A stretch of 64,000 bases of DNA, taken from the NCBI RefSeq assembly GCF_030684315.1, contig NC_081373.1, forward strand, positions 49,986,066-50,050,065, written 5' to 3'. The notes beneath the pieces were generated by a model. That model was given only the letters and a program-made list of their open reading frames with translations. It ran no database searches and was not told the origin of the DNA. Both the position numbers and the translations under genes were made by a program. Shown in pieces: positions 1 to 64,000 of this stretch (positions are counted from its first letter, which is position 1; each line of letters begins with the position of its first letter). This stretch comes from Stegostoma tigrinum. Its lineage: Eukaryota.

Positions 1-559
1 AGAGGGTGAGACAGCAAGTGCGAGAGCGAAAGAGAGACACAAATGGAGGTGGTTTAACGTGAGGGTCGCTGAGGGCAAGGTTGGGGAAGAATCCTTCATG
101 GTGACTTCAGCCAAAGGGGAGGATGTGAACCCATGTTTTGGCACTACTCTGCATTGCAAACCTACTGTTCAGACAAATGAGTTAACCTGGAGTCATAAGT
201 ATACCAAACCTATAGGACACTAATGAACCAGATCGGTTTTTATAATCAATGATAGTTTTCTAGTTGCCATTTCAGTTTGATGATTTACTAAATAAATTTA
301 AATATCACCAGCAGTGATGAGATCTGAACACATATTCCCAGAAGTAGTCTAGGCCTCTGCACTGGTTGTCCAGCAATTATACACATGTCTCCGGCACCAA
401 CCACCCCATCCCCTGACCAAAGGCAAACTTGCATAATGGACAGTCGCCACTTGAATTTTATGCTTTTAAATTCATTAAAGTTGAGAATGTGTACCGGCCA
501 CATGGTGATATACTTATTGAAAAAGTCAACCCTGTTGCTTCTACATCAGTCTGTAAAAG

Positions 560-1630
560 AAGCAGCAACAAGTCAGAAGCTGAACCAGCATTTGGACAAG
601 GGGCATTTTCAGGATAGCAACCTATAACTAGTGGTATTCTGCAGGGATCAGTAGTAAAACTACAGTTATTTACAATACATATTAATGACTCGGGTGAGCA
701 AAGTGCATGGATTATAGCCAAGATCGCAAAAGACACAAAAACTGGTGGGAAAGAAAGTGGTGAGGATGGCACAAAGGGTCTACAGAAGAATAGAGACAGG
801 TTAAATGAGTGGGAAAAATCATGACAGATGGAATATAATGCAGAAAAATGTGAGGTTATCCACTTTGACATGAAAATAGATGAGCTAAGTAAATGGAGAA
901 AGACAGCACAAAGTTACAGATGAGGTATTTCGGAGTCATCGTCCATGAATTACAAAAAGCTAGCATCCAAGATTAGCAGCTAACAGGACGGCCAGTGTAA
1001 TGTTGGCCTTTATTTCAAAAGGAAAGGTGTATAAAGTAGAGAGGGCTTGTTAAAACTATACAAGGTGCTAGTGAGACCACAGCTAGATATCATGAATAGT
1101 TTTTAAACCTCTTAACTAAGGAAAGATGTCCTGGTATTGAAGGCAGTGCAGAGAAGCTTCACTGGGCTAATATTGGGGTATGGAGGGTGTATTTTCCAAG
1201 GTCAGGTCGAGTCGATTGAGCCTGTACTCACCGGAATATAGAAGATTGAGAAGTGACCTTATTGAAGCATACAAGATTCTTCAAAAGCTGTGACAGAGCA
1301 GATGCAGAATAGTTGCCTTCCCTTTACGGAAGAGTCTAGAACCAGGGGGCAGAATGTCAGAATAAGGAGTCACACATTTAAAATTTAGATGAGAGGAATT
1401 TCTTTGTTCACATGGTAGTGAGTCTGTGAAATTCTTTTCCACAGAAGGCTGCTGCGGCTGTGGCATTAAGTATAATCAAGGCTGAGACAGGCAGATTTTT
1501 AATCATTAATGGAATCAAGGGTTATGTAGAAAAGGCAGAAAAGTTGCGTTGACGATTCTCAGAATTGCCATGATCACATTGGATGGCAGAGCACTCAATG
1601 GGTTGAATGGCCATTCCTGCTCCTAAATCG
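560..1630 (+). mobile_element. Decayed CR1 LINE 3' portion
   Basis: RT C-terminal remnants (QGSV, LYKVLVRPQL) with many frameshifts, followed by a CR1-type 3'UTR. Confidence 0.75.
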
Positions 1631-1874
1631 GAAATGATTGACCTCCAAAGATACAAATGTATCTAGATACAATGTGCTAGGTACAATGCCAATCAATGGT
1701 GAAATATTCCCCTCAATTTTAACATCATCATTTTTGGTAGTGATCTCTGATGCAACATTTATCAAATGTTGCCTTGATATCAGGGCAATCAAACGCTTAC
1801 TTCACCTTGAGTTGCTTTTTTGTCCATGTTTAAACCATGGCTGTAACAAAATCCAAAGCTGATTGGCCCTGGAA

Positions 1875-2712
1875 GTACATAGATAAGCTGCAGAGCTGGG
1901 CTGAGAGGTGGCAAATGGAGTTTAACGTGAACAAGTGTGAGGTGAATGCACTTTGGTAGGGGTAACCAGAATGCAAAGTACTGGGCTAATGGTAAGATTC
2001 TTGATAGTGTAGATGAGCAGAGAGATCTCGGTGTCCATGTACACAGATCATTGAAAGTTGCCACCCAGGTTGACAGGGCTGTTAAGAAGGCATACAGTGT
2101 TTTAGCTTTTATTAATAGAGGGATTGAGTTCCGGAACCATGAGGTTATGCTGCAGCTGTACAAAACTCTGGTGCGGCCGCACTTGGAGCACTGCGTACAG
2201 TTCTGGTCACCGCATTATAAGAAGGATGTGGAAGCTTTGGAAAGGGTGCAGAGGAGATTTACTCAGATGTTGCCTGGTATGGAGGGAAGGTCTTACGAGG
2301 AAAGGCTGAGGGACTTGAGGCTGTTTTCATTAGAGAGAAGAAGGTTGAGAGGTGACTTAATTGAGACATATAAAATAATCAGAGGGTTGGATAGGGTGGA
2401 TAGGGAGAGCCTTTTTCCTAGATGGTGACGGCGAGCACGAGGGGGCATAGCTTTAAATTGAGGGGTGAAAGATACAGGACAGATGCCCGAGGTAGTTTCT
2501 TGACTCAGAGAGTAGTAAGGGTATGGAACACATTGCCCGCAACGGTAGTAGATTTGCCAACTTCAAGTACATTTAAGTTGTCGTTGGATAAGCAGATGGA
2601 CGTACATGGAATAGTGTAGGTTAGATGGGCTTCAGATTGGTATGACAGATCGGCAAAACATCGAGGGCCGAAGGGCCTGTACTGTGCTGTAATGTTCTAT
2701 GTTCTGTGTTCT
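1875..2712 (+). mobile_element. Relatively young 5'-truncated CR1 LINE
   Basis: ORF 1946-2428 reads MHFGR...QRDLGV...LYKTLVRPHLEHCVQFWSPH...LERVQRRFT...SLERRRLRGDLIE; the element ends in an (ATGTTCT)n-like tail. Confidence 0.92.
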
Positions 2713-5044
2713 AACCAAAAGCTGAGCACCGGCGAGCACACCATTGATGACTAACTGGTGTTTGACATTACCGTTGACATCTTCCATCACTTTGCTGATC
2801 ATGAGAGTACATTAATGAGGCAGAATTGGATGAATGGACTTGTGCCCTTTTCTTTGTGACACAGATCTGGAGAAATGCACAGAAGTACACATCATAGATT
2901 AAACAACAAAATGATATTTTAGTTTTGAATGTTCATCCACACTTCACACATTCCACAATACTGAAAGAGGTACCAGAGATTCTCTCGGTGATAACTGTCC
3001 TTTATGTCAGTAAAATATTTCGGCAATATATTTAGTGAACACAGAGATTACATTCTTGCATAAATGTTCTATCTTTTATGTATATTCACTGTCGATGTTG
3101 TTGAGCAAAATTATAACACGCCAACATAAAACTAAATCTTCTACACATCAGTTTATAAGGGAAGGTAGAAAAGAAATGGTCAAGAATTATTTAAAGCATG
3201 GCTTCCCAAATTGTGGGACACGAGTTGAAACAATGGGGTTGGAAGTTCCATGGATGCTATAGCGTATTGTCTGACTGACTATCCCTTAAGGGCCTGAATC
3301 CTGTTCTGAAAAATTCAGAAAAGGCGGTGCTTTTTGTGAAAAATTCACAATATCTATCTAAACAGCCTCCCACTCCAACATCTTTTTCAATGCCCCCTTT
3401 CTTACAGCTCTACACACTCTGGGGATCATAACAATTTTCAAGTCTTAAAATAAAGATACGATGGGAAGAAGTTTGGGAAGCATTGAAATAAGGCTTGTAT
3501 TTACATAATTTAGCTCATAGATTTTGATACATTACAATGAAAAAACTGCAACATATAAGGGCCGTCAGGAATATATAAGGTCAGGAACTACTAATGAATT
3601 ATCCAGCTTCTGCACTATTCTTGTAACTGTAGTTTGATCTGGATGGTCATTTGTCAGCCCCAGAATGGGAGATCAGGAAGCTACAATGCTGTTGAAGTTC
3701 AAAAGGAGGTGGGTAGGGACTTTTCTTGGTCTTTGTGAGAGATGGTCTTTATCTAGCAGTTTCATTTGGATGCAGCAGCAAAATCAGGAAACAAGTGCTT
3801 TTTTTTGAAAACCACAACCAATAAGTCTCCAAAATATTGTTCGTGCAAGATTAATGTAATTTTTAAGACCAAGATATTTTTGTTAGGTAAAAGTTATCAA
3901 GAAATGTGGAACAAAGGCGGTACAATACAGTTCAGGGGCAGATCAGCCACGATCAATGATCAGAATGGATATTGCTCAAGGGCAACTTTTAGACCTATAA
4001 ATCGCCCACATGTGAAGTAAGGGGCATTTTGACCCATTCAGAAAACAAAAATTTAAGCACAGGGAGAGAGAGAAAGAATATGGTTTTCCTTTTCAGAAGC
4101 TTCTGCTGGTGAGATACCAACATGTGCACAAAGGAACTATATAAAAGCAGGTAATTCATTCCCTATTCATGCAAGTTACTCATTAAGTTACATATCGGCA
4201 GTTGATAATTAGAGTAATGTTCAGTTATATGAGTCTAATGATCATCTAAATTAGCCACAACGATTTAATATTTTATTGGAGAATAAGAATTGTGAGCAAA
4301 TACTGTGGGCATTGTTTGAAACAATTAAATATTAATCAAGAAGTAAGTATAAGATCAAGAACTAATCTCAGTCAAAAGGTGTCAGTCACCTCTCTTTCCT
4401 AGGGGTGAGGGACAGAAATCTAAAGACAAAATTTGCCCAAGGCTCAGTGGCACACCTCTGAGCAACAAATTCAGTTCATTTAATGATGTTAGTTATTGCT
4501 GGAATCAGAAGGGACATTATCTACTTGGACAATAAGCAACCATTGTAAACAGCATACTTATTGCAAACAAACACACCTGATGTTTAGTAAAGTAGTGAGA
4601 TACTGAAATAGAGTAGCTAAGACTCAGTGAAACATCCACTATCATCCATCATCTGTCGTAGGACATGCCTAGCGAAACAATCCAAATAGTGACAAATGCC
4701 TAAACACAGGTCATCAATCTGCCATCAAAGGTCTGGAACAGTGTGCAGTATGGCACAGAACACGGGATTAGAAATGTTGCTTGGTCTGTGGATAAGTACG
4801 CACCAGAAGAGTGATTACATGAAATTTCACTCACAGAAGGAAGTGTGAAATAAGCAGCAAACTATCTGGGGCTAAGAAATCTTTGACAATTCATGGCTCC
4901 ACGCTACTGACAGGGACACTACTACCAAACACAGGAAGTGTGTAGAAGAAGAGCAGCTTTCAAAGTTACCTTACTAAATTAATTTCTTTGCTTAGTTATA
5001 TTTCTAAACACGAGGAGAAGAATGCCTTGTGTCATATAGCAGGT

Positions 5045-5610
5045 TATATAGAAACATAGAAGACAGGAGCAGGAGGCACCCATTCAGCCCTTCAAGATTG
5101 CTCTGCCATTCATCACGACCATGACTGATGATCGAACTCAATAGCCTAATCCCGCTTTCTCCTCGTAACCTTTGATCCCATTTGCCCCAAGTGCTATATC
5201 TGGCTGCCTCTTGAATACATTCAACGTTTTGGCATCAACTAATTCCTATGGGAATGAATTCCACAGGCTCACCACTCCTTGGGTGAAGAGATGTCTCCTC
5301 ATCTCCGTCCTAAAATCATCCACTCTGAATCTTCATACTGCAACCTCGGTTCTGATACACCCACCAATGGGAACATCCTCCTGGCATCTGCCCTGTTTGG
5401 TCCTGTTAAAATTTTAGAAGTCTCTATGAGATCCCCCCTCATTCATCTGAACTCCAGTGAAAACAATCTTAACCTAGTCAATCTTTCCTTGTATGTTGAT
5501 CCCACCATCCCTGGAATCAGCCTGGTAAACCTTCGCTGCACTTCCTCAAGAGAAAGAGGATCCTTCCTCAGAAAAAGGAAGCCAAAACTGCACACAATAT
5601 TCTAGGTATA
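5045..5610 (-). mobile_element. CR1 LINE 3' fragment
   Basis: Reverse-strand CVQF...VQRRFTRLIPGM segment and an ATAGAAACATAGAA tail. Confidence 0.8.
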
Positions 5611-6011
5611 TCTTACCACTCAGCCCATTAAGCTCTACGGCCTCTAAAAGAATTATCCACTTGGAGCCACTCTCCTCTCCCTTCTCTCAAGAGGACCGAC
5701 ATGTCAAGACATATCCAGACTAGACATCCCATTTTCCAAAACATATGATTGACCACCTTTGCAACAGACCAATAATCTGTTTGTTCTAAGTTCCAAGGGT
5801 GCTGCAAGTACGCTGGAGACTGTGGCACTGAGCAGGCTGAATCAGACAAATTCCCTACTTAAATGAAACTGCAGACTCTTTAGCGGAATCATGGACAAAA
5901 TGTTACAACACAAAAATGTTTGATGAGAAATGCCAGTATGAGGTGAGCATGGAATTGGGCTCAGGTAAGATCACCAAATAGTTCACTGTTGAATAATTTA
6001 GTTGGGGGGGG

Positions 6012-6295
6012 GGGGGTGGTTTGTGGTGCAGTGGCAATGTCCCTACCCCTAAACTGGGAGGCCCCAGATTCAAGTCCCACCCGTTCCAGAAGTGTGTAAT
6101 AATATCTGAATAGGTTGATTAGAAAAATATGTTACATGAAAAAAATTTAGTAGTCTGGTGGAGGTGGGGCCTCTTGTGATGCAATGGTATTATCCCTACC
6201 TTTGAGCCAGGAGGCCCAAGTTCAAGTCCCTCTTGTTCGAGAGCTGTGTAATAAAATGTCTGAACTGGTTGATTAAAGACAGGTTTAAAAATATT
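6012..6295 (+). mobile_element. Tandem pair of short tRNA-like SINE units
   Basis: Each unit has a TGGTGCAGTGG-type A box, a TTCAAGTCCC B box, then TGTGTAATAA...GGTTGATTA. Confidence 0.7.
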
Positions 6296-7529
6296 AATAG
6301 CCTGGTAATGTGAATAATGCAGATCGGATAAGACACCACGTAGAATTTTACCCCACCACAGAAAGTATGGTAAATGGATCAAGACACATTGCAGATAATG
6401 AATTTACAACCATAGTTTTTTCCTCATCCTTTTTAAAAACTACATTTTGGAATTAAAACTATAAAATTTTCTGCAAATACCTCAGGATTCTGAACAATTA
6501 TCATTTCATGCACCAACAGGATTTTGCACATCAACGCTACAATAATTCAGTAGTTCTATGAAATTAAGTTGCCTCGGAGAAATACTGTAAAATTATCAAT
6601 AAACATATTCAGCTTCTTTCTCCTATGTCTGGCATATGGAATTTCTACGGGGTAAACAAACTGCTACTGATGAAAATGATTTTCATTACAAATATGCGTC
6701 ATAGACTTCCACACAATGAAGACTGCGTAACAGGAATTACTAAACCTAAATGTCAGATCAGATTGAGTGTTTCGAATACTTTGAACTTCACCAGCAGAGC
6801 CTATACATTTGAAATACTTCATTTGCACCGATGATGATTCATCACTTCCATCATATCTTCAAAACTATCCCCCCGTCCAAATGTTTCCACTGTAATATTA
6901 AATTAATACTTCATATCTCTGAGAAAAGGGAAATATTCTGGCAAGAAGATTACATGCCATGGTTACTCTTAAACACGAGCACTCCAGACCTTATAGTAAA
7001 CTCCCAAGCACTGTCAGAAGTTAGCAAGCAATTTTCAAACCAGAACATTTCCTGCAGATGTCACAAGGCATCAAAAGCGCATTCCTTACCAATTGTTCAG
7101 ATGAGGCATAACACAAGGACACTAGCTGGTACTGTGGTTTAATGAAACCGCTCAGTCTGACACACATTCAGTAGAAATGTTCTTTAAAGAGAAATAACTT
7201 ACATGTTGCAGGCAGATATTTTTTGTTAACTCGTCAAGCAATCATATTTTAAAATCAGGACGCTGAACACATCACAAGAGTTTCACAGAAGCAAACTCAC
7301 TTTTTGTCGCACTAAGCATATCAATGTTTAAACTCTTGGAATGATATTTTCATGAGGTTTCACATTATCAGAATTTGCATGTAGATTGTCTGCCAGCAGG
7401 CATTCTATCAAGGTCACCGAACTAACAACAACTATGAAGCAACAATGACATCAGTTACAGAATGTTAGAGAAGTCGCCATTTGACCCACTGTGACTGGGT
7501 ATGCTATTTGTAAGTGTTATCCATTCTTC

Positions 7530-7930
7530 AACCCCTCCACATCATCCTGTAAGTATTTCCTCTTTTACATTCAACAGCAAGTGTGCACTATCCACAAGAT
7601 GCACTGCAGAAATTCATCAAAGATCCTTCGACAGCACCTTCTAAATCCACAACCACTTCCATGTAGAATGACAAAGGCAGTAGAACACCGCCACCTGCAA
7701 GTTCCCCTCCAAGCCACACACCATCCTGACTCAGAAACCTATCACTGGCCCTTCAGTGTTCCCTGTTCAAAATCCTGGAATTCCGTCCCTAAGGGCATTG
7801 TGGGTCAACCTACAGAATGAACAGTGCAGTGGTTCAAGGCAGCAGCTCACCACTATCTTCTCCAGAGCAACATGGGATGGGCAATAAATGCAGACCAGCC
7901 AGCAAGGCCCACATCCCAGGAAAAAAAACA
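7530..7930 (+). mobile_element. LINE 3' end (CR1/L2 group) sharing its tail with a local SINE
   Basis: CTIHKMHCRNS segment and a GGGATGGGCAATAAATGC...CCCACATCCC-A tail that also occurs in the SINEs at 37710 and 53710. Confidence 0.65.
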
Positions 7931-9269
7931 GCAAATTAATTACTAGAAGTTAGAACGGAATTTGTTTATACCTTCCTTTCAGGCAGTCTATTCCAGATAT
8001 TAACTCAGGATGGTTGCGGAACTGGGGGATCATGTCAGTCCTCTGTGAGAGCTGCACAGCTTGTCCCATTTGCCTGCTTTTCCCTGCAGCCCTGCAAATT
8101 GTGCCTTTTCAAACAACAATCTAATATCTTTTAAAACTATAATTGCCACAGCCTTCTCAACATACCCAGGCAAGGCATTCCAGATCCCTAACAGACACCT
8201 TTGCCAGCTATATGAAGTTGATGTGAGTCAACTCCATTACGTTGAGTCTTTGGTATCATGAAAAAGAATCATATCAGACTCAAAACATTAATTCTTTCTC
8301 TCTCTATAGATGCTCCCAGTCACAAGGTTCTTCACCACTTTGTTATAATCGAAGAAAAGAGGCAACAAGATAAGGAGAGAATTCCAAAGCTTGTAGCCAG
8401 GAAACCAGAAGACATGATCATCAAAGGTGGAGTGAGGAAACTGGGGATGAACAAGAGATCAGAATTAAGGGATTTCACATGCCTTGCATGGCTGCAAGGT
8501 TGAAATAGGGAAAAGCGAGCCAATGGCAGGATTTCAGAACAAGGATTAGCATTTTAGATTTCAAATGGTTTGTACACCTATACCCCAGGTCATTCTGGCC
8601 CTGATATGCCTTCATAATTATATTTCTTTCTCCATCCAACTAAATTTTAGCTGCCATGTTTCTGCCTACTCCACAAGCCTCTCAAGTCTATCAATATCTT
8701 CCTTAATGCCACAAAAATTTCCAAGTTTAAATCATTTATAGAGATGAAGAAAAGCACAGGGCGTAATCCCCACTCCCGGGGAACCCTACAAAGCATCTTC
8801 CTCAAGTTCAAAAAACTAGCCATTTACCGTTGATTTCTGTCATGCTGCCAAATACGCATCCACAGTCCTTTTCATTCGACAGGTTTCAAGTTTGCTGGCA
8901 GGTTGATTACATGGTACTTTATAAAACACCTTCAACACATACCGCATCAACTTCATTACCTTTAACAAATGGTGCTGATTTTTCTTAATTGCTCCACATT
9001 TGTGATTCTTTTCAATGATCATCTTACGACAGGTTTCCTCACTGCGGTTAAATTGACTGGTTCTTAGCTGATGGGCTTATCCTTTTTTTGAACCTGTGCT
9101 GAACATTTGCAATTCTTCAGTCCTCTCGGACCACTGTAGTTTCCAAGGATTTGAAGATTATGGCCAGTGTCCTGGCAACTTCCACCCTAATATTATTTAC
9201 CCTTTCAGGTGTATCATTATTCCCAAAAGCAAATGTTGCCTCTAAGATCTGAATGTCAGAATGTTGTTC

Positions 9270-9520
9270 CTAGATGTTTTTAAATCAGCCTGCTCACATG
9301 CTATCATGCATGTCTAAGCCAGGTTAAGACTTGAACCCAGATTTTTTGGTCCTGAGACAGGAACATTACCATTGCACCACAAGAATAGTATCTTCCACCC
9401 AAGGTATTTTCTAATCAACCTGTTCAGAGTTGTTGTTACAGGCTTCCGGAGCAGCTGGGATTTGTATCTTGGTCTCCTGGCTCAGAGGTACAGACACTAC
9501 CACTGTATTACAAGATTCCC
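9270..9520 (-). mobile_element. Second tandem pair of the same short tRNA-like units
   Basis: Two reverse-complement units (TAATCAACCTGTTCAG...CCAxTGxAxxACAAGA). Confidence 0.65.
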
Positions 9521-10479
9521 TTATCTTCCACCATATCCTCTTCCACTATGACTTGAGTGATGTTTCAATTCTACTGGTTTGTTAACTTTAACTGCTGCCA
9601 GTCTATCAACTCATCTTTATTAATCCTTCATCAGTGCTGTGTTCCCACCGCAATGTGCTCTTCTCCACAACATCATCTTCCTTGATAAATATAGATCAAA
9701 ATGTTCAATACTTCAGCCATAACCCCTGCCTCCATGTGTACACCCTTCTGTGATCTCCTATTGTCCCCAGTGCTCCTTTCACCACATTTTCACTGTTCTT
9801 ATGTCAAGAGAAGACTTCAGATACTTTTAGATTGAAGCCAGTCTTATCTCATGCTCAGGTGTTGCATGGTTATTTCTTTTTTCAGTTCCTCTGAATGGAT
9901 CAGGTCAAAACCCTGCAGTGTGACCACAATCAGTGGTGAATAATAGTAAACTATTAAACAACTAGCCAAGTGAGGCAGCTCCACAAAGATCTCCAACTTG
10001 AATGGTAAAAGAGACCAGACTTCAGCAGTAAAGACAAGGTTGCAATCATTGCAAATATCTTCTCTCAGAAGTGCCAACTGGATGACCCACAGAGCAAAGT
10101 GGCGTACTTTTATTCTTCATTCATGTGTTCTAACAGGGTTGAGTGAAGAAGAATCAGGGAAAACCACAGATATTGAAGCAGTACATGCCCCAATGCAAGA
10201 AGGCCAAGGCAATGTTCCGGGCTGAGCTGATCATTGACGAGCAACATTTGGACATAAAAATGTCAGAAAATGACCATCTCTAACAAGAGAGAAAATTTAA
10301 CCATCATGCCTTGACAATCAATGCCATTATCATCATTGAACAGCCCACCATCAACATTCTGTGGATTTCTAGTGATCAGAAATTGAACTAGACGAGTGAT
10401 ATCAAAGAATTAAAAAGTCAGAGATTTTGAATTCTGCAGTAACTCCCCCCCGATCTCCCTAAACCATGTTTAGTGAAAC

Positions 10480-10920
10480 TCTGCTGTATCCAAACTCACA
10501 TCACATCTCGTTATTCACCTGTCACCAGTACGCTTGATGGTCTACATTCGCTCCTTGTAAACTAAAAGACTTGATTTTACAATTCATGTCCCAGGTTTTC
10601 AAATCTATCCTTGCTTTCTCTGTTCTCCAATCTTTACTCTTCTCCACATTTGGCACATTGAGTACCACCAACGTTAATTGCTTTGCCCTCGGTGGCTATG
10701 CCTTCAGTTGTCCTTGCTCATAAGCTCTGGAGCTTCTTCCCTACATCTCTTCACCTCTCTAACTTACTTTCAGTCTTTATGGCAATCTTTAAAGCTTAGC
10801 TTGCTGATCACGCTTTTGGTCATCTGATTAAATAATTGTTACATCTCATTTCATAATACTTCTGCTAGGTATTGGGATTTTTATGTTGTGGGTGCTATAA
10901 AATTAAAGACTGCTGTTGAA
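10480..10920 (+). mobile_element. Old L2-like LINE 3' fragment
   Basis: Degenerate version of the L2 C-terminal HITP..LHWLPV..RI.FKI region; recognised by eye only. Confidence 0.45.
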
Positions 10921-11908
10921 AGGGTGATGGATCCTGACTGAAAAAGGAAATGGATAATTGCATGAAGAAAATCACTGCGGGAATATGGGATAAAAGCAAC
11001 CAAGTGGGACAAAATGGAATGCTTTTCAAGACGCACTGATTTAACTGGGTAAACAGTTTCTTTCCAAGCTGTGATATTCCATAATTCTAGTGGTTAAGTA
11101 ATCTCAAAGTTACAAAAGTTGTACTTTAAAGACCTTCAATATATGTTATTCATAACAAATACAGAACTAGGAATCAGAGGCCATGTGACTAAACTGTATG
11201 CTGACAGAAATTGCTTAGAACTATTTTCTGTGCTCACCATCTAGACATGGATATAATTAAGACTGGATTAACCATCAGCACTTAAGAATCCAGCATTTCT
11301 GTTCAGCCAAAGCAATCTAACAAATGTGGGTCATAAACAAGTGGAACATTGCCAAGAAATGCACATGACATTACAGCATTAGGAACACAACAAATATATT
11401 GCTGAGTTAACGAGCCACAGAAGTTTTTTTTTATTTCAAACTAATTAATTTCAGCTGATTACAACAGTAAATCCCTTTAGAATACTAATTTGAGAAAAAT
11501 TTAATTGGATCCCAATTGTTTACATGGGTTTCCCCTTTCCATACCCTATGTAACCAACATTTGTTAGCTTGCCCCAATATGCAAACTGAGGAAGATAATC
11601 TTTTTTGTCTCTCCACACAAAATTCACAAGCAGGTTGGTTGATGATTTCCTCTCATACTTTTGTCAAAGAAATTCTGAGCCTGCACCAGCCTTGGTAGAC
11701 TTGTTCTCCAGTATGCTCTGTATCCTCTCAACATTCACCAGCTGAACTGGTTTATTTCAGTCACATAGACAACTATGTCACATCTGCCAGACAGCAACTT
11801 GACAGCACAGCTTCTCAATACAGTGTTTTGAACTCCATGTTAGATTCAGTGCAGTCACAATGTAAAGCCAATTCCACCTGAACTCAGTTCTAGCAAAACA
11901 GGAATTAC

Positions 11909-11994
11909 CATATTGTAGAAATTCAACTCCCTGGGTCCACGCGGTGGAGGTTGCAACTGCTTCAAGACTGTGCCATCTGGGTGCTGCAACATAC
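11909..11994 (-). CDS. IPMK: IPMK coding exon 2
   Basis: ttctag acceptor, then 86 nt encoding (G)MLQHPDGTVLKQLQPPPRGPRELNFYNM, then a gtaatt donor. The phase joins exon 1 and the peptide matches the conserved IPMK segment. Confidence 0.95.
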
Positions 11995-14900
11995 CTAGAA
12001 ATAGGACCAAAATGAAAACTTAGGAAATTATGGTTTTGAAGTTCCAGCAGTACTAACTTTACACTGATACATTCAAAGTCAACTTCATCCTCTAATCGTC
12101 AGGTCATTGCGACTAGTAATTGTAATACTAGCAGAATACAACAATGTACAAGATTAATATCTTTATGAATGCTAGTCCATTTTTTACAGTTAAAAATTGA
12201 GAAATTGAAAGCTTAAACCCTATTTGTTTGATTAAATACCCATGTGCAACACCACATCCTGTTTCATTGTTGCATTAATGTTGAATCTTTTGTATTTGAG
12301 AAATGCACAAGAGTAGGTAATCATACAGCTACAGACAGAACTTCAAATTTGCTCATTGTAGCAGGAAACATTTATTGGAAGGTAACATTCTGAAGTTACA
12401 ACATCAGTTAATGGCCGGCATCAGATGGTTCCCTTGAACTAAGCTGAAAGAACGGGACAGAACCAGTTGTTATTAGATGACAATATACCAAACTCCAAAT
12501 GGTTCTGGAGCTGACAGACCACGGACTGAAATAGATGGGGCATTTATATTTAGAAAAAACAATGGTGAATGAACTGGAACGGGGTGACACGGAGAAGGCA
12601 TTTCCAACTTGAGAGAAATCTAGAGCTCTCAAACATTAAGGCAAGATAATTACCAACATACTGAACAGGAAAATAGAAGATAACTTCACTTGGAGACTGG
12701 GTAAAATACGGACTGCCCTATGCACAGAAAGTGGTCAGAGTAAGTAGCACAGATGCTTTCAAAAGGAAACTCGAAATACACAAGCAAAAATGGAATAAAA
12801 TGATATAGTGATGGTATGTAAGGAAACTCATGTGAAGTATGAACACAGACTAGCTCGACAGAATGGAGATTTCTCTGCTGCAAGAACTCCACGAATTAGA
12901 AGGGTGCATACTTTTGAAATATTTGGAAGGTATGAAAGCACGATTATGAATACAAGTTCACTTGTCAAGAATCAGAGTAACTGATGTAAAGTTAATTACA
13001 AAAGGATCAAACATAAGGAAAGGATTTTTTTAATCTGGCAGGTGGTTAGAATCTGGAGTGCACTGCCCATGATTAAGGCAGTGGCAATTTCAGCTGGGGA
13101 TTTCAAAAGAGGTTTGGGTAATTATCCAAGGAGAAAATCCCTGCAGGGCTAAGGGCAAAAGGAAAGTAAGGCAGACAAGCCCTTGTTCTTGCAGAGAAAT
13201 AAATATAATTTAGTGAAACACTAGCATTGAATAGCTTCTCAAAATTTTTTTAAAATCTGCTTTTCAATACTGCCAATAACATTTTTGCCCACCTGTGTAT
13301 CAGCAGCAAACTTGGACAGCCCATTCTCAATCTCCTCATCTAAATCATTGAAGTAGATGGTAAATTATTTATGCCAGAGCGTTATAGAGGCTAGATCACT
13401 GACATTACTTTAAGGGAAAGTGGACAGAATTCTGAAACATCAGGGAGTTGAGGACTATAAATGAGTGACACAAAACAAAGTTGAGGACTGGGATAGATCA
13501 TCCACAATCTTCTAAAATGGTAGGTCAGGCTTAGAACTCCAAAGGCCTATTTGTGCTCCAATTTCTTATTTGCTTAATAGCCAAGAGCCAAGCACTGATA
13601 TTGCAGCAAATCCACTAACAGCGTGCTAAGGTGATCCATTTATTTAAAGTAATCCATGCTTTCATACTATTTCCTATCCCTTAACTAATCTTCAATCCCT
13701 GCTAACACAATTACTACTTCCAATCCCCATAAGCCACTGTACTTGCAGAACAACCTCTCCTAAAGCATTTTCCAAATGCCTTTGAAAACCTAAATATAGT
13801 ATAGTCAGTCTCTGGTTCCCCTTTATCTACCCTACAATTTATATCTTCAAAAATTGCAATAGATTTAAAAACACAACTCTGACTTTATAAAACAATGCAG
13901 ACTCTACCATTATCTGGTGTTATCTGGGGATTAGGGTGCCAGTTCCTTGAATCAGCTGGACGCTTGAAATACATTCATCCATAAACTTAATACAGTAATT
14001 CCAGAATCCTTTAAATGAAAAATCTTTCATATTAAAAGGGCAGTAAGATCACAAATTCAACTTGCCATGAGTGTACTGACATCTATGTGAGAGAGAACAA
14101 TGGGCTGAGCTGCAGGTGGTGGTAGGTGAACATACGTACATGAGAACCTGGACCACTATGTTCAAACAGATTTTTTTTTGACAGAGTTTATTAAAATGAT
14201 ACATTTTCTTTGAGACTTTTGTCGGGTGCATTAGAATTCCGAATGCTTGGGTACCGGTTAACAGACAGCTTACCGTATATGCTTTTTAAGTGCTCTATGC
14301 TCATTTGTTCAGTAATATTCAGCATTTCTCTTGCAACTGATATCAAGCCAAGTTATCCATGCATTTTTTAACAATGAAATGAGATTTGCAACCTTCCAAT
14401 CCATGAGAACTATTCTATTATGAAGGGAATTTTCAGAGTGCAACCATTGCATCCACAATCTGTACAGTCACCTCTTTTACAGCCATAAAGTCCAAAGAAT
14501 TTGGTGGATTTTAATTCCACTAATTTCTCCACTGCCCATGTGAATTAATATTAATTACTTTACATGCCTTCCTTAACTACTTAAATTCTTAATACCTTTA
14601 GTTGGGCCCTTGGTCCCTCTCTATTTTGTATGGTTTCAGTGTCTTTACTATAACAAGAGATACAAAATATATGTTTAATGCTTCTCCCATTTCCTTGCTG
14701 TCAATTGGAATTTCTCACATCACAGCTTCTAAGGTACTTGCACTGACTCTCACTAAGTTTCTGTTTTAACTACCAGTAGAAATCCTTTCAGTTTTCATAC
14801 TTCTGGGAAGCCCATTACTTAATTTTCCTCCTATATTGATTTTTTTCATTCATCCTGTGCTGGTTTCTAAAAACCATCCCAATTCTGAGGCATCTGATTC

Positions 14901-17900
14901 TTCTTGGAAATGTTAAAAATTTCTTTTAAGCTAATACCATCCTTAATTCCATTAGTGAGCCTGAGATGGATCACTTTTACCACGGGTCTTTTTATTTCTC
15001 AATGGATTTGATTAGGCTGACGACATATTTTTTGAAAATATTCATTTTTTTTTAACCGACCATCATTCTTTAACTTTTTCTAAATTAATTCAGCCAACTT
15101 GACCTTCATACTTAGGTAATTGATTTTATTTGAGTCTTAGACTCTGATTTCAACTTAATTACATCACTCAAACATAATGTAAAATTCTATTGCCTTAAGA
15201 TTCTATGATCTCCCTTTTGCATACAACTATGAGACCAAATGATTAAAAAAAGATTCACATCCTAAGAAGAAAGGAAGCACTGCGGTAGAGTAATTCTCAT
15301 TAAGTTTCAAAAGGGTGAAGAGTGAAAGATAATAATTTCTTCTGACTGGAAAGTCAGTGATATGAAGATATGAACTAAAAACTGTCAGCAGGTGAATCAA
15401 TGGTGGGGTGGAAAGAAAACTGCTTTACATAGTGGGCTATGGAGCATGGAATTCTTGTCGAAAGGAGCAGTTGGAGTAGGGGCAAGATTATAAAAACATA
15501 CAAAATACTGCAAGGAAAGTGCACTGAGCCTCCTTCTGCACTGTAAAATTCCACAGTTCTGCATGCATTTAAGCAAGACTAAAAACCAGCAAGTACATAC
15601 TTCTATTTCATAAAAGTTGACTTCTTACGGAAGGGCAGTGGAGTGGAGACACAGAAAATACAAGCAAGAGATACTAAGTACCTGTATGGGGATGAGACCA
15701 CGTAACAGAAGTAACCAAGTATGTGTCACCAGCAACCTATGGACAGGCTAAGTAGTTGCTCATAACCAGCATTTTTACTGCTTCTGGATATTCTAAAACA
15801 CTGACAGATTTGTCTTGGGCAGAGAGACTTAAAACTGCTTTCAATCACATAGGGTGAGACAGTAGGTTTGAGGATCCCTCCACAGATGCAAACTACATTT
15901 ACAAATCATGGTACAATTTTCACATTTCAAGGATTCTTTATATTTTGAATTTTAATGATCATTGGCTTTTTTACAAATTACTTTAAAATAAAAAGACAAT
16001 CTTTATGGTTCATTTTTAGAAGCAAAGAGTTCCTCTGCTTTATTCTGAACCCTACCCCCCAATCTTTAACCCCCTCTTCTAAAGTGGGAGAGGAAATTAG
16101 GAGACATTGCAGTTACAATAATAAACTTTGAGCATTCTAATCAAGTCCAAATCCAATGTGAGGAGACTTTTTTGAACTGCACAGATCAGTCTTGGCTTGA
16201 AAGAGAAATTGAAAGATTTTTGTTACGCAAGGGCATTAGGAATATGGCAACAAGACAGAAATGAGCTATGATCCAAACCAATCATGATTTAATTCAGCAG
16301 CAAATTATTCCTATTCCTATTTGTTGAAGTTTCACAGTTTGGTGATGTACTCAGTGACTGCTGACATCATGATAGATGGAGCAGCTGTGCTCTACAGCTA
16401 CACTAGTGCCAACAGATCCTCACTCCTGAGTGTCTTGCATCCAAAAGAAGTCCTAAAAAAAAGGGGTGCACATAGCAACTTCTAAAATTTTCATTTTTTC
16501 TTTCATGGAAAGTGGGAGTAACTAGCAAGGTCTGCATTTATTGTCCATCCTTAACTGCCATGAAATGCTTGACTTGAGAGAACATTTCAGAGGGCAGTTA
16601 GCTGTCCACCACAATGCTGGTGGCCTGGACTCATACGTAGATCACATGAGGTGAACAGGGAAGATTTCGTTCCCGAAAGCACGTTAGTGAACCAGACAGG
16701 TTTTGGCAATGATGATAACTAACATCGTCACTATCACCAAGAATACCTTAAAAGTCCAGATAATTAATTATTTGGATTTAAACTCTGCCAGCAGCCAGTG
16801 TGGAATTTGACCACAGCATTAGCTTGGACCACTTAATTAAAAGCAAAATATTGTGGATACTGGAAAGTTGAAATAAAAACTGAAGGTGAAAGCAGGTATG
16901 GGCATAAAGAAGTTAATGTTTCGTGTCTGATACAAGTCTTTCTCAAAATGTCATTCAGTTTTCAAGTAGTGTCAGGCTAGTCTCAAAATATTAACTTTCC
17001 TTTTCCACAGATGCTGCCAGACCTGCTGAATTTCTCCAGCACTTTCTTCTTTTTCTTTCATTTGCTTGGGTCTCTGGACGACTTGTCTAGTGACATTACT
17101 ATTACACCATCATCCTGCTCCTGTAAAGTTTACGTTCTGGCTAGTGCCAGAAGAAAAATATCATAGTGCAAGTGGCTCCTGGCACAAACACAATACCTAA
17201 ATGCTATATAAAGGAGCCCTGTGCTATATCTGACCTCAAAACTAACATTGAAAGCAAAAACCATTACATGTGGGTGTGTCGGTTCCCTTCTGCATACATT
17301 CCTTACCTTGTTCAATACGCACCAAAACAAAAGATACGTCATTTATCATCTCACATACTTTGGGGTTATTCACTTTATGCAGTGTATGTTGGAATACATT
17401 CGAACAGTTTTGAACTTTGCCTTTTAGATGAAGCATTCAAAACTCAGGAAAGTAAACTCGGCTAAAATCCAGCTAATATTAAAAGGCACCTAAAACTGAT
17501 GAAAATAAACAAGGACTGCATTTTATGACAATCTGAATGTTGTTTCTGGATAACAAAGATACTAGAGAGAAAGATTTCATGTTACAAATTTCATGGCATA
17601 AGAATGTCCTAAATTCTCCGATGTAGGAAATACTAATTCGTACACAGCATGATCCCATGAAAAGCAATATGATAGTGACCAATGAATGCTTTTAAAAATG
17701 ATATGAAGGACAAATATTGGATAGGCACCTGAAAACCTTCCCTGCGCTTCTTCCAAAGAAGCATGTAATCTTTCTCGTCCAGAGACAAAACAGCACTACC
17801 TCAATGCTGAACAGGAGTCTCAACATCTAACTTAAAGCCAAGAATGCAACATGCTAAGCCATGACCAATAATTTGGACTGTTTCAATAATGTAATCACTG

Positions 17901-18034
17901 AATCTTAATAAATCTTCACAAGCAAAGCTCACAGTTCAGGTAGGGTGAGGCTATAGGAGAATTTGAACATGAAGCTGGGAATTTCAAATTTGACATATTT
18001 CTAAACCAAAACCCAATGCACGTGTCAGCAAGTG

Positions 18035-19680
18035 TGTCATCACTGATGGCCCATCACAGGCAAGGATGACTGTCTTTCACTCTCAGTATGAGTCTGTAGA
18101 CGGCTGACATGGCTTCTGCAGACTCTGCTACATTTGTGGCAGAAAGTGGTTGTGGGAAATGGTGAGTGTGGCAGTGGATTCCTTTTGCTGTTTTCGCGTG
18201 GCTTCCACTTTCTCCCCCCCAAGTCTTGAGGTGCTTGATGCATTCCCAGACGTTCCTCCTTCACTTTGGATGGTCTTGGGCCACTAATTCCCAATTATCT
18301 GTGGGAATGCCACACTTCGCCAGGGACTGATGCATTGAGGATATCCCTGAAGCATTTCCTCTGTCCACCTGGAGCTCGTCTGATGTATCGAAGCTAGGAG
18401 TAGTGCCCCTGCTTGGGGAGTCTTGCATCAGTCATGCAAGACAACATACCTAGCCCACTGCTGCCGATCAAGGGTGGTCAGTGCCTCAGTGCTGGGGATG
18501 TTGGCCTGGTTGTGGACGCTGGCGTTGGTGCATCTTTCCTCCCACTAGTTCACAGGATCTTGCACAGGGAGCAATGATGATCCTGCTCCAGTGCCTTGAG
18601 GTGTCTGCTGTAAACAGCCTATGTCTCAGATCTATATAGAAAGGCAGGAACTAACACAGCCATGAGTTTGGTGTTAGATCTGATGTTGTCCTTGAACACT
18701 GTTTTCCACAGGCAGCCGAAGGCTGCAGTAGGATATGGAAACGATGCTGGGCCTCTTTATCAATGACAGACAGGACACTCCTGAGATGTTGGAAGCGGCC
18801 AACATTCTCTACGGCCTCCCCGTGGACCTCGATGTTTGGGAGTTTACTCTACAATGCCAGGCCAAGCTAGTGGAGGACCCTCATCTTGCGGGTATTCAGG
18901 ATCCAACCTACGCTCTCATATGCCTCCACAAAAGGTGCTAACGATGGTCTGGAGTTCGATCTCTGAGTTTGCACATAAGCAAGCACCTTCCACATACTGC
19001 AGCTTGATGACGATGCCTGGGCCAACATTGGTTTTGGCTTGGAGGTGGCACAGGTTGAATAATTTCCCACAGGTTCTATGTGTTAGCTCCACTCCAGGGG
19101 GGAGCTTGTCAGTGGTGAGGTGATGCATCACAGTGAGGTAGATTGAGAACAGAGTTGGGGCAATGGCACAACCCTGCCTGACACTAGTCTGAGAGGGGAA
19201 TGGATCAGTGGTGGTGACACTTCTCATCACCATGACATCTGTGTTGTCGTGCAGCAGGCAAGGGATGGTGACAAACTTCATGTTGCAGCCAAAACAGAGA
19301 AGCACACTACGTAATGCTTGCCTGTTGATGGTGTCAAAGACTTTGTAAGGTTGAAGGCAGCCACGTAGGGTTCTTTTCCCCGTATTTCTCCTGCAACTGT
19401 CATACAGTGAAGATCATATCTCTTGTGCCCCTACAAGGCTGAAAGCAGCACTGCAATTCTGGGAGGGACTCCTCAGGCACAGGGAGGAGATGGTTGAGGA
19501 AGACCTTGGCAATGACTTTTTCAACTGTCAACAGCAGGGAGATTCCCCTGTATTTACCACTTGTTCCCTTTCTTAAAAATGTTCATGCCTGTGGTATCTT
19601 TGAGCTCCCCCAGGATGCTCTCCTCCTTCCGGGTAAGGCAGACAAAGGCAGGAGGAGATTTTGCCTCAGCAGGTGAATGA
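18035..19680 (-). mobile_element. Decayed RTE-clade LINE (RT to C-terminus)
   Basis: KFVTI..LLHD...TDPF...VRQGCAIAPTLFSIYL...GKLFNL..LQAKT, and a terminal CxxCxRxCRS..H motif in ORF 18040-18294. Confidence 0.85.
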
Positions 19681-20419
19681 GAATGATGAAGAGAATGTCA
19701 GGCAAAAGGCTCTGCTCAAGATCAAACACAACAACAAGGTCAACAGACAGGTTCAGCGGATCCTAAAGTAACTTTTGTCTTACTTTATCCACAGCAGCCT
19801 TCAGTCTCATCATTCTCCCACTTGGAGAGGAACCAGCAAACAGAAACAATTTTAACAAAGGTCCCGCATTTCCCTCTCCTGAGCAGAATAATACAGATTT
19901 AATCGCGGGCATGGGAGACATGCATTTGGGCCATCAAGTCCATACCAATTCTCCATGAATTAGTCCTTCCTCTGTCCTGAGAGTACTGCAAGTTTATTTT
20001 CTATAACTGCCCATCCAGTTTTCTTTTTGTAATCACTGACCATCTCTACTTTCACCACCCTAGAGTTCTGAATTATTTCCATTCAGTGCATAAAATACTT
20101 TTTCGTCATCCCCCTGCACCTTGCCCAAGTCTTTGTTGCGATGGTAGCAATTTTTCTTTCTTTACCTTATCTGAACTTGTCATAGTCTTACACAATTTCT
20201 TCAAACTTTCGCTGCACCAAGGAGAACAACACCAACTTCTCCAACCAAAGTCCCCAGGTTGCAAACTGATTTCATTCCAGAGTCCATTCACAAATCAACG
20301 TGTATTAAGTTGGAACACAATGCGGGACAATATTAAACAGACGGTCATTAGTACAGAAAATGTTCACATGCTGAGTTTTAAAAATTACACAGTTGTATGG
20401 GATCACATTCGTACGTAAG

Positions 20420-21120
20420 AGAGTTTGCGAGTCCAACATTTCTAACTGGAGAAGCACACGTGCAGCTAATATTCCCCAACGTTGGAACCACTCTGGTAAA
20501 TCTCCTCGGCAGCCTTGCTAAGACACTTTTATCCTTCCTAAACAGGAGTTCCCAGAACTGAACGTATACAAACATATGAAATAGGCACAGAACTAGACCA
20601 TTTTATCCCTCAGGATTGCTACAACATTCAATAAGATTATGGCTGATCTGCTTGTGGTTTGAATTCCCACTTACTCCTAATAACCTTTGATCCCTCAATT
20701 AACAAGATTTTGGTAAGCTTTTTCCTTAAAAAGGATCTAGATTCCACAGCCTTCTGAGGTAAAGTTCTGAAGTCCCAGCTTCCTCAGAAAAAATATTCTT
20801 ATCTTTGTCCTGAAAAAAAATGACTCTTTGTTTTAAGATAGTTTCCCTACCTCTGGTACCCCATAAGAGAAACATCCTTTCTACAGCCATCATGTCAAGA
20901 CCGTTCAAGATCCAACACAGTACAATCAAGGCACTCCTCTAAGCTATGGAGGAAACCAGCCCAATCTGTTCAACGAATAGACAATCTATTTGTTCCAGTT
21001 AGCAATGTCGTACTGTTCCTCTGAACCAACTCCAATGCATTAACATCCTCCCCTAAATAAGGAGACCAAAACTACACACAGTTCTCTCTAGTTCTGCAGT
21101 TGAGGCCTAACCAGTGTTTG
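20420..21120 (-). mobile_element. Decayed CR1 fragments
   Basis: YVQFW...RRFTRVVP and LVRPQLQN remnants on the minus strand. Confidence 0.65.
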
Positions 21121-21794
21121 ATAATATATGTTGGAAATGCATACAATTATGAAAATACATGTGAACATATAGAAGGCAGCCGTGTCAAATAATTCTTTTT
21201 GTATCATATGCGACAGATGTAGTCCTAGAATACAAATCTGACAACACAGCATTAGCAACTGTCTACACTTGTATATATACACAAACAAATTGCTGGGGAC
21301 ACCAAAATGTCACCGTGTAATCAGAACCTAGGAGTCAGCCAACACCTTCAGCAAAAAATTGCGGTGAGAGAAAAAAAAACTCTGCATTGCCACAAAAAAA
21401 GGTAGATGATACCAGCATTGCAGATCTGAGCAACCAAAAACAGTTCTTCAAGGAGAGAAACTGTCACCTCTCTGTGAGAAAAACAAAGAGGAAGTGAAAT
21501 TCTACCAGGTTGACTGAGGCAGCATTTACAAACACAGGTCAACCATCCTTTCATTTTTTCACTTCACCCACTATCACTCCCTTTGCCTTTAGTACCATGG
21601 AACCTTTCTGTCGTCTCATCTCTCCTGCCCTCAACTCACAGTCCTCTTTTGATCCTTCCACCTTGCTCAAAATCAATAATGTGTCTCCCTGCTCAGTTCC
21701 AAAGGTTCATCCAGCTAAACTGTTAACTTAGTTTGCTCACCACAGATGCTGCTAGATCTGCTGAGTGTTCCCAGCTTTTATTGTTTTTACTTAA

Positions 21795-22560
21795 GAGTCA
21801 TAGATATGTACAGCATAGAAACAGAGTCTTCAGTCCAATTCACCTGCGCCAACCAAATATCCTAAATTAACCTGCTCCCATCTGTCAGCAGTTAGCCCAA
21901 ATCCTTCTAAACCGTTCCTATTCACATACTCATCCAGATGCCTCTTGTATGCTGTAACTGTACCAGCCTCCACCACTTCCTCTGGCAGCTCATGCTAAAC
22001 ATGCAACACTCTCTGCATGAAAAAGTTCCCCCTTTGGCCCCTTTTATACCTTTCCCCTCTCACTTTAAACCTATGCCCTCCATCCTGGGAAAAAGGCCTT
22101 GGCTATTCACTTTTCTAATGCCTCTCTCATGACTTTATAAACCTCCATAAGGTCACCCGTCAGCCTCCGATGCTCAGGGGAAAAATAGCCCCAGCCTATA
22201 CAGCTTCCCCCGATACCTCAAACCTTCCAACTCCAGCAACATCCATGTAAATATTTTCTGAACTCTTTCAAGTTTTACAATATCTTTCCTATAGCAGGGA
22301 GACCAGAACTGAATGCAGCATTCCAAAAGCAGCCTAATCAACGTCCTGTACAGCCGCAACATGACCTCCCAATTCCTATACTCAATGCACTGTCCAATAA
22401 AGGCAAGCGTACCAAAAGCCTTGATAACAAAGTGTGGAGCTTGATGAACACAGCAGGCCAAGCAGCATCTTAGGAGCAGAAAAGCTGATGTTTCAGGCCT
22501 AGACCCTTCATCTACCTGTGACTCCAGTTGCAAGGAGCTACGAACCTGCACCTCTCAGTC
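21795..22560 (-). mobile_element. CR1 LINE 3' fragment interrupted by a Penelope arm
   Basis: KAFGTLAFIGQCIEYRNWEVMLRLYRTL...CIQFWSPCYRKDIVKLERVQK. Confidence 0.85.
22423..22512 (-). mobile_element. Single Penelope-like terminal arm inserted in a CR1 RT region
   Basis: The family arm sequence interrupts CR1 coding sequence, producing the chimeric ORF 22174-22551. Confidence 0.8.
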
Positions 22561-22696
22561 TCTTTCATCTGCTTAGCTTTCAGGAAGAAATACATAATAC
22601 TCAAATGGAGCCAGCGTCAAAATCAGAAAACAAATGTTAAAGTTACTCCATGACAGGAATAAATACCTAATAGTTAGTCAGCTAAAGTAATTTAGA

Positions 22697-22918
22697 CAAC
22701 GAAATGTGAGGCTGGATGAACACAGCAGGCCCAGCAGCATCTCAGGAGCACAAAAGCTGACGTTTCGAGCCTAGACCCTTCATCAGAGAGCTCTGATGAA
22801 GGGTCTAGGCCCAAAGCGTCAGCTTTTGTGCTCCTGAGATGCTGCTGGGCCTGCTGTGTTCATCCAGCCTCACATTTCGTTATCTTGGATTCTCCAACAT
22901 CTGCAGTTCCCATTATCA
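22697..22918. mobile_element. Short Penelope-like fold-back insertion (same family as 56201-57486)
   Basis: Inverted arms of about 95 bp centred near 22790, plus a tail. The flanking direct repeat CTAAAGTAATTTAGACA lies at 22682-22698 and 22919-22935. Confidence 0.88.
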
Positions 22919-23389
22919 CTAAAGTAATTTAGACATTGTTTAATTTCATAACAAGAAAAACGAAGTTAGCTGAATCATACAACTTATGTAGTAGCTTCAA
23001 AAGCAATGATGATGCCTCACCACAGCATAATCAGACAACACTTACATGGAGCTACATAAGCATCAGGACAGTTGACCCAAACCTGGGTCAAACAGACAGA
23101 ATTTAAGAAATTCCTTCGAGAGGGAGGAAGTTAAGCAGCAAATGTTACTAAGGGGCATCCAGAATTTTAGTGCTAGACAGTTGGAGGTGAATTCTCCCTC
23201 AGGATAAGGTTGGTTTACTTGATTGGAATTGGATCGGTAAGAGGGGAAAGGGATGAGGAAGGAGGGAGGATGTGGGGGTGAGGGAGTAGGGAGAGTGTAG
23301 GGGTGAGGGAAGGAGGAGGAGGGGGAATGTGTTGGTGAGGGGGGAGAGGGAGTGGGTGTGTAGAGAGAAGCAGGGGGCTGGAGGCGGGC

Positions 23390-24460
23390 GAATCAGCGAG
23401 ACGGGGGGGGAACAGGGGTTCAGGGAAGGGGGGAGATCAGGGAAGGGGGGAGATCAGGGAAGGGGGGAGGGGATCAAGGAGGGGATCAGGGAAGGGTGGA
23501 GATCAGGGGCGGGAGGGGATCAGGGAGGCGGAGGGGATCAGGGAGGCGGGGGGGAATCAGGGAAGCGGGGGGGAATCAGGGAAGCGGGGGGGGAATATCA
23601 GGGAAGCGGGGGGGGAATCACGGAAGCGGGGGGGAATCAGGGAAGCGGGGGGGCATCAGGGAAGCGGGGGGCATCAGGGAAGCGGGGGGCATCAGGGAAG
23701 CGGGGGGCATCAGGGAAGCGGGGGGCATCAGGGAAGGCAGGAGGGGGATCAGGGAAGCAGGAGGGAGATCAGGGAATGGGGGAATCAGGGAATGGGGGGA
23801 GATCAGGGAATGGGGGGAGATCAAGGAATGGGGGGAGATCAAGGAATGGGGGGAGATCAGGGAATGGGGGGAGATCAGGGAATGGGGGGAGATCAGGGAA
23901 TGGGGAAGAGATCAGGGAATGGGGGAGAGATCAGGGAATGGGGGAGAGATCAGGGAATGGGGGAGAGATCAGGGAATGGGGGAGAGATCAGGGAATGGGG
24001 GAGAGATCAGGGAATGGGGAGAGATCAGGGAAAGGGGGAGAGATCAGGGAAAGGGGGAGAGATCAGGGAAGGGGGGAGAGATCAGGGAAGGGGGGAGAGA
24101 TCAGGGAAGAGGGGAGAGATCAGGGAAGGGGGGAGAGATCAGAGAAGGGGGGAGAGATCAGAGAAGGGGGGGAGATCAGAGAAAGGGGAAAGATCAGAGA
24201 AAGGGGAAAGATCAGAGAAAGGGGGAGAGATCAGAGAAAGGGGGAGAGATCAGAGAAAGGGGGAGAGATCAGGGAAAGGGGGAGAGATCAGGGAAAGGGG
24301 GAGAGATCAGGGAAAAGGGGAGAGATCAGGGAAGGGGGGGGAGAGATCGGGGAAGGGGGGGAGAGATCGGGGAAGGGGGGGGAGAGATCGGGGAAAGTGG
24401 GAGGGATCAAGGAAGGGAGGAATCAAAGGGGCCAGTGGGGATCGGGGGGATCAAGGCTTC
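23390..24460. repeat. G-rich minisatellite (17-21 bp unit, core ATCAGGGAA plus a G-run) at the start of IPMK intron 1
   Basis: Dozens of tandem units such as GGGGGCATCAGGGAAGC and GGGGGAGAGATCAGGGAAT; strongly purine-skewed on the plus strand. Confidence 0.95.
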
Positions 24461-24486
24461 CCATTCCACACCACCCCACGACTCAC

Positions 24487-24631
24487 CCAGCTCCGATTTG
24501 CCGTACTTGTGGCCGGCCACCTGGTGGCTCAGCGGGGTGCAGCCGTTCGGGAAGCGGTGGAGCCCGAATCCGAGGCTGAGGCCCAGGCCCAGGCTAGAGG
24601 CCGGCCCGGCTGAGCTCAGGCCGCTCTCCAT
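24487..24631 (-). CDS. IPMK: Inositol polyphosphate multikinase, coding exon 1
   Basis: ATG at 24631 gives MESGLSSAGPASSLGLGLSLGFGLHRFPNGCTPLSHQVAGHKYGKSEL(G), matching the IPMK N-terminal RFxNGCxPLSHQVAGH motif. The 145-nt exon ends in phase 1 at a G|GTGAGT donor. An in-frame stop lies upstream at 24733-24731. Confidence 0.93.
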
Positions 24632-24930
24632 CTCCCGCCCCAGCTCCCTGTCAGTGACCGTGCTCCTAGCCGGCCACAGGCCCGCCGCTCCCGCTCGGCC
24701 GCCGCCGCTGCTGCTGCTGCCGCCGCCGCTTCAAATCCATCGAGAGGCTTCGGGAGCGCGAGCTTCCCCACCCCCTCCCCCGCCCGCTGCCCGCGCGCGC
24801 GCGCACACACACACACCAACCCCCACCCCGCCCGAAAATCCGCTTCCGTGTCCCGCAGGGAGGCCGGAACTGACGGCACCGCGCAGGGGACAGGGCGGTA
24901 GCGCGATGCGAGCACGGATTTGGGGGGTGT
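24632..24930 (-). promoter_or_regulatory. CpG-island promoter and 5'UTR of IPMK
   Basis: Very GC- and CpG-rich directly upstream of the ATG, with ETS-like CGGAAG/CCGGAA cores near 24842-24870, GC boxes and CGG/CAG triplet runs. Confidence 0.75.
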
Positions 24931-24933
24931 GAG

Positions 24934-25575
24934 GTAGAGTAATGCACGGTGAACAGGGGGGTGGAGCAATGCAGCAAGGTGTGGTGGGATAGAGCAATGC
25001 AAGCAGGGTGGTGTGTGGGTGTGGAATAGAGTAATGCAGGCAGGGTGGGTTGCGGGATATGGGATAGAGTAATGCACGGTGAACAGGGGGATGGAGCAAT
25101 GCAGCAAGGTGTGTGTGGGATAGAGCAATGCAGCAAGGTGTGTGGGTGTGGGGTAGAGCAATGCAGGCAGGGTCGGGTGTGGGATAGAGTGATGTGCGGT
25201 GAACGGGAATAGAGCAAAGCAAGCAGGGTGGGGGTGTGGGACAGAGCAATGCACGGTGAACAGCGGGATAGTGTGATGCAAACAGGGTGAGGGTGTGGGA
25301 TAGAGCGATGAAGCTGATCGGGAGGGGAGAGGTCAGGGAACGTGGTGATAGAGCAATGCACCAGGTCCAGGAAAGGATATAGAGAATGCAGCCGTCCTGG
25401 GGTGAAGGGGACATATAATAATGTTGTGTGTCCTATGGGGGTGTGGTAAGCGAACAGGATAATGAAACAAGTCTAGAGGATACACCACTGTAAAGTGTCC
25501 ACGGAGGTACAGCAATGTAACAAGTGCGGGAAAATTGATCTGTGCAAAATGTGCGGGAATAGAGCAATGCAGCAT
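24934..25575. repeat. Degenerate tandem repeat (core ATAGAG(C/T)AATGCA, ~27-40 bp units) upstream of IPMK
   Basis: About 15 recurrences of the core separated by GT-rich spacers; a block starting near 24934 recurs near 25065. Confidence 0.85.
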
Positions 25576-26125
25576 GTTGGAGTATACAGGCGATGGTGCA
25601 ATTCAGAATGTGTATGGAGTATAGACATCTCAGTGTCACATAGCACAGAAGTCGCCTTGGATAGAAGCGTTAGCAGTTTGGTGAATGAGGAAGTTTGGTG
25701 AGGAATGGAAGCTGGGCTCCTTTGGGCCTTTTCACTCTCTGACAACTTGTTTGTATGCCACGTTGGGGGGAAGCAGCTAGCTGTTTGGTGAGTATCTGGT
25801 AAGTGATTAAGCTCTGCTGTGTTCTTGAGGTTTATAATAGCACAGGAACTGGTTGTGGGTTAAATAAAATATGTGTAACATATTGAATAAATGATTTAAA
25901 TAATGTAAGCATGGCGAGTGATACTGTAGCATCTTAGAACTCCTGAATACCATTGTGATGCAGGGTGAGGACATCTACGATCTTTACAGCTCCTAGAGTC
26001 GTAGAGTTCAACTTGGGCAGCTTTGGTTCAGAATTTAGGAGCTGGAGGACAAACTACACAGAGTGCAACACATCAGGAAGAGGTAATGTTACCTAGATAT
26101 TTTTGATAAAGAGCTAGTCTCTCCA

Positions 26126-26351
26126 CTTAAATAAAAAAATGAAAGAACTGCAGATGCTGTAAATCAGGAACAAAAACAAAGTTGCTGGAAAAGCTCAGCA
26201 GGTCTGACAGCAACTGTGATGGAAAAAGCAGAGTTAACGTTTCGGGACCGGTGACCTGAGGAAGGGTCACTGGACACAAAACATTAACTCTGTTTCTTCC
26301 TTCACAGATGCGGCCAGACTTGCTGAGCTTTTCCAGCAACTTCTGTTTTTG
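26126..26351. mobile_element. Fold-back insertion of a second Penelope-like family
   Basis: Arms GTTGCTGGAAAAGCTCAGCA and TGCTGAGCTTTTCCAGCAAC, with the tail on the left. An 11-bp TSD, TAGTCTCTCCA, lies at 26115-26125 and 26352-26362. Confidence 0.85.
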
Positions 26352-27012
26352 TAGTCTCTCCATCTGTCAGTTGCCAAGGAAAAGAGAGGGAGCTACAAGG
26401 GGGTCACCACAGTCAGGGGGATAGACATTGCACCGTCTTGTCAAGAGCATGAGTCAAGAAGTATATGTTATCTGCCCGGTAGCAGGGTTCGGGAAGTGTA
26501 AAGTCCTAGGAACTGGGACTGTGAAAATCCCATTGGTGTGGTCCACGTATTACATTGGTGTGACAAGGAAAGAGATTCTGCTCGGACTGTACAAAAAGCA
26601 AGGCACCAGCTTTAAAAGCAGAACCTGATTATTACCTGAACCAAGTACTCAGGCTCACTGGCAGTAGGGACAGTTGGAGGCTGCACTTTTTGGGACAGTC
26701 TGCACCCAAACTGTTCTGGGGCCAGTGTTCTAGTAAAGCATAAAAATGGGAAGTAGAGAGGCTTTAAACTAAACAATGGGGAATAAGGATCGAGCTTGGT
26801 ACATGTGATATATTAAGAAAAATAATCAAGTAGGGCTTTAAAATAAATAGTGTGTAGGAGTGGGGGAGGATGGGATGTTATGTTGCATGGAAAATTTTAA
26901 AAAGTCAAAGCATTAGGAGAAGGTGGGAGTGCAGGTTACTGATGAGGCTGCTTGTTACCAGAAAATGGCAGAACAGGACAGCTAGTGCATGTCATTTTGT
27001 ATGATCTGTGCT

Positions 27013-27242
27013 GGGTGGCAATAGTAGCTCAGTGATTAGCATTGTTGCCTCACGATGCTAGGGACCTGGGTTCAATTCCACCATTGAACGACAGTCAGTG
27101 TGGATTTTGCACATTCTCTCTCTTTCCCCACACCCCCCACATCATCTGCATGGATTTCCTCTGGGTGCTCCGGTTTCCTCCCTCAGTCTAAAGATGTGTC
27201 CAGGGATGTACAGGCTCTGTGGATTAGCCATGGAAAATGCAA
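27013..27242 (+). mobile_element. HE1-type V-SINE (3' truncated)
   Basis: GGGTGGCAATAGTAGCTCAGTG...GGGTTCAATTCC...GGGTGCTCCGGTTTCCTCC. Confidence 0.8.
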
Positions 27243-27269
27243 TCCAACACTGGCACCTCCACCTTATTC

Positions 27270-28456
27270 AGAAGGAGGGAGGAAGATGGTAGGAAACTAT
27301 ACACAAATCAGTTTAACATTTATTATTGAGAAATTCTTTGAATCTATTATTAAGGCAGAGTAACAGGACATTTGGCAAGTCAAAATGCAGTCCATCAGAG
27401 TCAGCATGGTTTGATGAATGGTAAATCGTGTTTTATTAACTTCTTAAAGCTCTTCAAAGATGTAACAAGCAAAGTGGATAGTAAGTGTCCTACAGAAATT
27501 GTAAATCTGGATTTCCGGAGTCATCTGATAAGGTGCTGCGTAAAAGGTTAATATGCAAGGTAAGATCTCAATGAACAGTTCCTGGACACGAAACATTAAC
27601 TTTATTCTTCTCTTTATAGATGCTGCCAGACCTGCTTCAGCACTCTCTGTTTCTGTTTGATATTATTAGGGGTAATGCATTAGCTTGGACAGAGGATTAG
27701 CTAACTTACAGAAAGCGAAGAGTTGGGATAACTGAGTCTTCCTTTGGTTGGTAAGCCATACCTATGGGATGCCTCAGGGTTCATACCTCTGATGCCAAAT
27801 ATTTACAATGTATATTAATAATGTGAATGCAGGGATTGAATCCACCATAGCCAGGTATGCAGATTAAACTGAAATAGGTGGGACGTTAAGTTGCAATGAA
27901 GAATAGAAAAGCAACTTATTAACTAAATGAAGAGAAACTTGAAAATGCTTCAATGCAGCGGGATCTGGGTGTCCTTGTGTATTGCACAAAACTAATATGC
28001 TGGCCGCACAGGTAATAAGGAGGGGAAATGGAATTTTTATCAGTTATTGCTGAAGGAATAGAATATAGAAGCAGAGAAGTGTTGCTGCAACTGTACTAGG
28101 CATTGGTGAGACCACACCTCATCCCTTTGAGGAAGGATGTAATTGAATAGGAGGCAGTTTAAAGAAATTTAACTAGATTAATTCCAGAGATGAAAAGTTT
28201 TACATATGAGGAGAGAATGACCAGTTTAGGCTGATACTCACGAAAATTTAGAAGAATGAGAGGATATGTAATTGAGGTACATAACATGCAAAAGGAGTAT
28301 GACAAAGTAGGCAATGTGATATGAGAGGTCATAGTTTTCGACCAAGGGGTGGCAGATTTAATACAAAGAAGAGAAGGAATTACTTCAGTCAAAGGTTGTG
28401 AATCTGGAATTCACAACTGCAGAGTGTGGCTGTCGCTGGTACACTGAGTAAATTTA
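27270..28456 (+). mobile_element. Decayed CR1 ORF2 (RT) with nested insertions
   Basis: SQHG..GKSC, PQGS and LYxALVRPHL remnants; the element resumes briefly after 29240. Confidence 0.75.
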
Positions 28457-29230
28457 GATTTAGGTTTATTGTCATGTATACTTAAGTACAGGGTGCAAGT
28501 GTATGGTGTCATCACGCATGGCACCATTTTAGGTACAAAACATCTGGGCACAAAATCGTACAGAAGTAGAAAAGTAAAGATATAAGTTAAAATGTTCAGC
28601 ACTACAGTATTCTTAGCACAAAAACTGGAAAAATAAAGAGACAAAGTTTAAAAAGTCAAAGGTAACAGTCCTTTCTTAAGCCATGGGCCTGCAGATTCTC
28701 CACGTTGGTCTTTCCCCAACAGGGCTCACCCTTACCTTCGCTGGGCCAAGGACCCACCTATGCTCGCCAGGCACCTTTGCCACTGCTGACCTCCATCGAG
28801 CACATCAGGCTTCACTGCAGCTCACAAGGCTTCAGCCCTGACTGCAGTTTCAATGCTGCTATCGTCTTTCATGACTGACCACCACTGGCGCCATCTTTTG
28901 CCGCAACCTCATTACTAACCACTGCTGTCACCATCCTTCGCCACTGCTGCCACCATCCAAGCCTGCACTGGGTTCCAGCCACTGTCATGCTCTGTTGCTG
29001 CATTAACCACTTCACAGCAGAGTTCTGGTTTGGTACCACTCCAGACATTGATGATGGTGGGTGGTACTGCAGCTTCAAAGTCCCTCAGTTGCTGCAGTCG
29101 TTGCCTCCACAACTGAGCTCTAAAGATGAAAGGACTAAAAGAAAGAGAAAAAGTGAGAAAAGACGAAAGAAAAGCAGTTAGAGCAGACAAGCTCTGATGA
29201 GGAGCCCTACTTCACTGCCATCTTGACTAT
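28452..29230 (-). mobile_element. Non-coding retroelement-like insertion with an AAGATGGC start and an AATAAA+(CTAAAT) tail
   Basis: Splits a CR1 3' region. The minus strand begins GTCAAGATGGCAGTG and ends GACAATAAACCTAAATCTAAAT. Confidence 0.55.
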
Positions 29231-29329
29231 GGAGGAGTCACTTAAAGAGGACCTAGATATGTTTATATTCAGTAATGGGTTAAAGGATTGTAGGCAGCCA
29301 GCAGGAAAGTTGTGCATTATATTTTCATA

Positions 29330-29979
29330 CTCAAGGTTGTGGAATTTTGGGTGAAACTTAGAAAAGCACATATGGATTGAAAATAAAAACCTTATTTTTA
29401 GTTTCAGGCACTTAGGAAAAGCTTGATGTGTAAAGCTGGTGCCCCCAAGGTAGAGAGATTACCTCAGTATAAGCGTGTTTACTTCAAATATTCCAGACCG
29501 TGTTTACTTCAAATGTTCCAGACCAGAATTGTTTGGTTAAAACCTGAAATGGTTACTTGAAGCTTTGAAGTCTAAGCTTAATTGTATGAAGGCTCCTGAA
29601 AGAAGATATCAGACCCCCAAGATGGGGACTTTACCAAAATTAAAATCAAGCCGTACACAAATAAAAGAGAAGGAACTTTGTCAGGAAAAGTGATTACTGT
29701 TAAAGAGAGTTGTTGGGATGAATGGGATTGTATTTCACAGGGTGTTCAGAAGATTTCAAATTTTTATGTGTAAAATTGATTTAATTTATTTTATCTTAAC
29801 TTTGTTTCATTTTGCGTAACAAACTTTTGTTTTATTGTTAAACCTAAATATGAAACTTCAAGTATTTGTGTTTCAGTGAAAGACCCATTGTCAACACAAA
29901 AAAAAATTATGACCTATCAAGCCAGATTTCTGGCTAGGATCTGACTTGTCCAGGAACAACATCAGCTGTGATCATAACA
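29330..29979. mobile_element. Probable solo LTR remnant
   Basis: A non-coding block between CR1 pieces ending in GATCATAACA (TGT..ACA-type LTR end); the left boundary is uncertain. Confidence 0.4.
29474..29523. repeat. 25-bp tandem duplication (1 mismatch)
   Basis: CGTGTTTACTTCAAAT(A/G)TTCCAGAC occurs twice. Confidence 0.9.
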
Positions 29980-30920
29980 AGAGAGTATACATAAATGGAT
30001 CTTTTTCTGTATGACAGGATATGATGAGTGGAGTACCACAGGGGTCTGTGCTGGGAATCAACTTTTCATGATTTACGTCAATGACTTAGATGAGGTGAGG
30101 AGAGGCATGTCAGCTAAACTCTCAGATGCTACCAAGGTATGTAGGAAACTGTTGTGATGGGGACGTTAGGAGAATGCAGGTAGTTAGATATAGTAGGAAC
30201 TGCAGGTGCGGGAGAATGAGATAACAAGGTGTAGAGCTGGATGAACGCAGCAGGCCAAGCAGCATCAGAGGAGCAGGAAGGCTGATGTTTCAGGCCTAGA
30301 CGCTTCTTCAGAAAATTCTGAAATGTCAGCCTTCCTGCTCCTTTGCTGCTTGGCCTGCTGTGTTCATCCAGCTCTACACCTTCTTATCTCAGTTATAGAC
30401 AGGTTGTGAATCTACAAAAATCTGTCCAATGATGGATAGTGTGGGAAAATATGAAGTTGTTCACTTTGACAGGTTGATTAAACGTATCAAATATTTCCTA
30501 AATGGATAATGTCTGCAGAATTCCAAGGCGTAGAGGAATCTTGATGTTCTTCTGCATGAGTCACAAGTTCGTGAGTGTGCCCAACAAGTAATCAAGAAGA
30601 CTACTGGAATGCTATCTTTATTTGCAAGAAGAATTGACCATAAATGTGAGGATGTTAGCCGCCTTATGCAGGTCATTTGTGAGATGACATCTCAAATATT
30701 GTGTGTAGTTTTGGTCGCTGGATTTCTGGAAGAATGTAAATACATTGGGGACAGTTCAGAGGAGATTCACGAGATTAATACCTCAAATGAGCAGATTCTT
30801 CTGAGGAGAAGTTGAACACTGGAGTTGAGAAGTGTGAGGGGTAATGTAATTGAGTCAGTATGGAATCCTGAATGGATTGGATAAGGTGGATGTGGAAAGG
30901 ACCGCAGCCTTTGCAGGGGA
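29980..30920 (+). mobile_element. Decayed CR1 RT fragment
   Basis: SGVPQGSVLG...IYVNDLDE motif at 30027-30095. Confidence 0.8.
30191..30390. mobile_element. Penelope-like fold-back insertion (tail on the left) nested in a CR1
   Basis: Same GCTGGATGAACxCAGCAGGCCAAGCAGCATC arm in both orientations; more diverged than the other copies. Confidence 0.8.
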
Positions 30921-30999
30921 TAGAGTAATGAATTCAATGCAGGGAGGGAGAACAATAAAGCCAATATAACTATGTTTCCCAAACATTTACTCATAGTGA

Positions 31000-31187
31000 A
31001 GATAATAAAATGTGAGGCTGGATGAACACAACAGGCCAAGCAGCATCTCAGGAGCACAAAAGCTGACGTTTCGGGACTAGACCCTCCTTCAGAGAGCTCC
31101 TGAGATGCTGCTTGGCCTGCTGTGTTCATCCAGCCTCACATTTTATTATCTTGGAATTCTCCAGCATCTGCAGTTCCCATCATCTCT
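31000..31187. mobile_element. Short Penelope-like fold-back insertion
   Basis: Inverted arms plus a ~35-nt tail. A 16-bp TSD, CATTTACTCATAGTGA, lies at 30984-30999 and 31188-31203. Confidence 0.88.
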
Positions 31188-31439
31188 CATTTACTCATAG
31201 TGACCCTGTTTTGGTGCTTGACAAAGGGAATGACAGAAGCTTTGGGTGAGCAGGCCAGTGGTCTGTGGGAGTGAGCAACCCGAGAGACCTGTGGGGTGAG
31301 GGGAACTGTTTCATTTGTAGAGTTCTTCACCACCTCCACAGGTCATTCAGACTTCAGTGTTCAGACAGTTGGGCCAGTTTCATCACTGATGATATAAAGG
31401 GGCACATAGCTCTTCGTGGTTCCAATCATATCATATACC

Positions 31440-32112
31440 CACACTTCTCTCTAGTCTGCTGCATTCACTGCTCACTATGTGGTCTCGTGTACATCAGGGA
31501 GACAAGGCATTAGACTGGATGACTGCTTCACAGAACATCTACGTTCTGCCAGCGAAAAAGACCCTGAACTTCCAGTTGCCTGACTATTCCACGCACCACA
31601 TTGTTGCCTGGCTAACCTCTTTGTCTCAGGTTTGCTGCAGTGCTCCAGCATTGCTTAGCACAGGCTAGAAGAACAGTATCTCATTTTCCATTTGGAGACC
31701 TTGCAGCCTTCTGGATCCAGTATCAAGTTCAGCACCTTTAGGGCTTGAGGCATGTTCTCCAATGTTCATACCCCAACACCCATGCACCAGGCTTTGATAT
31801 CACAAGGGCTGCTACCACAAACATTGTCAGCCATTAACGGTCCCCATTAGCAGCTATTCATTCTCCCAGGCTGACATTTATTCATTTCTTTCCCTCTGGA
31901 CTTCATCTCAACCTATCATTTACCCTTCCCCTCTCCTCTCCCCCTTCTCTAGCATATATACCAACGTTTTCTTTGCTACTTCCAGTTCTGAGGAAGGGTC
32001 GCCAGACCTGAAATGGTAACTCTGTTTTCTGCCCTCAGGTGCTGCCAGACCTGATTTTTTTTTTTGGAGCAATTTCTGATTTTCTTTCTGATTTCCAGCA
32101 TCTGTGGTTCTT
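31440..32112 (+). mobile_element. Decayed Penelope-like 3' segment with GIY-YIG endonuclease
   Basis: LVCCIHCSLCGLVYIRET has CxxC between GIY- and YIG-like motifs, typical of PLE endonucleases. It is followed by a pyrimidine-rich UTR and a CTGAGGAAGGGTC...GAAA terminus. Confidence 0.8.
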
Positions 32113-33317
32113 TAGTTCATCTTTAGCTCTTAGCGCTCAGTCGGAGCTCTCCAGCCACCATTGCTACCTCAGACCTCACATTACCAGATATTTTAGCTCC
32201 GTGAGGTTACAAGCCACAGTTTGGGAAGCCCTGTTGTGGAGAGACTAAGGGAAGTGTAAGCCGAGGGCAGGGCCAGCTTGGGCATTACAGTGGGGTGTAG
32301 TCTTGGTGGGAAGAGAAGGCCAAACCCCACCTACTACTGTGGTGACCCCAACAGAAGGGTCACAACCCACAGTTTGAGAAGTGCTGTAAGATTTGAATCA
32401 TACTGCCATGTCCACCAAAGAAAACTTTGCACAGCCACGGCCTCTCTCTTGACCTTGGGACATCACAAAATACTCACTAAGATAAGACCAGGGCGGGCTG
32501 AAGTCATACTAATAGAACTTCCTTCTCTCGGGCACTACGGCTAGCAGCATTTTAAACTTGCTCCTGCATTAGCACCAGCCAGCCGTTGGAGTGGAGAGCT
32601 GGTTGAACAGAAAGTGGGTGAAAACAGGGGCCCTGGGATTGGAACAAGCAGTAAAGAAATTTCTTCCCCAGTGCAAGCTAAAGAACCAGAACATGGAAAA
32701 GTACAGAAGCACAAATGTCAGACAGGCAAAAAAAAAAGTGAAAAGTGTACATGAAAGGAAATAATTATAGTTGCTCACGTTGGAATTCCGACGGACAGAG
32801 CTAGCTGAAAAATATGTAAACAGGAAGAAAGGATCTCTGGACATGAAGTGCAAGTAGACACACAATTTTTAATACATTAAGTACAGAATTAGTGACCTTA
32901 GAAATTGCAGACAGCGAGTCCTTCAGGCAGAGAAAACATTTTCTACTATGATCTAAGGGAATACCAATCTCTTTAAAAAAAATGATTTTCAATGCTTCCC
33001 TGTGTTGGAGTTTCTTTTTGGAACTTATTGTAATTAAGCCTTTCAAATCAAAAATAAAGTCTTGTGCAGTAATTGTAGATGTTTGAAGTAGGACAGAATG
33101 TTTAAGTTTGACAGGGTCTGCTACTTTTTTGTTGAGAATTATAACCTCAGATTTATTGTGTCTTTAAACACGTCAGCTTAAAATGCCCATCGATCTTTCC
33201 TGTTTCTGCATTATTAAACTTTCTCCAATTAAGTTTCAGCCAAGCCACTGTAAGACGACACGTGACAGATTGGAAGAAATTGAGGGATTATTCATTAAGT
33301 AAAACTTAAGTATGAAA

Positions 33318-33410
33318 TGCTCCTGAGATGCTGCTTGGCCTGCTGTGTTCATCCAGCCTCACATTTTATTATCTTGGAATCTCCAGCATCTGCAGTTCCC
33401 ATGATCTCTG
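33318..33410 (+). mobile_element. Single tail-bearing Penelope-like 3' terminus
   Basis: Near-identical to the last ~90 nt of the 56201-57486 element. Confidence 0.85.
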
Positions 33411-34119
33411 AAGGGTACCATGTGCTTGTTTGAAAGATGGTGCCCAAAAATCTAAAATTGGTGTTAGCAGCCTGGAATTCCTTTGTGGAAAGTGTTGGTT
33501 GTATAACAAGCAGTCGGGAAATTTTAAGCAGTTTCTTTCCTTTAAAACTGTGTGCCAAAGTCTTCTTGGAAAGCTTTGCTGGAATGCAATTTCAACTTCA
33601 CCATTTTGCCTTGCAGCGCACAGATAGAATAGCGTTTGACAGCCCAGAAGCTCTCCTTCATATCCTGGAGTTAGGAATTTTGATCAAATAGATGTTGTAT
33701 CGAACAGCACTGACATCTAAACCATCTAGTGTTTCTCGATCTTATATTGAAGACAGCAGTTGAATTCACTGCTATGGGAGTCATATGATGAAGCCAGCTG
33801 GATTGGAACTTGAATGTGGGCCTCCTGGCCTAGAGGAATGGTCACAACTACTAGGCCACAACAGCAATCAAACGTTTTTGTGAGACGAGCGTAATTTGCA
33901 ACTCCGTTGTAATGAGGATTTCTTTCAGAGATAACCATTTCTGTAGCAGATTGTCACACAATAGCGAGCTTTCCAGACTAATCAGGAGGTAGCTGGGTGT
34001 TGATTGGCTGGTATTGACTTCACAGAAGGTTCCAGAACATTATTGACAAGTCCAGTCTCATAATTATAGCAGTCATCTCTGTGGGCTGTTTACTGTATTG
34101 TTAAAAGCCACTAAATCTA

Positions 34120-34400
34120 TTTAGATTACATTACCTACAGTGTGGAAACAGGCCCTTCAGCCCAACAAGTCTACTCCACCCCTTGAAGCATCCCCCTATA
34201 CCCCACACACCCCTGAACACTATGGGCACTTTAGCATAGCCGATCCGCCTAGCCTGCACGTCTTTGGACTGTGGGAGGAAACCGGAGCAGACGCGGGGAG
34301 AATATGCACGCTCCACACACAGTTGCCCGAGGCTAGAACCAAGTTCGGGCCCCTGCCGCTGTGAGGCTGCAGTGCTATCGCTGAGCCACTGTGCCACCCC
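34120..34400 (-). mobile_element. HE1-type tRNA-derived V-SINE
   Basis: Minus strand GGGGTGGCACAGTGGCTCAG (A box), a GGTTC B-box region, the V-domain GCTCCGGTTTCCTCCCACAGTCCAAAGA, and a CR1-like tail. Confidence 0.85.
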
Positions 34401-34860
34401 AGTGGATGTACAATCTGTTCTTGACATATAAATGGACTGTAATTTTCTGCAGTTAATCATTTTGAAGATCATCATCATCAGCTACCGCAGAAACTTTGTA
34501 CCTTCTGCTGTCAATTTTATCTGCTCCCTGTCATAGACTCGTATTAATATTTATTTGCAACCTCACTATTCTGTCTAATCTCTAGTTGAACTTCTAGTAC
34601 CACAGGCTATATAATTCCTCTGCTGTGAGATGGAATGGGACGTGATCCAAATTAGCCTATACCCAGCAGTCTTGGATGAGCTCCGGTTTGTGAAGATTGT
34701 GGAGGTTGGCAAGGAAAGCATTGGATTAGTCACGTCTGAAAGAAATTAAGGGCATGGATGACAGTTTTAGCACCGGATCAGTTGAGCCAGGACCAGCTTT
34801 GGTGCAATATTAGAGGTGGAAATAAATGATCCTATAGTGTGAAGGATAGTTGGTGGGAAG

Positions 34861-34946
34861 GACATTGTCTGATCATTTAAAGTCAGTGGAGTTAGTTGGG
34901 TGAGACATTGTCTGATCATTTAAAGTCAGTGGAGTTAGTTGGGTGA
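34861..34946. repeat. Perfect 43-bp tandem duplication
   Basis: GACATTGTCTGATCATTTAAAGTCAGTGGAGTTAGTTGGGTGA occurs twice. Confidence 0.95.
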
Positions 34947-35004
34947 GGCAGACCCAGATGTCACCAGCCTTGTTACAAAGACATTTTACATTTAAAATTA
35001 GGAG

Positions 35005-35168
35005 TATATTACTGCAGATGCTGGAGTCTGTACTGAAAACAGAAAAATGCTGGAAATCTCAGCAGATCAGGTAGCATCCTTGGAGAGAGAGCAACCTAAC
35101 ATTTCAAGTCTAGATGACTCTTTATCTGAGCTCTGATATAAAGAGTCATCTAGACTCAACGTTAGCTT
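35005..35168. mobile_element. Penelope-like terminal fragment with a short fold-back
   Basis: GTCTAGATGACTCTTTAT and ATAAAGAGTCATCTAGAC form an inverted pair; a CTGCAGATGCTGG tail lies on the left. Confidence 0.7.
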
Positions 35169-35699
35169 ACAGTTAATATTGCTTGGAGGACTTCGGTTTT
35201 GAAAGACTGGAAAATTGGTTTCTTTAACAGACTTCATTGGAAGTTCACTGTGGACATTAACAGTACTCATTAACAAGGCTTTCTGTAAGCCACATGATTG
35301 CCAGTAACAGCTTGGTTTGCTGCCAGCCATCTCAGCCAGCTGTTCTACCTGGTTCAGTTGGTGGAAAACTTGCTGAGAACAAGTTGCCTCGCTATCTCTC
35401 CCTGATGAGTTCAGGATAAAACCTATTTGTTCTTTTGAATGAGTGTTTCAAGAAGCACCTTGAGATTCTATTTCCTCATCAAGCTGAGTCTCCAAGACAA
35501 CTGTGTGTACATAGTGACTTGATGCATATTGCCAGACCAATGGACTCTGAAGCAATCTGTTTTTATCCTTTCCCCTCAAGAATTACCATTGGCCATAATC
35601 AAAATTAGTTTAGTTTGTAAAGTTAACTTCTGCAGCAAGAGCTTTTCTTTATCTCTCTTCTTAGTCAAGTGTATGTGTTTTGGGGATGTTTTAAGGGGC

Positions 35700-36480
35700 A
35701 GCAATGCACAAGAAATGGCGATTCATTTATACAAGTGAGAATTCAATTGCAAGTGAAGTAGCTCGAACAGGAAAGAGAAATTGAATTTTTTTTTTAAAAA
35801 AGGCCTAAACTTGAATGGGAAGTGCTGCAGAGAGCAGAAAAAGAAATAAAATCTCAGTGGGAGGAAGAGGAAAGGAAAGAGCACTCAGGGTGGTTGAAAC
35901 AAAAAGGAAAATTTTAGAAGTTTTGAACTTGAGTTTAAGGCAAAGTAAAAAGACAGAAAGAGAGAGATTATTGGCTTAAAAAGAGTCCTCTGACTCTAGA
36001 ACATTCTTTGGCATGACATCCTGATTCCAAACCAGACCCAGTGGCAGGGGAGTTTAAATTTGTGCAGACTCCAGAAAAAATTTATGAAGAGGCATTTTTC
36101 ATTTCTTTGGTAAGGTTAACTGAGTAAATTAGGTGGCCAGGTGAGAACTGGTTATTGCTCACGTGAAGCAGGCTGCCTGCCAGAGCTCATGAAGGTTAGG
36201 CCATACTTCTGAGATTTCCATAGCTGAGGAGGTGGTTTAAAAAAAACATTCTCAGTATGTCCAGGTTGGATCATGAGGCTGACAGGCAGGAATTTCAGAA
36301 TATCCAGAAACAACCTTGGCAGACATGAATTTGAGAGGTTAAAATAAAGTAAATTTGAACCTTTGGATCTGGGCATTAAGTTTAAGTCGAAGTTAAAGCC
36401 AAGAGAATTCTGGAATTCTGCTGAATGAAATTTCAGATTCATTTGAGGAATTGGAGACCACCTCACAGACTTGCAGACAA
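35700..36480 (+). mobile_element. Decayed Gypsy (Gmr1-like) gag remnant
   Basis: A reading across frameshifts near 36243-36380, KNILSMSRLDHEADRQEFQNIQKQPWQT..EFER, resembles the EAYRQxFR SCAN-like capsid segment. Confidence 0.5.
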
Positions 36481-37709
36481 TTCACCAGATACTGGTACTG
36501 TCCAAAGATCATCAAGTAATTTTAAGGAATTTCTGTGGCATGGTACGTCGGAATCTGCCTGTGTCGTTACAAGGTACGTGCAGAATCGGATGATGTTCAA
36601 TCGATGGGAAGTTGATACTCCTGTCATGTGAAAATTTATCAGAAGCCTTTGGAAGACCACCTCAATAATATTACTGTTAGCAGTGCTTTCTGTTAACTCA
36701 TCAGAAAGCTAGAGCAGGTAACTAAACTCTGCCAAACATTCTGAAGGTGAATCACATTGGACTTGAAATGTTAGCGTTGTTTCTGTCTCAACAGATGCAG
36801 CCAGACTTGCTTAGTTTCTCCACTCCTTTCTGTTCTTGCATTAGTATGGCCTGTGTTTGTTAACACTGGGATCTGCAGAGAAGATAGTCCTCGCATGTGC
36901 ATTGCCAGTGTCTCAATGTCACTGATAACACTGTCCTAGGCAGCTGCCCCTATGAAAGATGACTCAGAGAACAAAGACAGAAAGGAACACACCACACTGT
37001 CCTGCCTGCTGCCGCTGACCTTGCTTTCTGGACTGCTTGCATTTGCTCTGGCACCCCACTACTTGCCACGTGTAAATAAAGGGTGACTTGATGACAGGCT
37101 CCTGGCTTGTTGTGGAGTTGTTTCATATGTTTGGGGATTGATTTACAATCAGAAGGAGTTAGAGTTAGGCTGTGTCGTGACTACATACTCCTCAGCAGAG
37201 GCACACAGCACACATGCAAAATCGTACATGAGAACTGAATTGATTCCTCTTTTCAAAGCAGTCCAGGTATTTGATCCTATCTGCACCAGAACTGAACTTG
37301 ACTTATGACAATTTTCTGCCATTGTGTGATGTTTTTACCATTCAGCCCCTGATCATAGGTTTTACAGCTCAACAGAGTGACCTTTGAAACAATTTCAAGT
37401 AGACCTCTACCAGAAAGTGTAAAAAGATGACATTACCTATTCCTCGGTTTGATGGGACACGAGTATTTGGTAAAGGTAACCAGGAATATATCTCTATCAG
37501 ATGCCCTGTTAATTGGGATAGAGCAGCAGTCATGGCAAAACTGCACAAATGCAGATCTCTACACCAATGAAGCACTGAAATCAGCATGAACCAACAGCTA
37601 ATTGATTGGGAGCACAGGACTCCACCAGAAACCTGTACCAGCTGCTGGATCGAGACACGTGCAGCACACTGTCTCAAAAATTGGTTGTGCAAGTTCAGAT
37701 GGCTTTAGG

Positions 37710-38050
37710 CTGCCTTTTTATTCATTCGTTCACAGAATGAGGGCATTGCTATGGGGCATTTATTGCTCAACCCTAATTGATTAAGAGTCAATCTCATTCT
37801 GTGGGCCTGGAGTCAAATGTAGGCCAGACAAGGTGTCAGTTTTCTTCTCTGAAGGACATTAGTGGGCCAAGGTGGGTTTTTTTTCAACCATTGGCAATGG
37901 ATTCATGGTCACTATTAACTCCAGATATTTTTCACTGAATTCAAATTCCACCATCTGCCATGGCAGGATTCAAACTGTGGTCCCAGAACATTACCTGGGT
38001 CTCTGGTTTAATGGTCCAGCAATAATACCACTAGGCCATTGCTTCCCCAT
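37710..38050 (-). mobile_element. tRNA-derived SINE, second family
   Basis: Alignable by eye to 53710-54060. Confidence 0.8.
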
Positions 38051-38779
38051 ACATTGGGAACAGACACTGTTATATTCATATAAGAGCTTCTCAGTTTTAA
38101 GTCACCTGTGTGCTTCATTTAGTAACATTTGATACTTTTTCATCAACCTGTTCTGAAATGTTATGACAGACCTCTGCAGTGGGTGTGATATGAACCCAGG
38201 CCTCCTCGTTCAGATATAAGGACACTTTTGCTGCATCACCAGAGCCCTAAATCTCTCAACTTTAATCAGCCAAACCAGTTATGTCTGGTTGGTGTCTGAC
38301 TAATTCCTTAGGAACACAAATCACATCAGTCACTGTCATTGAGGGTAATTTCATATGGTAATCTGTTCCAGACACATGCTGCACTCCTCTCCAACAGCAC
38401 AGCTCAGTCAGGACCATCCCCTCCAGTTGGTATGCTCATTCAAATATGTACTTCATCGCAATAACTACCTTAAACACTGCATCACACACGTTGCCTCATG
38501 CGTCCTGGCACTCTAGACCCTTAGAGTGGAGTACAGTAATTTGCTAAGTGTGCGATTTAGGTAAGTGGAAGAGGAAGTCTTTCCTTTTCTCTGCTGTCTT
38601 GTCTTTCCTAACTACTGTTGCAGGGGTAGAAGCAAAGCAAAGACCCAAGAACTGGGAGACGACTAAGGGGTTAACTAAGTAGTAGCAGGGATAAGTAAAG
38701 ATCAGAAAATAATAGGAGCCCCACAATTAAGGTGAAGGGAGTGTTAAGATTTAGAGTAATTAGAAAAATTATGAAGTTC

Positions 38780-41700
38780 AAGTTTTAATCTTGGCAGGTC
38801 AGGTCAACCAAGTAGAATGTGTAAGCAATCATAGATGGGAAGTGCTGGACCCTACTACATCCTAGATGAGCATGACAGCAGGAAGTGCTTACAGCTGCAG
38901 AAACTTGAGTTCACATGTTTGGAGTTTGTGCAGCAGCTGTAGACATGGTGGCACATTCACGAGACTGATAGTTACAAGGATAGCACGTTTGGAGAGGTAT
39001 CCAGTGCAGTGAAGGAAAGAAGGGAATGTGTGACCACCAGGTTATCCAAAAAAATCAGGCAGGTAGTGCAAGAGTCCCCCGGGTTCCTGCTCATAACTCA
39101 ACATTGCACTTGGGAAGTTGAAGGTTGTACAGGTGCCTCAATGGAGTACGGACAGAGCCAGGTGTCTAACACCACAAGCATCCCAACTGTACATGATGGA
39201 AAGAAGAAGAAAGCAGGAGCGATGATTGAGTTTTCATTACTTAGGGGAACTGACAGGTATTTCTGCAGCTGCAGACATGACTTAAGGATGGTATACCACC
39301 TCACTACGTCAGGGTTGTCACTAAGCGGCTGGAGGGCAGCCTTAAAGATGAACGTGATGAAGCAAAAGCAAAGCTTTATAATCGGTCCCAACAACTTAAA
39401 AGAGATTGAAAGAGGAGGTTTTGCATCAGGAATTTAGGTGCCAGGCAATAAGTTAAAGAGTAGGACTTCAAAGGTTGTAATCTTAGGATTACTCCCGGTG
39501 GTATGCATTAGCAAGTGCAGAAATAGGAGAATATGACAGATGAGTGCATTGTTCAAGTGTTGGTGCAGGAGGGAGGGTTTTAGATTCTTGGATCACTCAG
39601 ACGATGGACGACACGGTGGCTCAGTGGCTAGGATTGCTTCCTCAGAGCACCAGGGACCTGGGTTTGATTCGACCCTCAGGCGACTGTCTGTGTGGAGTTT
39701 GCACGTTTTCTCCAGTGTCAGCATGGGTTTCTTCCCACTGTCCAATGATGTGCAGGCTAGGTGGATTGGCCATGCTAAAATTGTCCGTTGTGTTCAGGCA
39801 TGTGTAGATTAGGTGGGTTATAGAGGGATGGGTCTGGGTGGGATGCTCTGAGGGTCAGTATGGACTTGTTGGGCTGAAGGGCCTGTTTCCACACTGTAGG
39901 GATTCTATGATTTCTGTGGAAGCTAGGTCCTGTGCAAGTGAGACATCTGCATCTGAACCAGAATGGGACTAACTCCTTGCAAGTGGTAACAAGGACACAA
40001 TCAAACTGCTGGGAGTGTATTATAGACTCACAAATCGTCATTGAACAACAGAGATGCCAACATGTATACAATTCAGGGAGGTAAGCAAAAGCAATAAGGT
40101 AATTATATTAGGAGATTTCAACTTTCCCAACATTAATTGTGACATCATTTAAATGACTTAAAGGGGTCAGATTTCTTGAAATGTATCAAGACAGCGTAAG
40201 TCCAACAAGGGACTGTCCAGTGCAGGACCTAATTCTGGGGCACAAAGCCAGATTGGCAGTGGGAGGTCATTTTGCTGAAGATTACAACACCATGCATTGT
40301 GAGTTTGTTAATGAAAAGGGAAAAGACGGTCTCCATAAAAGGGTTTGGATTGGGGGAAGGCAGATTGTGTTAAAATAGGCAAGATCTGGTCAATGCAGAC
40401 TGGGAACAGCTACTTGTGAGTAAATCTACAGCAGAACAAAGGTGGGGATAGTGTTCAAAATGGAATTGGTAGAGTTCAGGCCCAATATGTTCCCTTTAGG
40501 GTAGAATGTAGGTGCAACAAGTCCAGAGAACTCTGGCTGTCTATCAGTATTTAACAGGTGCAAAAGGGAGCAAATCAGAGGCCCCAGTGAGTTCTGCACA
40601 GACAGAAACGTGTGGTAAAGTTTTATGTCATCACACCATGACAAATATATTAATAACAGAAGTTATAATTGTAATTTTAAAGACTTAAGACAAAGTTCAT
40701 TACATTTCATTAACTGCCCCTGGATTGGGAAGACCAATTAAGGGACAATTGAATACCCTGAAGATGCAGTCAGTACGAGACTGCCTGCAAGGGATAAGTG
40801 CAGGGGAACTTAAAACAATTAGAACAGCAAATGCAGGATATGAGATAACACAGGTGCATACCATTAGAGAGATTCCTAAAATGTTCCATAAATATAAAGG
40901 GGAAATGAATATCCACGAAGAGAGTAGGGAATAAGGGAGCAATCTGTACGTACAGTATACAAAGAACATTTGTCTTCACTTTGGAGAAGTTTGTAGGTAC
41001 ATAATTTGGAAAGACAGACTGAGATCCTTAAACAGTTTCATACAGGGAGTGAGAAGATATTGGAGGTTTTTGCGGTCTTAAAAGTGAACAAACCCCCAGA
41101 TCAGGATGATTTATATGTGGGAGATGAGGGAGGAAATTACAGGGACTCTGAGCCAAATTTTTAATACCCCTTTGACCACAAGGGAGGTGACAGAGGACTG
41201 GAGGCCAGCTAATGTGGTTCCAATTTTCAAAAATGATGATAGAGATAAACCAGCATTACAGGCCAGTGAGTCTCACACCAGTGATAGGGAACCTATTGGA
41301 GAAAATTCTGAAAGGGAGAATTAATTTTCACTTGGAAAATTTTAACTCAGAAAAGTTTGAACAAGAGTAGTCAGCATGGCTTTGTCAGATGGACGTTATA
41401 CCTAACAAATTTGCTTGAATTGAGGTGATCCAGTGTGTAGATGAGGGCTGTGCAGTTGACGTTAATACAGATTTCAGCAAAGACTTTAACAAGGTCCCAC
41501 ATGGGAGATTGATAATGAAGATAAAAGCACATGAGATCTGGCATAATTTGGCAAGTTGCATCCAAAATTGGCTTAGTGGTAGGAGCCTGTTTGTCTGACT
41601 GGAGGCCAGTGTCCAGTCACATACTGCAAGGATCAGTGGTGGATACCTTACTGTTGTTGATGTATATAAACAATACAGATGAGAATGTGGGGGGGGATGA
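38780..41700 (+). mobile_element. Long decayed CR1 with ORF1 (Zn-finger/esterase-type) and ORF2 remnants
   Basis: ORF1-like SLLRGTDRYFCSCRHDLRMV and WCRREGFRFLDH; ORF2-like ILGDFNFPNIN, EDWRPANVVPIFK and QGSV. Confidence 0.8.
39608..39912 (+). mobile_element. HE1-type V-SINE nested in a CR1
   Basis: ACGGTGGCTCAGTGG...GACTGTCTGTGTGGAGTTTGCAC...GGGCCTGTTTCCACACTGTAGGGATTCTATGA. Confidence 0.85.
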
Positions 41701-41709
41701 TAAGTTAAG

Positions 41710-42215
41710 GAAATTGGATGGATCAACACCATGTTCCTTGACAAACATCTGTGTCTCAGGCTTTCTGCTTCATAAAGCTCAGCACAAGCTGGAAGAACAA
41801 AATCTCATCTTCCTGGGCTTGATATTGGTTCAATATTAGGACTTGAGCACCTTCTCCCATGTACTTACTCCAACTCCCACACATCAGGCCTTGTCATCAC
41901 ATGGGTTACTGCCACACAAAAACCATAGCCAGCTACTAATGGTCCATGTTAACAGATATTGTGCACCAAAGGCTGGCCTTCACTGATTCTTGTCTGCTCA
42001 GCTGTTGTCTCTCTAAATTTCACCCCCACTAACCGTTTACTCCTCCCCAGCTTCAGCATTTGTACCAACTTTTACCTTGTTACAATGAGCTCTGATGAAG
42101 AGTCACTGAACCCAAAATGTTAACTCTGCTTTCTGCCGACATATGATGCCAGACCTGCCAAGCTTTCCCAGCAACTTCTGTTTTTTGTTTCTGATTTCCA
42201 TCCACAGTTCTTGGT
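41710..42215 (+). mobile_element. Decayed Penelope-like 3' segment
   Basis: HKLEEQNLIF endonuclease remnant, a UTR similar to 31740-32100, and CTGATGAAGAG near 42092. Confidence 0.7.
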
Positions 42216-43117
42216 GTAAATGATCTGTTACCTTATTTTGGTGATATGGTTGAATGATGAACTTTACCCAGCACTACATCTCTTCTTTAGATCTTTATAT
42301 AAGATCTAAGCAGGCAATCAAGACAATTCACAATCTAACCGAAAGGCAAGAGTGCTGCTTCCAGGTCCAGCATATAGCTCACACGGATATTCTTTTGAAA
42401 ACAGTGCTGACAAAGGGTTAATTTTACAATCCCAGCTGTGACTGAATTTGTCCTATGTCTGACCTATGTTCTATTTCAGTCTGGTTCTCCAACAGGTGTA
42501 CAATTGTTGATTACCTGAAAGTAAAAAATAAGGACTCTGTCATTAATTGGACGTATTTGCCAGTGATATCGAAGAAAGAACATATAGTAGCTGTCAAGAT
42601 TTCAATCTGGGCCACATCAAGACTTATGGACTCCTGTATGACACACTTGACCAAGTCATTTGTAAGAAAGGTGAATTTGGCTAGACTATGATGTATCTTC
42701 CATTATAAATATCGCTCTACAATATTGTAATTTAATGTATGGTGAGGCTAGCAAGTTAAACGGGCAATTTCAATAAATGGACTGTAAACAATGATGAATT
42801 TTGATAAGTTATGAAAATAGTTATTTTGGTGCTTGACAAAGAAGCACTTTCTTAACTGCAAGTATATCCAAGTTAATTCTGTACCCCATTAAAATTCCAC
42901 CTACTCATCTTATATTACCATGTTCTTCATTCCAGGAGTAGCAGGAATTGTGCATCCACTGTCAAGACATCAGTATTTTATTTTACTGAAATAGATATTT
43001 TGGACACAAATTATTCTGCAAAGTAGCACAAACAGACTGATAGCAAGTCACCTATCTAATGCTATATTAGGCAGAAGCTACACCATTGACTCCATACTAC
43101 ACATTACAATGTTCTCT

Positions 43118-43265
43118 CAAGATAACAAAGTGTGGAGCTGGATGAACACAGCAGGCCAAGCAGCATCTTGTGCTCCCGAGATGCTGCTTGGCCTGCTGTG
43201 TTCATCCAGCTCCACACTTTGTTATCTTGGATTCTCCAGCATCTGCAGTTCCCATTATCTCTGAT
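43118..43265. mobile_element. Very short Penelope-like fold-back insertion
   Basis: Perfect inverted arms of about 50 bp plus the family tail TCTCCAGCATCTGCAGTTCCCATTATCTCTG. Confidence 0.85.
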
Positions 43266-44807
43266 AACCTAAACCCATATTACCAGGCTCTTCAATTTGA
43301 GTTTCAGTTGAATTTTTTAAAAAAAGTGATAACAGAGCATCTCACTTCATTTCTCTGGATTGTAAAACCACTAGACTACCCAGTTGCCCTCAAAAGGAAT
43401 TTGACTTTCTTTGCCATGGAAGTTTACATTGACAGTAGTTACAAATCTAAACTGAGAAATAAATAAAGCAAAGAAAAATCAGTGCTCACACAGTATGAGC
43501 AAAGTTGTTTGAGACTAGTGTATGGATTTGTGTCCTAAAACAGTGATGAGCAGAACGATCAAGATAGTTAATGATGCAGGGAAATTAAAAGCATGAGTAT
43601 TGATAAGGATACATGAATGAGGAGACTGTTCAGCCCTTTGAGACTGCTCTGCCATTCAATGAGATTATCCCATAGAGCCTCAGCTCCATATTCTCACTTA
43701 TTCCCAATTACCTTTAACTTCCCCATTAATCAAAAACCTATTCACTTTTGCCTTAAAAACATTCAATGACTCTGAAACTCTCTTCCTCCAGAGTGCAGTG
43801 AAGACAGAGATTCATAACAGAAAAAGATTTTCTTCATTCCAGTCTTAAATAGAAGACTGCATTTTTGTAAACTGTGCTCATTCAGACTACCATTCTTTCA
43901 AACATGGAAATACATACTTCTTTAGTGAATGAAAAGATCTTCAAGAGCAAAGTAATCAGAGTTACGACTTCCCTCTGCCATAAGGCCAGTTTATAATCTT
44001 CCAAACTGGAAGTTGACTGAGAATTGACTTCTTACCTAAAAGTATTTACATGGTACAAAAAAAACTTTCTACATTTATCCAGTTGCTACATTTATGAGCA
44101 CATACAAAAACACTGTTTTACAAATTACCAAGCATACTTGTTTCAAATTGCCCTGCTATTTCCCATTTCCAGATAAGCAAGTACTCAAGTACATTCTAAA
44201 ACACGCATGTTTTACTGGTTCAAGTAAATAAAGAATTGTAGCTGTATAAATTACTTGCATTCAAATACACTGGAGGAAAAAAGTGATCAAACTGATTCAT
44301 GGCTTAAAGTAATTAAGCAAAGAGCAACAAGAGTATTTGCTCTGAAGAAAATGCACAAAGGAAATGTTGTTAAATGGTTTGAATTCTGAAAGATGATTTC
44401 AAAACTGTTCATCTCTCCATCCTAAAGACAGGGCTTATTTTGAAGAAGGGTATTGGATGGGTTTTATTTATATACTTTTAAAAAAGGATGGTGTTGAATA
44501 CGTGCAATGGGTCGACTGGAGAAGCAGATAGCGTGAAAGAGTTTAAATCGTAACTAGTCTGTGGTTTGAGACATTGGGCACATTTGAGTTATTCGGTCTT
44601 AGAGCAGCAGTTATTTTTCCATGGTCATCGAAATCCAAGCTGAAAGAAAGCAGATTATTTTAGACTGGTGCAGAACATCTTTGTGTAAACCTATATTTGG
44701 CCCAAAGCAAAGATCATTAAAACACATTTTGTATTCAAAATTACTTCACTGATGGTAAAGTGGCTTGAGGGACCCAGCAGTCGTAAAAGGTACTATATAT
44801 AAAGTCT

Positions 44808-44869
44808 TTTATTTCCTCACAGCATGAGCTAAAATAGAGGAGCACAGATTTCAAACTCAATTGTTTATT
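44808..44869 (-). terminator. Candidate CISD1 polyadenylation signals
   Basis: Two minus-strand AATAAA hexamers (44869-44864 and 44813-44808), about 350-410 nt after the stop. Confidence 0.5.
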
Positions 44870-44955
44870 GATTTGACTTGGTAAAATGATCAAAATAATA
44901 GTCATCTACAATTTAGAAAAATTCTTTTCACATTGCACTACTACAATATTTTACT

Positions 44956-44956
<1 letters not shown>

Positions 44957-45000
<44 letters not shown>
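44957..45000. repeat. (CA)22 microsatellite in the probable CISD1 3'UTR
   Basis: Perfect CA run visible in the sequence. Confidence 0.95.
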
Positions 45001-45003
<3 letters not shown>

Positions 45004-45217
45004 AAAATACTACCAGAGACATTTTCTAAGAGCATCTTAAATGATATCAAGGCCAAGATTAGTGTTTTCACAGTCATACAGAACGGACCTTGATAAAAAT
45101 TAAGGTCTGAACAACATAGCTTACATCTATTTTGTTTTACACCTTGCATGGCGTGCAATTATTTGTACATTAATACAGAACAAGTTCTGACAGTTTCTTA
45201 ATTAAAATATCCTTACA

Positions 45218-45307
45218 TCAGACTTCTCTTTTTTTGATTATCAATGGCCCTACATTGTCTCCAGTTTCTTCATTGTGTTTGGTGTGAGAACCATCACACA
45301 TTGGGAA
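45218..45307 (-). CDS. CISD1: CISD1 coding exon 3 (CDGSH motif and stop)
   Basis: ttttcag acceptor; encodes [29 protein letters not shown] then TGA. This completes the C-x-C...C-D-G-S-H 3Cys/1His [2Fe-2S] ligand set. Confidence 0.96.
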
Positions 45308-48300
45308 CTGAAAAACAAAAGAGAAAAAGTTAGCTTTCCAGTTGAAGCACACAATTTTGGTTTTGGGTTTAATGCACAAGTGTAATAAAATTCTTCACTT
45401 TAATTATGGAGAGGGATGATGAGAGTTGTACAGTTGAAGTTGTGTTGTAACAAACTTTAAGGAAATATTCAATAAAGTCCCACTAAATAGGCTTGAGAGG
45501 AAAATTGAAAGTGGTAGGATTTAAAGGAGCAGTAAGGAAACAGCTAACGGGACAAAGCACAGGAAATGTACTGAGCAGATATTTGTTCAAACTGGAGAGT
45601 CTGTATCGATATCCTCCAGTGGTCAGCAAAATGCTGAAATGATTGAATTCAGATAGTTTTAACTTTTAATGGAATTTTTCCATCATTTTTTCTTATTTTG
45701 TATCTGCCTTAACTTTCCAAATGGTAGAAAACTTGCAAGGGTAACCTTTGGAGGACAGAACAGGAGCAGACACATACAGAGAACATTGTCAGACCAGTGA
45801 AACCGAGCTGCATGGAGAGTAAAATTTCATTTGTGTGAAGCAATGAATTTCAGAGGAGGAATCAGTAGAGGCATAAATGAAATGGTAAAATTTTAAAGGG
45901 AATACGCAGAGACCCTAACTGTGACTGATTAATAACTTGTCTGCATACAGCTACTTATATCAATATGTCCGTTGATGCTGTTCAGAGCCATAATCAAACA
46001 CTAAGTGATGCTGTACAAATGAAGAAAATATCAAGGGGTAACTAAAAGCCCGATCAAAAGGGAGTGAATGTTAAAAGAGGAGACGATGTTTTTGGATGGA
46101 ATTCCAAAGTATGGGGCTGGCTGGTTGGAGGTACGAACCAGAGTGAAGGCACAGTGATGAACATGAGGCCAAAGATGAGGTAATGTGCAGTTCAGGCTAT
46201 TGAAGGAATGGGTAAGATTAGAGATGGGGAGGTGGGTGACCATTAAAGAATTTAAGAGATTGAATGTTTAAACTGCTGTGGATGAACAGCCAACATGAAT
46301 CAGGTTACACTGATGACTGGTGGGCAGTAGCTGGAAAGAGGTAGAGTAAGAATAGATCGGTTTATGTGCATGGAGGCTGACCAGGACAGCAATGGAGATG
46401 CCAAATCTGGATGTAACAACGATATGGAGAAGAATTTCAGACGAAGTGGGGCAGAGATGTCGGATATCACGGAGGCTGAAGCAGTATGTCTTTGAAATCA
46501 AGAGACTGGGAATTGAAAGGTCAGCTTCCAAATAATCTGATTCAATTCGAGACAGTATCCTTGGAAAAGAGTTAGACAACAGTGAGACTATGAAGTTTTG
46601 AACAGGAAAACAAGGCAATGGAATATATTTTCCAAATATTGAACAGGAGAAAAAAAAAGTGTGCATCACCCAACATAATGTGAGAAGACAGTAGGGACAA
46701 TGGAGAGATGGTGCAAAAAGAAGGATGGATGCCAGTAGCATGCATGTGGAACCTGATTCCACGACTTGCAATTGCATCACAAGGACAGTTGAGAAGTCAT
46801 TGTTACACTGCACTGCATAGGATTGGATGGTCAAAATTGTCTCAAGTAATGTCCAGCTCAATGAGATGGACTGAGGCAAGACCAGGATGGTGTGGTTGAC
46901 AATGTCAAAACCTTCTGAGAAGGTAAGAACAGCAATGTACCATGGTCAACCACTCAGTGTAATTTATGACTTGGGTTGTTCGGATGTTTTTTTTAAAATT
47001 GTCCAAACAGTACTTTTTTTTAAAATTTATTTCTTCAGGCTCAATTTTTGAAGCATTTGCACAGTTTTGGGGCCTACAATATATAGTGTCCGAGTCAGAA
47101 AGGATTGCCGTGCTCTATACAATTCATTATGACTTTTGATAGTAGTGGATTTAAAATCTACCCTCAGCAATATGTATCCATTGACAATGTTTGTTCCATG
47201 AAAACATTAGGACAAATGACAAAAAAAATCGTATTTTAATGGGCAAGTGCAATCGGCCAAATATAAATTAAAATATTAAAACAGTTCATACTGTAGTTCG
47301 TCATTATAATGTATAACAGCTTCAGGAGCCATGTTTCAGGGAAGCCATTAGAGGCAACATAAATCTTGTCCTCCCATACAAAGTGACCTGGACAACCTCC
47401 AGGTAATGGAAGTCATAGCTCCCAAGGCAAAAAAAATAGAATGATCCATGATATTGGTTCGGAAAGACCAAAAAACCAGGAGCAAGCAAACCGTGAAGAA
47501 ATTAAGCAATTAAGCTTAATTGGGCAGTTTTGGGGCTGGTCAGTCTGGAACACTTCAATAGCAGTCAATTGCTTTACTACATCTTTAAAGGCCTGGGCTG
47601 AACATGCAAAATAAATAACTAAGCATGCATGGATTCATAAAAAAGTAAAATATTAAGAGCAAATACAAATTGCAGAGAGATAGGTGACTGATGGCAATGA
47701 GATAAATACATACTGTGACATGTTAACAGGATGCTAAGAATACACAATTTGGAAGAAAGACATAGCTACAGTTTAAATAACAAGAAAATCTTTCAAGACA
47801 ATAGTGGTATTTTACAGAGAAAAGAATACAAAAATATAAAAAAATACACAAAGGGCTATAAAAAGGAACACCAGAAAGTAAATGCATGAACAATTATTTC
47901 CTCCAGATATGCACAATGGAACCCCAAAGCTATATGCCCCTTTCAAACAGGTATTCCAAAGGCAAAACTGATAACTCCAAAAGAAACAAAACATCAAGGT
48001 AATCTTGCTCGATAATTTAATCAGATGAAGACAAAAAGCAGAGAACAGACCTTGAGACACTGGCCAATTTTGGCAAAGTTAGTGACTAACAGGATGGTAC
48101 CAGATCAGAAGTCAGTTTCAAAAGCCCAAGTAGTAATTTTTCCTCATTCTTTCTACAATACAGGTCAGTCTCTGGGGTTCTTCTGTGGACTGTCTCAGGT
48201 ACTTTTAAGTGTCAAGTTATACCCTGACCAGAACTGGATACAGAACCAAGGTATGATTTGATTAGGACACTAAAGAGGTTCAGCATCGTTATCTTTAATG

Positions 48301-49716
48301 ACTATTTAGTGATTGTTGTACATTTTTACTTCATGCCCATTGCAGTTTCTTGACATCATTCATGCTGATTGTGTACCATCCATTTTATTCCTTCCAATGC
48401 ATAGTGCTTTCCTGCTGTCTGTAATATAATTCGTAATTTGCATCAACAGCTCAAGTTTAGGAGCTGGATGAAAAACAGCAAAATTTGCAAACAATGGTAA
48501 ACTACTGTGGACAAGTTAATGTGGGGAGCCAAGTCAGTGACAAAATATATTAATAGAACAATATCTGTACGTAATTTCATTTGCGATTGTTCTGCACAGT
48601 TTCAAATTGAGAAGGTGCATCTGTTTCAGTGACAAATATTAAATTCCCATCTACATTGATTCTTATCTATATCCTTTATTCATTTCAGTTGCCTAGGTAT
48701 CAGGCAGATAAACTCCAAACACATTGCCAGCAAGCACTCACTTACGAGGTTAGCGTTCAGCAGTGAACAGGAAGAAACTATGACAGATAAAAATGCAAAG
48801 CACAGAACTTTGGGGCCCTACTTCCTTCCCAGTATTTGTGATCTTGACCCTTTCTTCAGTCTGAATGATTTGGCTTACTTCCTTCAGTTTTCTAAGTCAT
48901 GCCTGAAGCACATATGGCAGCCTGCAATTCAAATGGAGGACAGGCAGGAGGACTAATGGTTCTCCAGGGTTAACGGCTGGCTCCAAATCCATTGATGCTT
49001 GGTCCACTGACAAGTAAGGGTGTTTAACCGTTTTTTCAGCAGAAGGATTGTGGTGTTCAAAGGGTCAATGAGAAACCACCAGGATAGTACAGTACCTGCC
49101 AGTGCTGAATGAACGTTACTCCAGGACTGTAGTGGTTCAAGATAGCAACTTGCTCCCACCTTTGCACAGGCAACTAGGGATGGGTGATAAAAATGCTGCC
49201 TTGCCAGTGATGCCCAAATCCCATGAACAAATTTTTTTGAAAATTACCAATTCAACACTGCCTCCAAAATCAACACTAACCCAAATTAAATACTAGAATT
49301 TCTGGGGGGTTTTCCATTAGCTTTTATAAGTCATGACAATTTCTTCTGGAAATATTTAAAAACTAACTTTTTTGATTTTCCATTTTTGATGCAAAAGTTT
49401 GACATTTTCATACAAAAAAGGTTAAAAAATGAGTCAGAAAACAAAATAGACACAGACTGAATAGGAACACAGAAATGTAGATCCAGTATGCAGGAAATAG
49501 ATCCCATATACTTCTCATTTTCATGAACAATCTTTCATTCGTTTGTCTGATTCATTGTTCCACTCACTCTTTTCCAGTCCATTCCACAGATTCATCACCA
49601 CTGGCATAAAGTGGCATCACAAACTTTTGCCTCTCTCCTCTCGGTTTCAGAATGTGACCCTGTCATGTTTCAATTATCCCATGACATGTAATGGGTAATC
49701 AAATTAACATTCTTAC

Positions 49717-49919
49717 CTGTTTAGATCTCCAGCATCTACAATACACTGCTTTATCTCCTAGGTCTTCAACATCAAATGCATGCACGACTTTAGGGGTATC
49801 CTTCTGGATGTCTAGATTAACCAATGATTTGCGGCACTTGTCTTTGGAATATAAAGATCTGTAGGCGAGGTAACCAACAGCAGCTGCTCCAAATGTCAGT
49901 GAAATTGCTGCAACCCATT
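49717..49919 (-). CDS. CISD1: CISD1 coding exon 2 (TM anchor and first half of the CDGSH domain)
   Basis: aaacag acceptor; 203 nt encode (E)[67 protein letters not shown]; gtaaga donor. Confidence 0.96.
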
Positions 49920-50969
49920 CTGTTTAAGCCAACAGCACAGACAAAAACATTTGGATTAAATAAGCTACATGAAATCTCCTAAATTACACACAACAGCAAT
50001 TATGTGGAAAGCTGTACAACTAGAGCAATGAATTAAGTAACCAAGAAATCATTGTGCTTAAATAGGAGTATAAAGCCCAAATTATGGTTGATGGTATGAA
50101 TTAAACTAACATTTAATGTTAAGACAGGGCTCATAATGTGTATGTTGTGTTATAACAAACCTCAAAACTACTTGTTTGAGTGGAAAAAAGATACTATTTA
50201 TGAAAACACACTTGTACAAGAGAAGCATCAAGATTCCAAATTTAATCAGTTTGTTAAGTAACTTTATTGGGCAATTAAAAGATAAACACTGGAATCCCCA
50301 AGTGAATGAACTGGAAACAACTTATACTCTCAATAAACACTTTCTTTTACAACAGACTTAAATAACAATACAATAGCAGTTATCAATACTACACAATGCT
50401 AGCTTCTATGAACCATTTTGAATAAAGCATTAAGGGCATCATAGAAATGGCACAACTTAAACTATCCCAACTCACTCTTCTGAACATCAAAAAGATACCG
50501 AAAATTATCACTGAATTTGTGATGCAATGCAGAAGAAATAGTACTGATCTCTACATTCTAATCCATAGAGGACAGTGTGGTACTTATGGCAAAACTGTCA
50601 GTGCTTCCCATTGATATTCCACAGTGTTGCACCAGTGAAAATGACCGCAGTTTAAGAGGCTTATTCATGCACAGAATAATCAAGGAATCCAAACATTTCT
50701 ATCATTCTACACAAATTCATTGGGTGCACTGTTAAAGTCCATCCAGTGTGAAATGTCCAAGCAAATCTAAGCTTACAAACTTCATAATGACTATTAAACA
50801 CCTTCACTGGCCCTGAAAAATTAATTTTATATTTATAAATAATGGATAAGTGAAGGATTGTCAGTGCTTTTAACTTTCTGGTTTGCTGTACATAAGAATG
50901 TGACTGGCTGCTTGTTTTGATCGTTGACATGGCTGCTTCTGCATGCTTGCGAATGCACTTGAATTTAAG

Positions 50970-52140
50970 GCCTTAAGACACAGGAGCAGATTTTGACCAT
51001 TCATCCCATTGAGTTTGCTCTATCATTCCATCAAGGCTGACATGTTTCTCAGCCTCATTCTCCTCACATACCTTAACCCTTGTACTCATCAAGAAACTCC
51101 CTCTCTGTCTCAGTGCCTTGGCCTCCACAGCCCTCTGCACGAATGTGTTCCACAGAGTCACCCTCTGGCTAATGAACCTCATCTCAGTTCTAAAGGCTGA
51201 GACTGTGCCCTCAGGTCCTAGTGACTCCTACTAGTGGAAACATCTCCTCACCATGCTGTAAATTTCAATCAATCAGATTCCACCATCATCCTACAAAACT
51301 GAGTACAGACTGAGTCCTCAACTGTTCCTCTGCTGACAAGCCCTTCATCTTCAAGTTCATTTTTGAAAACATCCTCTGGACCCCCTCCAAGGGTAGCACA
51401 TCCTGGAATCTAAAACTGCTCACAATATTCCAAATACAGTCTAACCAGAGCCTTATACAGCTTCAGCAGAACATCTCTGCTCTAGTCATCTAACCCTCTT
51501 AAAATGAATACCAACATTGTATTTGCCTTTCTAACTGCAATCTGAACATGCATGTTAACGTTAAAAGAAATAAGACTCCCAAATCCCTTTTTGCTTCAGA
51601 TTTCCAAAGCTTTTCCTTGTTTAGAAAATAGACTATGCTTCTAATCTTTGGAACAAAGTACATAACCTCACAATTTCTCAGTATTCCATCTGCCACATCT
51701 TTGCCCACTCACCTAGCCTGTCTAAATCCTTCTGCAGCCTGCTTCCTCAACACTACCTGTCCCTCCAATTTTTGGTGTCATCTGCAAACTTAGCAACTCT
51801 GTTCCTTCATTCAGACCATTAACGTATAACGTGAATAGTTGTGGGCCCAACATGGACCCCTGTTGTACTCCGCTGGTCATCAATTGCAATCCTAGAAAAG
51901 ATCCCTTTATCCCCACACTCTGCCTTCTGCCAATCTTCTTTCCATGCCAGTACCTTACCCCTAACACCATGGGCTCTTATTTAGCAGCCTCCCGTATGAC
52001 AATCTGACAAACGCCTTCTGGAAATCCAAATAGATCATGACTACTGGCTCTCCTTTGTCTAACTTGCTTGTTACCTCCTCGAAGAATTCTAACAGACTTA
52101 TCAGGCATGACCTCCCCTTGACAAAGCCATGCTGTCACCC
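50970..52140 (-). mobile_element. Decayed CR1 3' half in CISD1 intron 1
   Basis: TSGVQQGSMLGPQLFTLYVNGL motif plus 3'UTR. Confidence 0.85.
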
Positions 52141-53709
52141 TCTACTATTTTGTTACACACTTCCAAATATTTCAACTCCCAGAAAAGAGAAATGCATAGC
52201 ACTGGGATTTGTGGGGGCAGCTTTCTTCAAGGCCAACACTCAGCACAAGATCCAGCTTACTCTACTAAAAAAAATCCATAAAGAAATCCTGCTGCAACTT
52301 CCTGATCTATTCACAGTCAACGAGAACTGCTATCAGTCTCAAACTACCCACAGTGTTTAACTAATAATTAATGGGGGAACACAGTTTGTGGTTCACATCA
52401 GACGGACGAAGAGTTAATATTTAAATAATCCAGTGGTGTCCAAAATTGATGGGGTCTGAGTAAGATTCTGCACAACTGAAGCATAACCTCCTCTCCTTTA
52501 CATTTCAACCTTGAGATAAACTCCAAGTTCCATCAACATTTTTGGTTGCTTCTTCTAAACATTGATCAGAACAGCCAGAACTCCCCTGCTCTTCAAAGGT
52601 GCCTTGGCTCTTTTTATCTTAGTGTTCATCCCAAAGAACAGATGGTCCTACAAACTAATGCCATGTTCAAAAGATAGCACCTCCAATAGTACACTGTTTT
52701 CATATTCACTGAAGTGCTGAGCCCATGTATGTGGGCCTGAAGTCTCAATCTGTTGAATCAGAAACAAGAATGCTACACACAAACAAGATGTAATTCTTGT
52801 GTTAACTCAATTAATAATTAAACAGGTATATTTGCACTAGAGAGGGCACAAAAGAGATTTGTTAGTGCGTACCTGGGCTGGAGTGATTCAGCTATGAAGA
52901 CACACTGCATAACAACACAACTGTTACCTATGAGCAGAGGAGGCTGGGTCAGAACCCAAAACGTTAACTTTAGTTCCTCTACACAGAAGCTGCCAGACCA
53001 GCTGAACCTTTCCTGCAATTTCTGTTTTTGTTACTGATTTACAGCATCCACAGTTCTTTCAGTTTTTATTAAGGCTGATGGGGTACTTGATTGAGGTGTA
53101 CAAAGTTTAAAGTGCATAGATAGGGTAGAAGGGAGAACTGGGTCACCTTAAGAGTGTCCAGTGACCAGGGGGCACAAATTTAAGGTAAGAAGCACGACAA
53201 TTAGAGGGAATATGAGGAAAAATCTTTCAGAGAGTTGAGCGTATCTGGAACTCACTGCCCAAAAGGGTGGTCAAGGAATCCTCAAGACATTTAACAACAA
53301 TTTAGATGAAATGTTATGGCATACAAGGCAACAGGTCAAATGCTGGAAGACTGGATCAGACTGGATGGAAAACCGATAATTGGCACAAGCACAGTGGCCA
53401 AAGGGCCTCGTTCCCTGATGTAAAACTCTGACTATTTACTAACTGCAAATTCCTAAAACATTATCGATGGAAAAATGATAAGTTTTAGAATGCTAATCAA
53501 CATTACCTAAATATATAATTTATTATCAAGCTGATTTGATGTACTGTACATGAATCTTACTGTGACAGAAAATGCTGATTGCAGCTACTTTGTATACATC
53601 ATAGCTAAATGAAATCTACTGTTAAGTTTAAACACTTGTGAAGTTTAAGTGACAAAACCAGGAGAACTGCCAGCCTCATTTCCTATTAAAAATGCTGTCG
53701 ACGGAAAAT

Positions 53710-54060
53710 TTTTTTCTTCTTTATTTGTTTATGGGACATGGTTGTTGCTGGCTAGGCAACATTTATTGCCCAACCCTAATTGCCCAGAGGGCAGTTAAGA
53801 GTCAAGCACATTCCTGTGGGTCTGGAGTTACATGTAGGCCAGGCCAGCTTCCTTCCCTAAAGGACATTAGTGAATCAGGTGGGTTTTTCCAACAATCGAC
53901 AATGGATTCACAGTCATCATTAGGCTCTTAATTCCAGATATTTATTGAATTCAAATTCCACCACCTGCTGTGGCAGGTTTCGAACCCAGGTCCCCAGAAC
54001 ATTGTCTGGATCTCTGGATTAACAGTCAGCGATAATACCACTAGGCCATCATCTCCCCTA
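53710..54060 (-). mobile_element. tRNA-derived SINE, second family (also at ~37710-38050, ~16490-16830 and ~180-400)
   Basis: Minus strand GGGGAGATGATGGCCTAGTGG (A box), GGGTTCGAAACC (B box) and a GGGCAATAAATG tail; homologous copies are visible elsewhere in the window. Confidence 0.8.
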
Positions 54061-55260
54061 GGTCACTGACTCTGGCAGATTCAAAGGTCATTCAGAAACC
54101 ATTTGGAGTTTGGAAGCCTAGGCAAACAAAAATTTAAGAACAGTCATATCCAAAATCTGAGGCAAAGCCCAGGAAGGCAGATTGAACAGTCAATTATGAC
54201 TGCAGCAAGTGGAAGACGTTTTTAAACACATGATGTTGTCTGTTGTCTTGCAGACTGATATTGTCAGAGACCAATTTGCAACCATATTGGCTACAGAGCA
54301 TTACTGCAAGTGCATCACAGCCATTACATGGAATCATACAGCAAGGAAGCTGTTGAAAATCCAGCTGTATTTCAGCTACATACTGTTGACAAATTTAAAC
54401 GCCTTACATAACAAAGCATAATTCATGTCACACTCCACATTAGTGCCAACTCATTTTTATTAATTCCAATGAGTAATCTGGAATAATTCCCCAGTGAGTT
54501 AAAAGGCTTCTGCAACCTGTGGTTAGTTAACTAACTGATTAGCAGGTTGACACAATTGCAAAATTGAGATACGTATTGTCGATACAATATGTTTAAGTCA
54601 ACATTAGAAAAAATAGAGAACGTATGCTGATTAAACATCACGCCATAACCAGACCTTTTATTCTTACAATATATTTAATGCACTCATTAGTTACTGTGTT
54701 AGCTAATGCACTCCTTATCAACAAGGCCAGGAACATGAGACAGTAAACACATTTTAACAGATTCCTCAGGGCTAAAAGAAAACTTACGGACATGCAGCAA
54801 GGAGACAGCTGTTGATGAGGGAGCAATGTAATCCCGAAGGTGGTTAGGCAGGCTTCAATGTCAGCAGCAGACTAAACTGTTAATAAAATCAGTCAGAGCA
54901 CAGTGGTGAGAATCTACTGACGAAGGAGCACTTGCTGTATCGTCAAGGTAGTCCCACTGTGTTTGAGACAGTGCTGGGGGATGGTGACCAGCTTTGTCGG
55001 GGGGGGTGGGGTGGGGGTGGAGAGGTGGCGGTGACCTTCCCCTCTTGACATGAGTGTAAAGGGCAAATCGCAGCATGCGCCCAGCCCCCAGCTTTCGCAG
55101 CACTTTACCAGCCCCACTGAGGGGTGCCGGGACTGTGTGTGTAGAGGGTGGGGGTGCTATGAAGCCGTGAGCTTCCCCTCCCTCCCCCGGGGTTCCACAG
55201 TACTCTACACCGAGGCCAGGTCCTCACCTACACAAATGGGCCTCCGGCTGCCCCAATTAC

Positions 55261-55285
55261 CTTTTACATTCGGGTAGCTCCCCAT
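55261..55285 (-). CDS. CISD1: CISD1 (mitoNEET) coding exon 1
   Basis: ATG GGG AGC TAC CCG AAT GTA AAA G|gtaatt encodes MGSYPNVK and ends in phase 1. It lies in a CpG island and joins exon 2 in frame (G|AA TGG = E-W). The exon is short, so the call rests on phase and context. Confidence 0.75.
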
Positions 55286-55680
55286 CACTCCGGCTGGTCA
55301 CGCTCCTCTCCCGGCCTCAGGGACAACGGAACCAGTATCGCCGTCCTACAATCACACCATCGAGGGCGTCCCGTTACAGAGGGCAAGGAACACGAGGGGA
55401 GGGAGGAATGGAAGGAACCGGCACGGGACGTCACGCCAGCGGTGCGCAGACTCCGGGACGGCACGCCAGCGGTGCGCAGACTCCCGGCCGGTACGGGACG
55501 TCGCGTGGGTAGTACGGAGTTTCCAAGCCGCCAATGATACCATGTTGTCACTACGCAGACTCTGAGCCGGCACCAACGACACGCCCGGCGAAATCATCCG
55601 GAACTGCGCAAACTCTGGGCCGGCATTGGATTGAGGTCTGAAGGAGGCGTGGTGTCTGGGTGACCTTGCGTTGTCGCAAT
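55286..55680 (-). promoter_or_regulatory. CpG-island promoter and 5'UTR of CISD1
   Basis: CpG-dense, with TGCGCA (NRF1-like) cores, a TGACGTC CRE-like site, CCGGAA and ATTGG elements, and an internal 30-bp tandem duplication. Confidence 0.7.
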
Positions 55681-56200
55681 CTGAAGTGCATTGGAGCAAA
55701 CTACAGCTAGTTTCTCAATTATATCAAAAAACCAAATAGTTAAAGCATTAAAAGTGCAATAGATCATTATTTGAATAGAAATAGTGCGTAGAATTGCAGG
55801 GAGCATGGAATGAAGTGAGCTGCTCACTCAGACAGCTTGTGCAGGCACAATGAATTGAATGGTCACCTTCGGCTCTCTAACGATTCTCAGATCACATTAT
55901 AAAGCAAGATGGAAAATGCAGAATACACCCAGTAGAATTGACAGGGCGAGAAACAAGCGTTAACGTTGCAAGTTGATGAGAAGGAGAAAAGTTTAAGATA
56001 AACCAAAATGAGAAGTAAATGCTATTTTGAGTAACTTTGCAAGGACTCATGCACGCATAAGGGATCCATTGAATTTAGTAATTGGCAGTCACACAATTGC
56101 CAGAGGAAGAAAAACATAAAAACTCTGTCCAGTTAAGGAATAAAAGTTGAAACAAATGTAATGCTGATAACATAGTGAAACATGAGTATTTAAAAAGCAT

Positions 56201-57486
56201 AATAAAATGTGAGGCTGGATGGACACAGCAGGCCAAGCAGCATCTCAGGAGCACAAAAGCTGACGTTTCGGGCCTAGACCCTTCATCAGAGAGGGGGATG
56301 GGGGGAGGGAGCTGGAATAAATAGGGAGAGAGGGGGAGGCGGACCGAAGATGGAGAGTAAAGAAGATAGGTGGAGAGGGTGTAGGTGGGGAGGTAGGGAG
56401 GGGATAGGTCAGTCCAGGGAAGACGGACAGGTCAAGGAGGTGGGATGAGGTTAGTAGGTAGCTGGGGGTGCGGCTTGGGGTGGGAGGAAGGAATGGGTGA
56501 GAGGAAGAACCGGTTAGGGAGGACTGGACTGGTTGGACTGGTTTTGGGATGCAGTGGGTGGGGGGGAAGAGCTGGGCTGGTTGTGTGGTGCAGTGGGGGG
56601 AGGGGATGAACTGGGCTGGTTTAGGGATGCAGTAGGGGAAGGGGAGATTTTGAAACTGGTGAAGTCCACATTGATACCATATGGCTGCAGGGTTCCCAGG
56701 CGGAATATGAGTTGCTGTTCCTGCAACCTTCGGGTGGCATCATTGTGGCAGTGCAGGAGGCCCATGATGGACATGTCATCAAGAGAATGGGAGGGGGAGT
56801 GGAAATGGGAGGGGGAGTTTGCGACAGTCGCAAACCATTTCCACTCCCCCTCCCATTCTCTTGATGACATGTCCATCATGGGCCTCCTGCACTGCCACAA
56901 TGATGCCACCCGAAGGTTGCAGGAACAGCAACTCATATTCCGCCTGGGAACCCTGCAGCCATATGGTATCAATGTGGACTTCACCAGTTTCAAAATCTCC
57001 CCTTCCCCTACTGCATCCCTAAACCAGCCCAGTTCATCCCCTCCCCCCACTGCACCACACAACCAGCCCAGCTCTTCCCCCCCACCCACTGCATCCCAAA
57101 ACCAGTCCAACCTGTCTCCGCCTCCCTCACCGGTTCTTCCTCTCACCCATTCCTTCCTCCCACCCCAAGCCGCACCCCCAGCTACCTACTAACCTCATCC
57201 CACCTCCTTGACCTGTCCGTCTTCCCTGGACTGACCTATCCCCTCCCTACCTCCCCACCTACACCCTCTCCACCTATCTTCTTTACTCTCCATCTTCAGT
57301 CCGCCTCCCCCTCTCTCCCTATTTATTCCAGCTCCCTCCCCCCATCCCCCTCTCTGATGAAGGGTCTAGGCCCGAAACGTCAGCTTTTGTGCTCCTGAGA
57401 TGCTGCTTGGCCTGCTGTGTTCATCCAGCCTCACATTTTACTATCTTGGAATCTCCAGCATCTGCAGTTCCCATTATCTCTGATAC
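56201..57486. mobile_element. Penelope-like retroelement 3' end in inverted (fold-back) duplication
   Basis: Arms of about 620 bp with the centre at 56826. Each arm encodes the C-terminal part of a GIY-YIG endonuclease (HFHSPSHSLDDMSIMGLLHC...RRLQEQQLIFRLGTLQPYGINVDF). A 14-bp TSD, TATTTAAAAAGCAT, lies at 56187-56200 and 57487-57500. Confidence 0.9.
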
Positions 57487-58004
57487 TATTTAAAAAGCAT
57501 CTTTCACAACCTAAGGATATCCTGAAGTGTTTTACAGCCAGTTTTTATTCATTGGTGCTAGAATTTTTGAATGGTGACCTCAGTGACCTGTTCGAGGTCT
57601 TCAAATTTTTTAGGTAACTTAATAGTTTAAATTGTCACAGGTTGTGTCTAAGGTTCAGAGACACAGTAATGATGTGTCACAAGTTTTAAAAAATTACACC
57701 AAAGAATTAAAAAGTATATTGGCATTTTATTTTACATGGGTGGTTGGAGAATTCCCTTGTTTCAAATCACTGTTGAAGTTGAACATATGATTATTTATAG
57801 GGGAAGTGAAGAGTTTTGCAAAATAGGAATATTAATGGGTATGGGGTGCATACAGAAATGAAAAATACTGGATGACTCATGAGGGGGAAAAGAATCTCAA
57901 AACTGAAGAGCGGTTTGATTGCTATGACAGTTCACGTTTCTGTCAAATCAATGTAAGGTTAGTTTGGAAGTGACCACAAAGTGGGACATACTGAGGGTCA
58001 TGTT

Positions 58005-58225
58005 ACCATAAGACCATAAGACATAGGATTGGAAGTAAGGCCATTCGGCCCATCAAGTCCACTCCGCCATTTAAATCATGGCTGATGGGCATTTCAACTC
58101 CACTTCCCTCCATTCTCCCCGTAGCTCTTGATTCCTTCTGAGATCAAGAATTTGTCGATCTCTGCCTTGAAGGCATCCAATGTCCCGGCCTCCACTGCAC
58201 TCCGTGGCAATGAATTCCACAAGCC
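58005..58225 (-). mobile_element. CR1 3'UTR fragment
   Basis: ACCATAAGACCATAAGACATAGG tandem tail and a typical 3'UTR. Confidence 0.75.
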
Positions 58226-59389
58226 CACCACTCTCTGGCTGATGTAATGTTACAAATGGGAGAATTTTGGAAGAACTGAAGTCTACTTAGGACTGAAAAT
58301 GGGAGGCTGGCCAAAATATTAACGGATGAGACAAGTCTAGAAATGCCACCGGCATGGAAGTGATTTTCAGCAACAAATGGGCAGAGGCAGGGACAAGAAA
58401 CGTACAAGTAAATGGGCAGGACTATGGATCAAATAGAATAATTGGCTTCAAGTTGAGCTGATGACTTGGGGTGAGAGGATTGAATTGGCAACATGGAAAT
58501 GCAGTCAGGATCTGAAGGCAATGGCTTAAGTTTTGGCATGTTTAACTCGAGAGAACTTTGGCACTGGCTGTGAGAGAAGCAGGCTGGCAATGCAGAAGCA
58601 GTGGTGGGGTCAACAGAAATGGTGCAGAGATTGAGATGAGGATTTTCATATCTTCAGGGAAAGCGCATGAAGCATATTTAGATCAGGAGCAGAGTCAAGG
58701 CTGTATGTTTGTGAGATTCATAGATTGAAAGGAAAGAAGAAAAATTGCTCAGGCCATGGTTGAATAGGTACGGGTGGAACAAAATAAGAGTGGCCCCAGT
58801 GGTTTGAGCAGCAGAGCAAAGGAGCTGAAAGAAGATGCAATGCTCAATCATGTCAAAGGCTATTTAGAGATTGAAAAGGGATAATTGGGTGTCATGGTTG
58901 TTAAGTCATTGAATGATAGTCACTGGTCTGTGCTGACTCTTGCCCTGCCCCAGCACTTCTCAGCATATACTCCAACCTGAAGGGTGTCATGTGGTGCAGT
59001 GGTAATGTCCCTATCAATTGGCCAGGAAGCTGAGGTTCAAGCCTCACCTGCTCCAAGTGTGTGTAATTTCTTTTATGTAGTAAGAGGAGAAAACCTGAGG
59101 TGATGACTTTGCTGTAGTCCTACTTTCAAATCGAAATTCAAACATTGTAACTCTAGATATGACATACTCATGAGTGCTGAAACCTGCTATGTCCACAGCA
59201 TCAGCTGGAGTTTCCCAAAGGTGCACTAAGCTCTGCTGATCAGAGAGGGAGGAGTCAGCTGTTCTAAGAAATTGTCAAATACCACTGTGCGAATGTGCGC
59301 GTCTTTGTGTCCATGAATTGACAATCCTCAGAAATCAGTACTTTTTTTGTAGATATTGTATTTAGGACGTTGCTGAAGACTTAAAGGGA

Positions 59390-60295
59390 GAAGACAGACG
59401 GTGGTGGTGGAGGGTTGTTTTTCAGACTGGTGGCCTGTGACCAGTGGTGTGTCACAACAATTGCTACTGGCTCCACTGCTTGCCATCATTCATATAAATG
59501 ATATGGATTTGAACGTAGGAAGAATGGTTAGGAAGTTTACAGATGACACCAAAATTGGAGGTGTAGTGGACAGTGAAGAAGGTTACCTCAGAGTACAATG
59601 GGATCTTGATCAGATGGGCCAAAGGGCTGAGGAGTGGCAGATGGAGCTTACTTTAGATAAATATGAAGTGCTGCATTTTGGAAAGGAAAATCAGGGCAGG
59701 ACTTAAACACTTAATGGTAAGGTCCTGGGTTGTGTTGGTGAACAAAATGTCCTTTGAGTGCAGGTTCATAGCTCCTTGAAAATGGAGTTGTAGGTAGATA
59801 GGATAGTGTAGAAGGCATTCGGTACGCTTGCCTTTACCAGTCAGTGCAATGAGTATAGGAATTGGGAGGTCATGTTGCAGCTGTATAGACATTGGTTAAG
59901 CCACTTTTGGAATGCTGCAGCATTCAATTCTGGCCCCTGCTATAGAAGGATTTTGTTAAACTTGAAAGAGCTCAAAAAGGATTTACAAGGATGTTGCCAA
60001 GGTTAGAGAATTTGAGCTGCAGAGAGAGGGTGAATAGGCTGGGGCCATTTTCCCTCAAGTATCAGAGGCTGAGGGATGACCTTATAGAGGTTTATAAAAT
60101 CATGTGGGGCATGGTTAGGGTAAATGGCAACATTTATAAGGCATCGGATTGGTACATGAATAGGAAGGGTTTAGAGGGATATAGGCCAAATTCTGGCAAA
60201 TGGGACAAGATTTATTTAGGATATCCAGATGGCATGGACGAGTTGGACTGAAGGGCCTGTTTCCATCCCATACATTTCTATGACACTATGACTGT
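59390..60295 (+). mobile_element. CR1 RT 3' portion
   Basis: VVEGCFSDW.PVTSGV...INDMD...KFTDDTKIGGVVDSEEGY; (CTATGA)n tail. Confidence 0.9.
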
Positions 60296-60649
60296 AAGTG
60301 TTAATACTTGACTGAATGCAGTAAGTACCATACATTGTGATGATGTCATACAGATTTGCTCAGTGTATAGGAGACATATCTGGGTTAGTGTGTTTGGAAA
60401 AAGTTCTGTAGTATGTCATATTTCTGTAACCTGCATCCAATGTCAGCACATACTGAGATTCTATCTATCCCCAGTGTTGACAAAGAATGGGTTTGGCCTC
60501 ATTGCTGTGGAAGTCTACCAGTAATTGGGCCACTCCTTATCACCTGTCCTTTTAAGAAAAATTTGCAAACATCTTTGACCACATGTCCATCAGGCAGTGG
60601 TCAGCACGTAATGTCCTCAAGAACCTACTGGTAAAAGAGAAGGCTGATC

Positions 60650-61150
60650 CTAGAAACAGAAAACTGCAGATGCTGGGATCCGAGGTAGACAAATAGGAGG
60701 CTGGAAAAATGCAGCAAGATGGGCAGCACCTGGAGAAAAGGAGCAGTCAACATTTTGGGTGTTACCCTTCTTCAAGACTAGATGTGGGGTTAGGGGGTGC
60801 TGCAAATATAGAGGGGGAGGTGTGTGGAATGGTGGTGATAGGTGCACACTGGTAGTAGGTATGACGTGGTTGGATGATGGAAGGGATAAATCTGGATTGT
60901 GACTGGGAGTGTCAGAAGGTAGAATAGAATGGAAGGGAGGTGGTGGGGCTGGAAAGGGAGCCAGAATGTCGGTGGGAAAGTTGTTTGAAATTGGAGAACT
61001 CAGTGTTGAGCCGTACAGGCTGTAGGGTGCTCAGGCAGAAGGTGTTGTTCTTAAAATTTGCATTCTGAATTGCTGCAACACTGGGGGAGGCCAAGGACGG
61101 ACATGTCAAAGGGGCATTGGGATGGGGAGTTGAAATGGGCGGTGAGTGGA
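60650..61150 (-). mobile_element. Decayed Penelope-like 3' segment
   Basis: LSTLQPVRLNTEFSNFK endonuclease tail, a C/T-rich UTR and a CCAGCATCTGCAG terminus on the minus strand. Confidence 0.75.
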
Positions 61151-62643
61151 AAGGCTGATCCTATTGGGTAGATCCATGAGCAGGCTGTCAAAGTCATTTG
61201 GCAGAATGTCTGATTGCCAAAACTTTGTGAAAAGCACAAGACGTCGCTTGGGTGGACCTGAGAAGGGTACCAACTGTCAGATCCTACACGCACACCCAGT
61301 CTCTGTGTGCCACTGCATGCTGCCCTCAATGCAGCTGTGAGGGGTTGAGGGGATAGAGACTTACATCACCTTCTAGAATATGCCCTTCAAAGAAGGTCTG
61401 GAGAGTTGCAGTGGCTTTTGTTGAGGTTCATCCCAAGCAGCCCTATTATACAGAACTCTGTGCTGCAAGGGCTGTTTCCTGGGATGCACACCAAGAGGAC
61501 TGACCTTGGTGAGAAACACACTTTGGTCTGCTGGAAACTTCTTGATCTTTCAGTATAAAGAGTTGGCCTCAACTGATTGTTACAGACTGGCACATTCCGG
61601 TAATACACGCTAAGGGACACACTAAAGCTTGGGGAGCTACTGCCAAGACGCAGTCTAGGGTCTTTTTGCAAAAATAGAATGAGGGTCCATTTGGTTCAGA
61701 CCCTCTTGGTGCCTCCAAAATAAACAAAAAAGCTGCCTGCGTCACTAGGAAATGCCTTGGCTTTTTGCAATTGTACAGAAACTCTGAAAAAATGCCAAAT
61801 TTCCAATGTTTTGTGTAGTTTTCTCTCTGCAAAGACTGTACAGACATAACTTAGAGCATTTGTATGCACTTATAGATGATTTTAAAGTATAAAGCATAGT
61901 TTTGAAATAAAAACTGTGACCAGCTTAATAGTTTATGTAATGTAGTAAACTTCATAAAACTCACTTAAAAAGCCTCTGCTTGATAGGGCTTTTGAAGTGT
62001 AACATAGGCAGCAGCCAATTTGTGCACATCAAGCTCCCCCAGAAATATGATATATCTTATAATTGATTTGATTAATGTTGATTGAGGCCCATTTCAACTC
62101 CCTGCTCTTAATGTTACAGGATCTTTTATAACCACCTTAACGAACAGAGCAAACACTTGTTTTAACAGCTCATCTAAAGGATAGCTCCTCCGAGAAAGCT
62201 GCACTTCACAGCAACACACTGGAATGCCAGCCTAGATTTTGGTGCTACAGACTCTGGAACAGAAACTGAAACCACAGTTCTGGCTTGGAGGGGAAAGTAC
62301 TATCCAGACGGGCAGAATCCTTGTGTCCATTTAGACTGAGATATATAGATTCTTGATTAGTAGGGGAATCAAGGGTTATGGAAAAGGGTGAGGAATGTTG
62401 GAACTGCAATGATGCTATTGAATGACACAGCAGGCTCGAGGGGATGTTCCTATTTCTTAGGTTTTATGGATCACAGCTGATACCGATGATTGAGGGGGAA
62501 AATAACAAGAGTTATGTTGATGGGATTGGTGGAATTAATGGAATATGGAAAAGGAGGGGTAGCAATGGCCTAGTGGTATATTGCTAGATTGTTCGTCCAC
62601 AAAATCAGCTGGTGTTCTGGGTAACCAAGTTCAAATCCTGCCA

Positions 62644-62792
62644 TAGTAGACAAACAGGAGGCTGGAAGAACACAGGAAGCCAGGCAACAGCTGGAGGAAA
62701 GAAGTCAATACAGGTAACAAAGTGTAGAGCTGGATGAACACAGCAGGCCAAGCAGGAAAGCTGACATTTTGGGTTTAGACCCTTCTTCAGAA
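62644..62792 (-). mobile_element. Two adjacent Penelope-like terminal fragments upstream of the UBE2D promoter
   Basis: 62715-62792 matches the main family arm; 62644-62710 resembles the end of the 60650 element. Confidence 0.6.
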
Positions 62793-62889
62793 GTGGAGTG
62801 TAAACACAGGCATAGCCCCATCCGTCTGAATGGCCCTCTTGTGGGAACAGTCTGTGGACAGACTCATAAAACTCTGGCTCCTAAGGATG

Positions 62890-63176
62890 CCCGTGGAGCG
62901 TTTCGGGGGATGTAGTTCTTGCGAGTCACACAGGTCCGTGGAACCAGTTGCCTCCGAGACTACAACTCCCGACAGGCACCCCGTGGCACCGCGCCTTGAG
63001 TGTTAGCTGAGGAACTACAACACCCAAAGTACACCCGTGGGAGAAGCCCACGTGATTCCGGTTTGAGCCGGAAGTGAGGCTGTCGGTCTGGAGGAAGGGG
63101 AAGCGGCAGCGTCTTCCTCCAGCTGGGCGACAGGGGAGCGGCTCTGAGTGCGGCGCTTCAGCCCTTCCTTCACGGT
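62890..63176 (+). promoter_or_regulatory. Housekeeping CpG promoter and 5'UTR of the UBE2D-like gene
   Basis: ACTACAnnTCCC-type motifs (ZNF143/THAP11-associated) at 62959-62970, 63014-63025 and inverted at 62905-62916; E-box CACGTG at 63049-63054; ETS/GABP CCGGAAGTG at 63068-63076. Confidence 0.8.
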
Positions 63177-63200
63177 ATGGCCAAGAGACGGATAGAAAAG
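63177..63200 (+). CDS. UBE2D1: UBE2D-family ubiquitin-conjugating enzyme, coding exon 1 (probably UBE2D1)
   Basis: ATG GCC AAG AGA CGG ATA GAA AAG|gtaaag encodes MAKRRIEK. The 24-nt phase-0 exon matches the UBE2D first exon (MALKRIxK). It lies in a CpG island, and IPMK-CISD1-UBE2D1 is the known vertebrate neighbourhood. Only 8 codons are visible. Confidence 0.65.
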
Positions 63201-64000
63201 GTAAAGGCAGTCCTCGCGTGTCCAGCCGTACCGGGGAAAGGGGACGCGGCTCTTGGCCTGGAGGCAGGACAGCTGAGCCCCGCTTCTTCCCCCCCCCCCC
63301 ACCCCATTGTCCACCTCCTCCCGGGCCTGGGGGCTGGGCAGGGGATTGTGATGCCTTCCTCCTCCACCAACATCCCCCCCCCCCCCCCCCCGCTTCCGTG
63401 GAGCTCAGACCGGGTGTCACTGCCACGTACAGGCCAGCTCACAAAGGGCTAGGGGCTCAGGGAGGAGGGAATCCAGTTTAATCAGGCCCAGCACACTCAC
63501 CGAGTTACTTTACACTGACCCCCGCATTCATTCATTCATACATTCATTCCTCCTCCCCCAATCTGTATCCTGAACCAAGAAAAAAAAACACCACTCCTTC
63601 CCCCCCCCCACACCCCTCGTAACCACCAAATGTCATATGGACATGTGAATAGGAATTGTCATAGGAATAAAAGCTTGAGGACAACAAGGCTATCTGTGTT
63701 TCATTCAATAATGTCAAATTTTCCCTTTGGAGCACACATTGAGTTCATTGTGCCTGTGCTAGCCCTCAGAGCAAGACTACAGCCCCACCCTAAAGCCTTA
63801 CGCTGTAACTCTGCACATTCTTTCTTTTCGGATAATGATCCAAATCCCATTTAAAACCTCGATGGGACCCTGTTTCCAGGATACACTTGGACAATGTTAT
63901 ACAGATCTTAACTACTGTCTACATGAGGTTTTCCTCTTGTCACAGTTGGTTCTTTTGCCAATGTGCTATAAATCTGTGCCCCTGATTTTTGATCCTTTCA

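Follow-up and report, generated by a model that had tools for sequence, protein, structure and literature searches.

The sequence at positions 56187 to 57500 of the 64-kb window (the whole stretch of DNA that was analysed, 64,000 nucleotides) is a real palindrome, made almost certainly of fragments of an abundant shark Penelope-like retroelement. Bounded by a TSD, the insert consists of two 3' fragments arranged head to head, and it likely arose in a single event, with both cut target strands priming reverse transcription on one broken RNA. The locus is a new, unusually long example of an insertion type that has already been described. Its parts are as follows.

56187-56200, plus strand: left TSD, 14 bp, AT-rich, exact repeat; its last 2 nt pair with the element
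56201-56825, minus strand: left arm, an inverted, tail-less, 5'-truncated copy of the 3' end of the element
56825-56827, no strand: head-to-head junction, with C56825 compatible with either arm (1-nt microhomology) and A56826 templated solely by the right arm
56826-57442, plus strand: right arm, with the GIY-YIG C-terminal coding end (56827-57027), proline-rich 39-nt repeats and the 3' repeat (pLTR)
57443/45-57486, plus strand: tail, 42-44 nt, on the right arm only, with no partner at the left end
57487-57500, plus strand: right TSD, exact repeat of the left TSD

The strict arms (56201-56825 against 56827-57442, with the single base A56826 in the middle) were recovered by a repeat search together with a global alignment, in agreement with the near-perfect palindrome proposed by an earlier, sequence-only reading of this DNA. 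An inverted-repeat search paired 56199-56808 with 56835-57444 (610 nt, 99% complementary), and the global alignment reached the centre, where 8 paired bases flank A56826 on each side. Positions 56199-56200 pair with 57443-57444 too, yet are part of the TSD, and thus form a 2-nt microhomology. The entire insert is palindrome, with no full ORF or partial tandem separating the arms, which differ by four substitutions and two templated patches, both patches being in the left arm. No fold-backs were found in 10 Markov control sequences (64 kb each, with the dinucleotide make-up of the window). The palindrome had also been called spacer-less; pairing does run up to A56826, but the predicted DNA fold at the centre has a 7-bp stem and a 3-nt loop followed by a 9-nt bulge, which comes from an insert in the left arm, so that the centre is no longer perfectly symmetric.

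The TSD, TATTTAAAAAGCAT, is found at 56187-56200 and 57487-57500, and brackets the element exactly as had been claimed. Such a repeat arose by chance in 1 of 20,000 random paired windows; 11 of its 14 letters are A or T, with one more T-rich flank. The extra tail of about 40 nt that had been noticed on the right arm was found there at 42-44 nt, and recurs in copies at 22791-22920, 31096-31190, 33318-33411 and 43168-43266.

The Penelope-like origin, likewise proposed from the letters, was upheld by protein matches, by a GIY-YIG match on a relative and by a hammerhead core in both arms. Of 14 candidate proteins, 11 were matched by the 62-aa fragment that opens the right arm, the best matches being a Stegostoma tigrinum record (P0001, 97%) and a Rhincodon typus record (P0002, 90%), which makes a carpet shark the likely host. 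The arms encode residues 333-399 of P0001 (97%), and tblastn of the left arm returned residues 333-399 and 404-522. P0002, a full-length relative, scored 23.2 bits against the Pfam GIY-YIG family (cut-off 22.6); P0001 scored 18.9 bits, under the 22.6 cut-off, and the 121-aa arm translation alone matched 0 Pfam families. Both relatives carry YIDD with a weak RVT_1 match (E 9e-5, under cut-off), and the RT portion is absent from the 56201-57442 copy through truncation. The C-terminal GIY-YIG, the adjacent inverted 5'-truncated copy, the tail at one end and the short AT-rich TSD are all features of EN+ Penelope-like elements. A 28-nt family motif gave 0 matches in metagenomes.

With respect to clade, residues 318-326 of P0002 form a CX4CX2C linker, which is decayed in P0001 and lies outside the 56201-57442 copy. 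According to the portion of PMC8557442 that covers clade features, a zinc-finger-like CX2-5CxxC linker between RT and EN marks Neptune/Nematis and is missing in Penelope/Poseidon. Judged by these residues, the family appears to carry the Neptune/Nematis linker motif, and so lacks the linker absence of Penelope/Poseidon.

Other identities were tried and rejected. MITE/Foldback DNA transposons have symmetric terminal inverted repeats abutting both TSDs and a constant TSD length; such an element was rejected on the 44-nt asymmetric tail, the TSDs of 11-17 bp among copies and the variable centres. A microRNA precursor was rejected, as the 41 Rfam matches on 56000-57700 were all under the gathering threshold and hairpin-driven. 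In L1 twin priming the inverted and direct pieces are non-overlapping and there is a poly(A) end. An L1-type twin-priming inversion was rejected, since here the same 616 nt are copied twice, as both arms, and there is no poly(A). The insertion does share with L1 twin priming and with L1-induced inverted duplications (the latter in 10.1101/2024.12.14.628481) the priming of both target ends on one RNA (here proposed), a preserved TSD and an inverted piece on the 5' side.

The fold-back layout is a routine product of the family. A scan of the 64 kb found seven fold-backs including the CISD1-side copy, the others being as follows.

22694, 30186, 30999 and 43118: shorter fold-backs of the same family
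26134 and 35107: related fold-backs of older sequence

Because the family makes fold-backs routinely, and the window has six others, only arm length sets the locus apart: about 620 nt at 56201-57442 against 25-100 nt in the other fold-backs of the window. A TSD is present in four of the seven (14, 17, 16 and 11 bp), and no clear TSD was seen at 30186-30391, 35107-35156 or 43118-43266. Exactly one tail was found in all six assessable fold-backs, the seventh being too decayed; the probability of this is at most 0.016 if the arms picked their start independently. The tail-less arm extends further upstream in three of six copies (by about 2, 9 and 41 nt) and the tailed arm in the other three (by 1, 10 and 21 nt), the sample for offsets and tails being these six copies only, of which the short ones are bounded by the 5' end of the repeat. 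Opposite-strand joints near 56269-56288, close to the hammerhead, also appeared in another sample, at 349, 226 and 98 raw reads; these strand-switch joints are from a bisulfite library at 80% likeness, where library chimeras could mimic fold-backs.

Penelope-like insertions typically carry an inverted 5'-truncated copy and a tail at one side only, according to the passages of PMC3846280, PMC8557442, PMC2377424 and PMC8969392 that describe them, and the likeness to known Penelope-like insertions stated in the sequence-only reading is borne out by the same layout in PMC3846280 and PMC8557442. Complex insertions of EN+ Penelope-like elements share the head-to-head inverted copy, the palindromic junction and the one-sided tail (PMC3846280, PMC8557442, PMC2377424), as well as the short TSD in AT-rich DNA, the C-terminal GIY-YIG and the 3'-repeat hammerhead. 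The present insertion differs in its arms of about 620 nt, the 1-nt offset, the two templated patches and the fact that the palindrome is the whole insert, and its tail (42-44 nt) and TSD (14 bp) are slightly above the published 30-40 nt and 8-10 bp (PMC3846280, PMC8557442, PMC2377424). No paper on shark Penelope palindromes was found in the literature search, some subscription papers being outside its reach.

As to the mechanism, we lean slightly towards one RNA having been primed twice, from both target strands. This reading draws on the anole Poseidon enzyme, which in the main text of PMC11167929 cuts AT-rich DNA, extends both strands, is a predicted dimer and initiates at a pair of internal sites, one at each end of the tail, which were used alike on both strands in vitro. 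By analogy, a 14-nt staggered cut in AT-rich DNA would leave two 3' ends, one of which would prime at the far end of the tail and produce the right arm, while the other would prime at the near end of the tail, through a 2-nt homology to the TSD, and produce the tail-less left arm. Some 620 nt upstream, synthesis of both cDNAs would stop at the 5' end of the one RNA, and the two would then be joined through one shared base. The left-arm patches would represent slip-and-rejoin synthesis, either at integration or in later break repair.

A single event is indicated because the TSD encloses both arms, together with one tail in six of six fold-backs, and one template because both arms share minority alleles and their inner ends are 1 nt apart on 620-nt arms. 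These alleles are at 56492 (98% of the family depth in run X1 differs), 56681 (79% differs) and 56511. Upstream of the centre the family sequence continues with a C; since this equals C56825, one junction base is shared and the right arm is 1 nt longer than the left. Family loose ends just before 56825 numbered 255 in X1 and 11 in X5.

The shark family resembles Anolis Poseidon (PAc) in the two start sites bounding the tail, the extension of both strands (here inferred), the AT-rich target and the hammerhead in the pLTR (PMC11167929). Against the proposal, the enzyme data are from another clade, PAc being of the Poseidon clade (PMC11167929) and P0002 having the Neptune/Nematis linker that is absent in Poseidon. 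Moreover, use of both sites on both strands in vitro does not itself force one tail. A later central deletion could create the offsets, and arm-to-arm conversion could create the shared alleles.

Self-priming, in which copying starts from the folded-back end of the first cDNA or of an antisense template and the endonuclease then resolves the hairpin at the tail boundary, is unlikely but has the next best claim. It is the published reading of head-to-head Penelope-like junctions, an antisense template for the inverted copy having been proposed by Arkhipova et al. 2013 (PMC3846280, in the sections on such junctions), and it would account at once for the identical alleles, the near-coincident inner ends and the one tail. 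DNA ends made by L1 are described as sites of small-hairpin inverted duplications (10.1101/2024.12.14.628481, in part), and the 9-nt insert is located where a hairpin tip would be opened. A simple snap-back is disfavoured because the tail-less arm reaches further upstream in three of the six copies and because a 1-nt loop, at 56826, would be needed here, whereas hairpin loops take 4-6 nt (PMC7999016, in its treatment of hairpins); central nicking and repair would then have to leave the offsets. In addition, RT starts at the tail boundary in vitro, and both strands are extended (PMC11167929).

An improbable variant would have each target end copy its own RNA, both RNAs stemming from a single source locus, with the inner ends brought into register by joining, trimming or conversion. 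The predicted dimer could carry two RNAs (PMC11167929), the shared alleles require just one source locus, and L1 ends extended on different mRNAs are described in part of 10.1101/2024.12.14.628481. The 1-nt offset on arms of 620 nt and the one tail in six of six fold-backs argue against it and are the observations that the copying of one RNA from both strands would explain. No paper on a Penelope-like element copying one RNA from both strands was found, with some subscription papers and the supplements of PMC11167929 outside the search.

The differences between the arms include two templated patches.

56523-56530, minus strand: 8-nt replacement in the left arm, copied from a neighbouring short repeat
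56809-56817, minus strand: 9-nt templated insertion in the left arm, 8 nt from the centre, making a 15-nt direct repeat with 18-nt spacing

Two patches beside four substitutions is a high ratio compared with usual mutation spectra. The substitutions are the pairs 56202/57441, 56222/57421, 56345/57298 and 56515/57128, and according to family reads, P0001 and other window copies the changed base is in the left arm at 56222 and in the right arm at 57128, 57298 and 57441, that at 57298 being a CpG transition. The 9-nt insert near 56809-56817 had been noticed earlier and was confirmed in the left arm by the global alignment. Of the rewritten patch that had been placed at 56515-56530, the 8-nt replacement at 56523-56530 stands, but 56515 is outside the patch; since the family agrees with the left arm there, 56515/57128 is a right-arm change.

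The 9-nt insert repeats sequence 18 nt off, with homologies of 5 nt and 2 nt, and the 8-nt replacement duplicates the adjoining short unit twice. Family reads stop at 56522/56527 and at 56808, i.e. at both patches, and at the 8-nt patch they agree with the right arm; because they break off there, both patches are private or rare. Neither patch was seen among the read joints and pieces listed, and the patches could be assembly errors, the reads having shown neither. They fit SD-MMEJ-type loop-out synthesis, or slippage at integration. As in the SD-MMEJ loop-out junctions described in part of PMC5728401, both patches add letters that create new direct repeats, and the homologies for priming and rejoining are short; they are indistinguishable from reverse-transcriptase or second-strand slippage at integration.

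A motif scan identified a hammerhead candidate in each arm, beside a possible promoter element.

56262-56289, minus strand: left-arm minimal hammerhead motif, cut predicted at 56262/56261
57354-57381, plus strand: right-arm minimal hammerhead motif, cut predicted at 57381/57382
57320-57326, plus strand: TATA-like box, 27-33 nt ahead of 57350-57353, where several short copies start; mirrored in the left arm

Both motifs have the core boxes, the extra base after position 9, G10.1-C11.1 and a palindromic 15.2-16.2, which are all four traits listed in the relevant part of PMC4209133, and the arms are thus predicted to contain a minimal hammerhead ribozyme in the pLTR. No hammerhead family of Rfam matched 56000-57700. 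Stem II of the right-arm hammerhead was present in the predicted fold with a z-score that was not significant, and folding of three 3'-end pieces gave z-scores of 0.13 to 0.71, indicating a stability that is not unusual. Five short arms in the window begin at 57350-57356, and many contigs break off at 56290, the mirror of that start point. From its letters and position the TATA-like box is a possible outward-facing pLTR promoter in both arms, the left one pointing toward CISD1. Because the Drosophila Penelope promoter is internal and TATA-less (PMC2377424, in its account of that promoter), the TATA promoter reading is not general and serves as a lead only.

In run X1, three joints (depths 339, 315 and 187) exit the reference at 56261 and re-enter at 56199 via 4-6 tail letters. 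They are 3 among 12 listed of the 422 X1 rows, and one of the three is without any shared base. As a lead, these joints may represent tandem copies that begin with the base directly behind the predicted ribozyme cut and are linked there to the near start site. The main text of the anole study (PMC11167929) leaves inverted copies unexplained and detected no RNA ends at its ribozyme cut site, whereas the shark family has junctions that start at its own predicted cut. In vivo evidence for such hammerhead cleavage is missing according to the pertinent part of PMC4209133, and ribozyme-cut junctions, if true, would supply it. The literature search found no paper on copy ends of Penelope-like elements at a ribozyme cut, with some subscription papers and the PMC11167929 supplements outside its reach; retrozyme background is given in part of the preprint 10.64898/2026.07.22.740005.

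Reads from 4 of 23 runs were mapped on 55000-56870, a stretch that takes in the left flank and left arm and ends 44 nt beyond the centre. The joints and pieces listed from this mapping include neither the centre junction nor the right junction, the latter lying beyond the mapped stretch. A contig of X1 spans 55000-56228 without differences, joining the left flank to the inverted arm; it holds 28 element letters, which is under the 31-letter rule, and X1 (same species label) may be the assembled sample. The contig stops where a 31-mer loses the last flank-specific base (56198), as expected for a high-copy repeat, and has no branch at the TSD, which suggests that the X1 run is without an empty allele. 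In the bisulfite run X21 (1 in 100 reads), where the flank has a depth of 0-11, none of the loose ends listed corresponds to an empty allele; the methylation signal of this copy merges with that of the whole family.

In organism B (run X15), a contig matches 55966-56200 and then has 7 unaligned letters, which the 30-nt overlaps of neighbouring contigs place past 56200, the last base of the TSD. It seems that the insertion is absent from organism B, the contig ending as at an empty site. The flank of B differs at 34 of 624 positions (three contigs), and the arms differ from each other at 4 of about 616. The insertion is therefore likely young, and the recent origin that had been claimed is supported by these few arm differences and by the B match ending at the last TSD base. 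Because 4 of about 616 compares with 34 of 624, its age would be about one tenth of the split from B if the arms began identical and were unconverted, the numbers being small; arm-to-arm conversion could give a falsely young age.

The insertion is located next to a gene that reads away from it.

55261-55496, minus strand: CISD1 exon 1, ATG at 55285, donor at 55261/55260, within a CpG island

CISD1 is a three-exon gene on the minus strand, and its ATG is 916 nt from the element, in keeping with the distance of about 0.9 kb given earlier. A contig of X5, covering 55261-55496, has one end precisely at the exon-1 donor, which places the apparent 5' end of CISD1 near 55496, about 700 nt from the element. 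Exon 2 matched MitoNEET_N and was closer to solved CISD1 chains (E 3e-20) than to CISD2 (2e-11), and exon 3 alone had no match in Pfam. Within a second CpG island, 5.7 kb from the element, 63177-63200 (plus strand) holds 8 codons with a donor; from the resemblance of these codons it is a putative UBE2D.

By analogy, fragility at the locus is plausible. Long near-identical arms with a short spacer carry a risk of fork stalling and breakage, and closely spaced inverted Alu pairs share these arms and the very short spacer (as set out in part of PMC7999016). The shark palindrome differs from them in having been born in a single insertion, in the 9-nt bulge at its centre and in being known from its sequence alone. 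The two templated patches could be repair scars and are the sole hint of fragility here; against it, the centre is already asymmetric through the 9-nt insert.

There is no support for dsRNA from a transcript through both arms, or for regulation of CISD1, and the insertion is most likely a tolerated passenger beside this gene. The X5 contig is exon-limited at CISD1, with no depth over 55504-56196, a gap that does not count against read-through; the type of X5 is not recorded as RNA, and its high depth on the element stems from the whole family. It is very improbable that the palindrome is kept for a CISD1 function, whether through read-through long dsRNA or through a left-arm upstream promoter aimed at CISD1. 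The distance of about 700 nt, the unbranched X1 contig and the orientation of the left-arm TATA-like box and hammerhead toward CISD1 would fit such a role. However, the insertion is apparently missing in organism B, the family produces such forms everywhere, and the Drosophila Penelope promoter is internal and TATA-less (PMC2377424); the putative pLTR promoters would not yield dsRNA because they face away on both arms, and thus would not transcribe both.

An assembly or read artefact can practically be dismissed: the centre junction was, like the patches, missing among the read joints and pieces listed, and X1 is possibly the assembled sample, but the TSD is exact and set in two distinct unique flanks, the six differences between the arms can be sorted by the family consensus (one left and three right substitutions), a short-read contig links the flank with the inverted arm, and six further copies share the layout, four of the seven with a TSD.

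The locus itself is of little importance unless breakage or an effect on CISD1 is demonstrated. As a specimen it bears on how Penelope-like elements produce an inverted copy and a tail, for which self-priming has been proposed (PMC3846280) and the second-strand steps are unvalidated in the main text of PMC11167929. With arms of this length, the agreement of the inner ends carries information, and the family has enough copies for genome-wide counts of offsets, tails and shared alleles. A joint reading, which is tentative and would combine one RNA copied twice per fold-back, ribozyme-cut tandem junctions and scars of palindrome breaks, would have further consequences. If true, every fold-back would record the physical 5' end of its RNA, and the tandem junctions at the hammerhead cut would be a genomic footprint of in vivo ribozyme cleavage during retrotransposition. 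The long copy, with two repair-like scars in 620 nt against four substitutions in both arms, would then document the natural breakage of a palindrome next to a housekeeping promoter.

The window contains six further, shorter fold-backs, which belong to the same element or to related ones, together with single-arm copies, older open reading frame remnants and G-rich degenerate tandem arrays. The two remnants were 42–46% identical to P0001 and P0002, related Penelope-like proteins recorded from Stegostoma tigrinum and Rhincodon typus.

22682-22935, shorter fold-back
26115-26362, shorter fold-back
30186-30391, shorter fold-back
30984-31203, shorter fold-back (the 30999 fold-back)
35107-35156, shorter fold-back
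43118-43266, shorter fold-back
22423-22512, single-arm copy
33318-33411, single-arm copy
62712-62791, single-arm copy
31476-31742, + strand, older Penelope-like ORF remnant
61036-61152, - strand, older Penelope-like ORF remnant
23364-24447, G-rich degenerate tandem array
24920-25314, G-rich degenerate tandem array

CISD1 (55285, - strand) and the UBE2D-like first exon (63177, + strand) lie head to head, 7.9 kb apart. We take human CISD1 and UBE2D1 to be arranged in tandem, and human UBE2D3 is presumably faced by CISD2, not CISD1. The repeat search detected a 30-nt tandem duplication (55424-55483, copies 97% alike) in the CISD1 5' leader/CpG island. Nearby, reads of organism B (X15) aligned to 55000-56870 gave no depth across 55504-55629.

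Five short arms in the window start 27–33 nt past a TATA-like box, immediately ahead of the hammerhead, and many contigs from X1 (the run with the same species label), X5 (the run with a CISD1 exon-limited contig) and X15 start likewise. This shared position is possibly the transcription start of the Penelope-like repeat.

57320-57326, right arm (+), TATA-like box
57350-57356, right-arm coordinates, begin points of the short arms
56290-56323, left-arm mirror of both

At the 56808 loose end, the family consensus from the bisulfite run X21 retained one unconverted CpG while the remaining cytosines were converted, suggesting methylation of this CpG at the level of the family; the signal is not specific to this locus. 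In a different X21 loose-end consensus the CpGs were converted.

Among the joints listed for X1, family joints 56261 -> 56199 had depths of 339, 315 and 187. These positions mirror 57382 and 57444-57450 in the right arm. The joints are tandem junctions in which the downstream copy begins at the first base past the predicted hammerhead cut and the upstream copy ends at the nearer of the two tail boundaries; the resulting unit would be about 68 nt long.

In the 30999 fold-back (junction at 31096-31098), one arm reaches the 5' end of the repeat and the other is 41 nt shorter. Because the same junction recurs in X1 contigs (joint 56291 -> 56252, depth 151), it may arise repeatedly, or may be copied as one unit.
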